DNA of 64,000 nt from Podarcis bocagei (lineage: Eukaryota). Location: the NCBI GenBank assembly GCA_964188305.1, contig OZ076890.1, one strand, 5' to 3'. The position numbers and the translations under genes were made by a program. The notes beneath the pieces were generated by a model. The model was not told the origin of the DNA, searched no databases, and saw only the letters and a program-made list of their open reading frames with translations. Shown one piece after another: positions 1 through 64,000 of the stretch. The stretch's first letter is position 1; the number at the start of each line of letters is the position of its first letter.

Positions 1-183
1 CAATACCTGTGTGCCATGCTTTATGCATTTTGGGTCAGTTTAGGATGGGCAGGAACCTTCCCTTTACCAATGATGTTTATCCAAGGAAAAAGAGCACTAT
101 GAGTTCTTTGCAAAAACATATTCATTCCTGTGACTTTAGGAGGAGGATGCGAGCTGCTGCTTGTTGGCCTTATCTCCTATTGC

Positions 184-335
184 CATGGGCGTAGCCAGGA
201 TTTGGGAGGGGGCAGAATCAATGTTGGGGGGGGGGGAATAACCAAGCTATCTGCGGTGTGATTGGTCAGCGATTGGTAAGTATTTTTATTTATTTACTTG
301 ATTTAGGGGATGACCCCTCCCTGGCTATGTCCATG
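184..335. mobile_element. Short non-autonomous DNA transposon (hAT-like MITE)
   Basis: Imperfect TIRs catgggcgtagccagg / cctggctatgtccatg; 8-bp flanks cctattgc / ccttttga (6/8 match). Confidence 0.6.
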
Positions 336-1267
336 CCTTTTGATGCTGCATCAGCCAGCTACAAAGAGAAATGCTGGGCAGGCAGGAGGGAGGATGAAAT
401 AAAGCAAGAAACCCCAGACCTCACTGGAGTAGTACCAGAAGACAAGCCAAAGAAGAAGCAATCTCCATCTAAATAATGTTCTGGCATACCATTGCTTTTT
501 CTTCAAGTATTCACAGAACTGATATTTTGCCTTGCTAAGCTGCCCGGCTCCATTTGAAAGGTGTCAGTGACATATCTCTTAAACGTGTGTGTATATCTAT
601 ACTGAAAAGTACGTTGATAAGCTCTTCACAATTTGAATTTGTTTTAAAAAATGAGTTATTTATTAGTGTTAAGTAGACATCAAATTGTCTCAGCCGATGT
701 AATATGGGATTAAATCCTGCTTTAAAAATAATAATCAAATAATTCAAGCCAGCAAGCCAGCCAACAAAAACAACCCCCCTAAACAACTCCCCAGACATAA
801 CCCAATTTATAGTTGGGGAAATCCATGGATTAGGGAGAAAGCTAACAGCAATTGTAATAAATGCCTATCCCTGTTTGGGTTGGGAAGATCTGTTGAGCTT
901 GGTCAGACAACCTCAGGGTCTATACAACTTATTTTCCCCAAAGCTCTTAGGTGTCTGTGAATTTGCTCACTGGTCCCTGGAGTTTCAAAAAATTAAGCTC
1001 TTGGTGTGTTTACTTGACTCTGTTTGATATAAAATTCATGTCCACGACTTGGAAGAAAAGCAAACTGAAACTAATAACATATTGTGTACATCTGTAGACT
1101 CTCTTTTTTTTTAACTATAGAAGAACATATCCAGGAAATAATTCAGTCTGGAATAATCCAAGCATTAGCAGCTAGGTACCGGTAAATCTGTATTCTGAAG
1201 CAGGAAGTTGCAGACTCTCACAACATGGCAGTTTGTGCACAGAACAAATGTAGCATAACAGTTAGAG

Positions 1268-1528
1268 CAGGGGTCAACAAACTTTTTCAGCAGTGGGCCA
1301 GTCCACTATCCCTCAGACCTTGTGGGGGGCCGGACTATTTTTTTTTTTTTGGGGGGGGGGAGAAATGAACAAATTCCTATGCCCCATAAATAACCCAGAG
1401 ATGCATTTTAAATAAAAGGACACATTCTACTCATGTAAAAACACACTGATTCCCAGACCGTCCATGGGCTGGATTTAGAAGGCGATTGGGCCGAATCCGG
1501 CCCCCAGGCCTTAGTTTGCCTACCCATG
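1268..1528. mobile_element. hAT (Charlie-like) MITE, family A copy 1
   Basis: Termini caggggtcaacaaact / agtttgcctacccatg; perfect 8-bp TSD agttagag (1260-1267, 1529-1536); body nearly identical to 34950-35179. Confidence 0.9.
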
Positions 1529-2663
1529 AGTTAGAGGGTAGGATTTGAACAGAGAGTTTGAGTTAGTCTCATGCACCGTAAAGCTTATTGGGTTGTCTTT
1601 GGCAATTACCCTAGGCTACCTCATAGGAAATAACGGGTTAATTATGTAACCCATGCTGAATTCATTGGAAGTAGACTAGAATATACATTTGATTTTAAAA
1701 AAAACCCCACTGCATTGCACTACCCAGAATTGCATTTTGTTTTATACTACTATCATATATCTACATATACACTGATCACAATCCAGCATGGGATCCATGA
1801 ACAACTGCATGCATGCGCGCACACACAAGTTTATTGGTATTTTTTTCCTGCAGCAATCCCTCATGTTGGGTTTCCATGTATTTTTTCCACATACTCCCAA
1901 GTTTAAGTAGCAGTTAGATTTCTGTTTGGCAGAAGGAACTGTTACAGAAGTGAAAGAGAGAGCCTAGTAAGTCCTAACAAGTATGTGTTATTTCCTGTTC
2001 CACTTCTCAGTATAAATGTACTTAGTGTACTCTGCACATTCTAGTCTAATTCTAGATTTCTTTATTACTTCTTTTCAAAGCACTGATGAAATATTCACAC
2101 TCTTAAACAGGAGGACACTGTTGAACCATGGTAAAACTTCAAAAGAAAAAACAATTTCCAACAACAGGGACTAGATGTCTCTATCAGTACTGGCAGCTGG
2201 TAAATTAAGCAGTGTTTGTGCTTTCAGCAAGCACACTGGAAATCTGAATGAAATGATGCAAAAGATAAAATTGTATCAGTCATTGCTGTTACTTTCATCA
2301 TTCAGAGTTGATGATGAACAGAGTACATAACTTTACACTGCTTAATACTCACATAAGCCTTGTAAAAGATGGTGACTATATATCTTAATAATCACAGATA
2401 GGATCGTTTAGGATCATTATATAAATTGCTACTATCTCCCTCTTGCCAAAGGATCATGCAGTTATTAACTTGAAGCATCTATACTGTTTTCCGTAACAGT
2501 AATGAAAGATGACAATTTCTAATTTATTTTATTCGTGTCATTGAAAGAAGACAACACTACCAATTGCATTTCTAGCATAACTCAACACACAATTCAGTAT
2601 TATGATTGCACATATTTGTTACTATTTTATAATGTGAGCTAGAATGTAACAATAATGCACTTT

Positions 2664-2700
2664 CAGTTCAAATATGGTAACAGTTCAAATATGGTAACAG
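2664..2700. repeat. 17-bp tandem duplication
   Basis: cagttcaaatatggtaa x2 followed by cag. Confidence 0.9.
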
Positions 2701-4965
2701 GAGAAATGGCATAGAGGTTTTCTGGAGAGTACCATCTGCTATTCTAAATTTGAGAATGGGCCAATATTTCTTTAACTGAAATATGAGCCCCAAGAGCCTA
2801 GAACAAATTGTTTATGCTAGTCAAGTATTCTCTAGCTCATCAACACAATATGAAACACAGTCTTTCAAAGTGACCCCAAGAGAAGAGCAGGGGAAAGAAC
2901 TGGGAAGAGAAGAACTGGGGAAAGAAGTGACAACATGAGCACATGAGCACTGGGAGAAATGTACCATGCCAAGTGGTTTAAAGAGTGACAACCTTGTCCT
3001 GGGAGAGGGTTAAGATCCTTCCTGAAACTCTTCAGTCTAGAGGTTTGAGGGTTTTTTAGAGGTTAGGGCAGGATACTCTATGCTACCTTCCTGATTCATA
3101 TAATAAGGCAGCCCTCTGTCACTAACATTTTGGTTTAATGGGGTCTTTTCCTTATTACTCAAACCCAATTTCCTGAAGTTTCTCTCTCTTCAGTTAAAGG
3201 CAGGAGTATTCAGCTCAGTTTATCGGGCTTAGGAAGGCCCACTTTTCTGGCCTTAGCAAAGCCTACTCTGACAAAGTTAAGGGTGTCTGATTTAGCTGAT
3301 TCAATTCCGCTGGCTTTGTTAACTTGGACTGTAAGGGAACATTCTCTTGCCATTAGCTTTCTGCTATAATCACTAAATTATCAGCTCCACTCATGAAAAT
3401 GCAAAAGAGCGGACAGTACTTTGGTAGGCTAGCAGGTACTTTATAGCAAATTATCACATTTCTCCTGTGTGTGAAATTTTAATGAAGTTTTCCTTTCCTT
3501 CTTGATTTTCTTAGTAATATAGGCACTACCTTTTGGTTGCGAGGGTGAGAAATAACAAAATCACTCGTAACTGCTCTAATCAGCAAACCTCGCACACTAA
3601 TTATAGAACTTCTGGAGTACCAAAGTCAGTGTTTAATTATTAAAGGAATTCAATTAAAGGAAGGCATTCCTATGTTAACTGCAGCTGTGGTAGACATATC
3701 TAATCAGTATACAAAGGTTAGCTTTTATATGTATACAAATGCGTATGGGATGGCATCTGCAGTGTGGTAGAAGTATCGTTCATGATTAACAAAGAATTAC
3801 TTTGATTTCTTTTGGAAAAAACATGTTCAGTGACTGTGAAGCTTGTTCCCATTCCTTGAGAATCTGAAATTGTTCTCTGAAACAGTGAACGCAATCATAG
3901 TGATAATTTCTGGAAAACTGCAAAGGCTGTTGAAAGCAACAAATATTTACTGGGCTGTACCTATATTATCAATGTCTCATGCCACTATGCCAAATTTTTG
4001 GCTACAGCTTGCTGGGACATGGAAAACGACAGGGACAAGTCTGTCCAAATGTTACAGGGGCAGGGACAGAACTTCACTAAAAGCTCCGGTTTTGTGGCAG
4101 CAAAACCCTGACAAGTATTGCACAGCTTGGAGGTAGAAACAAATGACCAGGGAACCACAAAGTGGCTCTAAATGGACAGAGACTGAATTGTAGCCTCTAT
4201 TGCGAAAAGCCTATATTACTTTCGTTGCTCTGTGTGATTATACTGAACTAACACTGTACAGTTCTTTGTTGCAGGAACTTATAATTACTTCTCAGAGTTG
4301 ATACAGCTACAAGTTTATAAGAGGAATTAAAGTGAGGAAGGGGTAGGAATATAGACTACTACTCTTGCAGGCAGATCCAGGAAGAACAATGACTACATGA
4401 ACAGTGACCATCCTCAAGGGGAAAAAGTGTCATATATTCCTTTTATTAAAAATTAGTAGCTAATTAAAAATAAAACACATCCTAATTATTTTTCTAGCAT
4501 TAGTTCTTTACAATAAAACTGATCTTTGAAATTAAGGCAAAAATTAGATGGCCTGTTTAAAATGTTAATGAAGAAACTAGCATAAAATGACAACAGTGCT
4601 TTGCAGTCTTTTAATGTCTCAACACTTAGAAGGTGCTAATACACTAACACTGTACTAAGTTCTCCTTTTAAGCCTGGAAAAAATGGAATCTTTCAAAAAG
4701 TTATAGAAAAGGGTATGCGGGGTTATTTTTCTTTTGAATTATTCCTCTCCTCCTTTCTCTTATGAGTATGATGTGGTACCTGATGCATCCTACTATAAGG
4801 TTAATATGTTAAATTTTGGACACCAACTTCTTTTGTCTCAGTGTATCACCAGTATATATCATATTGTTTACAACTTTTTTGGGGTGCAGAAGTATTGCTG
4901 TGACAGCGAGATAACTCCAGACAAACATATGTGAGTTTACAAGGAAAGAAAATATATATTATTAC

Positions 4966-5136
4966 CTTGCTCCAGGCGACTTCAGCATCTAAATTGATAG
5001 GCATGCCTTCTACTGCTGATCTCTTTGTCAGTTCTGAATCTGTCACTGCCAGCCATTCTGTCAGAGCATTCATTTCCTTTCTCAGTTTCCGAGATAATTT
5101 CAAACATTTCTCTAGCTCTTGCTTTTTTTCAGTCAC
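4966..5136 (-). CDS. DMD: Dystrophin exon 34 (171 nt)
   Basis: cttctgcag|GTG ACT GAA; VTEKKQELEKCLKLSRKLRKEMNALTEWLAVTDSELTKRSAVEGMPINLDAEVAWSK; AAG|gtaata. Confidence 0.97.
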
Positions 5137-6026
5137 CTGCAGAAGGGGGAGGGGGAATGAAGAGCAAAACCTCTAAATGCTTCACCACCTTAAGTGCTAC
5201 TGAGACGGATGCTCATATTTCTGGCAGTAGTTTTTCTCCTGGTCAAAAGATTCCACCATCAAGTCCCCATGATTGTAGAGGTCATCTATCCTTTGTTTCA
5301 CATCTACAGTTCCCAGAAATGCTAAATCTTTTTTATAGCAAACGTATGATAAGAATACACCTCAGAATGTTAGCCTTTCTCATTACACTTTAGACTACAT
5401 TCTTTTGTCAGTACTAGATCAGCATTCTACTTAATAGCAAACCAACTACTTCACACTGAAACAAAAACAGAATGGCTAGATTAATTATAATTTGCAAAGT
5501 TAGCTTCAATAAAAGAAACAAAATGAAGATTAAAAGTATGCTTTAACTTGGTGCTCTTTATGCATATTTAAGTACACTGCAGTCATGTTTTATGTCCTTT
5601 TAATGCCAACCTTCAGAATTTATTGATTCAATAAAAGTTGTTTTCATCCAGCTCGACCTGCAACTCCTGTCTTATTCATTTTATTTTTATTTTATTTAAA
5701 GGAATTTTAAACCACAATATTTAACATCTCTAAGTGATGTGCAAAAATATAGACTTAGGAACAGTATAAAAAAATGGATAGAGCAACAGAAACCTAGTAA
5801 TAACCAGTTGTCTGAAGCAACTGATGGATGATGCCCCAGCTACAGCATAAGGAAGAGCTTATGAACATGCATGTGATCTCCAGTATCCCTTTCTCCCTAT
5901 TTAATGTGCACTATTTGCTTGTATTTACAACAAAACGAAACACAGAGCCTCCTGGGCATAATCTGCCACTTGCATGCAGCCCTTACATGCATGGAAGGGG
6001 GACTTCAGAAGAAACCATTGACCTTT

Positions 6027-6112
6027 TTCCTGCTTAGCAGGGGGTTGGACTCGATGGCCCTTGTGGTCTCTTCCAACTCTATGATTCTATGATTCTATGA
6101 TTCTATGATTCT
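6027..6112 (+). mobile_element. CR1 LINE 3' end (5'-truncated)
   Basis: gcagggggttggactcgatggcc...ttccaactctatg followed by the (ATTCTATG)n octamer tail typical of CR1. Confidence 0.88.
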
Positions 6113-6295
6113 TGCAGCAGACACCAAGAATGATGAATCAATGCTGAAGAGAAGCAATCAAAGGAGCAACTCTTCAAACACAATTTGTTATCAGAAATTA
6201 TAATGAAAATGACCATTTTTTTGCTATGCAGTTACTACTTCAGTATTATCATACCCACCTGAATTCTCTTTTAGTTTAACTTCATACTTCATTGT

Positions 6296-6494
6296 CAGGA
6301 GCACCCAAACTTTAAAGAGGGCCAGATTTGATGAAGTGAACATGCATGAGGGCTGACCAAAGTTGTTGGGCTTTTTTTTAGGATTGAAGTTGTTGAGCTT
6401 TTAGGATTTTACCCCAGGACATATACTGCCACGGGAGCCAGATTAAATTGACCGGCGGGCTGGATTAGGCCACCCGAAATGGACTTTGGACATG
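6296..6494. mobile_element. Degenerate hAT-like MITE
   Basis: Termini caggagcacccaaac ... gactttggacatg with gggcc/gggccgga-like subterminal motifs; no clear TSD. Confidence 0.5.
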
Positions 6495-6649
6495 AGACAA
6501 TGGCTTAGTTCCATTTTCATTCCATTCAAAGAAGCTTCCACCCATATAAACTGAATGACGGGTTCATATCACAGGCCCAACACCTGCTCTTTTGACCGTT
6601 ACCCATCACACCTAATAAAAGCTATCCTGAAGGAAGTTACCATGTGGGT

Positions 6650-6792
6650 CCAGGGAGTCAGGTTCTCCTGACCATTCAGAAGGTGGTTGTGGTTAGGCCC
6701 CTTCTCAAAAGTCCCTCCTTGCTCCTAGAAGTACTTAGTAACTACCACACAGTTGCAAATCTCCCTTTTTGGAGGCTAAGGTGATTGAGATA
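6650..6792 (+). mobile_element. L2-type LINE ORF2 fragment (start of the RT region)
   Basis: From 6677 translates QKVVVVRPLLKSPSLLLEVLSNYHTVANLPF, resembling the L2/CR1 motif KEAVVRPLLKKPSLDP..NYRPVANLPFLGKV. Confidence 0.7.
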
Positions 6793-8431
6793 GGTTCAAA
6801 AGAGCCCTCTGCATTTAACAGATTAAAGCAATGCAAAAAGACAAATAAATAATCGCCTCCCCTTTAGCCTCAGTAGCTTGTTGTTAGCACCCTTGGGAAT
6901 TTCTGATCCATGGCTTACGCTTATGATATGGAGAAGTGCACTATGTTAATACTTTTGATGCAACTTTCAGTATGTGTTTAACTACTAGTGAGCTTATTCC
7001 CCCTTTCTTTTTCATATATGCACAGTTAATGCAAAAAAGCTGTTGATAGTTGAAGTTTAACATTTCCACACTATTTATTCGAGGGGGAAATCTGGTGTCT
7101 TTTGCATAGTACTAGCAATGCAACCTCTTGCATATTTCACTCAGAAGTAAGTTTACTGGATTCAATGGAGCTCAGTGCTTCATTCAGTATATAAGACTGC
7201 AGCCACAGTCCATCTTGGTTGTTTTGCTTTTGGGACAAAGGGACCTTTGAATTCTAATGGGACTGTTTATTTCTAGAAATGTAAATTTTGAAATAGTTAA
7301 GAGCATGCAAAACTATATACGAATGGTGCTTCGTTGAGTTTAGAGAAATAATGACAGGTGTAGCATATATATAGCTGTTCCCTACCCCTTATTTCAACTA
7401 GGAGAGTTTCAGAAAAATTGTATGGTTGGATGTACACTATAATGGGTAATATCACTTTATTTCCCCATTTTCGATTTACATGTTATAAAAGAAATGTAGG
7501 AAATACTGCCATCTTAAGGTCTTTCTTTTTTACACAGTTAACTCCGTTTACCATTTCATCTCACAACAGTTGAATCAAAGTACACATTACATGTTTTATT
7601 TATTTATTTAAAGCAGGATTAGTTTAGAATTTGGTTGGAGGAAGGGCTAATGGTAAAAGGCTGCTTTCTTCTGAAGTTATTTATCAGGTTTAAATGACCC
7701 TGTCCAGGATGCTTTTTCACCTAAGGGAAAACACTCACAGGTTCTCCGTATCTTCCCTGCATCTTCCACAGGTGAAAAAGCATTTCAGGGTGATTGTTTT
7801 TAGACTAAAAACCTAACAGAGTGGGAAGGATTAAGCAGCTTTATAAATGAGGCAGCAGTGAAAATACACACCATTCCCTCTTCCTATGCTTCCTTACACT
7901 GTCTTCACCCCTCCAATAACTTTCTCCTTTGCGAACCAAAGGTTACACACATCCTCTACTCATTTTCACTTGTTGTCCTATCCATAAAACTCTTTTCACT
8001 GGCACATTAAAATCCTCATTTAAAATGGCATATTTCACATTGGCATGTGCTAATTAATTTTGCATTTTCCTATTCTACTGTTTTCTTGACTGTAGGAGCA
8101 AAACCTGCATTTACCTATTTTTTAATAGAAAGTATCAAGTATTTGCAAGTTCTCTTGAAAACCATCATCCTGAATATGAAGGCCAGTCCTCCATATATCT
8201 AATTCTACACTTAGAAATGATATTGTTTAGTTACATTATTTCAATATATAATTGGGCCACTCTGAATAGACAGTTAATAGAATCTTTTTCTCACTGAGAA
8301 AGGAAAGACAAATAAAATCAATTTAAGAGAGGAAAATAAAATAAACAAAACAAAATGCAACAAAATGGAAGAGATAGATTTCGCTTTACAACTGAGAGGC
8401 AGACTTTAGCACTGAAAAGCGTAGAACATAC

Positions 8432-8587
8432 CTTGGCACCCAAATCATTATATTGTAATTTCAAAGCTGTTAGCCTTTCATCCAGTTCTTTTGGGTTTTC
8501 CGTTTGCTGTTTTTGCACAATCTGACGCCCAGTTTTTATGACTGTTTCCACTTCAGATTTTACTTCACTAAGAGTTTTATACAATTT
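8432..8587 (-). CDS. DMD: Dystrophin exon 33 (156 nt)
   Basis: ttggctag|AAA TTG TAT; [52 protein letters not shown]; AAG|gtatgt. Confidence 0.97.
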
Positions 8588-8711
8588 CTAGCCAACACAG
8601 AAAAGGAAATGTTTAATTTCACTGAAATTACACTGATTTTTGCAAAATGTCATAGGTATAGTCCAATAAGTTGCCTTACATGTGAACTATTATTGTATTG
8701 GAAATACTCAC

Positions 8712-8885
8712 CATACAGTAATCAAGCTGGGATTGCACTGCTTCCTGCTCGACACTCCTCAACTCCAACTTCGGCACTTGCAATTTCACTTCATCTAAAA
8801 TTATTTTACATTCCTGTAAGCGCTGCTCAAAATTGGCTGGCTTTTGGAACAAGCGAAACTTCATGAAGACATCTTGTAGCTTTTT
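8712..8885 (-). CDS. DMD: Dystrophin exon 32 (174 nt)
   Basis: tattttcag|AAA AAG CTA; KKLQDVFMKFRLFQKPANFEQRLQECKIILDEVKLQVPKLELRSVEQEAVQSQLDYCM; ATG|gtgagt. Confidence 0.97.
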
Positions 8886-9439
8886 CTGAAAATAATATAT
8901 GAGATGAAAGGAAGAGGGGTGCAAAGTATGCAGATTAAGTCATTATGCTAATACAGTCACGGTCATGATTTTATGAAGACAAAATAAGGGACAGAGCAGT
9001 CCTGCTTCTACATACTGAGGAGAAACTTGGCTATTCCCTTTATTTTTCTTTTGAAAGCATGTCTAGGCAGCTTAGCAAACAATTACACTGTGCCCTCCTG
9101 TGCAGCTTCCTTTGGATTGGTAGCAAGTTCCCAAGAATTTAAAGAATGCTACTTGCTAGGTCATTTCACACAAATGATCAGATAGGTTGCAATATTGAGT
9201 TGCATTTCCTTTGAATATTTAGTCTGCAAGTGTATTATTAGTTTCAGGTCATATTCAGGCAACCCTGTATTGGGAAATTTTAAATGTCTAATGTTTTATA
9301 AATTTTTTATGTGCTATATGTGGTGGGTGTGCGTCAGTAAACGAGGGGAATTAAGACTAAGAGAGCTGAGTGGGGGGTGCTGGTGTAATCTCACTGTATA
9401 CAAGTTGTACAAGTGACAATAAAGTATTTCAATTTCAAT

Positions 9440-9493
9440 AAGCAGCCCAGAGTGGCTGGGGAAACCCAACCAGATGGGCAGGGTATAAATAAA

Positions 9494-9539
<46 letters not shown>
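9440..9539 (+). mobile_element. L2 LINE 3' end with (ATT)15 microsatellite tail
   Basis: gcagcccagagtggctggggaaacccaaccagatgggcagggtataaat followed by (att)n at 9494-9538; related reverse-strand fragment at 62031-62102. Confidence 0.8.
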
Positions 9540-9875
9540 GGCAACATAAGTTATTTATACACAGTGCATGCATTTTGGAAAGAAAGAATCCAATGGTAAG
9601 ATGCACATGAATAGCATTTTTTTTCTTTTTAACAGGAATCGCCACCCACTGCACTACATGAGAGTAAGCTTGACAGAGCAGATAAGAACCAAAATAGTAA
9701 ATATGACTTATCACCTTTAACCACTGGCAAAAAAATTGAAAAAGTTAATGTGGCATTCCATTAAAGTATAGTTTTGTTAGTTTTCTTTTTCCCAAACCTG
9801 AAGGTTGGGGTAAATATAAAAATGCTCATGGTGAATCAGCTGACTTGCACAAGGTCTGTGAAATGTTCCATGCTG

Positions 9876-10188
9876 TGCATAGTTAAACTTTGGAACTCCC
9901 TCCCACAGGAGACAGTGGTGACCACTAACTGGGTAGCTTTAAAAGTGAATTGGACTAATTCATGGAGGATAAGGCTACTAATGGCCACTAGACGTTATAG
10001 CTATGCTTTGCCTCCACAGTCAGAGGCAGTAATGCTTCTGAATACCATTTGCTGGAAAATGGGGGCGGGGGGTTGCTGTTATGCTCAGGTCCTGCTTGCA
10101 GGTTTCCCACAGGCAACTCAACTGCCACAGAGAAAACAGGATGATGGACTAGATGAGTCTGATCCAGCAGGATCTTCTTATATTCTTA
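9876..10188 (+). mobile_element. CR1-type LINE 3' end (ORF2 C-terminus plus 3' UTR)
   Basis: IVKLWNSLPQETVVTTN-like peptide, then ttcatggaggataagg...ggactagatg...ttcttatattctta; same family at 34790-35370, 48240-48335 and 52630-52770. Confidence 0.75.
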
Positions 10189-10711
10189 TTTTTGGAACAT
10201 CTGACTGCCATGCCTTTTTAGAACCTGCTCCTTAAAATTACTGTCTACTTCAAAAAATGTTTGCCATCAGGCGTGCTCTTCAAGCAAACAGCAAGTTTAA
10301 AACTCTCTTGGGATTGCTGATCTGGCCTCACAGCTAAAAAAATTATGACCAAAGAATTTATTTTTGTGGCAGAAGGGTATTTGTGAAGATGAAAATAACA
10401 AGAAGAGGTTTTTCAAAAATGTGTATTTTGCATTAACAAAAGCATCTGTTCTGAATTCCCTGAATCAAGGCACTTCAACCCTACACATTTTTATTTAGAT
10501 GCTGGTTTTTCCTTGGTCTCATTGTAAATCAAATAATAATGTTATAAGCTAAGCAAGCAGGACTTTCTCCCCCCACCCAAAAAACACACCACCACCCTGT
10601 GGATAGAAAGTATAGCTGTTTCACATGTAATCAATTATTGCTTATTCAGTTTTGTGTATTTTAAAGAAGGGATTCAAACTCAGTATGTAAAAGAAAGCCA
10701 ATTTTACAAAC

Positions 10712-10822
10712 CTGTGCAGTATCGATTTGGGAGAATATCCTTTTGGTGGCATCCTTACCCCGGTTCCGTTTTTTCATTTCATCCAAACTAATCTCATGGC
10801 TTGTCAACTCTGATTGAATTTT
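10712..10822 (-). CDS. DMD: Dystrophin exon 31 (111 nt; not in ORF track)
   Basis: ccaaacag|AAA ATT CAA; KIQSELTSHEISLDEMKKRNRGKDATKRIFSQIDTAQ; CAG|gtttgt. Confidence 0.96.
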
Positions 10823-13800
10823 CTGTTTGGAGGAAAAAAAGATGTGTTTAAAATCAAAGTAGATTATTTTGACAGGGAAATATATAAGATCCAGGCTCTG
10901 GAATAAATCATATGAAATTACTAAGATTGTGACACTGTCTTGTGCTCTACTTGGTATATTCTTCTTATTGCTTTAAAATGATAGTATCTCTTATGCCCAC
11001 TTGGACATAAAACAAAAAAGTATAACTTTGTTCTATAACAATTAAATTGCATTGTAGGTACATACTAAAGGCTTCTTCATCAGGGTTACAATTCTCATCC
11101 CTATGAAAACTAAATATAACTATAGAAACAATTAAATGTGAACAAAAAGGGGGGTTTATAGTAGAATAATTGTTTTTTAAAAAATAGTTTTTTTTATTAA
11201 AAAAGCATGATAAATACACAACACCACTCTGAAGCAAGTATATGAAATGTAATAATCTTAGTGGTTTTTACAGCAAGTGTTTTTGTCTGTTATTTCCAAC
11301 AAGAACCAGCGATTGGTGAAATTCCTCCAATGCAAATTTCAACCCTTTACACCTCATGATAGAGTAGGCTCATAAGATACCAAATGTCTTGCACAATACT
11401 GACCAATGCAATGTCACACAAAACAACTCATATCCTACACACTGAGATGAGCTAATTTAGACCAATTCAAACCAATTTATGAGGAAATTGTTGGAAATGA
11501 ATATCTGCTAGTGGATGAACTGCTAAACAATTACCAGAGAGAACAGCTATACCAGGAAATATCTGGCAGCTTTCTTTCTCATCAAGATGAATATTAGGGA
11601 CCATTACTGCAAAATGTGGGAGGAAAATCTGTCAGAAGATTTTATCTAGACCACATTTTAATCAAATCAGCAATTCACTCTCTCTCTATTCCCTAGAAGT
11701 ACAAGGCTAAAGCTGGATATATCTTCTGTCCAAGAACATAAAGTCTGTAATTCCATTAATGTTACAAATAGTATTTTTGTTAACTGAAAATGAACAGATG
11801 TGGTAAAAGCAAGAAACTGTATGCAAGTTGGCTTTTTCCTCATACTCTCATTTACTGTGTAGGCGACTTTATCCACCAGCAGTTAACATGAATGCGGAGA
11901 GGAGTATGACAAGCACATGGGGACACTCCCAATCTTGCAGCACGCTCTGCCCAACATTATTTATTGAGATATTTATGGAAGGAGAGGACAGATACACCAA
12001 GGAGTTCACATAGAAGACAACAGTCTCTTTTGCATGTCCCTTTCTTCTCCACCTTGATCTTGGGGTGATGGGGCAGGGTAGCGTCAAAGGTTTGATTTAA
12101 ACATGAAGCTGGGCATGTAAGAAAAACCTACCCATGCAGTGCTCCATGTGCCTGGTGTCTCATTTAAAATGGGTTGCCTCGTCTGAAGGTGCAGCATTAA
12201 CACTCTAGAGATCTACTGTCTAGGTGGACATATTCTGGCATATAGACACATAGATAAATTCTTGGTCTTCTACTCAACATGCTTAAAAAGGGGTGGAATA
12301 TAGTGAAATAAAGCCTCTATGTGACTCTTCCTCTGCTTTCACTCTTGTCCATTACCAAAATGGGAAATAGAAGATAAAAGGGGTGGGTATGGGGTTAGAA
12401 AAGTAGAAGGAAGAAAAGTCTCCTCCTTGCACCCTTTTCAGTCAACCCTAGGATAAATTAACAGGGTCTGTAATGGAAAGAGGGGGGGGTGCACACTTCA
12501 GGAGGCAGATTTAGCCCATGTGATTGCCGGTTGACAATTCATACTTGACATTGTATAATAAAGTATTATAAAGTTTACAATCAGTCAGTTAATCAGATGC
12601 ATATGTACACACATACTTTCATGTATGTTCAAAATAAAATAAAGCTTCTAGAAATTGGACAAGTCTAGCTACTGTGATTAAACACAAGCACAGTTGGTTT
12701 ATCAGAGATGGACAAAGCAAGCCCACAAATGGTATGGAATAACCCACCCAGTAGAATATTTTATGTATGCATAATAAGGCTGCTGATAAGGAAAGATGCA
12801 AACTATCTAACATGCTATAGAGAAGAGGAGACAGAGAGGCACTATTTTATTGCTATTATGGCTGTACTGCATTTACAAAATGTAAAGAGAATTAATAAAA
12901 TTTGACATTATGCTTCTGGGGGGAAAGGACCCAAACATATTGAAAATGGTTCACCAATTAATGTATATAAAGTTAATTGATATTTTTTTTAATTTAGAGC
13001 ACGGTCCAGGTAGAGCACATGCATTGCAGACAAAAAGGTGGTAAAGATGGTTGTATTGCCAGTCAGTGCAGACAATGTTGAGCTAAGCTGTCTTGGTACA
13101 TGGCAGATTTGTATTTTCCCAATAGTTGACTAGTTATTAAATCAAACCTAAGGTTCTATCTTTATGCCTGTCATATCCATTGCCTTCCACGTCATCTTGA
13201 TTTCAAGTTAGCAATATATTTTATTTCATTACCAAGTTGTGACTCCTTTTCTATAATTAGAAAAATCACTTTTGGTCACAGACTTCTGTTCTCTGCCATA
13301 AGATTGCTTAACCTTAAGAAATTAGCCCACATAAACTATTAAGACTGCTTCTATAATATCTGCAGTTTTCAAGGGATTTAAAGTGGTTTCATGTGGCTGG
13401 TTTTACTTCCCCTTACCCAATTTATTATTTTGTTTCTTCAGATAAACTGAAAGGCATTTTAAGTAATAAAGGAAGATAGAGATTGTATTTTATTTATTTA
13501 TTTGATTGTATTTATTTATTTCAAACCATAGCCTCTAGGTGAATATGATGTCCAACAGGAAACAATGGAACCCACTGTCAACATAAATCTTTAGCAAAAA
13601 AACCTGAATTTATCCTAATCAATAGTATAGTCGTTATGGAGCCCAGGAAATATTAGGGACTTGTTCAAATGTTCATTGATGCATCCTTAGGAGATTATTT
13701 TTTAAAAAGTAAAGAATATAGTTGTTTGAGGAAAATAATGGGATTGAACTAGAACAGATTTATTAACTTGGCCACATCTGCTTATCAAAGTCTTTGTAAG

Positions 13801-14128
13801 ACTTCCTTGAAAATCACAACAAATTATGTTTTGCAGTACAATCATTATTGATGTCTGAAAGCCAGCATTTTCACATAAGGGAAGGGTTTTTTTAATTCAA
13901 AATATAAACTGTGCATTAATCTTAAAATTCTTCTAATATATTTCACCCAATTCCAGAAATCTGTGTTTCATTTTGGCTAATGTATCCTTTCTTACAAATA
14001 CAATTAATGAAAGTTACGTACTTCAGAAATGTTCTTAAAATGTGAAGCAAAAGTTGACAGACACAAAGCTAAGGAATGAAGGATGTGGCTATATTCTTTA
14101 ATTTATTTCATTTTATATGAGATTATGG

Positions 14129-14211
14129 CTCCAATCCTATACAGTTTCCTGGGAGTAAATCCCACTGAATTCAATGGGGATTACTTCTGAGTAGACTATA
14201 TAGGATTGTAC
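14129..14211. mobile_element. Short palindromic MITE-like repeat
   Basis: caatcctata ... tataggattg inverted ends around agtaaatcccactgaattcaatggg; related copies near 7120-7200 and 31184-31270. Confidence 0.6.
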
Positions 14212-14703
14212 AAGAATAACTATCCAGTATCAATGATTGCATAACTCAATAACTATTTATGGGATATCTAATCTGCTTTACTAAGAAGTTAACTAAAAGT
14301 AGTAAAGATGATGAGTCATTTATGGCATGATAAAAATAGCACTATAGGGGGTTACAGTATTCATGTTCTTCCTTCAAGGTTACAGCACAACCTTCACAAA
14401 CATTTAATGAGTTTATATTAGGGTCATATAATAATTTTATGACAGCATAAGGACAGATAAAATAAACCCAAAAACATGAATTTGCTGCAAAATAAATGTG
14501 ACCTTTTAAAGATGATATTATTATGCACATCTGTATTCCAGTAAGTAGTTTTGCAAGAAATGGGTTGCAAATTATGCTTCCTAACCCCAGCGGCTGAAAA
14601 TTCTAGAAATCATCATCTTTGAGGAAAAAGCCAACCAAATTAAAGGAATCATACTGACCACTTGAATGATAAAGCTATTTAAACTAAAGTCCACAAGACT
14701 CAC

Positions 14704-14865
14704 CTGTGCTTCTTGAGGTACTTGTGCTGCATCAATTCTGTCGGCAATATAACCAGTTAACTGTCGATCAATGAAAGCAAGAGACTCTTGAATTAACTGG
14801 AGGGTTTTGTCAATCTCTTGTGCAGAGTGGATACTTTGTTCAAGAACCTTTTGTCTCCTCACAGC
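14704..14865 (-). CDS. DMD: Dystrophin exon 30 (162 nt)
   Basis: tatttttcag|GCT GTG AGG; AVRRQKVLEQSIHSAQEIDKTLQLIQESLAFIDRQLTGYIADRIDAAQVPQEAQ; CAG|gtgagt. Confidence 0.97.
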
Positions 14866-14956
14866 CTGAAAAATAAAGGGAAAAGAGTATTAGCCATTCA
14901 ATTTTTCTTTAATGCTGTTAAAAACACACAGAAATTTCATACTGATACACAACCAC

Positions 14957-14995
14957 CTTTTTGTAAGATAAATTTCGTCTTTTTTTGCCAGCCAT
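14957..14995 (-). CDS. DMD: Alternative first coding exon of retinal isoform Dp260 (exon R1), 13 codons MAGKKRRNLSYKK
   Basis: aaacaaaATGGCTGGCAAAAAAAGACGAAATTTATCTTACAAAAAG|gtggtt. Strong Kozak context (A at -3, G at +4), in-frame upstream TGA at 15028-15026, phase-0 donor 91 nt before exon 30. Resembles the recalled human Dp260 N-terminus MSARKLRNLSYKK. Confidence 0.9.
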
Positions 14996-15350
14996 TTTGT
15001 TTTTTAAATAAATAACCACAAAAAGTCAAAATGCCCTAAAATTCCCTAAATAACCAAACCAAATAGTGAGGAATTCTATAGTGAGTAGAAGACTGCAAAA
15101 CTAAGTCCTGCCATTAGATAGTTTTGTTCATTCTGAAGCCTCGGGCAGCTCCTGATCCCATTATATATGTCAGGAGATTTCCTTTGGTCAGAACAAAGTT
15201 GCCGTCATCATAGTCCACTTACAGATAATCCACTGCAACAAGTGAGAGGGATGAAAGTGCTGTTTATAAAACAAACTCTCACATAGGATATAAATAGTTT
15301 CTTAGAGCCTGGATTAAATGGTAGTACTCTCAGGAATGATTAGAACTCTT
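14996..15350 (-). promoter_or_regulatory. Putative Dp260 internal promoter and 5' UTR
   Basis: TATATAA on the minus strand (15167-15161). CRX/OTX-type sites TAATCC (15226-15231), GGATTA (15311-15316) and TGATTAG (15337-15343). Lies immediately upstream of the R1-like exon. Confidence 0.6.
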
Positions 15351-18194
15351 AAATTTTGTCTTGACTCTTTATGGTTCACTCCTCCCCTTATTATAATATT
15401 TCTTAATGGTACAGCATTCAGCAAAATGTTACAAAAACTGGGGAAAGCAAGAGTCAGACTGTTCCTATTACTACTATAGCAAGTCACATTACTTTAAGCC
15501 TGCCCTATGACATTAGCGAAACCCCGCAATATGGTTACTAAGACCTTCTTTGGTTTTACATTTTCCTTTGCCCCCTTTTCATACTTAATAGTTTAAGATG
15601 ATGACACCTGCAATATTCAGCTTAGTTTTTCACCTTCTTTCATATTCTGCCTTCTCATAATTTAGTTTTATCTGCATTGACTCTGCATTATTCATTCTTT
15701 TAATAGGCTATAAACCTAACATTTCTATTCACTCAATAAACCTGGAGGTCAAGTCACACTACACATATTTCCAAGGCCATATGAAATGTAACCTTGAGGT
15801 CAAGGACTCGAAAGTAATGTTATGGAAAAAAAACTATTTTATAAAAGCATTCACCAACAGAAACAGAACAGCTGAACATCCTTCATCATTTCTTTTCCTG
15901 TGACGGTTCAAAATGGAATGTAGTGAATATGTCTTCACTCACATAGCAACAAATTGCTGTGTGCATTGTAAAACAAACATGGATTTCGGTGGTAATGGTG
16001 TTATGAGAGCTCACTTTGTCTTATATCCTGGGACACAGGACAGGATTACCTCAGCCACTTCAAATGTTCTGTCATACATCCACAGTGTATAAGGTACTAA
16101 TAATGTGATTAAAAAACCCCATCTAGTTCCTTTGTAACCTTCCAATCAATAAACCACAGAAAAAGGATATATGACTCAATGAATATATATCATTTTACAT
16201 TTTAATGAGGGTGTTATAATAATGCGGGTGTTTTTCAAAGGGAGAATATTTAATTACCAGTGTTTTTGATTCCTCCTGCCAGTTTTATCCACAATGAGGG
16301 AACACACTGGTCACAGAAGCATGCAGCAGTCGCACAAGTGTCAAGAGTTGGCCAACTCCTTTGTTAATGCTAATTAACCCAGAGAGTGATCATGTGGATT
16401 GTTGGCTGGCATCAGAGAGGAGAGCCTTTGGGGGTAAGAATTGTGAAGAGGGTTTATCAATGTCCTGTGTTATGCTAACTGATTATTAGGAGGGTTATGT
16501 GGAACTGAAGGGATTTGGATGTTCAAAAATAAGGGGGAAGATTAGTAAATTAAACTTGGTGCTTTGGCTCTTGGGAATTTGATGTTCTCATTTAAGTCTT
16601 CTGTGACCTGCCCGAAAATTACAAATATTTATCTTTCCACATTCACTACCTTTGAGGTCAGCCTCCTTACATTCCAACCCCCACCCCCTGAACATAACAA
16701 TTCACAGCTCAGGTTGTCAAAGAACTATTGCATGATTGCTTCCTGTGCAACCTGGTTGGTTGGGCAGAAAATGGGTATAAAACACTTTCTATCCCATGCT
16801 TTCTTTGCCCCCCCCCCTTTCTGCTATCCCCTTGTTTGCTGATGCCTACCTTTACAGCAGTGCTGTGTGCAGACAATATTTCTTTGGGCGGGGGGAGGGG
16901 GCAGTCAAGGGCAGTAAGCAGGTATATGGAAATGCTAGCTAAGAAAGTATTATTTTTTCTTAGTCTGTGCTGATTCTGTACTCCAAGTGTTCTTAAACTG
17001 CTGATTTATTTTATTAGACATCTTATAGTGCATTGGGTTTTAGGATTCCTCTTTTGTTTTGTTTTTATTCCAAATAAATTTTGCTGCCTTCTAAAGTGTG
17101 GTTCACAAGGGAAAATAGTTTGTTTTTCCATTTGTTTTCATGTTAATGTTCCATTTCTTTTGTTTTCTATTTATTGAATTTATTTCCATTTATTTAATTT
17201 AACGAACTTACAGACTTTTCAAGATATATTCATCCCAACATGGTTTACAAAGCAATGTACACCTATATATATATACAGCACTATTTATACAACATAGATT
17301 GAGTCTTTAAGGCCCATTTAAATTATATAAAGTCCTATGGGGCAGAGTTGGAATGCCCATAAGGCAGGGTGAAGCACCCACCTTAAGGAGGCAGAAGTGC
17401 AAGAGGCGGAGCTCCGTCCTCCCACTGCTCCTGCTGCCAGCTGAAGGCCTTCCCTCTCACAGACAAGAGGGAGGCATTCTAGCATGTAGCACTGCCACTT
17501 GTCTTACCTGTCCCCAGACAGAGAAGCAAAGCACCTATGCATTGCGGAACGCCCCAGTGGCAGAAATGGTGGCAGGGGTGGGGGGAGGCAGGATGTGGAA
17601 ATTCCCGTTTCAGCACAGGTGCCAAAATGGGACCAGCCACCCCTGCCACTGGGGATAAATCAGGTTTACATCTAAGCTACGCTCTACTTCCATTCTGCCC
17701 CATCTTCATCGTGAAACGGGGCTGCCAAATTTAAAGGAAGTGACCATTCACTTTTAATCCGGAAAGTGTCTTTCTTACCTACTCTGAGAGCTTTGGGTGT
17801 GGGTCCAGAATTGGCCTCCACAGTCACTTACAGACTCATTGTTAAAACCCTGTTTATGGAAGACAATCTTACTCGGTTATGAGTGATTGCCAAAGAAGAA
17901 GAAGAAGAAGAAGACATGTATGTAGATTTCCTAGAAAAATTGATACCAGGTAGTCCCTCTTATAAAAAAACATATAAAAAGACACAAAACACATATACAG
18001 AGAGCTGCTTCTGTTAATCGGTCCCTTCCAAAGCTGTCACAACTTTTGCTGGTTTCTTCTTGCGTCAACACTGTTGTCCGCATCTTTACAACACAGTATT
18101 TTATAAGACAGGTAACTTTACCTTTCAGCTCTCCTGTTAAACACAGTGTTTAAGAGAAAAGTATGGGGGAAGGAAATTATTTCTTAAAATGTAC

Positions 18195-18344
18195 CTCTTG
18201 TTGTAGCTCTTCCCACCGAGTATTGAACTTCTCTAGTTTTTCATTGATCAGTTCATCCAGAACTCCACCATCAGTTAAGGTCTGTGCCAACTCACGAATC
18301 TGATTGCGGTTATCTTCTGGGTGTTGCATTAATGTTCCCAGAGA
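18195..18344 (-). CDS. DMD: Dystrophin exon 29 (150 nt; not in ORF track)
   Basis: gtttcag|TCT CTG GGA; [50 protein letters not shown]; GAG|gtacat. Confidence 0.96.
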
Positions 18345-19280
18345 CTGAAACATCCATAAACTGTATTACTTGTTTTTGCCATTTCCCTTACACCAAACAA
18401 AGGAGCCTTCAAAGCTCTTGTTAAAATAAAAGAAGCAATAAACCTTACATTTCCATTAAAATAGAAGAATATTCATGAGAAAAATAAAGCTCATCACTGC
18501 AACATTTTCTGGCACAAATTATCTGAAATGTGACTAGGCAAACATTAACAAAGGCTTAGATACCACATCAACATAATAAACAGTGTGGCTATAATGTATG
18601 CTACCTTGCTGAATTGACCATCAGCACAACCAACCAATTCAGGTAACTATAAACTATTGAATTTGTGATGCTACTCCTTCATTTTTAAAAACAAGAATTG
18701 TCAATGTTTTTTAATAACTGGAGTGATTCTGGGACCTTTGAAAAAGACTTTTTAAGGCTTTTATTAAAACCTTGGGTCTGTCAGACATCTCTGCAGCAAA
18801 ACGAGGGAAATATGATAAATGTAAGGATCTAATTGTAGAGTACAAAAACCTGCAATCCTACCCAAGATTGCTTGGAAGTAATTGCCACTGGATTTGCTTA
18901 TATAGAGATGTGGATGTCTGTATAAGTTATTTGGGAGGGCATGTGAAGCTGGCTTCACAGGCACCAGACAAAGCATAAGTTTATAAAGCATTTGAATTAA
19001 ACATCTTTGTTTTTGTTGAGAAGACTACATTATTCTTTTTGACAGCTCCAATTCCACTCTAAGAACGCTGTGGCCTATCTGAACCCTGTGTGCTCATATC
19101 TTCCTTTAGTACATAGCAATGATAATAATAATTGAAAATCTAATGGAACACAATTCATGGAAAATATACATATGGGTGCATAGATCACAGCACACATTGA
19201 AGAATATCACACTTTGATTTAACATAGAAACTTTTTATTGGAAAGGTCTGCGTGTTCCTAACCAGAATGTCAGTACTTAC

Positions 19281-19415
19281 ATCTAGTGCTTCTGAGATCT
19301 CTTCTGTGCCTTCTTGAATATTTTCTGTTGCCCTGAGTTTTGATTCTACCTCATTCAACCATTTGTTTTCAACATCCAAGTATAACAATAATTCACGCCA
19401 ACATGCCCATACCTC
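19281..19415 (-). CDS. DMD: Dystrophin exon 28 (135 nt)
   Basis: cattcatcag|GAG GTA TGG; EVWACWRELLLYLDVENKWLNEVESKLRATENIQEGTEEISEALD; GAT|gtaagt. Confidence 0.96.
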
Positions 19416-19598
19416 CTGATGAATGAGTTTATAAAAAGAAATGAATTTTAATACAGAAATGCTTGAATTTTTTTAAAACTTTTTTTTTGCAAATAAAACG
19501 ACCTATAACTTATGCTGTTTTACCAGGACATGTGTTGTTGGGTTACCTATATAAATGCCACAAAAAAGTAAATAAAATCAGGTCATTTCAAAATTCTA

Positions 19599-19827
19599 CA
19601 GTGGTACCTCTGGATGCGAACGGGATCCGTACTGGAGCCCCATTCGCATCCAGAAGCGAACGCAACCCGTGTCTGCGCGGGTCATGATTCTCCGCTTCTG
19701 CGCAAGCATGTGCCGTCATTTTGACCGTCTGCGCATGCGCAAGCGGCGACTCCATTACTTCCGGGTCGCTGCAGCACGCAACCCGAAAATACGTATCCCA
19801 AAACTACATCAACCCAAGGTATTACTG
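19599..19827. mobile_element. Tc1/mariner (Tigger-like) MITE
   Basis: TA|cagtggtacctc ... aaggtattactg|TA; TA target duplication; CpG-rich body. Confidence 0.85.
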
Positions 19828-20178
19828 TATATTAAAGTAGTAAGAAAGAACAAAATAATGGGTTTTTTAAAACTGTACCATGAAGTTACGGGAATATATT
19901 TAATAATCCTAGGAAAGTGGCATAATTTTTAGGATATATTTTAATCCACTTAGTAATAAACAAAAAAATAATTCAATTCTGATTAAGATAAACATGGAAA
20001 CCATGCTGGCTGGGGTTGATGAGAATAATAGTCTAAAACAGCTGGAGGGCACCAGCTTGAAGTAGGCTATATTAAAGACTTATGAGGGTAAACATTGATT
20101 CACGACATCTGTCCATTAGCTGATATCTTTTCTGTTACACTTTGGAATGCTCTAATGTTACCAGGAGAAGGAACTGAC

Positions 20179-20361
20179 CTCCAACGTTTTGCACTTTCCA
20201 TTTAGCCTACTGTAGAGTCGCTGGTAGTTCCTAGTAAGAACATCAAGTTCCTTTTTTAAGGCCTCATGAGCTGCAGGTGGAGCCCTTGCTATAAAATTGT
20301 TCACCGACTCTGTGAGAAGCCTCACTTTCACATCTTTCTGTGCTGCCTCTTCTTTTGCTCT
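20179..20361 (-). CDS. DMD: Dystrophin exon 27 (183 nt)
   Basis: tattttcag|AGA GCA AAA; RAKEEAAQKDVKVRLLTESVNNFIARAPPAAHEALKKELDVLTRNYQRLYSRLNGKCKTLE; GAG|gtcagt. Confidence 0.97.
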
Positions 20362-20566
20362 CTGAAAATACATAAATGTATAACAATCCATTATGATACC
20401 TGAAAATAAAGCAGTGGATACTGGGGTAAAAACACTGCATTCTTTGAAAAGAATATAATATAATTTGCCTGATTTTCCATGCCACAAAGCAGTAGTTAAA
20501 AAGATGAGCGATCAGCTCAGTAGCCCCTCCGCTCAAATTTCACTGCTCCATATTCATGTTGTAGAG

Positions 20567-20702
20567 CAGACATAGGCAAACTCGGCCCTCCGGATGTTTT
20601 GGGACTACAACTCCCATCATCTCTGACCACTGGTCCTGTTAGCTAGGGGTGATGGGAGCTGTAGTCCCAAAACATCTGGAGTGCCGAGTTTGCCTATGCC
20701 TG
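20567..20702. mobile_element. Palindromic hAT MITE, family B copy 1
   Basis: cagacataggcaaactcgg / ccgagtttgcctatgcctg with long internal inverted arms; perfect 8-bp TSD ttgtagag. Confidence 0.9.
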
Positions 20703-21272
20703 TTGTAGAGGCTCATATTTTCAAGGCAAGCATTCCTCTTCCTCCCCACCTATTCAAGATCTGGCATGCTCCTTTCCTCACTGTCCTCATTATTTGGTAA
20801 TGGCTACTGCTCTGGGGTTAATCAGCCCAAGGCCTGGCTGAAGAGAAATGTTTCTGCCTGGTGCCTAAAGGTGTATAATGAAGCTGCCAGCCAAGCCTTC
20901 CTGGGGAGAGCATCCTACAAACATGGAGCCACTGCAGAAATGGCACGTTCTTGCATTCTCAGGTGTACTTGATATGGGGTGCATACTTTTGAGTTTTCAT
21001 TTTGCTTTGCTGTCTTAAGTAATATAATCACATACCATGCACACTCTGTGTGCATCTTTCTGTGGCCTTACCTCAGCTACATAGCAGGCTTTCCTTGAAA
21101 TGGGTGCCTGAATCTTTACAAGGCAACTTGTAGTGCTGCTGCAGTGACCCCGAATAAAACTTGTAGGAAATATTGCAAAATACAGTGCTATTCCTCTTAT
21201 TACAGCTATTGCTGTCCTTGCTTCTGGTTTAAAGAGCTGGACAAGGAAACAAGTCCCCACATTGCCAATATC

Positions 21273-21419
21273 CAGTGGCGTAGCGTGGGTTGTCAGCACC
21301 CGGGGCAAGGCAAGTACTTTGCGCCCCCTAACCCGTGGATTTGCGCCCCCTAACCCTAACCCCCAGATGTTGTGCCCGGTGCGGCCGGCCCCCCCTGCAC
21401 CCCCCACGCTACGCCACTG
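21273..21419. mobile_element. hAT MITE with CAGTGGCGTAGCGTGGG TIRs
   Basis: Perfect 17-bp TIR cagtggcgtagcgtggg / cccacgctacgccactg; perfect 8-bp TSD ccaatatc. Confidence 0.92.
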
Positions 21420-22122
21420 CCAATATCTAAAATGGCACTAAATGAGGGAGCCAAACAGATCTGGCTGTACTATTGCCAATATGCACTAATATCCATATCA
21501 GATAAAACTGAGAAAACCGACAATATAGTCAAGGAATGAAATGAATCTATATTCAATGGGAACATTTTCCTAAGTAACATCTCTAATTTATAGGGATAAG
21601 TTAGCATAACAGGGACTTGTCACTTGTTCTATATGTTGTGGGAAAGCAAAATGAAAGCACAAATTGTTGCTGAATGCAGCCTTCTTATTCCCATTTATGA
21701 GTGCCTACAATTTCTGAATTCCATCTGGGAGAAGTTACATTCAGAGGAATAATAGCCCAAGAATTATATACCATCTGATACAATTATCATAGAAAAGAGA
21801 ATGGAAGCATATGAGAACAGGTGCAGAATTTGATGTGGTTACCCACAAACAATAAGGACATATACAAATGCAACACTAAATCCAATTAAGCATGGGGGAA
21901 GGGAACTTATAGAAATGCAATTCTTTGATGAGTCAAAAAACTTATAACAGATGCTAAATTGAAGTGAAATTACTTTAAACCACCTATTGCTTCGAATTTA
22001 ATAGTTCTCAAGTGAAGCTCAAATAGCCAGCTCTTTCAAATGAACAAACAGATTGTGTGTAACAATAACTTCAAGAAGAAGATCAGATACAAATTAAACA
22101 AAATCACTTTGTATTTTGTTAC

Positions 22123-22293
22123 CTTCAGTTCCTCAACAGCTTTCTGTAATTCATCTGGTGTTTTATATTCAAAATCTCTCTCAAGGTACTCTTCTTCTGC
22201 TTGTGTAATCCACTCATGCATCTCTGATAAATCCTTTCGAAGACTCACAGTCTTATCCAAACCACTTTTCAGAGCTGCCTTCTTAGCATAGGC
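22123..22293 (-). CDS. DMD: Dystrophin exon 26 (171 nt)
   Basis: tctttaag|GCC TAT GCT; AYAKKAALKSGLDKTVSLRKDLSEMHEWITQAEEEYLERDFEYKTPDELQKAVEELK; AAG|gtaaca. Confidence 0.97.
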
Positions 22294-23402
22294 CTTAAAG
22301 AAAACAACATGATTTCCTCTTGTAAACACTAGTTCAGACATTAATTGAATATTAAAGTAAATGCCTAGCATAACAAGATTCAATTTTAAGGAAGACAGAT
22401 TTTAAAGAAGGGTTGAATCTAGACTTTCCCACTTGTGAATGAAGGGGCACCTTTTGTTCACTGGGGGAATGTGGATCCAGAGAAGACTACTGCTGGAGAA
22501 AAGAGGGAGGGAGAGGTAATTTTCACTAATTTTTCCTCCAGTTTCCACACCACCTCTCATTTTGTTTTTGAGGTTCCCCCGACCTCCAGTGCAGATTTGA
22601 TTAATATCCCCTCTCCTCCTAACACTGGAAACATCAAGTTAATGGGGTTTCTGCTCTTGGAGTCAAAATCTTGTTTCCCAAATGGCGCCAATAGATGCCA
22701 AGAAGTTACCAAGTAGGCAAAGTGTTACTGTAAGAAAAACGTGAAGCATGCATCATCTTATATGGTAAGTAATCCGAAATGAAGTTCACTCTTTCTTCTT
22801 TCTACTGAAATTTTCTCTTTCTAATTTAGTAATATAAGGTCTTACAGCCTTCTGTCTTGAAAAATGACACGGTGAAAATTTCATTACGTTTGCCTTTTTT
22901 CAGTACAATTGCTTTTCTGCTCTCTGTGTCTAACTTGTGGCATTTGAAGTTTGTAACAGACAGAAGCTTGTTACTGACAGATGTTATAATGTGCCGTTCC
23001 AAGCGGTTTAACTCAGAATCATAATGCTGCTTTATCGCTCCTTATTTTTTTGATAGGAATGCTACAAAATACTTTGAGTAAAGCAAAAGCCATTGAAGAT
23101 AAAACTATTTATTAGGTGTCATCCCTTGCTGGATTTTATTTATTTGCTCCAGCTTATGTCAAGCTCTCTATTTGCAATTATAATACATTATATTATTGTC
23201 AGACTTTAGCACTCAAATCTATCTTTCCTGCGTGCATTTTGACATGGTAGATAAATTTACTAAGATAGAAGGTTAATTAGTGTGAACCACAAATGTCTGG
23301 CTCCACCTCTCACATTCAGTAGTTATGCACACAGAGCAAGGGAAATTATGTCAAAGAGAAATCTGGAATTAAATTAAAAGAAGATAGCAAGAGATAGAGT
23401 AC

Positions 23403-23558
23403 CTGTTGGCAAATGTGATCCCACTGAGCATTCAGTTCTTTTAGTTCAGTTTGTATTTTCAAAGAAAACTCTGGCTCTGCTTCGTTCTTCATTTTCTTCC
23501 CAATCTCATTAACACTATTCAAACTGGGCTGGATTGTCTGGATATCATTTACTAGAGC
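23403..23558 (-). CDS. DMD: Dystrophin exon 25 (156 nt; not in ORF track)
   Basis: cctttag|GCT CTA GTA; ALVNDIQTIQPSLNSVNEIGKKMKNEAEPEFSLKIQTELKELNAQWDHICQQ; CAG|gtactc. Confidence 0.96.
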
Positions 23559-24145
23559 CTAAAGGATAAAAAAGATACACATTTCATTACAACCCTCCAA
23601 AATATATAGGCATTCAATTAAATAAATTTAAACTGAATTTAATTCTTCTTGGTAATATTCTAAACAATATTGTGACCTGTTGATCCACACATGCAGCAAG
23701 CATGTTAACCATAGTTTCCTAGGGAATTATGGTACTAGCCAAGAAATCTTGCTGTGACACAACAGGCCTTTTAAAAAATATGACAGCTGCAGTCCTAATC
23801 TGGGCGGTAGGGAAGGGTATGAGGAAAATCTCCTTTCATCCACCCACATCTGTAAGGACTCTAGAAATGTATAGGATACAACTAATGAAGAGCAGAAGGT
23901 GAAGAACAGCAACTAGGAGCCTCGACAGTTTTCTTTGTTACAGAAGAAATCCCCCAGGGACTAGACTACGCAATCAGAGCGTGAGGTGACAGGTGACAAA
24001 TCTGGGGACCTTAAAGAGGTACCAGAGAGACATGCCCGACTGTGGTCAGTGTGAAGGAGTCCAGAACTTGAGCAAGTATATGACAAAAGGAATACAAATA
24101 TACATTGTGTATGCTTACATTTAGTTACTAAATGCTGTAGCAGGA

Positions 24146-24619
24146 CACTAGCGTAGCTAGGAGGGGCAGGGTGCGACCGCTTACTGCAAGGACAGCACTT
24201 ACAGTGGTGCCTGCTGTGTGCCTGAGCCACGCATCTCTCCTGGGAGTGATGCAGTGGTTCAGACATTTGCAGGCACTGTGCCGCCCGAAAAGGTGGCATG
24301 GGGCTCATGTCCGCCTGCCACCTCAGCCACCCTGTAGCTGAGGAGGAGATGGCAGGTGAACTCCTGCAGGCACTGTGCTTTTCAAAAAGACAGTGTAGGG
24401 CCCTCGCCCACCTGCCGACTCCCCCTCAACTGGAGGGTGGCTGAGGGGGAGACGGCGGGTGGACGCGAGCCCCACGCTGCCTTTTCGGATGGCATGGTGC
24501 CTGCAACTGAGGGGGAGCAGTGGGAGGAGCAGACTTCATGCAGGCTCTGGCTCCACACAGAGCGTCCTGTCCCAGCATGCCTTGCCCCCTGGGCACCTGT
24601 ACGGCTAGCTATGCCGCTG
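24146..24619. mobile_element. GC-rich non-autonomous hAT-like element
   Basis: Imperfect TIRs cactagcgtagctag / ctagctatgccgctg; flanks tagcagga / taacaggg (6/8 match). Confidence 0.6.
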
Positions 24620-27519
24620 TAACAGGGATCAATGACACAAAATATAAATTAACGGGCTAACAGAATAATCTCCCTCGCAGGGAAATCCAGAATACTAGCA
24701 GAAACTGCTTTTTGACAGAAAAACAAAGGTATTTTATCTATCAAACTCAGCATGGCACACAGTTTTATGAATGTAAAACTGAGAAACTGAACTTGAACAA
24801 TTTACTTCTTGTATATTTTATTTGCCTATAAAAACAGTATTTACTTTGGCAAAAAGAGGCGAGATTATTTAGGATGATTTGAACAGATAAACAGAAGTTT
24901 TTTTTAAAAAGTTGAGATACTTTGATTGCTTTCTCTTATTGTAATGGTGAAATGCTGAAGGCCTGGCAGAGCAAAATGTAACTTATTAAGGGCTTCAAAG
25001 AGGGCCTGGTAAACATTTCACTCTGCAGTTGACTTTTCTCAATTAAGATCCCTGACAAACTGAAGGTTGCTGATAAGTTATTTGGTAGCTAAATAACAGC
25101 ACACATATAAAACTTGACATTTCTAAGGATGTGGGCAGGATTTTTTATTTTATTTTTAAGTGAATTATTTGTCTGTGAAAAGGGGAAAAGCCAAGTCAAC
25201 TCATCTGTATTACAGTTACTATGAATGGTGTTTTTCCCCCTAAGTGGTCTAAATACTGGTGTTAGCTTTGGAAATCCTGAGCTAACCTCCCTTCCCCGAC
25301 AAAGAAAAAATCCCCCTACTTTGCTCTGATTAAAAATTAGGAGAAAATTATCTGGATAAGGAATTTCAATATGATGATGCCACTAGCATTATATTTCAGG
25401 AGGCCAAGAGGGCAGATTTTTGTTTTGTATTTATTTGCATTTATTGACAAGCCAAATCATGGCTAAGAGTGAAGATAGGAGCATGTGGATACTCACAACA
25501 AAAAAAGCTTTAATTACAGCAGGACACAGGAATTAAAAGGCTATTCCAAAAGTTTAATGGATGGTTGAGTTTTGAATCATCTTAGCAATGAAAGGTGAAA
25601 ACTTGGTAGCAGAAAGTTGGAACAAAATGAAGGAAACAAGATGAGACTGTTAAATATAATTGTTTAATTGACACTGAAATTGAATATGCTCTGTATGTGT
25701 TTGAATGTGAACTACTGAAGGTTTAACATGGAAAATTCCACTCAGGAATATATTGAAGCTAGGAAGAGCTCTCTAAGTGTAAATGGGTTGATAGTTAACT
25801 TAGAATGTTCTCTGCTAGCTCTCACTAAATCGCCATCGCTTTGAGCCTTTCTTTGGAAGCCACAGAGAACAAAGGAAGTGCTAATGATCTCTCTCCTGAA
25901 GAGAAAAACAGCTCCAAGCTAATGGAGTCTGTGTGGAGAGTCACAGACCTGATTTTAGGTCTGTTTGGAATTATTTCAATTATGTAAGATGATGAAACCT
26001 GTGCTGGACATGTGCCTGATATTATACAACTGTTTGAATGTCATTAATTGGTTTATGTTCTGTTTTGAACCAAGTTCTGTATGTAAAGCTTCTGAATAAT
26101 ATTTATGGGTCTGGGAAATTTTTATTCCAAGAGGAGTCAGTTTGTAGGCATCCTATTGCTTCAAGCTGTGTAATATTAATATTGCAATAGAGACAACAGA
26201 ACACAAGGAAGGAGAACACTGCAATAAAGTGAGAAAGAAAACCAGTGTGACAACCATAGAGAAAAAGCTACATTCTTGATAGTTGTAATGGATGAGGGAC
26301 TTCACAGACAAGCAAGACAGAGGAATCAAAGCTAATACAAGGGCACTGAGAAAGTGGTGTCTGGCTGCCTCAGAGGGTGTGGAGTCCTCATTTGTACCAA
26401 AGGCCACCACGTAATCCTGATCTCCCTTTTCTTCAAAAGTATCACAGAGACTGAGGTCTGAGAGCTATTAATTGGCTTAAACAACATTATACTGAGCTTC
26501 AGAGATAAGATTATGCAGGTATAATTTAAAATACTTTAATGAAAGTTAGGAGTGCTGTGTAAAAAGTGAAAGCTTTGACAAGCTTTTAACCTTAGGGGTT
26601 AATGGTTCATAGAATGTACACAATACGCGAGAACAGTTTTCAGAGATGATAAACTCTGTGAGAGAAATAGATATAGATTATTATAGGTTGCAAGATTCAC
26701 GGTAATTGCAAACACTTCTGGGATAGTTGGAATACTTTGTAAATCCTGCGACAGAAACATCAATACTTAGTGATGTCTTAAGCCTCTACTGGGGCTCTCA
26801 CAGAACTTGTAAGCTTTGTGAGAAAAACACAATTCACAGAGCTTGTTCATCTGAGGCAGTGGAGCATGTAAAATTATGAGTGAAAAAATGATTTGTAAAA
26901 TACGTCTTTGGAATAGATTAAGTACAACACAGGCAATATAAATAGAATTTTTACAGAATATTCAAACTAGACTAGTTCAAGGAAAATTGAAACTAGTTGA
27001 GTCAGATAATTTCTGAGTTCTGTTGTGTGTCATTACATTTTCTTGCTGATTACACAATTTGTTTCTTATTGGTCTTAAGTTAGAATAAATTTGAATCAGG
27101 CAGCTTAATTAAACAAGCCAGACAGAGTCAGAGGAAAATAAAATCTAAATGTCTGTATGTATAATTCATTTCAATAGAAGCATAGAGTGCCCCAGGGGAA
27201 AGGATACAATGCTCATCACACAGAATTTATGAAACTCATAAGGGCTGCACAACAGAAATCACATGGCAGTACATTATATATTTACCTCCTGCCACCACCT
27301 AGTGACCAAATAGAAAACAGCACCAACTTTAATCCCAATCAAAAACTGCCCAGTATCTGAGCTGTTTTATTTACACACCCACACACCACTTCAGACTCTT
27401 TCCCACTGGCTCACAAGTCCATACACCAACTCTTACCCAACAAAATTAATGGCCTTGTCTAACTTAATTCCCTTACTTTCAATGGGTCTACTCTGGGTAA
27501 AAGTTAGTTGAATACAACC

Positions 27520-27561
27520 ATAAGATCCAAGTTAGACTCAATAAGATCTAAGTTAGACTCA
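27520..27561. repeat. 21-bp tandem duplication
   Basis: ataagatc(c/t)aagttagactca x2. Confidence 0.85.
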
Positions 27562-28219
27562 ATATGAAACTTCCATAATTGTAGCTAAAATATTAGTTAA
27601 CTGACATATTCTTTCTAGAACTGATTACTGACATGCTGTCTTTCCTAGTGTACCCATTTTGAATCTACAACCTTTTCAAAAAAGTTTTGAATTTTGGCTG
27701 CCTGACTTTTATTTTCTGCCTGCCATTTCTCTCTATTGTTGCTGATCGACTGCTGTGAGAGATGTTTTCCTAATTCGCGATTCCCAGTTAAACCCATGTT
27801 ACTTTACTTCCACAGGACCAGTGTGATCAGCCTAAGGCTTGGCAGAAGGAAATACTTGACAAAGCAGGATCTCACTAAAATCAGGGGACCCTAGTTCAAT
27901 AAAAAGATGCAAGCAGTCCGATGATCCTGCTGGGCTTCGGTACCAGCAGGAATTCTACCACATCCAGGCACATCTCAGAAAGGCATGAATTCTTCACTAA
28001 CTATTATGGAAGTTTTGATGCAATCAAGCTTTCAACACATTGTGATGTCTCTTGCAATGAGTGCCCATTTATGTTCAAGCCACTCACACATTGCTAGGCT
28101 TTCTTTGTAAAAAAGAAAGAAAGAAAGCCAAACTAGATGCAGAATTAGATGCAAATATACGTACATTATATGCATATGTGGGAAAGACGCAAGTCCCATG
28201 AGGTACTATATGTCTACAG

Positions 28220-29620
28220 CAGTGTTTCCCAACCACTGTTCCGTGGCACACTAGTGTGCCGCGAGATGTTGCCTGGTGTGCCGCGGGAAAAATTAAAAAA
28301 TTTGAAAGTTTTTTTTTTTAAGTCAAATTTTCGATTGGGGCGCCGTCACTAGATGACCCCTGGGGTTCCCTCCCTCCCTCCCGCTCTGCGCCTCCCTCCT
28401 CCTCCTCCTCCTCTGGGGAGGCCCTTCCTGGCTCTCGGCCAAGGCTTGGCGGCTGCCACTCACTCACTCGCTCGCCCACCCGTCCCTCCATCCCTGCACC
28501 TGGCCTCTCCCCCTCCGTCCCCGGCGCGGGGGCTGCCGGGATCCGTAGTCCCCTCGCCCTTGGGCTCCGCGCCCGCGCGGGGTGCGCAAACTACGTTTCC
28601 CAGCGTGGCCTGGCGGGCAGGGGGTTTTGTTTGAAGCGCTCTTCTCCCGGCCATGGACTGAGCGCAGCGGCGACGGGCGGGCGGGCAGGGGCTCTTCCAC
28701 GCAGACCCCGCGCAGCCTGTAGGATGGAGCCCGGGGATCCCCGCGGAGGCGGAGCGGCGGAGGCTGCCCCCCAGGTAGGGCTGCGTCGGGGGGGTGTTTA
28801 TTTTTGCAATGCTGCATCCGCGCCGGAGGGGACGCATCGGACCGCGGGGAGACCCCTTGGCGGGGCGTGCAAGGCAATGCATGCGTGCAGGCGTTGCATG
28901 GAGTGCAGTGCAATGCAATGGCAACGCGGCGCCCTGCATGCATGCATGCAACTTCCACCGGCGCTCCGGACTTGGCAGGTGAGGGGGGTCCCCAGTGGGC
29001 GGCAGAGAGAGCCGGGAGGGCGAAGGGGAGACGGGGGGGAGCAGCGCTGCTCCCCGAGCCGAGCCCGGGGGGAAACTTCGGCGTCGTTGCGCCGGGTGTT
29101 GGAAGAGGAGGCTGGCGGGGGCCCCTCACCTGCAAAACCTGGTCGCCTCTCATATATTTCGTGCATTGCATTCATCGCCCGCTTTCTCCTCCAAGGAGCT
29201 CCCGGGGGCGCGCGTGGTTCTCCCCGTGTTATCCTTGCAACAACAGCCCTGCGAGGTGGGTCAGGCGAGTGGCCCAAGGGAGCACCCAGGGATTGTCCTG
29301 GCCAGGTGGGGTGATTTGAACCCTGCTCTCTGCCCGGTCTTCGTCCTCATTTAGCCCCCACATGTGCATGACTGTGCATGACTGAGGTTTTCCCCCCTCG
29401 TCTTGGCTATGGTGTGAGTCTGTCCTGTTAATTAATGGGGTTCTGCCTTCGGAGAAGATGAGCCAGCCCTCATGGAGGTGATTATGTAATTTGCTAGCAA
29501 TTCATGTCCCTCCCGGCGTGACGCTGCGCGCTGACGTCACGGGGCTGTAATGGTGGTGTGCCTTGAGATTTTTTTCATGAAACAAGTGTGCCTTTGCCCA
29601 AAAAAGGTTGGGAAACACTG
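28220..29620. mobile_element. 1.4-kb non-autonomous hAT transposon with CpG-island-like interior
   Basis: Perfect 15-bp TIR cagtgtttcccaacc / ggttgggaaacactg; gtgtgcc subterminal repeats; perfect 8-bp TSD gtctacag (28212-28219, 29621-29628); no transposase ORF. Confidence 0.93.
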
Positions 29621-31493
29621 GTCTACAGCATAGTTTGATAGGTACTTTTATACAGCTATATACATTGCTGTATGCATCTGCTTATGTGTTGGTTTAAGAA
29701 ACTTGGAAGCGTATATGTGTGTATAATAATGCATATAATATGTGATAATTTGTATTTTTAGCAGAAATGGTAAGATAAGAACTTTCTTCTCACCAAGGAG
29801 CAATATGGGAATTAGAAAGGGAAAAAAACCATGCGGACAAGCTCCACATTGAGATTTTCAGAGAATTCTATTCATAGTGAGGACATTATTATTATTTATT
29901 GAATTTATACACCGGCCTATACCCGGGGGTCTGAGGGCAGTTCACATGCTCAGTTAGAAAAAACGTTCCAGGTAAAGACTGGTGAATCAGTCTATTTTTT
30001 GTCTGTGTCACTTCTGCACGTGCTCAACCTTCTTTCTGTTCCATCTAGTTTCTGAATTAATAATTCAAATGAAAATTTGAATATGTATTTAAATAATATT
30101 TTTAAATCACTTTCATCCCAAAACTAAAAATGCATCTTAAGCGTATTTTTTAAATGTATTTTTTAGCTGAGAACTGTGTTGGTACAATCAAGAAGTGTGA
30201 AAGCCAGCAAAAACTAAGTTCTGGCTCACACATTATTCCAGAAGATGCAAATCAGGCCAATTAATATTGGAATTCACAACCATCTAATTTCTCAAGTATT
30301 CTTACCCCAGGATTTTGAGAGATCATATAGCAACAGCACATCTGGGGGGTTAATTAATTAAATGTCAACAGAGAAGAATCATAACTGACATGACTCTGAA
30401 GACTCTGCTACTCTACTCTGACCACAATACTCATTATTAAAAATGGCTGTCTGTTTAATTTTTTATTTAATTAACAAAACTGATATACTGGTTCACTGTT
30501 ATAAAAACTCCAGGCAGTTTAAATGGATAAAATATTTTCCTTTTTAATCTGTACATTGACCATCCTTCTATCTCAGAAGGGAGATGCTATATTAGTTGTA
30601 TTCTATGTAAGCTTCTTATGAATATCAACCATTCTGGTATATACATCCTATTAAAATAAATAAAATAAATGGCAGGATTTAAATAAACACTCACATTATT
30701 AGTATTAGAAAATGTTTAGAAAATAGTGAAATATTATAGTGTATTTACTTTTATTTTTAGGTTTTTAGACTTGATGTTATATTATTAATAACTTTTTCTG
30801 TTAGGAGATAGCAAAGTGGGTGAAAAGAGAAACAAACCAGAAGCGGAAGTTGGGGGAAGCCCTGGAGGGGAGGGAGGGAGGAATATATAGTAAATGTTAA
30901 GAAATTGAGATGTATGTAATGAATGAAAAAGAAAAATGAATATTTTAAAAAAAAAATAGATAAGAAATAAGCACAAACAGGGGAGGCTTAAGGTTCCTGG
31001 CGGCCCTTGTCCTCTCCCTTTCCTCACACCCTTGTCCATAGCCATTTTAAAATAAAACAAATATTTACCAATATAACAACTCACAATTGTCAAAGAAAAA
31101 CAATACACGCTTTTGAATTTCATTGGTTGCCTTTTTAACATTTTTGTGAACAATCTAACATAACTTATAGGTATATGTTAATCTGCAATCCTATAGTCAC
31201 TTACCTGCAAGTAAGACCCATTGAAATCAATAGGGTTTATTTCTCAATAGGAATGTCATTTGCTGGGATTGTTTACTTCTACAATGGCAAGGGTAACTTC
31301 TTTTAGATTTAATCCTTTCACTTGGATTCTCAATGGATGCACACCCACTCTTTTCCCTCTCCAGAATTCAGCTCACAAGTGAATTCCAAAGAAAATCTGT
31401 GGTATGCTAATGACATTCTCACATTTCCTGAGCCTATCAATCCTCAGTAGAAGCATCCTGCACACTTGTTTGGGCAGTGATAGTGGGGGGAGG

Positions 31494-31911
31494 TAGTGAT
31501 GTATGGAAGTGAGAGCTGGACCATAAAGAAGGCTGATCGCCAAAGAATTGATGCTTTTGAATTATGGTGCTGGAGGAGACTCTTGAGAATCCCATGGACT
31601 GCAAGAAGATCAAACCTAACAATTCTGAAGGAAATCAGCCCTGAGTGCTTACTGGAAGGACAGATCGTGAAGCTGAGGCTCCAATACTTTGGCCACCTCA
31701 TGAGAAGACTCCCTGGAAAAGACCCTGATGTTGGGAAAGATGGAGGGCACAAGGAGAAGGGGACAACAAAGGATGAGATGGTTGGATGGTGTTCTTGAAG
31801 CTACCAGCATGAGTTTGACCAAACTGCGGGAGGCAGTGGAAGACAGAAGTGCCTGGCGTGCTCTGGTCCATGGGGCCACAAAGAGTTGGACATGACTAAA
31901 CGACAACAACA
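31494..31911 (+). mobile_element. Bov-B (RTE) LINE 3' fragment
   Basis: MYGSESWTIKKADRQRIDAFELWCWRRLLRIPWTARRSN...KLRLQYFGHLMR, then a frameshift; (caa)n tail; 12-bp TSD agtggggggagg / agtggggtgagg. Confidence 0.93.
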
Positions 31912-32198
31912 AGTGGGGTGAGGGCAAGGGAGCTGAGGAGAGGAGAAAACGTTTTAAATTTTATCTTCAATACACAATGATGAAGTCTCTTTAGTGTTGT
32001 AAATTATTAAGCTGAAAATGAGGCAAGGACACTATATAGGAGATTGTCATCAGTGGGGAACAGTGCTGAAAAGGCGGAGTTTGCAAATAATATAAGGGGA
32101 AAATCTTATTTCTTAGATTTCACATATGGATAACACCCAAAAACATATAGCCTGACATGCATGTTATGGATGTAGATGTCATGGTTCATGAGATAGGT

Positions 32199-32334
32199 CA
32201 GGCTTCCTCAACCTTGGCCCTCCAGATGTTTTGAGACAACAATTCCCATCATCCCTGACCACTGGTCCTGCTAGCTAGAAATCATGGGAGTTGTAGGCCA
32301 AAAACATCTGGATGGCCGAGGTTGAGGACGCCTG
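32199..32334. mobile_element. Palindromic hAT MITE, family B copy 2
   Basis: caggcttcctcaacct / aggttgaggacgcctg; same core as 20567-20702; perfect 8-bp TSD agataggt. Confidence 0.9.
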
Positions 32335-34517
32335 AGATAGGTGCTGCATTATTATGGCCAGTGGTCACTGAGGAAAATGGCTTATACAGACTTAATAACC
32401 CATACATGTCATCTACCCTTTTTTGTTTTATTGCAAACTACATTTTCTACATCATTCAAGTGGAAATGGCCATTAGTAATGTCTTTCTTACAGAAGCCTA
32501 TTACAGGACCAGGATTATAAGCAGGTGACGTGAAAACCAGCACCAGTTCTGCAACAGTTGTCTTGTCTGTATAAACAGTCTTTTTTCTATAGGAAAAATG
32601 ATTTGGTGTCCATGGCAACATGTCTTCTACAACCTTTTATCATGTGAATGAAGGTATGGTAGCAACATACTGGCATAATAAAAAGGATTGCCAAGGAATC
32701 AAATTTATTTGATTTTCATCTCTCTGACTTATTTCATGTAGATATGTTTCATTTGTCAAGCTGTTTTTCCATTTGTTGCTCATATTTGAGTATTATGTAT
32801 TTTTGGCTCATTTTCTTTGTTTTTACACAACTAAGGCACTTTTTCAGTGAAGGCTACTCATTATCAACCATCAACATGGCCAACAATTGTACTGCGCAGG
32901 CTGTCAAACCAACAGTATAAATAGAACAAACAGTATTATTTCAATCCCCTTAATATGGTACCAATGATATCTCAATTTTAAAGTCTGTATAATTAGAAGA
33001 AACTGTGCTGACAGATGAATGGGGAGTACTGTTTCATACCAGGTATGTTACCTCAGTAAATACATTATGATCAATTACTGACCATATCAGATAGCAGGCT
33101 GAATGAGGATTTTTTTTTTGAGGGGGGGGGGGAGGTGTAATAGAAAGACATCTCCTCAGCCTCTATGAACAGTTTTATCCATAAGCGAAATCTAAAAAAA
33201 TAAAAACCCTTACAGGTTTTGTACTCCCTGTTCTGCATCTTTTCAGTGAAGTACCCAGAAGTTGTTACAGCACATTGTTTATAGTTTCTAATTAATGTGA
33301 TACCTCTTGAGCCCAGCCAAACTGGAGAAAAGTTGTGAAACAACTGTTTTGAGGTTTTTGGTTTTTTTAACATAATTAGGTTTGGGGATTTATTTTAGTA
33401 AATACTATTATAACTCTCTCTTTTTAAAAAAGTTTTTATTTCATTACTGATGGCAAGGGCAGCTAATAATTTTAGTGGGGTGTTAAACCATTTTAAAAAA
33501 GGCTACCTCTCATTTCATCACTGCAGCTAGTAATGACTATCCAATTTTTAGGCCCTCTGTCCACAGACTAAACAGGGAATTTAAAATCTCCATTAACTCT
33601 ACATTATTCTTACATTTAAGAAACAACAGGTTATTGTAATGGACTCTTGTACATATGAACAGCTTGCTGTGTGGAGCCATCCACCACAGGAATTCAAAGC
33701 AATCTTTGTTAAATGTACCAACATGCAAGCAAAGACAGCAATTGGATAATTACAACAACTTCACCATTCTTGTGAGATTGTCAGTTACACTGGGTTCCTT
33801 TACATGTCTTTTGATTGACATTTGTCATAAAATATTCTGCTCTGTATGCTAACATGAAGTTTCACAAGACAAATAACTCCTACATAAATTTTTTACTTGT
33901 TCTTCTTACAAAGTTATTGGCACTTTTAACATTTGAAGGAGAATAATGACAGAATTACTAAATGTTTCATACTATTTCCCCTTAGCAAAAGGATAGCTAG
34001 AAAATTTAACAGTTGGTATACACATTTTGCTATTTCTCATTAGATAGTTATTCCATTATCAAAATTATGTACAAATTGAAAACAGCTCCAAAGAAAAATC
34101 CACATGCTAGAGGTCATCATAATAGTAAAACAAATGTTTTATGAGGGTATATTTCTGGTATTTTCATGCTTTGTTGTTTTAATGAAAATCACAGCAGCCC
34201 AGGAAGCCAGTCGATTAAAAAAACACTTTAACTTTCAATTGTTTTATAGATGTCACTTAACTTTAATCCTGCCTGAACTAGAGTCATTATATAAAACAAC
34301 ATAATGCAACAGAAGGACAGTTAGAATAAATATTTGGGAAATAGCTCATCTAATTTCAAAAAGGAAGCAGACCTTGATCTCATACAATGCTAAATCAAAT
34401 TATGGCTTACTGTGAACAAGTATGTTGGTTCACAGAGAGAAAACTTCCCCTCTTGACGCTCCTATGCTACGCAATGGTTTGCCTTGAGTGTTATGTGCAA
34501 ACTCAGGCTTGTGGTTT

Positions 34518-34597
34518 CATAGAATCATAGACTTGGAAGGGACCCAAGGGTCATCTAGTCCAACCCCCTGCAATGCAGGAATCTCAGCTAAAGCATG
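34518..34597 (-). mobile_element. CR1 LINE 3' end
   Basis: catagaatcatagacttggaagggacc...tcatctagtccaaccccctgc, the reverse complement of the same CR1 terminus seen at 6027-6112. Confidence 0.8.
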
Positions 34598-34789
34598 ACC
34601 CAAGCAAGTCACAAGCATTAAGCCAAGAGTCTTGGCTACAGCTCATGGTTTGTTTGACGTGCGATAAAGCATGAATCAGGTGCAGATGCAACACTGTGCC
34701 AAATATTGATACTTTTTAGTTTAGGAAAAAATGGAACATGGTAAGGCATGAAAAAAGCAGACAGTGATTTTTTTATTTCCTTCTCTCTC

Positions 34790-35370
34790 ACAATGCTAAC
34801 GTTTGGGATGAAACTATGAAGCTGAATGTTGGAGGATTCAGTACAGACAAAATGAAATAGTTCTTCACACAGCACACAGTTAAACTAGGTTATACAGTAC
34901 AAGGTGTAGTGATGGCCAGCAATTTAGATGGCTTTAAAAGGCTTTAGACCAGGGGTCAGCAACCTTTTCCAGCCGTGGGCCAGTCCACCATCCCTCAGAG
35001 CATGTAGTGGGCCGGACTATAATTTTTTGGAGGAAATGAACGATTTCCTATGCCCCATAAATAACCCAGAGATGCATTTTAAATAAAAGGACACATTCTA
35101 CTCATGTAAAAACACGCTGATTCCTGGACTGTGTGGGCCGGATTTAGAAGGCGATTGGGCCTTAGGTTGCCTACCCCTGCTTTAGACAAATTCAAGGAGG
35201 ATAAGGAGATCACAATCTACAATGGCTGTGCACTACCTTCAGTATCAAAAGTATCATGTCTCTGGACATCAGTTTTTGGAAAACACAAGTGGAGGGAGTT
35301 CTGTTGTACCTATGTCTTGCCTATGGGATCTCCATAGGCAGCTGGTTGGCCATTGTGAGAACACGATGCT
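34790..35370 (+). mobile_element. CR1-type LINE 3' fragment interrupted by a hAT MITE
   Basis: gtgatggccagcaatttagatggctttaaaagg...(MITE)...acaaattcaaggaggataagg is colinear with 9876-10188. Confidence 0.7.
34950..35179. mobile_element. hAT (Charlie-like) MITE, family A copy 2
   Basis: caggggtcagcaacc / ggttgcctacccctg; perfect 8-bp TSD ctttagac. Confidence 0.9.
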
Positions 35371-35526
35371 GCAGGTGTTTAGGAGTATGTTCTGACACCC
35401 ACACAAACTGTCTCCTAAAGCAGAATGACGGTAATTGCATTTGTAGGAAGGCTATACATACAGATGATACTTTGCATTTGCTATGATCTACTTCGTACAT
35501 CAAATGTACACAAAGTCATGACTTAC

Positions 35527-35640
35527 TGTACACTGTTCTAGCTGTTTCTCAAGTGCTTCTGAATCACCAAGTGCAGGCCACTCTTCTTTTAGAAAAACAT
35601 CCACTTCAGCCATCCATTTCTTCAGGGTTTTAGAGTCATT
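35527..35640 (-). CDS. DMD: Dystrophin exon 24 (114 nt; not in ORF track)
   Basis: caaaaacag|AAT GAC TCT; NDSKTLKKWMAEVDVFLKEEWPALGDSEALEKQLEQCT; ACA|gtaagt. Confidence 0.96.
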
Positions 35641-36306
35641 CTGTTTTTGAACAAACAATGCATTGTATTATATGAAGCATTCGTTAGTGATAAAATACAA
35701 CTGGACATGTCTTCATGACTAAACATCAAGAGTATCTTTGAGACTGTTAATGTATCTGAATCTCTTTAAAAATGTAAACAAATATTTCATTTGTTTTTCC
35801 TATTTGGTCTATTTACTAACCTTATTGATCACCATACCAGGAAATAGCAGTTCTCTCAGATTTTGTTTACTAAATCATTTAAAATATATAGCAAAATAAT
35901 TGTATATATTGAGAGTAGCCATCACTAGTATTTGTGCAGATATGCATAGATTCTTTATAGTCTGTATGTGTTAGATCAGAGGCAGGCATGGGGGGGGGGA
36001 GAGACGTTCTTTCATCCCATCAAAATATCTTTCCTGTTCTTCTGATTTTGCATTGCTTTTTAAAAGTGTTTTTCTCCCACCACCACCATACACACTTTCT
36101 GTGTAATTTCAGAACAACTGGATGTCATACTTTTTATGTCAATGAGTCTCCTCTGAGTATCACTAATATTCAATACAACCCATTTCTTGGATTAGGCCCC
36201 TATAGGGGAAGATTGCTTTTACTCCATATATGACACTAGGTGAAATGTCACATAGCTGACATCATATGAATAATAAATAAAGGAAGTAAAGAAAATTCCA
36301 GCTAAC

Positions 36307-36519
36307 CTGGAACTGTTGTAACTTAGTGATCAGTTCCTCAAGTTTTTGGCAGTTCTCTGTCAACTGAGTTGATAGCTTCTTCCAACGGCCATGGATCCCT
36401 TCAATTTCTGATTGATATTTCTGACTGACCTCTGCAGGAGCTTTTTTAGACATCTCTTCTACAGTTGTGCTTAAATAGTTGAGTCCATTCTGTTGCTCTT
36501 GCAGGGAACTTTGCAAAGC
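36307..36519 (-). CDS. DMD: Dystrophin exon 23 (213 nt)
   Basis: ttattaaag|GCT TTG CAA; ALQSSLQEQQNGLNYLSTTVEEMSKKAPAEVSQKYQSEIE...ITKLQQFQ; CAG|gttagc. Confidence 0.96.
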
Positions 36520-36687
36520 CTTTAATAAAAATAATAATAGTGCATTGGCTTATATTAAATTCAGTCTAAGAATAAACCATAATGTCTAACATTATGAAAT
36601 CTGTCAGTATGCTTATAGTTATTTTTAAATATATAAACACCAAGTGTTTGTCAATTAAAACAAATTCACCATGTTCTCTGTGCTTAC

Positions 36688-36833
36688 CTTTAGCTCCCTA
36701 AGCCTTTGTTCCATGATTTCTAATTCAGTGACTGTAACCTGAGGTATGGAAAGTTTGGCTTCAGACTGATGAATCCACAAGAGAATAGTGTTCATAGTTT
36801 CCTTATACTGCATGGGTGGCAAACTATCAAAAG
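36688..36833 (-). CDS. DMD: Dystrophin exon 22 (146 nt; not in ORF track)
   Basis: attgcag|CT TTT GAT AGT; FDSLPPMQYKETMNTILLWIHQSEAKLSIPQVTVTELEIMEQRLRELK; AAG|gtaagc. Confidence 0.96.
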
Positions 36834-38328
36834 CTGCAATGGAAGGGGAGAAATGTACATTGCTTTATTCCATGTAATTCAATTTTGAGCAACTGTAACC
36901 ATTACACAACAAAAACAAATCAACACACCTCTTTTCAGATCACAACACAACAATAGCAGACAAGTTGCAACTGTAGCCCTCCCAAAAAAGAAGCAAAGAA
37001 AGGCTCTGCCAGGATTCACCCTCATCTTGCCAATCTCCCTCAGCTATAGTGGTTCTCAGAGTAGCCCAGGCCAAAATCTGGTCAAATACTGCACCTCCCA
37101 GCTCCCAGTGTTCTGCACTGTTTATCTGGGCTCAACTGAGGATGCTGGTTCTTACTGGAGTATGCATCAGCTGACGGGGGGGGGGGGAATGCTAAAAACA
37201 AGGCAAAATGGAGTGATTCAAATGGAGTCTTTCTTCACCTTATGAGTCAAATTGTGTGGTCAATGACCTAATCCCTGCCAAATCAGATCAGGTCAGCCAC
37301 AATGCCTTGTGTTGCTCTGTTACTCTGCTGTTTTTGTGATTTTCTACTTTTTCCTACATCTCTCTGTTTCTTTAAGTCCAGGAGCTTTTAAAGAAATGAT
37401 TCTCCCTGCAGAGCACCGAAGAGCTCTGGATTGTTGTTGCTGTTCTTGTTTGTTGTTGTTGAAGTACAGCCGTAGAAGGTTTTTTAAAAATAAAAAACCC
37501 CTAAATTGTTCTGCTTTAACAACAACAAATCAGATCTCCTCTAAACTCCACATGAAGTTTTCAATACAAACTTACATTGTAAGGCCTGTTGGAGGAAACA
37601 AACAAGCACCAGGAAGAAAAGGTCAGTGTAAACTACAAAGTATACAAGCACTCATTCACTTCTTAACTATTTTAAGATAAGAAAGAGCAAGAGACAAAAC
37701 CCTGCTACCTCCCCCCCTCCCAATAAGGGATTGTGAATTAAAATGGATTTCTTTTACTTCCTCACAAAAAGCACCTGGACCTATTTGTCTGCACATTGAC
37801 AGGCTTAATTCACTCCAGAGGGGCTCCTGTGCCTATAAGTTTTATCCACTTTGGCCCCAAGGGAAAAACTTATAGCCATTTTTATATTGCCATTTATAGC
37901 AAATGGGAAAACATGGAGCTTTGTTTTATACAGAACAGCTTGGATCCTGAATTGTAGTTCTAAGTGAAGAGAGCATGGAGCATCTCAGAAACAGTTTGGA
38001 TTTTTTTTTTTAAAAAATGCACAAATGCAGATTCAAGGTGCATCTTGGGGGACATGCACACCCTTAGTTCTTACTTTACAGCACTAAAAAGTGTTTGGTC
38101 TGTGTACTTTAAGTACCACTTTCTTTCATATGTTCTCTCCCCTGAAGTGTTTCACTCAATGATTCTTGCTCTGTTTCCTATCCTACTGCCAGCTGAAGTG
38201 CAGCATATAGCTATGAGCAGCAGGGTCTTTTGATTTGTGGCTAACACATTTAGGAATGCAATTACCAGGGTGCCCATCTGGCCTGAGCACTGGGTGGTTA
38301 ACATCTTGTTTTGGAGTTGGCTGAATAT

Positions 38329-38556
38329 TGGGGTGGTATCCAACCAACTTGTTTCATCAGTGCAAGGATTTCCACTTGCACAATGGAAGATTCCCTTCCT
38401 TCCCCTCTCCTCACGCACCCACTTGCACCTGCTGCAAATCTGCTCTGGAGGGTTGCAGGAAAACCCAGAGCAGATTTAGGGTGCACAAGGAAGGGGTGGA
38501 GTTCCATGGCACAAGTAGAAATCCTTGTGCAAATGGAACAAGTTAGCTGGGTACCT
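38329..38556. mobile_element. Foldback MITE with long imperfect inverted arms
   Basis: ggtatccaaccaacttgtttcatcagtgcaaggatttccacttgc vs gcacaagtagaaatccttgtgcaaatggaacaagttagctgggtacc. Confidence 0.65.
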
Positions 38557-41500
38557 CATTAGTTTATGGTCTCTTGCTGCAGGTAATCAACATTTTCTTT
38601 TTCCTGCTGTTTTATTCTATTAAGGTTTTGGTATTCTGTTTGAATTGTTTTATGATCAGCTGGTATGCCATTTATTGCACATTTTAGGATTTCAACATCG
38701 TTCGTTATTGTGTTATTAGCTAATATTCTTTTGGAAAATAAAGCAGGGTAAAAATCTATTAAATTGAAGCAAATGAAAAAATAAATAGTAGATTGCTTCC
38801 CAGTGCCTTTTGATTACTTTCCTCATTGACTACTTTGGGGTTTTCAAATAAAGTTCTTAAGAGGATCTTTTCTTTTAAAAAGTCACCCAAAATTGAAGAA
38901 GGGCCAGGGCTGGGTTCTTGGGTTACTATGATAGGACAACCTACATCTGACACAGTTTTCCTTTCGAATCAGTTCTTAAAGCCATCTCAAATTTGTGCTT
39001 GATGTACCATGAACATTTTGGCCCGTACTCTTCTGCCACAGCATAAAATAATCACTAGAATAAAAGGTCATTTTCAGGATTTGCAAACTTGAGCTTTTTG
39101 CCTTATATGAGAACACCATTTGTGAAAATTACCCAGAATAGGTTATGATTATTATGGTGGACATTAAAAACATGTTTAAGAATGAGCACATCATGCATGC
39201 AGTAAAGAAATAGGTAGAAGTCAGCATTTTCATTCTCTCCCATTGCTCCCAATCACATGTCTGTGTTTACATTCCATGCTTAGAAAGTGTGAGAACAGAA
39301 GCCAGTCCTATCTCTTCCATTGTTTTGTACTTTTGTACTTTTTCTGTGTCTTGGAGAAGATGTGAGAGGACGCCATGATTGCTTTGTCCTGTATATATTG
39401 CCTAATAAATATACCGTAATTTAGATGTCACACCTCATCACCTCAGCTTCCAGCTTTACTCTGCTGTTTGAGTGTGCACATATTTTCGGATATGTGTCGC
39501 TGCTGCAACATTGCTGCTGTGGGACTGAAGAGTTATGAACGTCCTGGGCTGCGCACCACAAGGAAGACACCGGGAGAAGTTTGTCTCAGTTTGGGGGCTG
39601 TGCAGTGCCCCCCCCCGGCTTCCGACAGCATAATGTAATCAGCATGTTGCCTCAGATTATAACATGAAAAAGTTTAATTTTAGAATCAACAGGCTGGCCC
39701 AATAATATTTCTCATATTCTCACATCTCATGTTATTTAGAATTGGAGTCTGTTTTAAAAACTATTACTGAAAGTGCCAATATCCTTTTTATGGTTCATGT
39801 TATTGTATTCAGAGTATCTATAAAAGCAATCTTATCTTTGGGACATCTGTTAAATGTTTAGATTAGAACATTAACATAGCATTTTATTAAACTGCCCCCA
39901 TTAGAATGGCATTGCAGATGCCTTAAAATAGGTTAACATCTGTGGAGGCACCAGCAACTCACTAGGGTATAAAATAAAGATCCATTCAAGCCAACTGGAA
40001 TGTTGCCATTGATTTCAATAGGATGTGGCTTGCATGAGAGTGAAGCAGACACTTTCTGCTTTCAACAGTAGTTCTAATTGTAGCTGTTGAGAGAACTCAA
40101 ACTGAGGAAGACAAGTTGGAAATAATCCATTTTCTGACATTTGGCCATACAATATTAACTGTAAAAGCATACTACAGATCTGGAATGCCAATCTTTAACT
40201 GTATATAACAGCTTCACAAAGTTAATTCAGAAGACTTGCCTTTTCTCTGCTTAGCCTTGAGAGCCTCTAGTCTCTTAGAAGTATTCCCAACTAACACCTG
40301 AAATCTGATCAATTTTTCATTATCCTGGATCCTTATAAACAGTTTTCAGTCAGTCCTGACCCTTCTGCTATTCTATTTCCTATGCCCAGGGCTTGCCAGC
40401 CATAGAGGCAAATTGAGCAGTTGCCTGGATTCAGAAGCAGTCACTGGGTAGAGTGAAGGCTCAAGACTAGCTTTTCAGAGACGTGTCACTAGTGCTGACC
40501 AGGAGGGAGAGGGGCAAGACAACAAGGACACTGGTGCAGTGCGAGTGTAGCAAAGGAGCCGATTTGGCGCTCCTGAAAGTGTATCCACACCACCACACTG
40601 ACCTCCCTGCTGCCTTGCCTGTTGTCCTTCTTGGCAAATGGCTAAAACCCCTCTGCTGGGAAGATAGTGTCGCAGATCAACCCCATGTGATGAGCTGCTT
40701 ATGCAGGGTCTGTCAGCTTTCCAGGGGTGCCTGCCTAGGTTATGTAAATATGTTGGACAGAGAAACAGAAATATTTGTGTGCACTTTTAGAAAACCACCG
40801 AACAGCTGCAGGTGTGAATGAATTTAGGTCCTTCGCTGCTGAACTATCTGTCATCCCTGGCCATTGACCATGCTTGCTGGGGCTGATGGGAGTACAACAA
40901 TATCCGAAGGGCCAAAGGCTCCCCACACTTGTTCTAGGGGATGCAGTCCAGAGACTTTGAATCTCCACTGGCTGCCTGGGGCAGACACAGTTGCAAAGGA
41001 CCAGAAATAAATAAGGGGCAAAAATTAAACATTAACCTGTCACAATGGTCACTTGATGTGTTACTGCTATGCTGTTTAATGTGCTTCATTCACCTAGGAC
41101 AACATAATGTATCGGTGCAGGATAGTGCATGCCTGTAAATAGGAATTTCATGAGACTGAGAGTGAGGCCACTTGCATAAGCTTTGATACCTTAGATAAGC
41201 ATCAAGCACTTGTGGGTAAGACTAAGGTGAGCAGAGGAGTTGTAATAAAAGGTCTTGACTTGGAATCAGCTGCTGCATGCCTCATTCTCCAGATGTTTAC
41301 CATGGGGCAGAACAAGACAAGGGAAAGCCAGATCCAGGTCCTGGTGTAGCATCTTTTTCTCACCAGAATATTTAGTAATAAATTGATGCTCAATGCATCA
41401 TTTTTGCTGAGAAGAAAACATCAGATTTATAGTCTTCAAAATGGAAGTTATGTGTGAAGCATCTCTATCCTGCCACTGGGATCTTGGGACTTGTCTTCAC

Positions 41501-41944
41501 AGTTCCCACCGGGAAAATATATTCCACCAAGGCCTGGAATTACCGCACCTGCCTATGCCACCTTCCTCTGCTCCAGGCATTCAGCGATGAGAAGTGGCTA
41601 ATTTGCAAGTGCCTTGTGAACACTTGAGCCTTTGTGAACATTTGATTGGAACTCTTAAATAGATTCAGGACAGATAACAGGATATTCGCACCTCACTACC
41701 CAGAAGAGGCTTTTCCATCTTCTTCAAGTCTCCCTCTTTCAACTTTCGGATTCCTATTCACAAGTAACTTCTTCACCAAAATCTTTTCTGAACCACTGTA
41801 GCTTCCTCGTTTCTGCAGCATAGGCCACCTATTACTTCTCTGTCAGCCCATTTTACTGTCCTTTATTTCACCCTGTCCTCTTCCTCACTTTTGCCTTGTA
41901 CATCTTACTGCATACCTACTGTATAAGCCAATATACCTACTGTA

Positions 41945-42288
41945 AAGGTAAAGGTACCCCTGCCCGTACGGGCCAGTCGTGTCCGACTCTAGGGTTGTGC
42001 GCCCATCTCACTTAAGAGGCCGGGGGCCAGCGCTGTCCGGAGACACTTCCGGGTCACGTGGCCAGCGTGACGAAGCTGCTCTGGCGAGCCAGCACCAGCA
42101 CAGCACACGGAAACACTGTTTACCTTCCCGCTAGAAAGCGGTACCTATTTATCTACTTGCACTTAAGGGTGCTTTCGAACTGCTAGGTGGGCAGGAGCTG
42201 GGAACGAAGACGGGAGCTCACCCCGCCGCGGGGATTCGAACCACCGACCATGCGATCGGAAAGCCCTAGGCGCTGAGGTTTTACCCTC
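41945..42288 (-). mobile_element. Sauria SINE, near full length, CpG-rich (young)
   Basis: On the minus strand: tRNA-like B box ggttcgaatccc, body gagctcccgt...ctagcagttcgaaagca, tail (ACCTTT)n; 12-bp TSD atacctactgta. Confidence 0.92.
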
Positions 42289-45152
42289 ATACCTACTGTA
42301 TTAAAACCAATTTAACTATGCTTTTTTTACCCAGAGAAACCTTTGTAATTGTAGTTGAATAAAAGAGCTATGGCTCTCCAACACAGTAAAGGGCTAAAGA
42401 ATTTCTTTCAGAAAACCAAGTGTTTGGTTGCTGCAAACAGATTTTGCATATGTAATGTACTTATAGGCCTGTAGATTCTAACTTCTCAGAACAGGCTCTT
42501 TGTCACTTCTGTGTCCTACATAGCACCTAATATGACTTCATATTAATGTGTGGTAATGGCAGTAACAAAGGCAGTTCAAATTTCCTGATGTTTCATAGGC
42601 ATGGGACACACACACACATTTTATTATCTATTCCCCACAATTTTAACAACATATTGCAGAATTTGAAAACCAACACAATGACAAAAAATAATATATGCCC
42701 AGCTACTAGTTTAATAAGTTTATCTGATGTACTACTATGGTAGAAGAAGTTGAATAAAGAGCATTCACTGAGGTTATTCACTGGTGTTTTTCTTCTAAAT
42801 TATTTATATGAAAACAAACATCACTTGCTTTATTATAGTGTACTGGATGATTGCTGAAAAGCTTTTCATGGATAGTAGTTTGCATATGTTACTAGAAAAA
42901 ATATAGAGCAGGGATAGAAAAGAAGATATTATCTAATAAATTTCACAATTGGTTTCTCCTTTTAAAGAGAAAATAATTAATCAAGAAAATGAGATTGTAT
43001 TTGTGTTGCAAAATATAAGCCACTTTCATCTGTATCCGACAATGCAGCCTAGGAAATATTATCTTAAAAAGTGATAAATTCAGCAAAAAAGAATCATGTT
43101 GCAACAGAATAATTCAAAAGAGCATTCAGTATTTTTAACAAAAACTATTGCTGCAAAGTATAATGCTTCAAACTGCTTGAGGCCTAAAGTATAAATTGCA
43201 CTGCTAGCAATAATGTGACACAATATTTTTAATTTTCCTACACAATGTTTGTACAAAATATCCTTACCACAGCATTCTGTGTTATGTTATATATGAGCCA
43301 TTATTAAGAAGCAGAATACTATTAAAATGTATACAAAGGATCAGATTCAGAGCTGCTCTTCCGTGAAAAATGTTTCCTACTTGCAAAAGGGAGACTGAGA
43401 TCCAATGGAGGATCTCACTGGAGGAAGGAGGCAATTTCTGACTTCCATTCTCTCTGCAGCTCCCACCCACATGCCACCTCAGCTCCTCCACACCTCCAGA
43501 ACAGTTTGGGGAGATACAGATAGCTACAATGGAAGGAGGAATCAGTGAAAAATCATGCTTCCCCTTATTCTCCAATGAAAGTGTTCCATGAGCAGTGTCC
43601 TACTCACAAGAACTTTAATGCAAATCAAAAATGTTAAAAATATGTATGTTCTTCAAACTTCTGAAAACAAAAAAAATGAAAGAAAGTAAAATATTAACAT
43701 TTTGGTTACATGTTTTATATGCTCTTTTTGACTGATACAGGGTTTTCTAGAAGTACACTCTGGTAGATGAGTTCATAGCTATATATGAAGCACAACTGAT
43801 AGAAAATTTATGCCTTCTCAGCAAACCAGTCCCCAATTCCAGTTTCAGCTTCTCAGTACATTTTCACAGACCAAAAAAAGATTAAATTGACTGTTCAATA
43901 ACTAGCATGAAAACGACAGGGTGGGGTGAGGGGGGAAATCTACTTGATTATATTCTAACATGGAGCCTTCATAATTCTCAAATTTTCTAAATCATACTTA
44001 GGAAATAAGTCATGATAATTACCCTGTGTGTAGTTGTCCAATGAAAATGGTTACTAACTTTTAGAACGCTAATCTGATGCAAAAACAGGGCACAAGGTAT
44101 GTCAGTGAAATAGTCACCAACACATATATTTTAGGATTGCCAGTAGATGCCAGTTTGAAGCCTCATTTTGGTGTCAAGATTATAGCCTTCATTTAAATTT
44201 TGGAAACAGGAAATGAGAAAAATCGACTGCTATAGCTTCAGAATTATGAAGGAAAACTTTACACACCTTTTCAAAATGATGCACTTGCTTTTCTGATGGC
44301 AAAAATTGATTGTTTTAAATGTGCAATATAAGCTACATTGCCTATTAGTGAGCATAGCTTTATTGTTTGAAACATGCAGTTCCTAGCATATGAGTTTCCT
44401 CAGGCATGGATCAGTCAGCACATCTGCAACAGCCACTAGAAGGAGCTAGTATTATGTAAAAGTTTAAAAGTATGATTTTTCTTTCGAGAACATGAGATGC
44501 ACTTCAAAGAACACAGAATGGCAACACTTTTGTTTTCTTCCTAACCATATACATAAAGCAAAATGTTGTACTTTAACATTCAAATATCTTTATTAACTTC
44601 TCAACAATTGAAAAACAGTATTTCAAAAGTACAAGCATTTAGTGAAACTTTATAAAGCTATCACAAGAATTCAGACTAACCACAAGCTTAGTCCCAACAT
44701 ATATCAACATCTGCAAAAGCCTCATCCTTTCTCCTGCTTGCTAACACTTTCCCTTACAAACAGGAACCAGCTTTGTTTCTCTAATTTACCTACACTATCA
44801 ATAAAACACTCTTGCATATTCCACAGAACACAGTAGGTAAATGCGCATAATGTATTGTAATTTACACTACAAACAAGATTTAGACTCATAATGCGGTTTC
44901 AAGGGGGCATCACATTCTGTAACCAATAAAGGTGTGGCCTAAATTTGCCCATTAACATAAACCTTAAATTCTGTGTCTTTGTGTCTTTATTCTCCCGGGG
45001 GCCTTGACATACAAGTGAAAATCCTTGTGTTGATGGGATGTGTATTATTTTGGATACAACCCATTTTCACATGCACACACGTCAAATTAAATGTCTGCTT
45101 TGTTTCACAGATTTTTGAGAGGCAATGAGATATAAATAACAGTAACACTTAC

Positions 45153-45333
45153 TTCTTTGTAGATGCTTTTCTCTAGCTCTCACATCATCATAAACTTGAT
45201 TGAAGTGGTTGGTAAAAGCAACAAGATCTGCTTCTAGAAACATTGGACCTTGTTGTTTCTCTTTTAATGCTTTGCTTTGAACCTTTAGTTTTTCTATCTG
45301 AGGCTGAAGGGTTGATAAGTGGATGACTTCATC
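45153..45333 (-). CDS. DMD: Dystrophin exon 21 (181 nt; not in ORF track)
   Basis: tatacag|GAT GAA GTC; DEVIHLSTLQPQIEKLKVQSKALKEKQQGPMFLEADLVAFTNHFNQVYDDVRAREKHLQR; A|gtaagt. Confidence 0.96.
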
Positions 45334-45737
45334 CTGTATAATAATATATAAATATATTTTTAAAATAAGAAAGCATTAATTTATTTTTATTTCAAGAAGT
45401 TATATACCACTTCACATCTGTATATGGTGTACAGTAACAAGAAAAAGATGCGATAAAAATAAAACCACTTAAAACTACCCATAAAATGCCTGCTGAAGTC
45501 TATATTTCTCTCATTCAAAAACATTTTTGTCATTGGAAGCTCAGATGGCATCAATGGCTAGGCGTGTTTTTTACCAGCTACAACTGGTATGCCAACTACA
45601 GCCATTCTTGGACAAAGATAGCAAAGACTTGTTTATTGCAATGTTCTCTGTTCTCTGGGCAGGCAGAGTAGTTTAACAGTCAAACCCTCTTCTCAGGGAA
45701 CTCTGGAATTGTACCTCTGTGATGGGAATAGGGAGCC

Positions 45738-45846
45738 TAGGACTTGCCAATCAGAAGGTCGGCGGTTCGAATCCCCGCGACGGGGTGAGCTCCCGTTGCT
45801 CGTCCCCTGCTCCTGCCAACCTAGCAGTTCAAAGGCATGTCAAAGT
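45738..45846 (+). mobile_element. Sauria SINE 5' fragment
   Basis: ggacttgccaatcagaaggtcggcggttcgaatccccgcgacggggtgagctcccgttgc...ctagcagttc. Confidence 0.85.
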
Positions 45847-46735
45847 CACCTGCGATCCACCCATAGACATTGAAGATAGAATTGTAATATTTACCTAGTG
45901 TAGACAATTTCAATTTGCACTTTTTTAAAAAATGCATAAAACATATCACTTTCCCTTTCCCTGTATTTTCAATCCCTTATGCATCATTCAAGAGTCTCCA
46001 GTGTCCATTGTGAGATGCTCTAGGTATCTGTCAAAGCCACCTTGATCTCCTTTAGCAGGAAAATGGTAGGCGTGCCTCTGTTTGCCATAGTTTCTCATTC
46101 GTAACATGCTTATTACTTCTCACTCCTTCGCCTTCCCCATTTAACTTGCATTCTCAGCAGAAGATCAAGAAAGGCACATATTAAAATGCAATATGGAACT
46201 GAATTTTTTCATTGGCTTTTGTGTGCCGTGGTTGGAGGTCATGCACGACAGTTGCTGCTGCCCTTCACTATTGCTGAATGGTCATTACTAAGGGAAGTAT
46301 GAAAAAAGAGAATTGTGGAATAGTCTATATGGGGCAGATCTCATGGGATCACACTGTACATACATGAGGCCAGCATAAGACCTGTAGGAATGCTGTGCTC
46401 ATGTGAAAGTTTGTGTACAATTTGACGCTCTAATTTTCATGATGGAAGCATGGAAATGGGGCAATCCATATAGAACATTTGTGTGGAGCACCACCTGTTC
46501 AAATAAAATACATTGCACAATTATGCCAACACAGCCCAGTGACAAGCTGAAAATGCCTATATGTGAGCAGGCCCTGTTTCTTGATCCTCTTATAGGACTG
46601 CCAACATAGCTGAACAGTAAAATACAAATATCCTTTTCCCCACTCTGCAGAAAAAAACCTGATTGTTAGACCTAAAGGAGATGCAGCAATATGTATGCAG
46701 CACAATACTGCAAAAACCAGGACAGAATTTCTAAC

Positions 46736-46977
46736 CTTGCACTTATCTAGCTGTGTTTTCACTGCACCAGGATCTGCTGTTGGTGTGGGTTGTGCTTTCA
46801 GCCAGTTTTCAGCAGTAATTACTGTCTGCTCCAATTGCTGCAGCTGGGAGTAGAAGGCAATGATGTTATTTTGGTACTCCAGCCATGCTAGTCTTTCACT
46901 CAGCAACTGACAGAACTCAATCCAGCGATTGTTCAATTGCTCTGAGGCTTGTTTGATGTTGTCAGCATTAAGCCCCT
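46736..46977 (-). CDS. DMD: Dystrophin exon 20 (242 nt)
   Basis: ctttctag|AG GGG CTT AAT; GLNADNIKQASEQLNNRWIEFCQLLSERLAWLEYQNNII...KTQLDKCK; AAG|gttaga. Confidence 0.97.
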
Positions 46978-47948
46978 CTAGAAAGGAAGGAAGGAAAGAT
47001 TTGGGGGAGGGGGGGAGAGAGAGAGATAAGTTTAAAACGTTTATTTTTAGGTCACAGTGGATAAAAAAAGAAGAAATTTAACAACCCTATTTCTCTATCA
47101 GAAATCTCATGAAACCGACAAATGATTTATCATCAAAGAAATGATCCTGAACATACAGATGTTGTGCGTTAGTGGAGAGAGGATTTTAATGCCCCTGTAA
47201 AAGTCTAGGAAAGTATTATTGCTAAGATGAACTGCACTGCAAAAATGAAGCATTAGGATAAGATAATGTAGAACTAATGAAATCAATTGTGTGAAATGGG
47301 AAGTTACACAGAAAAAGAAGACAATTTTTTCCACTGGACAGCAAATGTAAACTAGCACAGTATGTATTCACACATGTACTAGGAACAGGGTGAATATTGC
47401 CAAAGCCCTACATATACTACATAGAAAAACATTATTATGACTATTTTGGAAGTTCAATACACCAAGTAATTGCCCCAGATAACAGAGATACCATTTGCTA
47501 ATTTACATCCTCACAGATTACAAATCAAAAGGGTCAGAGAAAGGACAGCAAGCAGGAAACACAGAGTACAAAGAGCCCACAGAGCAAATGCCAGACCATC
47601 CCAAATCACAGGATGCCAACAAGGAAGAGAATGATGAACAGCATTTGCCGGAGCAAATGTTAACACAATATAATATCAAAGGCAGTAATGGTGGGGAAAT
47701 CCTAGCACTGTACATTTGGAAGTCTTTGATTACTGAATCGTATATAAAACATTTTTTAAACCCTAATCATTATTTTGCTACATTCTCAGTAAAACTGTCC
47801 AGTTGGGAACACACCTATGGGTAGTAAAGGTTCCCATGATCCCCTCTTCCTGATTAGCCACATAAAATGTCATATCCTGGTTCCCTTATCATATCCCAAA
47901 AGAGGGGAAGGCGGGGCTCGTCAACCTGGGGAGATAGCTTATCTAGGT

Positions 47949-48071
47949 TAAGGTTACCAGATTTTTTTCAATGAATCCGGGGACACTTTTCAACTTCAAT
48001 GGATTTTGTATGGGGACTGATTTGGAAATCCGGGGACTGTCCCCGGGAAAAGGGGACGTCTGGTAACCTTA
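47949..48071. mobile_element. hAT (Blackjack-like) MITE
   Basis: Perfect TIR taaggttaccaga / tctggtaacctta; ggggac subterminal repeats; perfect 8-bp TSD atctaggt. Confidence 0.88.
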
Positions 48072-48239
48072 ATCTAGGTGAAGAAGAACTCTGATCCTAA
48101 ACCTAAACTGGGATTCTGTGAAAGTGAAATGAAATGCTGCAGCAGTCCTTCTGGCGCCATGCAGGCAAAGGGGAGGGGAGCCAGCATTATATAAGGCTGA
48201 AGTTTTGCTCATGCTCTTGTTTGCTAATGCACATATCAC

Positions 48240-48335
48240 TAAGCCGTACAAAAAGAGCCTGCTGGATCAGGCCAATGGCCCATCTAGTCCAGCATCCTGT
48301 TCTCACACTGGCCAACAAGATGCCACCTGGAATTC
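48240..48335 (-). mobile_element. CR1-type LINE 3' UTR fragment
   Basis: aagagcctgctggatcaggccaatggcccatctagtccagcatcctgttctcaca, reverse complement of the family at 10130-10188. Confidence 0.7.
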
Positions 48336-49751
48336 AGAAGCATACTGCCTAAGACTGTTAGTATTATGTGCAAACAAGTCCTACATCTTCTAAATAATCT
48401 CATCACATGGCTTAAGCCTTCTGCTTCCTTAAGGGCAAATTAAGGATACAATCCTTAATTGAATTCAATGAGACTTAGGCCTTATCTGAAAATCAAGTAA
48501 AATATTTTTTAAAAATTAATCCAAGGTGTAGGGCCCTCTGATTTCCACTGGGACTGTAGCATGCAGTCCTTACCATCCCAAACATGGCCGCCAATGGAAA
48601 TCATGTCCTGGTGCTGCAGTTTACTTTTGGGAGAGGGGGATGCTTCCATTGGCACCTGAGATTTTCTTTTCTTTTACTAATGGCAATTTTCAGCAGGATC
48701 TCAGATGACAAAGGATCAAACTCCTCTGCTTGTACACTGTAGTCTTGAGGGAAATTGGGAAACCCATAACTAGGATTTTTAAATTATTATTTTTAAAAAA
48801 CCTAATATGGCTGCAAGCCAGGTATTTGGCATAACATATAATTAAGCCCTTACTTTTGAATAGGCGTGCATAGGATTGCTCTGGAAGGATGAGTGTAATA
48901 ACTTTAAATATTGGGCGTGTGTGTGCAAATTTAAGATGATTTAATTGAGTATAATGGTTTAATTTCATGGTTTATTGGAAGTTATATTACATAACAGAGT
49001 TGCTTTGCACTAACCACTAGTCCTTCTTGAATACATAATTTTTTGGGGGAAACGTTGCCACTGTTGTTAAGCAGGTACATAACTCTTTCCATCAACATCA
49101 GGCATGATGAATAATACAATACCAATTCTGTGGTAATATATTATAATTTCAAGGTTAATGGCTCATAAATCGTTTCACATTTTATATTCAGAACAACCCC
49201 TGATATCGGCAGTGAATAAATACATTGTCCCCAAAGGACATAGAGATCAGTACCTGAAGTGCCTTCATTAATTTTATTACCTTGTGTACTGTGCATATCA
49301 AATTGTGTTAAAATAATTTTAATTGTTCAGCACCTTATATACAAAGTCTTCTGAAATGCCACTTAATGTGAAGCATACCTTGTCAAATGCGTTCATCATT
49401 AGCCATAGTTTCAATGTAGAGCAATAAGTTTTAGCTCTCGACTTCCAAGGATGCTTGGAATGAATATACCAGATTTCATCCTCATTATGTGTCATATCAT
49501 TACAAATTCACTTTGTACTCATTTTGATGCCTCCTAACATTATATATTCAGTGAGCATCTATTTCAGTACAACAAGAACTTTGTTCTAATCTGTCATAAC
49601 AACCAATCATCCATTCATATCTCTACAAACTGCTACACTGGTATCAGGATGGAAGGTACTTCAACAATACTCACACATAAAGTCTTGTTGATGTTTTCAA
49701 TGAGAAAACTTTCAACTGTAAATGTTTCCCAGACAGCTGGCATAACAGAGA

Positions 49752-49918
49752 AGGAGCTATAGCACAAAATCACAATGTGTGTTTTACATGCAGAAGGCTC
49801 TGGGTTCAATCCCCAGCATCTCGATTTAGCTCTATCAGATAGCAGGTGATGTGAAAGAGCCACTGGTGGTCAGAGAAGATAACACTGGGCTACACAGTAC
49901 AAGGCAGCTTTGTATGCT
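49752..49918 (+). mobile_element. Degenerate tRNA-derived squamate SINE
   Basis: catgcagaaggctctgggttcaatccccagcatctc (B-box region) ... aaggcagctt; related fragment near 13008-13115. Confidence 0.6.
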
Positions 49919-51242
49919 GCTAAGCCAATCAATTATTTTGTCTTAACAGCAGGACACTTAGCAGAAGCTAAGGCAACAATTGGTGCTTGGTTCTCAGCAT
50001 TACCACACATGCACTACTCAGAGCTAGCCCTACCATTGGGCAGACTGAGGCAACTATTCCAGGCAGAAGATATTGAGGGATAGGATGACAGTGAGGGCAG
50101 CCCACTTAGGACCCCTCCTGAGTGCACTGGCCACACCCAGAAATAGGAAGGTCACCCAGAAAAATGATGGGGGGGGGGCATTTTCCCAATTTTCTCTCTT
50201 TTTGTGTGGTGTGTGTGTGTGTGTGCTGGGCCATCATATCTCTATATCCATACCGCTCTATGGTAGGGCACAGCTGTGCTACACAGCGTATTCCAGGCCC
50301 TCTAAATGTGCAATGAAAGATGCTATCCTGCCAGTCTGTTTCTGTATGTAGAAGTGTAAAAGACCTAGAAATCTACTCCAAGATACAACAGTTAGATCTG
50401 TACTCTTTGCACTCTGTTATTTAGTGTATAAGAACAGCCCAGGTATTTAATAAATTAGATTTTCTTTTTTTAAAAATCCAATTCACAATCAAAGGGGAAC
50501 AATACACAAAGAAACAGGCCAGAAAGGGTTTAAGCAAGCAAATTATATGGTAACTGCCCATCCAGAGAAACTGATCTTTGAATTATATATTTAATGGGAA
50601 GCAAAATGCACAGAGATGGCAAATAGGATTGTAAAAACTGATCTTGAAAATATTGTTGGTGGTAGATGTACAGACTGAAAGAAGAGACAGATAAAGTAAA
50701 AAAGGTAGGTTGGCAGGCAGGAACAAGAGGATACAAACACTTAAAGGAAAGAAGAAAAGCATATTATTATGGAGTAAAGAAGACAAGTTGAAGAAACTAG
50801 AGGAAAGCCATGTGATCAAAGTGACACACACTAAAAATAAGGTCCAATCCTTTTCAGATAATTTAAATAACCTCTAGTTTCCTCAAGTTTTAAGATGATA
50901 AACAAATTCAGTTCCAAAGCGTAAGACCAAAAAATGGGAATGTGAACTGAATTAATATATGAGGATTGAGAGCAGCTTGCTAATAGCCTGGACCCTTTTT
51001 TTGGGGGGGGGGGGAGAAATAATTTTGAACTATGTCTCAGCACATGGTGCTAAATTTCAAGTGTTTCTCCTTTTCTAATTAAAAGATATCATTCAAAAGA
51101 AACATACGAAAAATACAAACTTACTTTACTTAACTGTTCCTTCACAAAGAGCTTTGCTAATATAATTCATGTGAAAAATATGAACTTGTGTGTTTTATCA
51201 AATCCCTAAGAAGATTATCTAAATCAACTGCCATGTAATTAC

Positions 51243-51330
51243 CATTCACCATCTGTTCCACCAGGGCCTCAGCTGATCTGCTTGCATCTTGGAGTTTCCT
51301 GTACTTCTCAGGCTTTTCTCGTTCGATGGC
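51243..51330 (-). CDS. DMD: Dystrophin exon 19 (88 nt)
   Basis: tgttgcag|GCC ATC GAA; AIEREKPEKYRKLQDASRSAEALVEQMVN; AATG|gtaatt. Confidence 0.97.
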
Positions 51331-51473
51331 CTGCAACATGAGAGCAATAGTTGACTATTTCACAAGGAAGACATTTTAAAAATGAGTTATAACCTGCTGA
51401 ACAAGAACCTAGCGCTCATGGTTGCATAGCTATGATTAAAACAAACAATAGCTGTCCCTTTTACAGCTAATAA

Positions 51474-51605
51474 GGGACACGGATGGCACTGTGGTTTAAA
51501 CCACTGCACCACTTGGACTTGCCAATCGGCAGTTCAAGGCCCCACGACGGGGCGAGCTCCCGTTATTCAGTCCCAGCTCCTGCCAACCTAGCAGTTCAAA
51601 ATATG
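51474..51605 (+). mobile_element. Sauria SINE 5' part (degenerate)
   Basis: gggacacggatggcactgtggtttaaaccac...gagctcccgtt...ccaacctagcagttc; a matching 3' end with ccctttaccttt lies at 52110-52160. Confidence 0.75.
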
Positions 51606-53179
51606 CTGAGTCCTTTCTGGACTGAGCTAAAGGAAGGTTGCCTGCTGAATAGTGGCAAGGAAGCAACTCATCAGGAAGCAAATCTTACTTGTCCCATGTG
51701 AGCAGTTCTGTCCAAGGCCAAGGTAAGCCTCAGATATTGAAAGTGTACATTACAATTATTCAGCAATTCATATTATTAAATATTTTCAAGAGATTATTTA
51801 TTTTATATAGAAAGTTAACATGAATAATTCAGATCATTGCTTTATACATCTGATTTTTCATAAGTATAAAATGTTATTCTCATAGCACAGGAATATTAAA
51901 AAGCATAAAAGGAGATGATAAAAGATGAAATGTTGGTACTCTGCAATGTTCCACACAACCTTGCAGATCTGCTTACTAAAATCGGGACAAGGCAGCGCAG
52001 GATTCCTGCTTCTTTAGCAGGTGTGCTAGAAGGAAACTTTCAAAAAGGCATACAATCTTTCTGCTGCCATGGAGGAAAAGCTCAGGTTCTGAATTATTAA
52101 GCTAATAAACCCCAGAGTCGTCTGCGATTGGACCTAATAGTCAGGGTTCCCTTTACCTTTTTAAGGCTAGATAAGAGTAGTTCAAGTCCCACAGGCTAGC
52201 TAACAAACCTACTGGACTGAAATATCAAATGCACATAGTTTTCTAAACAAACAAAACAGTTTCCAATTAGGTAGTTTGTGGAAACCACTGAGATAGCATG
52301 ATAATGAAAAGTGCACAATAGTAACACTACTTTGAAAATGTAGGCCACATAGAAAACAGAATTTTCAGGAAACACCAAGCTGTGCATGTAATATCTCGTT
52401 CTGCATTTTTACAAAATTAGCTGTGTATGTAAACACACGGGTTCCTTCAAACATCATGTGCAGGAATATTTACTGATCCACCACATTTAAAGGCATAGCT
52501 GTACTGAATTATGCATAACATGGCTTTTTGGGTTTATGTTTTTACAAGCCAGTTGTAAAAGTGCTTGATGATTAAAAATCCTGGCAGATACATTCATTTC
52601 TACCCTTAAGAAGGAGGAGGACTGGAACCAAAACATTGCTTTGATGGATCTGCTAGTCCAGATTCTGTTTCTAACAGTGGCTGGCCATATGCACAGAACA
52701 TGACTGCCTTGTGTTCTTGCCCCCAGCACCTGACACCGAGAGGTGCACTGTTCCTGAGCCATGTACCATCCATTCAACTATATCAGCTCATAGTTGCATA
52801 TCATATCCATTAATGGATATGATATGTCAACTCATGGGCATGATTTTTCAAAATTCATGTTTTGAAAAATGGCATTTACCTGTACTTTCCTCGTTTTTAT
52901 GCATTGCCTTGGATGTTTGTCAAAGCTGCAAACAGTGAGTTTTACATTTCGTAGCACTCACTCTGTCCTGTATACAAACAATGCAGCTAGGATGGGTGAC
53001 AGTAAAGCTTTGAGTTAAAAATTTCCCTTTCTTAAACTCAGGCTAGAGAGCAACACATGGCTGTTTAACACTGGATGGTAAATAGTCAAACACAAGTTGT
53101 ACTTCAAGAGACATGGTTTTCTAGCAAACTTTTTCTGTGATTCTAATATAAATTGTTAAGTATATGAATATTTTCCTAC

Positions 53180-53303
53180 ATTAACTCTTTCTCTGAGGTC
53201 TGACAGGTTCCCTTCTTTTCTGTATATTGCAAACTCTGGGCTCTGGAGTACAGCTTCTGAGCGGGTCATCCAGCTGTGAAGCTCTGTTGTATCAGCATCA
53301 AAC
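53180..53303 (-). CDS. DMD: Dystrophin exon 18 (124 nt)
   Basis: ctcttag|G TTT GAT GCT; FDADTTELHSWMTRSEAVLQSPEFAIYRKEGNLSDLRERVN; AAT|gtagga. Confidence 0.97.
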
Positions 53304-55979
53304 CTAAGAGGGAGAGAAAAAGAAAAAGAAAAACACACAGGATATTTCTAAGACATACTAAAGCTAACACCAGATGTTTAAACCAGAAGTATGAATTAAA
53401 ACTGAAAAAGAGCTATCATAATTACAGACATACACACAAAAAGGCTTTAAATAGTCTGCGTTCCTGAATATATCACACAATCTGTTAATATGGCAGGCCT
53501 TTTATAAATGTATAAATGCATTCTAATTTAAGAGGTTGATCTGCCTTTAGTACAAATACAACTCCAGTTTCACATGCTGAATTTCAGGGTTTAAGGTGGG
53601 ATTTTAAGTTATTTTAATGTAGTCCCCCCCCCCACGTATGTGTAATAAGGTTACTCCCTACCTTCAGCTGGGAGTGGGTTTGTTCCAGTCCAGTAAGGAA
53701 GTCTTGTGTGGAGGAGGGGGCCTCCACCCATTGCCTGATGGACCAATAACGTCAGGGGGAGGAGCTGGCATATAGCAGCTTGCTCAACACCTGAGTCTTT
53801 CTTCTCTGCTTTGCAGTAGCACCCTGCCCTCTCACCCTTCATCAGAGATGAGCGCTGCAACCCCAGAGTCGCCCACTACTGGACCTTACCTTTACTAAGA
53901 CCTTTATTAAGAGATGCTTGCAATTTGACTTGAAAAGATCAGGTGTATATTTCATACAAATTAAAATGAGGTTCTTAAAAATCTGAATTTGACCAGATCG
54001 GAAACAATTAAAAAACAATTTTAAAAAGTTGTATTGAGGGGAAAACAGGCCTTTAAAAAAAACATCTGTCACTCCAAAAAGGAGACCACTTTAGGTAAAA
54101 GTAATAAAAATCCCATGCTGCATAGATAACGGAGAGAGTTTGAGTTCTCTGGTCAACAGCAAAAAGCAAGCACTTAAGGTCTTCAGTTCATTTCTTATTG
54201 CTGGAATTTCATATTCTCTCTTCTTTTCCCTGTTCCTCACTACTTGTATCATTCTCTCTCCCTTTCTGCAGAGGCCTTCTAGGAGCAATCCTCCAGAAAA
54301 CAAACAGGTAAGTGACGACAGCTATGATACAACACATAATCCCAAAGGGAGAAGCTGTGGTGTGACAAGGAGCCACATATCCAACCTATCCAGAGACATA
54401 ACTAGAAAGTGGAAGATCACAGTAGAATATTTCCAATAACATATGGCTCATGAATCATATGCAGTTGCCTATGGCTAAAATATTCTACTAGACTGTTCCT
54501 GATTCAAATTGTCGGAATCTGGCTGTCAGCTACTGTTTATTGTTTTGAGCAAAGTGGTACTGTATGGAGCATGGAAATATTGCTGCGTGATTTTCAGTAG
54601 GAGCCGAAGAGCAAAAATTCAGAGCACATTAAATCAGTAGCATTAGTCATATTACTCTATTTAAAAATATATTTTATTTTGGCTGTACTTAAATCAGCTG
54701 CTTATTTTGTAAAGAGAACAAGATATTTATCTAAAATTCACTAAATGAGAAGACACTAGATGGAGCACCTATCCTGCTTTAAATATACATCTCCTTTTTC
54801 AAGAGGCTTGGCAGCTAGTTTCTGATCTAGAGTTATCTACAATGACGCTCTGACAAACAGTCTTTGTACAGTGACATGGAATAGTATATGTACAGAGCAA
54901 TTTTAGCTATGGTCTAAAAGTGTATCATTCACAAGTATTTCAGAGGTTGTAAGTATCAGAGGGTAGAATTTAAAAAACATATTTAGTATTTTAGCTTATT
55001 CAACAGCAGGAAGAATAAAAAAATAGCAGAAATTTCTGTGGGAAATTCTTCTGGGATGCCCCAGGTGAAGAAAGAAAAATCTTGTGTTCATCAGTGATTT
55101 TCTATTCTTCTTGCAGGAAGGCTGGAAAAGCATCTCCTCCAGGACTGGGAAGGCAGTTTCCAGTTTCTTTCTAGAGGAGAGTCCTCCTCCTCAATCCTCA
55201 CATACTGAACCACTGAAGCATTCAGGAAAAAATGTAAATCCTCACCCGTCCCTCATACACAAATGTTTTTAAAAAAGGAGTAAAAATGAAAATGAAATAA
55301 TACTATAGTAACAATAAATAACATAATATTTTACTTCATACTGAGCTCTGCATTCATGCTATATCTCGATTGGCATTTATTTTACTGGGTAGAAGAGTTG
55401 TCAAGAAAAAAAGAGAATGTTTGGCAAGGTTTGTGAGATTTATCTGCAAGCGGTCCTTAGTCCCCTTTTCAGAACTGCAATCCCCCAGAGTTCACTTTGG
55501 GAAAGCCATGATTGATGATGGGCAAGTTTTAAGGTCTGCACTAGATGTTTTGAAGCAGTTTTAGGTCTGCATGACTGATGCTTTGAAGCTAGGTTGATCC
55601 AGAATAAAAAACTGCTGCAGCTGCACCCTCTTTTGTTCTCCTTTTCATGGGAGGTTTGAATACAAGAGCAATGTTCTTAAAGACATATGGAGACTTGCAG
55701 TCATCCTGCATGTAAAAGAGGCTCAAAACATATTTAGCTTTTTACAATTGGTTCTCATGGTCCATATTAATTTGAATTTCAGACATGCCTAGTCCATCCA
55801 GTGGTTGAAGATAGTAACTTAATTGTAAACCACAGCTATTGTTTCTGTCTCCATCCTACTCTTATCCTCTTCCAGTGTTCCTAAGCAAAACAAAGGGCCT
55901 GGCACAATACAGTCTTTCTTATCTTCATTTGTTTCAGAGGCTCTTTCATTGTGGAACTCAAGGCAGAAAAAGCACACTT

Positions 55980-56245
55980 GTACTGTACTTACCTGAAATG
56001 TAGTATCCCATTCCCAGCAGAAGGTCAGGTTGTTGCCTCCACATCTCAGTGGAAGGGAGGCAGCAACCTTTGGGGAGGTGGGGCTCCCATGATGCAGTTT
56101 GCAGACTCGGCAAGCTTGAGAAAATCAGGAGGCATAGAAGAAAATCCTACCTCACAATGTACCGTAACTAAGGGGTGACTATAACTGGACATGCAGTCAA
56201 GCTAACCATGGAAAACTACATTTCAGGTAAGCACAACCGTACTTT
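55980..56245. mobile_element. DIRS-like inverted terminal repeat remnant
   Basis: Perfect 17-bp inverted repeat cttacctgaaatgtagt (55988-56004) / actacatttcaggtaag (56215-56231), adjacent to a tyrosine-recombinase-like fragment. Confidence 0.55.
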
Positions 56246-56326
56246 CCCCCCATTCCCAGTATTCAGTCAGCAGGATGGAAAGTACAACAGCTTACTAGGG
56301 TGAGAAGGCTGCAGGTATTAAGGTGG

Positions 56327-56484
56327 TAGGATCTGCTGTAGGACCCTCCAACCAAATATTGCATTAGCCAAGGCACAGGCATCCAGGTGGAAATGCCCTG
56401 TAATGGTACTATACTAGGTGCAACCCCAGTGGTTGCATGGCAAATCTTCGTAAGAGGAATGTGAAAGGCGAAGGCAGCCAAATC
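56327..56484 (-). mobile_element. DIRS tyrosine recombinase C-terminal pseudo-fragment
   Basis: AAFAFHIPLTKICHATT, frameshift, then GHFHLDACALANAIFGWRVLQQIL; resembles recalled DIRS YR ending ..ICRAATW..TF.RHY.LD..AS.DA.FGRRVLQ. Confidence 0.65.
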
Positions 56485-57316
56485 TTATTGCCTTTGTTGG
56501 AATCATCACACAGCTAAATGTGTTTGTGATGTCATCCTGCTGCTTAATTCAGATGTGGGGATTATTGTATTAGTATTCCTGCTTGTAATGCTTGCCTCTG
56601 CCCTGGTTTCTAATGTTCCTTTAACACTGGATTACCTGTTGCATTGTGGAGCTGTGGCTTTTTGAGCAATATACTGTCATGTCACACTAAATTCCATCCA
56701 CATCAGTGAGCGTGATGGGACACAACAGCGAACGTCATCAGACATGTTATCACCCTTTAGGCACATGCATGATTCTGTTCCCCTTTGACAATGGCAGGAA
56801 ATATCTATATGCCAGAATACCACCTCAATGCAGACCAGAGTCTTCTGTTTTTCGTGTGGTTATGATAGCCTTTTCACCTTTATGTCTAGTTTGAACCATG
56901 GGTGGGTGGCATGATCTGTAAAAACTGCAGGGAAATTACAGCACAACACTCCCACAATTTTACAGGATAATGGGGTTGCAAGCAGATTTTTTTCTGGAAG
57001 CAATTAACATGGAAATGAGTGCTGAACTTCTGCTACATTCTGCTAGATTTCCAGATGTGATTTTTATGTCACAAGAAAGATTATATAAACCATTAAAATT
57101 ATCAGGTAATCCAGTTAGAAACAAAGCCTGCTTTATAGAAAAGAATACACCACTGATTTAAAAGATAACATTAAACATTTAAACATTTGCACTTTAATTT
57201 AAATCTTCAACATTTACACTGTCCTGATATTGCAGTATATAAATACTTCTATTTTCTTTTTTTATAATGTTGATGAAAAAATATTTCCTCATCTAAGCAC
57301 TTTCCCCACTCCTCAC

Positions 57317-57492
57317 CTTTTCCTAATTTCAGAATCCACAACTATTTGCCTCTTCTTGTGGGGCGGTGGTGGTGGGAGTTCCTCTTTAGCATGCTTAACC
57401 AGGATTTGCTCTCTGGTGGTCACCATAGTTACAGTTTCCATCACTGTTGTCTGTGTTAGTGATGTCTGAGTGGTAGCAACAGCCTGTGAAAT
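57317..57492 (-). CDS. DMD: Dystrophin exon 17 (176 nt, hinge 2)
   Basis: ctcacag|ATT TCA CAG GCT; ISQAVATTQTSLTQTTVMETVTMVTTREQILVKHAKEELPPPPPHKKRQIVVDSEIRK(R); AAAG|gtgagg. Confidence 0.97.
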
Positions 57493-58149
57493 CTGTGAGA
57501 AGTATTGAAACAGAGGTCACACATTGCTTGAAAGACTTTAATAAAGACTGTTTGGAGTGGCAATAGAAAATAATGAGAAACTGCTCTTCCTTGTTCATGG
57601 GTTGACCTTCAGAACAAAACAACACTGTATTGAACTCAAGCCAAATTGTTTTATCTGACTCATGCTAGGTGAATAAGACATATGAAAAAGTCAATATAAA
57701 AATCAGGAGGAAACTTAAATAGAATGTATTTATGATGCAATTTATACCAAGTCAAGCAAACAAAGGTGAAAGTGAGAAGTTGGATTTTGTGAAACAAATT
57801 AGAGAATATGTATGTGTTCATTCATATTCTTTGCTTCAACAGCTGGCTACTTCAGCAGACAAAAGGCATATAGCTTAGAAAACTAACTGAAGTAAAGAAG
57901 AACCTATTACATATTCACAACCACTCAATTTATTTTGTGTGTGTTTCTTAAATGACCTGTGCTCATTTTTGCTAATGGAACAGTTTTTTAGACAAGAAGA
58001 AGCATTCTTGATGGCATTAATGACTCTTTTTCTTGCCCTCCTGGGCAACATTTTCCTGACACATAAGAACAAAGCATACCAGATGTTACTGTGGTAGAAC
58101 ACACGACGGTTCTTTCTACAGACCTCATGCTAGTCAAAGTTCCCCTTTG

Positions 58150-58356
58150 GTAAATCTACACCATACATTTAAAGCACATTTGATGTACATATAAAGCACA
58201 TGGCTTCCTGGATGTATCCTGTGAACTGTAGTTTCCCCCTCAAAGAACTACAGTTCCCAGAACCCTTAACGAAGTACAGTTCAAAGGATCCTTTGTGGGA
58301 AGCCATGTGCTTTAAATGAGCATTGAATGTGCTTTAAATGGATGGTGTGGATCCTC
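58150..58356. mobile_element. Foldback MITE (Harbinger-like family assignment tentative)
   Basis: atctacaccatacatttaaagcacattt ... aatgtgctttaaatggatggtgtggat inverted arms with inner aaagcacatggcttcc / ggaagccatgtgcttt; related fragment at 62929-63005. Confidence 0.75.
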
Positions 58357-60400
58357 TCTTGGTCTCAGTACCATAAAAAGCTTAAGTGAATTGGAGTTCA
58401 GTATGTGGAAACGAAACAAGTAATACATGCTGGGTGAAGAAAACCCTACCCTGTGTCTAGTGTGCACAGCAATGTAATAAAACGACTTGAATGGCAGCTG
58501 GGGGGAACAACCCTGTTGTGTTGCAGACTGCTAATGTGTACATAGCCTAAGTTATAAAAGGCAACTACTAGCCTGCTTGTAACTTGAGTTTGCAGTGCTT
58601 GGCACTGTCAGGGGAACAGTCAGCCCAGGCTATTCCCTGCAGTGATCTTAATGGCTTGGGCTTGGCTGTGTTCAGTACATGCAATCCTCAGTTGCAAAGG
58701 CAACCCAACTTAGCCTCAGACACCCCATGAGAAGTGGTTCCACTAAATTGCATAGGGAGATAATCTATAACAAAACTATGATGGAAAGAAAATTATTGTG
58801 AGAATAGGTCACCAACTGCAAAAGAACCTGTTGTTCTACAATTTTTTTACAGACTGGATTACCTCTTGCAATTTTTGCAGATGCAGCTATCAAAGGCAGG
58901 CCGGGATAGGTGCCTACTTGAGCTTGACAGCTTGATTTTTGAAGGTTTTTTTTTTTAAAGGGAAGGAAGGGCGAAACTGGTTTTCTGTGGCTTGGATTAA
59001 TGGGCTGGAAAATAATTCAGTGGCTTGAAAAGCCTGCCTTGCTAGCTGTCCCAAAACATATTCAAGTGGCATCCCTTACTATTAAAAACATGCCTTCGCT
59101 AATGCTTCATGCAAATTGATGAGTGCTAAAAGTTTATTTCTCAATTTCACAAGGAGATAAAATCCCTGGCATTCTTCTACTTTGTAGTAAACAGTAAACC
59201 AGTCCAAAAATGGAGGCAATTTGCATTCAGATAATTTAAATGTGCAGCTTGTGAGGTTTTCCCTGACAGGCCAAATATCAATTTATTAGATCAATAAATT
59301 AATGCCAAGAGGTAAGAAACAGCAGATTTATCAGATTCTGCCTTCAGATGTTACCTTTATGTTGCAGTATGTATAGCAAAATGATGAGACCTACTCCATA
59401 GCCCTAACCCATGCAAAACACAGCATTGCGAAATTTGTAGCAATGTTCAAAGAACATTTGGGAGTTTTTTCTCAGCCAAACAGCTGAGGATTTTTGAAGA
59501 AGCCCATCAAGTTTTGATATGTTTAACAAAAATCATGAATGCAGTTCTGAGCATCTATATGCTGGCACCAAATTTCATCTGAAGCAATATTTGAAACAAA
59601 CAGCTTCATTGGCAATATTGGGAGTGGCTTCGTACTCCTATTTAAATTAACAAACGTTAAAGTCACTCTACTAATATTTGGAATGGAGCGTACATAAGAA
59701 ATTGCACACAATTTTATTTAACTGGTGCTGAACCTTAAATTTGCTACCCAGCAAATTAATGATTTATTAGATTGGCTATAGAGATCTCTGTTCCATTTTC
59801 TATCACTAACATGGTGTGGCATCTCTATAGTAACCATTTATCAGCAATGGTAGTAGTAGCGACCCTATTTCCCTCTCCTTACACGTGAGTAACTGTTAAC
59901 CTTGAACAAGCATGTGGGTGTCTCTATCACATTTGGTTTTTATGGTTTTTATGGCAGAGGCATCCATTTCTTATACTACAACAAAGCCTGAATCCAACAA
60001 AATCCTTAAAAGATGGAACCAGAAAATTGTGTGTGCACTTGCACATGTAAAATATAAACGTGCATGTGCCAGTCTACCCTCATGATACACATTAGTTCAC
60101 ACAACAGCTTTTATCAAGGTAAAAAATGAAGAACCCCCTAACTGTGCAAAAGGTATTTGGAGAACCAAAAATATTTCATGAACTTTTTGTGAATATCTGA
60201 AAGCCTGGTGAGGCAGAGTGGAAAACCCTGTGGAAATGAAAGGACAGGTTTCACACACCCCTATTCTAGTTCAGAAGAAGCTCATGTCTAAAACAAACTC
60301 AGAATGAAAAAGATTTGAAACTTTGCCAATTTCACTTCAGTCACTTCACAGGCATATGATTTAACTGTCATCAGCTGACAGGACAATAGTGATGACAAAC

Positions 60401-60580
60401 CTGCTTAGAACTGCTCTCCAGTTTCTGTGCCAAACTATCCCAACGCTGAGCCACATTTTCCAACCAACCTTCCAGCTTTTGAGATAGTGCTTTACTCTTC
60501 ACAGCTGAAAGGAGATCTTGGCTGAGTGAGTTGAGTTTATCCATAGTCTTTCTCTTGATTTCCAGTTCTCCTTTTAGTAT
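60401..60580 (-). CDS. DMD: Dystrophin exon 16 (180 nt)
   Basis: tattttacag|ATA CTA AAA GGA; ILKGELEIKRKTMDKLNSLSQDLLSAVKSKALSQKLEGWLENVAQRWDSLAQKLESSSKQ; CAG|gtttgt. Confidence 0.96.
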
Positions 60581-62030
60581 CTGTAAAATAGAAGAAGTCA
60601 TTCAGGAAATGTAATATTAATTAATTAATTGATATACTGGTACATCTTAAAAAGAGCAGGAACTGGTAAAAATATGATATGTTGTGTACAATGGGCAAGA
60701 AAATAAACTGTATTCCAAAACATCTGGTAAGCAACAGGTGGGGGAGAAGATTGGACTACACAAGCATCTAGACTTAATGCCTCTGTGTCATATTCTGGCG
60801 CTCCTAAAGAATTATTTTATTAAAAAGTGTAGCTTACTGCACAGTCCTTCTTGCAGCTACAACTATGAAAGCATGATTTACTGTAAAAAGGAATGTTGTT
60901 ATAGTGAGACCATTAGAAATTATGAGCAACACGTGTTTTTCGGTATAAATGTACTAGACTAACTGAGTGCATTTTATGATTTGTTACCGCAATAATCCTA
61001 CAATATAAACACTAATGTTAAAAATAAGTTAATGCAAGTATATTCACTAATATACATGCAAAGCAGCAATTCTAAGCAGATTTTCATAGATGACCTTTAA
61101 ACTAATTGAGTCCCAAAAGACATTTAAATGACAAATGAAGCAGACTTTTAAATGTTAATATGGAATGAAGTATGTGATACAACCCCCTCCCCATTATTAT
61201 TATGAAGGTGACTACTGGTTGTTTGGGGAGAGTATCTGAAGCTCTGGCCTAAACCAGCTTGGGTTGATGAGATTTATAGTCCAAAACATCTTGAGGGCAC
61301 TAGGTAGGCTGCACAAAATTAGCAAATAAAAACTTACTATATTACAGCCTAGGAATTACAAACCAATATAATTCTCCAGATATAATTTATCCAGAAAAAC
61401 AGTTAACACTGCTATAATTTCCAGATTTAACATTACTTTGCTCATAACAGAGATGCTGTGATGTTGTCTATGTCATTTGATGATTTTTTCCTTAAAAAGA
61501 AAACTATAGGCTTCTAACATAGTCCAGGTTATCCAGATGCTACTGATACTCTTGGTGTTAAATAAGAGTCAGTGAGAAAACTCTTGGAAATCCCTGTGTA
61601 TTCTTCAACTTATCTTCACACTTACCCAGAATTCATAATAAAAAAAATTAAGTGGGAAATGAGAAAAAAAGGTTATGTTTATCAACAATAACTTCATATT
61701 GGTAATCAACCTAATGAGTCAGTCGGAGTTGACTGGAAAATGTTTTTGAATCAATATTTTTCTTTTTTACACTGAACACAATAATCAAGTATGCCATTTT
61801 ATTCATTTATGTATTTTTAAAATAGATATCTATAACTTGCCCTTCAGTAAGTACCAAGGCAGCACACAGTAAACATTAAAACATCATTTCCAATAAACAC
61901 TAAAACAACAGTAAATCAACATTTAACATCTATATGAAAGTGCTGTGGAAGGTAATCCTGAAATTGGCTTGCGGATGATACTCAATTTTTAATCTCATTT
62001 TCATCTCATTTTAGGGAGGCAGTTGAAGTG

Positions 62031-62102
62031 CCCCAGCCACTCTGGGCAGCTTCCAGCATATATAAAAACATAGTAAAACATTAAACCTTAAGAAGCTTCC
62101 CT
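62031..62102 (-). mobile_element. L2 LINE 3' UTR fragment
   Basis: ccccagccactctgggcagctt is the reverse complement of the L2 end at 9440. Confidence 0.65.
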
Positions 62103-64000
62103 AAATAATGATAATTTGTTAAAGAGGTTGGATATTGTTAAATTTATTAACTCCTAAATATACAGGCATTCTTTAGGGATTACTTCTGTTCTATTCTGTT
62201 TCTACTACTGTTAGTTGCCTTCTGGTTCCTTGGAGAAATAGGCAGGACAAAAAATTTAACACACACATGACCTGAACAAGAGTGGTCATAGGGTCACCTA
62301 TGTGTTGTCAACAAGCAGCCCTTTGATAAACCCATGAGGGGTAGTGCAGATTCTTGAACCAATGTCTGAGTGCTGCAATGGGTTATGAGAAATTACATCC
62401 GAGCCAACCTTCAAACTACCACAGGACAGGATGGAAGCTTATATCATCTGTCCTGGGTAAGGCCCATATCTTCCTCACAGATTCCCCTTGGCCCTATGGT
62501 GCTCTGTTGGCAGAAACAGCCAAGGAAGGGATACCTTTCTCTAGTTTTGGTTAGCAAACTGCTCCGACTACTTTTCTCAGATAAGGATTTAATCATGAAT
62601 TGTGCTATTTTCATCCTGATTTGGGAAGGTTTTAATTGGTTTGCTTTTGTGATTATTGCTCTTTTCATCAAGGTTGTTGATCACATCAGATATCATTCTG
62701 ATGTTAGCGAATAAGGTATATAAATTCAAAATAAGGAATCTAAATAAAATAACCCTCAAGAGTGGATTGTCTCCCTCTTACCCCTAGTTCTGGTGCTTAC
62801 ATTGGTTGATCAAAAGGGTGTACCAATATTCCTTAGGTTTTTCAATTAACAGGAAACAAATATGTTTCTCAGAAATAAGAAAAGGGGTGAGTTTTTCAAA
62901 TGCTAATTGAATGATTGTCATTTGATTGGGGTCACATCCACACCATATAATTAAAGTAATGGCTTCCCCGCAAGAATCCTGGTAACTATAATTTGCAGAG
63001 GGTAGTTAAACTATAAAACTTGCTATAATTTTAACTCCAATTAATTTCATTTTTGTTCCCTAATATTTCTGGTACTGAGTAAAATCTAAAAATCTAAACT
63101 TTAGTCAAAGTAAAAGATTAATAAATACAAAGAACACCATCAGGTATCTCTCTCTGTCTCTCAGACTCCCTTTAGCAAAAACAAGGATTTGCTTTTTCAA
63201 ATTGTTCTGCCAGTATTTGCCCTTTTCAGTATTATGGGACTTGTGTTGAGGATTGATATAGATATGTGTTATATTTTAGCCTATGGAAATTTACTCAGGT
63301 CATAGGGTTAGGCACAGTTTATCAAGAACAATGTATGCTTAAGGTTATGCTGACAGATGGTCACAATTTTTGATCTCCAATTGTGACATATTTTAATGAA
63401 CATTAAATTTGTAGTCACCGTGTGAGTCAGCAGGGACGTTTAGAAGCAATTTTAAACCAGCTGTCAGGTACCTGTTAATTAGTTTGAACAATCAAATGGC
63501 AAGATCTTTAAAATATATAACCTTTCCGCTTTTTCACAACAAAACTGACATTTTAAGGTCTGATTATGGGACCAAACTTACTGTAATAATTTCTAATTTA
63601 TTTTTATTATATTGAAGGCCACAGTGACTTTTTTCTTTCGTATATCCACAACATGAGGCAAGGCTACAATAACTGTAACACTGTTATGTAACCGAAAAAA
63701 TGCGTCCTACTGCCACCCCTCAATGTGTCTGTGTGGCATGAACCTCAGCAGTTATTTTGGCACCAATAGGAAAACAGAGAGCTGGGTGTGAGATTCAAGC
63801 TGTCTTTTTAAAGGCAGCAAATTGTACCTCCAGACATGTTCTTGGCCATTTACCAACATTTGCTGAATGTTGGGCTTTCCAGGTTTGAATTGGTTTTTCA
63901 TTTCTGCTTGGCTAATACTGTATAGCACTCCTTTTATATTGATCCTACAGTAGCAAGGGCAGAATTGTTTGGCTAGGAATATATACTAATCTGTAAAAGT

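Follow-up and report, generated by a model that had tools for sequence, protein, structure and literature searches.

The short open reading frame that immediately precedes exon 30 in the dystrophin gene (DMD) of this lacertid-like lizard is very probably the orthologue of R1, the alternative first exon of the Dp260 (R-dystrophin) isoform. It lies on the minus strand of the stretch of DNA that was analysed (64,000 nt, hereafter the window), within DMD intron 29, would join exon 30 in phase 0 and encodes a peptide identical to the N-terminus of dystrophin gene models from Crotalus and Pogona. The original prediction had read the unit as the first exon of Dp260 and this reading is borne out. R1 and the isoform it belongs to were known before; the exon is found here in one more tetrapod and is already modelled in other squamates.

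The coordinates of R1 and its neighbours are collected in Table 1. On the minus strand the start codon occupies 14995-14993, in the context acaaaATGG, with A at -3 and G at +4, and the thirteen codons that it opens end with base 14957; an in-frame TGA (15028-15026) is found 10 codons 5′ of the ATG. The coding part runs up to a donor, AAG/GTGGTT, whose GT is at 14956-14955 and which is off consensus at +4 and +5. The intron contains a long pyrimidine tract and, 24 nt off its acceptor, a CTAAT branch-point candidate; the acceptor of exon 30 (ttttcag/GCT at 14865) would receive R1 in phase 0, so that the frame is continuous from MAGKKRRNLSYKK into AVRRQK. All the elements that had been described beforehand, namely the ATG, the 13 codons, the donor, the 91-nt intron, the phase-0 acceptor and the upstream stop, were recovered at the positions given for them.

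Table 1. Features of the DMD locus around R1 in the window.
Feature	Position	Strand	Basis
DMD exon 28	19418-19281	-	tblastn
DMD exon 29	18194-18344	-	tblastn and RNA read joints 14864->18194, 18344->19281
GGATTA motif within conserved upstream block (cagtGGATTAtctgt)	15226-15231	-	alignments A1, A2
Conserved core-promoter/transcription-start block, ending ...AAATCTCCTGACATATATAATGGGATCAGGAG	15150-15199	-	alignments
Predicted R1 5′-UTR, ~157 nt	14996-15152	-	human R1 5′ end aligns to ~15152
R1 coding part, ATG + 12 codons, MAGKKRRNLSYKK	14957-14995	-	read and translated from sequence
Isoform-specific intron R1, 91 nt, GT...AG	14866-14956	-	sequence; homologous introns 84-130 nt in six loci
DMD exon 30, 54 codons, phase 0 at both ends	14704-14865	-	translation AVRRQKVLEQ...VPQEAQ
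DMD exon 31	about 10825-10712	-	tblastn

The identity of the flanking exon is given by the gene around it. Nineteen DMD exons (16-34) were mapped on the minus strand by tblastn with annotated squamate dystrophins, including that of Lacerta agilis, and counting from either end identifies 14865-14704 as exon 30, which excludes that it is anything other than DMD exon 30. Its peptide is the same as lacertid and Sceloporus exon 30 at 54/54 residues, and its 3′ boundary reads CAG/gtgagt. Exon 29 is its upstream neighbour in full-length transcripts, intron 29 being about 3.3 kb long. Compared with lacertids, the exons of the window match Lacerta agilis at 95.5% over 1063 residues, Podarcis at about 93.6% and Zootoca at about 92.7%. 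Exons 16-34 span about 56 kb (4963-60586, minus strand), with an intron 24 of about 12 kb, which makes the locus look compact here. Scans of intron 29 for tRNAs and Rfam families gave no match. In the same intron, reads and contigs of both strands pile up very deeply over a segment of about 78 nt (17797-17874), to about 4000 in the contig run. They have loose ends at either border of the segment, and a (GAA)n run is close by (~17893-17915); this segment behaves like a dispersed repeat expressed inside many transcripts.

The Dp260 leaders in print are MSARKLRNLSYKK in human and mouse, MSGKKMRNLSYKK in chicken and MNSKSHRNSSYKK in frog, and each of them runs into AVRRQK or AVRKQK (PMC1790709, Additional File 1). 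Measured against these printed peptides, the leader of the window is identical at 9/13 residues to that of human and mouse, which is the mammalian match that the original prediction had counted, at 11/13 to that of chicken and at 8/13 to that of frog. It fits the conserved pattern M-x-x-K/R-x-x-R-N-L-S-Y-K-K and runs on in the frame of exon 30, and the 4/13 residues that separate it from the human/mouse leader fall in the N-terminal half (MAGKKR in the window, MSARKL in human and mouse).

The architecture of the published systems is also that of the window. Published hallmarks of Dp260 are a first exon placed just 5′ of exon 30 and, between the two, a short intron specific to the isoform (PMC1790709), and human/mouse R1 (PMC3000234), like R1 of the window, lies in intron 29 and carries 13 codons ending in ...RNLSYKK, in phase 0 with exon 30. 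Human R1 measures 236 bp, with a 197-bp 5′-UTR and the 13 codons, and is separated from exon 30 by 105 bp (Kubokawa et al. 2010, PMC3000234), compared with 91 nt in the window, both introns being very short. A start-region block of the TAATGAGATCAGGAG type is common to human/mouse R1 (PMC3000234) and the window. Human R1 holds a cryptic 98-bp intron, reported to be primate-specific (PMC3000234). Transcription of human R1 is demonstrated, whereas R1 of the window is known from sequence. The chicken first exon, a genomic prediction, and that of Xenopus, obtained by RT-PCR (DQ831004), are the same 13-codon exon at the same position (PMC1790709). Published E1-E30 introns are 101-130 bp long (PMC1790709), a range that is widened somewhat by the 91 nt of the window and the 84-85 nt of the gecko- and amphibian-like contigs described below.

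How old is this exon? The original prediction had dated the internal promoter and the isoform at least to the amniote ancestor. The age is correct, but it is not a new inference: peptide, short intron and flanks had already been reported as conserved from human to frog, the frog transcript had been confirmed by RT-PCR and the promoter had been called a tetrapod innovation (Jin et al. 2007, PMC1790709). An amniote age is a weaker statement than the one in print. The restriction of dp260 to tetrapods is restated in a 2023 review (PMC10377302). Cartilaginous fish and squamates were outside the sampling of Jin et al. 2007 (PMC1790709).

Gene models that begin with R1 exist in squamates. With the region of exons 30-32 from a full-length snake dystrophin as query, a search of a protein collection led to two squamate proteins of Dp260 length, dystrophin isoform X9 of Crotalus tigris (NCBI XP_039185591.1, P0067; 2341 aa) and a Pogona vitticeps protein (UniProt A0ABM5FYB1, 2338 aa), the latter with a second entry in the same cluster (UniProt A0ABM5FY73, 2368 aa; the Pogona entries are also labelled P0134 and P0204, 2338 and 2368 aa). 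The three entries are computational gene models from other squamate families, and the exon 30 of each species differs from that of the window at 3 residues; all start with the 13 residues of the window, joined straight to the AVRRQK of exon 30, and their 2338-2368 aa are the length expected for Dp260. When the search was scored on Pogona residues 1-67, the leader was covered, among the representatives, only by Crotalus, Pogona and a guinea-pig model (MSGRKLRNLSYKK), and models using R1 therefore exist in Crotalus, Pogona and Cavia. The exon had been thought short enough to be missed by automated annotation. Since the Crotalus tigris and Pogona vitticeps models begin exactly with the R1 peptide, this expectation fails, and R1 is within reach of automated annotation. 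No lacertid Dp260-type model was found among the database representatives returned, which proves nothing because big clusters absorb short isoforms, as in a cluster where members of 956-1243 aa sit under a 3710-aa representative. Likewise, a representative search with exon 30 at 50% clustering gave no Dp260 isoforms, the matches being one full-length dystrophin and many prokaryote-style ORF fragments of intron readthrough.

Contigs of other species were reached through short ORF fragments that overlap exon 30, and their lineage was assigned by the exon 30 peptide; a word-index search with the 54-aa exon found four short ORFs, three of which led to squamate-like contigs and none to DNA of shark, coelacanth or lungfish. 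A homologous unit stands 5′ of exon 30 in all six of these other contigs, and ATG, leader ORF and GT donor are intact in five of them. The intact units belong to an amphibian-like locus (L001, leader MSGKSHRSPSYRK, 85 nt of intron to exon 30), a bird-like locus (L002, MNGKKMRNLSYKK, 130 nt), a mammal-like locus (L005, MSTRKLRNLSYKK, 109 nt) and two gecko-like loci that share the leader MAGKKRRLSYKK (L006, at 611-646, 84 nt; L007, at 886-921, 85 nt). The sixth, skink-like locus (L008) is without the ATG and has 105 nt of intron. The GTG-type GT donor is kept in all loci compared. The original prediction had staked itself on conservation in other squamates and birds, and conservation was found: the unit is present in bird-like and gecko-like contigs, and the peptide is the same in Crotalus and Pogona.

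The manner in which these units differ is informative about what is conserved. Between the window, the bird-like and the mammal-like locus, all codon changes in RNLSYKK are synonymous (CGA/CGG/CGC, AAT/AAC, TTA/CTG, TAC/TAT). Between the window and the gecko-like loci, the differences amount to two synonymous changes and an in-frame deletion of 3 nt, which removes Asn and yields a 12-codon R1. The amphibian-like locus differs within RNLSYKK, so that change restricted to synonymous sites holds for the amniote loci. Because RNLSYKK changes are synonymous only and the deletion keeps the frame, selection would act on the peptide and not on the DNA alone, which indicates, from these alignments, that the 13 R1 residues are themselves under selection. 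The R1 peptide is identical in lacertid-like, agamid and viperid sequences. The ATG context is AAAATGG in the lizard and gecko-like loci, with A at -3 and G at +4 (compared at window 14996-15004), whereas the amphibian-, bird- and mammal-like loci have CTGAATGA, a weaker context in which a TGA abuts the ATG.

Conservation is not limited to the coding part. No other run of invariant columns across the lizard, amphibian-, bird- and mammal-like loci is as long as the block at 15199-15150, which ends ...ATATATAATGGGATCAGGAG; in a second alignment this block is also invariant across the squamate-like loci. It includes a TATA-like TATATAA (15167-15161), and its 3′ part matches the primers for the 5′ end of human exon R1 printed in PMC3000234. 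Further upstream, a block around 15236-15222 with a GGATTA is common to the window and to the bird-, mammal-, gecko- and skink-like loci (L002, L005, L006, L007 and L008), the amphibian-like L001 being without a conserved GGATTA. This GGATTA (15231-15226) has the form of an OTX/CRX-type homeodomain core and is a putative binding site. With flanks common to amphibian-, bird-, mammal- and squamate-like loci, the region shows the sequence conservation that a promoter would be expected to show. Transcription of R1 would start near 15152, giving an exon of about 196 nt in all, or else some 25-30 nt 3′ of the TATATAA. The predicted 5′-UTR contains two short uORFs, out of frame with the main ORF, at ATG 15131 (MNKTI, stop) and ATG 15114 (MAGLSFAVFYSL, stop), and a third ATG, at 15161, is at or ahead of the predicted start of R1.

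Two other readings of the unit deny it a coding role. AT-rich introns often hold short, A-rich ORFs, and the R1 peptide is rich in lysine and arginine, so an ORF that resembles the Dp260 leader by accident has to be considered. In a six-frame scan of the whole 64-kb window, however, R1 was the sole 13-mer on either strand with at least 7 identities to the human, chicken or frog leader, and none of 30 block-shuffled windows attained 8/13 identities, compared with the 9 to 11 observed. R1 also has the homologous position and the homologous short intron found in seven other species or loci. Coincidence was already refuted by the shuffle test, the identical squamate models and the homologous units in other contigs, and we regard its probability as negligible. 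The other reading takes the conserved block as an intronic element that regulates the splicing or transcription of exon 30 or of the full-length gene, with the ORF incidental to it. Splicing signals are indeed expected beside exon 30, and sequence conservation does reach past the ORF into non-coding flanks. Nevertheless, the 39-nt pattern is codon-like, with its synonymous third-position changes and in-frame 3-nt deletion, and R1 transcripts are documented in human, mouse and frog, in addition to the gene models of Crotalus, Pogona and Cavia, which makes a purely regulatory element very improbable, if slightly less so than coincidence.

Is R1 still used as a first exon in this lizard? RNA from close relatives, of unknown tissue, was mapped on 14500-19500; it comprised a pair of stranded bulk RNA-seq runs, a single-cell run and a set of contigs, with a DMD exon depth of about 2-5x and at most ~12% of each raw-read run read. 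Exons 29 and 30 are joined (14864->18194, a skip of 3329 nt) by 3 and 2 reads and by a single contig, all from the minus strand by mate orientation; the contig, of 5336 nt, also joins exons 28 and 29 and extends past exon 30 toward exon 31. The single-cell run gave no signal on exons. At that DMD depth and in those tissues, the R1-to-exon-30 joint (14957->14865) was seen in none of the four runs and raw-read depth over 15001-15167 was zero. These reads, together with the lack of a lacertid Dp260-type model among the database representatives and the loss of the ATG in the skink-like locus, which makes loss possible, would fit an R1 that has ceased to serve as a transcribed first exon here and survives as a conserved relic, kept by recent ancestry or overlapping constraints. 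Against this stand the intact ATG, frame, donor and promoter block, and a peptide the same as in Pogona and Crotalus, two genera from a major squamate branch other than that of the lizard of the window. The substitutions in the conserved half relative to the gecko-, bird- and mammal-like loci are synonymous, and the RNA comes from unknown tissue at low depth. On balance a relic seems unlikely, although it deserves more weight than either of the non-coding readings, and a functional Dp260 first exon is preferred.

Some further observations concern these public data. Reads labelled with the same species all differ from the window at 14800, 18234, 18251 and 18297, and no DNA run contains more than 0.83 of the sampled words, none of the runs being the assembled individual; because of the four exon differences and this share, the public runs appear to come from close relatives or another population. 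An excess of contig depth at 14834-15167 was considered as R1 transcription (X13) and rejected, as it fits a match of about 22 nt to an unrelated contig, at a depth of about 60. That contig matches an A/T-rich stretch at 14993-15014 and continues with 149 unlike letters, with no splice signal at 15014. Another short match of a similar kind ends at 16692.

The skink-like locus deserves separate mention. The region L008:1705-1850, which occurs in two samples, still has the promoter block, GT donor and intron as well as the ...SYKK codons, and the frame traced back from the donor opens with a stop (stop-LAKRGETSYKK). The exon 30 of this locus is nearest to lacertid and Sceloporus models (48/54) and has ETDK and VPHEAQ in common with the skink Lerista. 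This lineage may no longer possess the canonical Dp260 start, and because the locus is without an ATG, R1 can apparently decay in some lineages. Together with the 12-codon form of the gecko-like loci, this raises the tentative idea, which we consider somewhat doubtful, that the Dp260 N-terminus is not uniformly retained within squamates. If this were true lineage-wide, some squamates would make Dp260 without the conserved leader or would have lost the canonical isoform, and the loss of the leader would offer a natural experiment on the importance of the 13 residues.

A model of how R1 would work can be put forward. The internal promoter in DMD intron 29, formed by the block at 15199-15150 and the GGATTA at 15231-15226, would start transcription about 160 nt 5′ of the ATG, and the resulting first exon of about 196 nt would provide a 5′-UTR and 13 isoform-specific codons. 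The weak, conserved GTG-type donor would then be spliced in phase 0, by intron definition, over the 91-nt intron to the ordinary acceptor of exon 30, and translation would proceed from the well-placed ATG. The product, of about 2340 residues, would lack both the actin-binding domain at the N-terminus and the beginning of the rod and would keep exons 30-79, of which exons 30-34 are the downstream part of DMD inside the window; the homologous squamate models have 2338-2368 aa, and a Dp260 product is expected to be of about 260 kDa. From the mammalian and frog literature and the squamate gene models, we infer that R1 is used in this species, that is, transcribed from the internal promoter, spliced and translated. 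By analogy with mammals, in which Dp260 is enriched in retina and located at photoreceptor terminals (PMC9896479), expression would be expected chiefly in photoreceptors, at their terminals.

For annotation, this means that the DMD locus of the genome should carry a Dp260-type transcript from about 15150, with a protein beginning MAGKKRRNLSYKK. For biology, the published tetrapod conservation of the Dp260 promoter and leader would be re-confirmed in one more lineage, and the identical squamate peptides, together with the synonymous-only change of RNLSYKK among amniotes, reinforce the case that the 13 residues are under selection.
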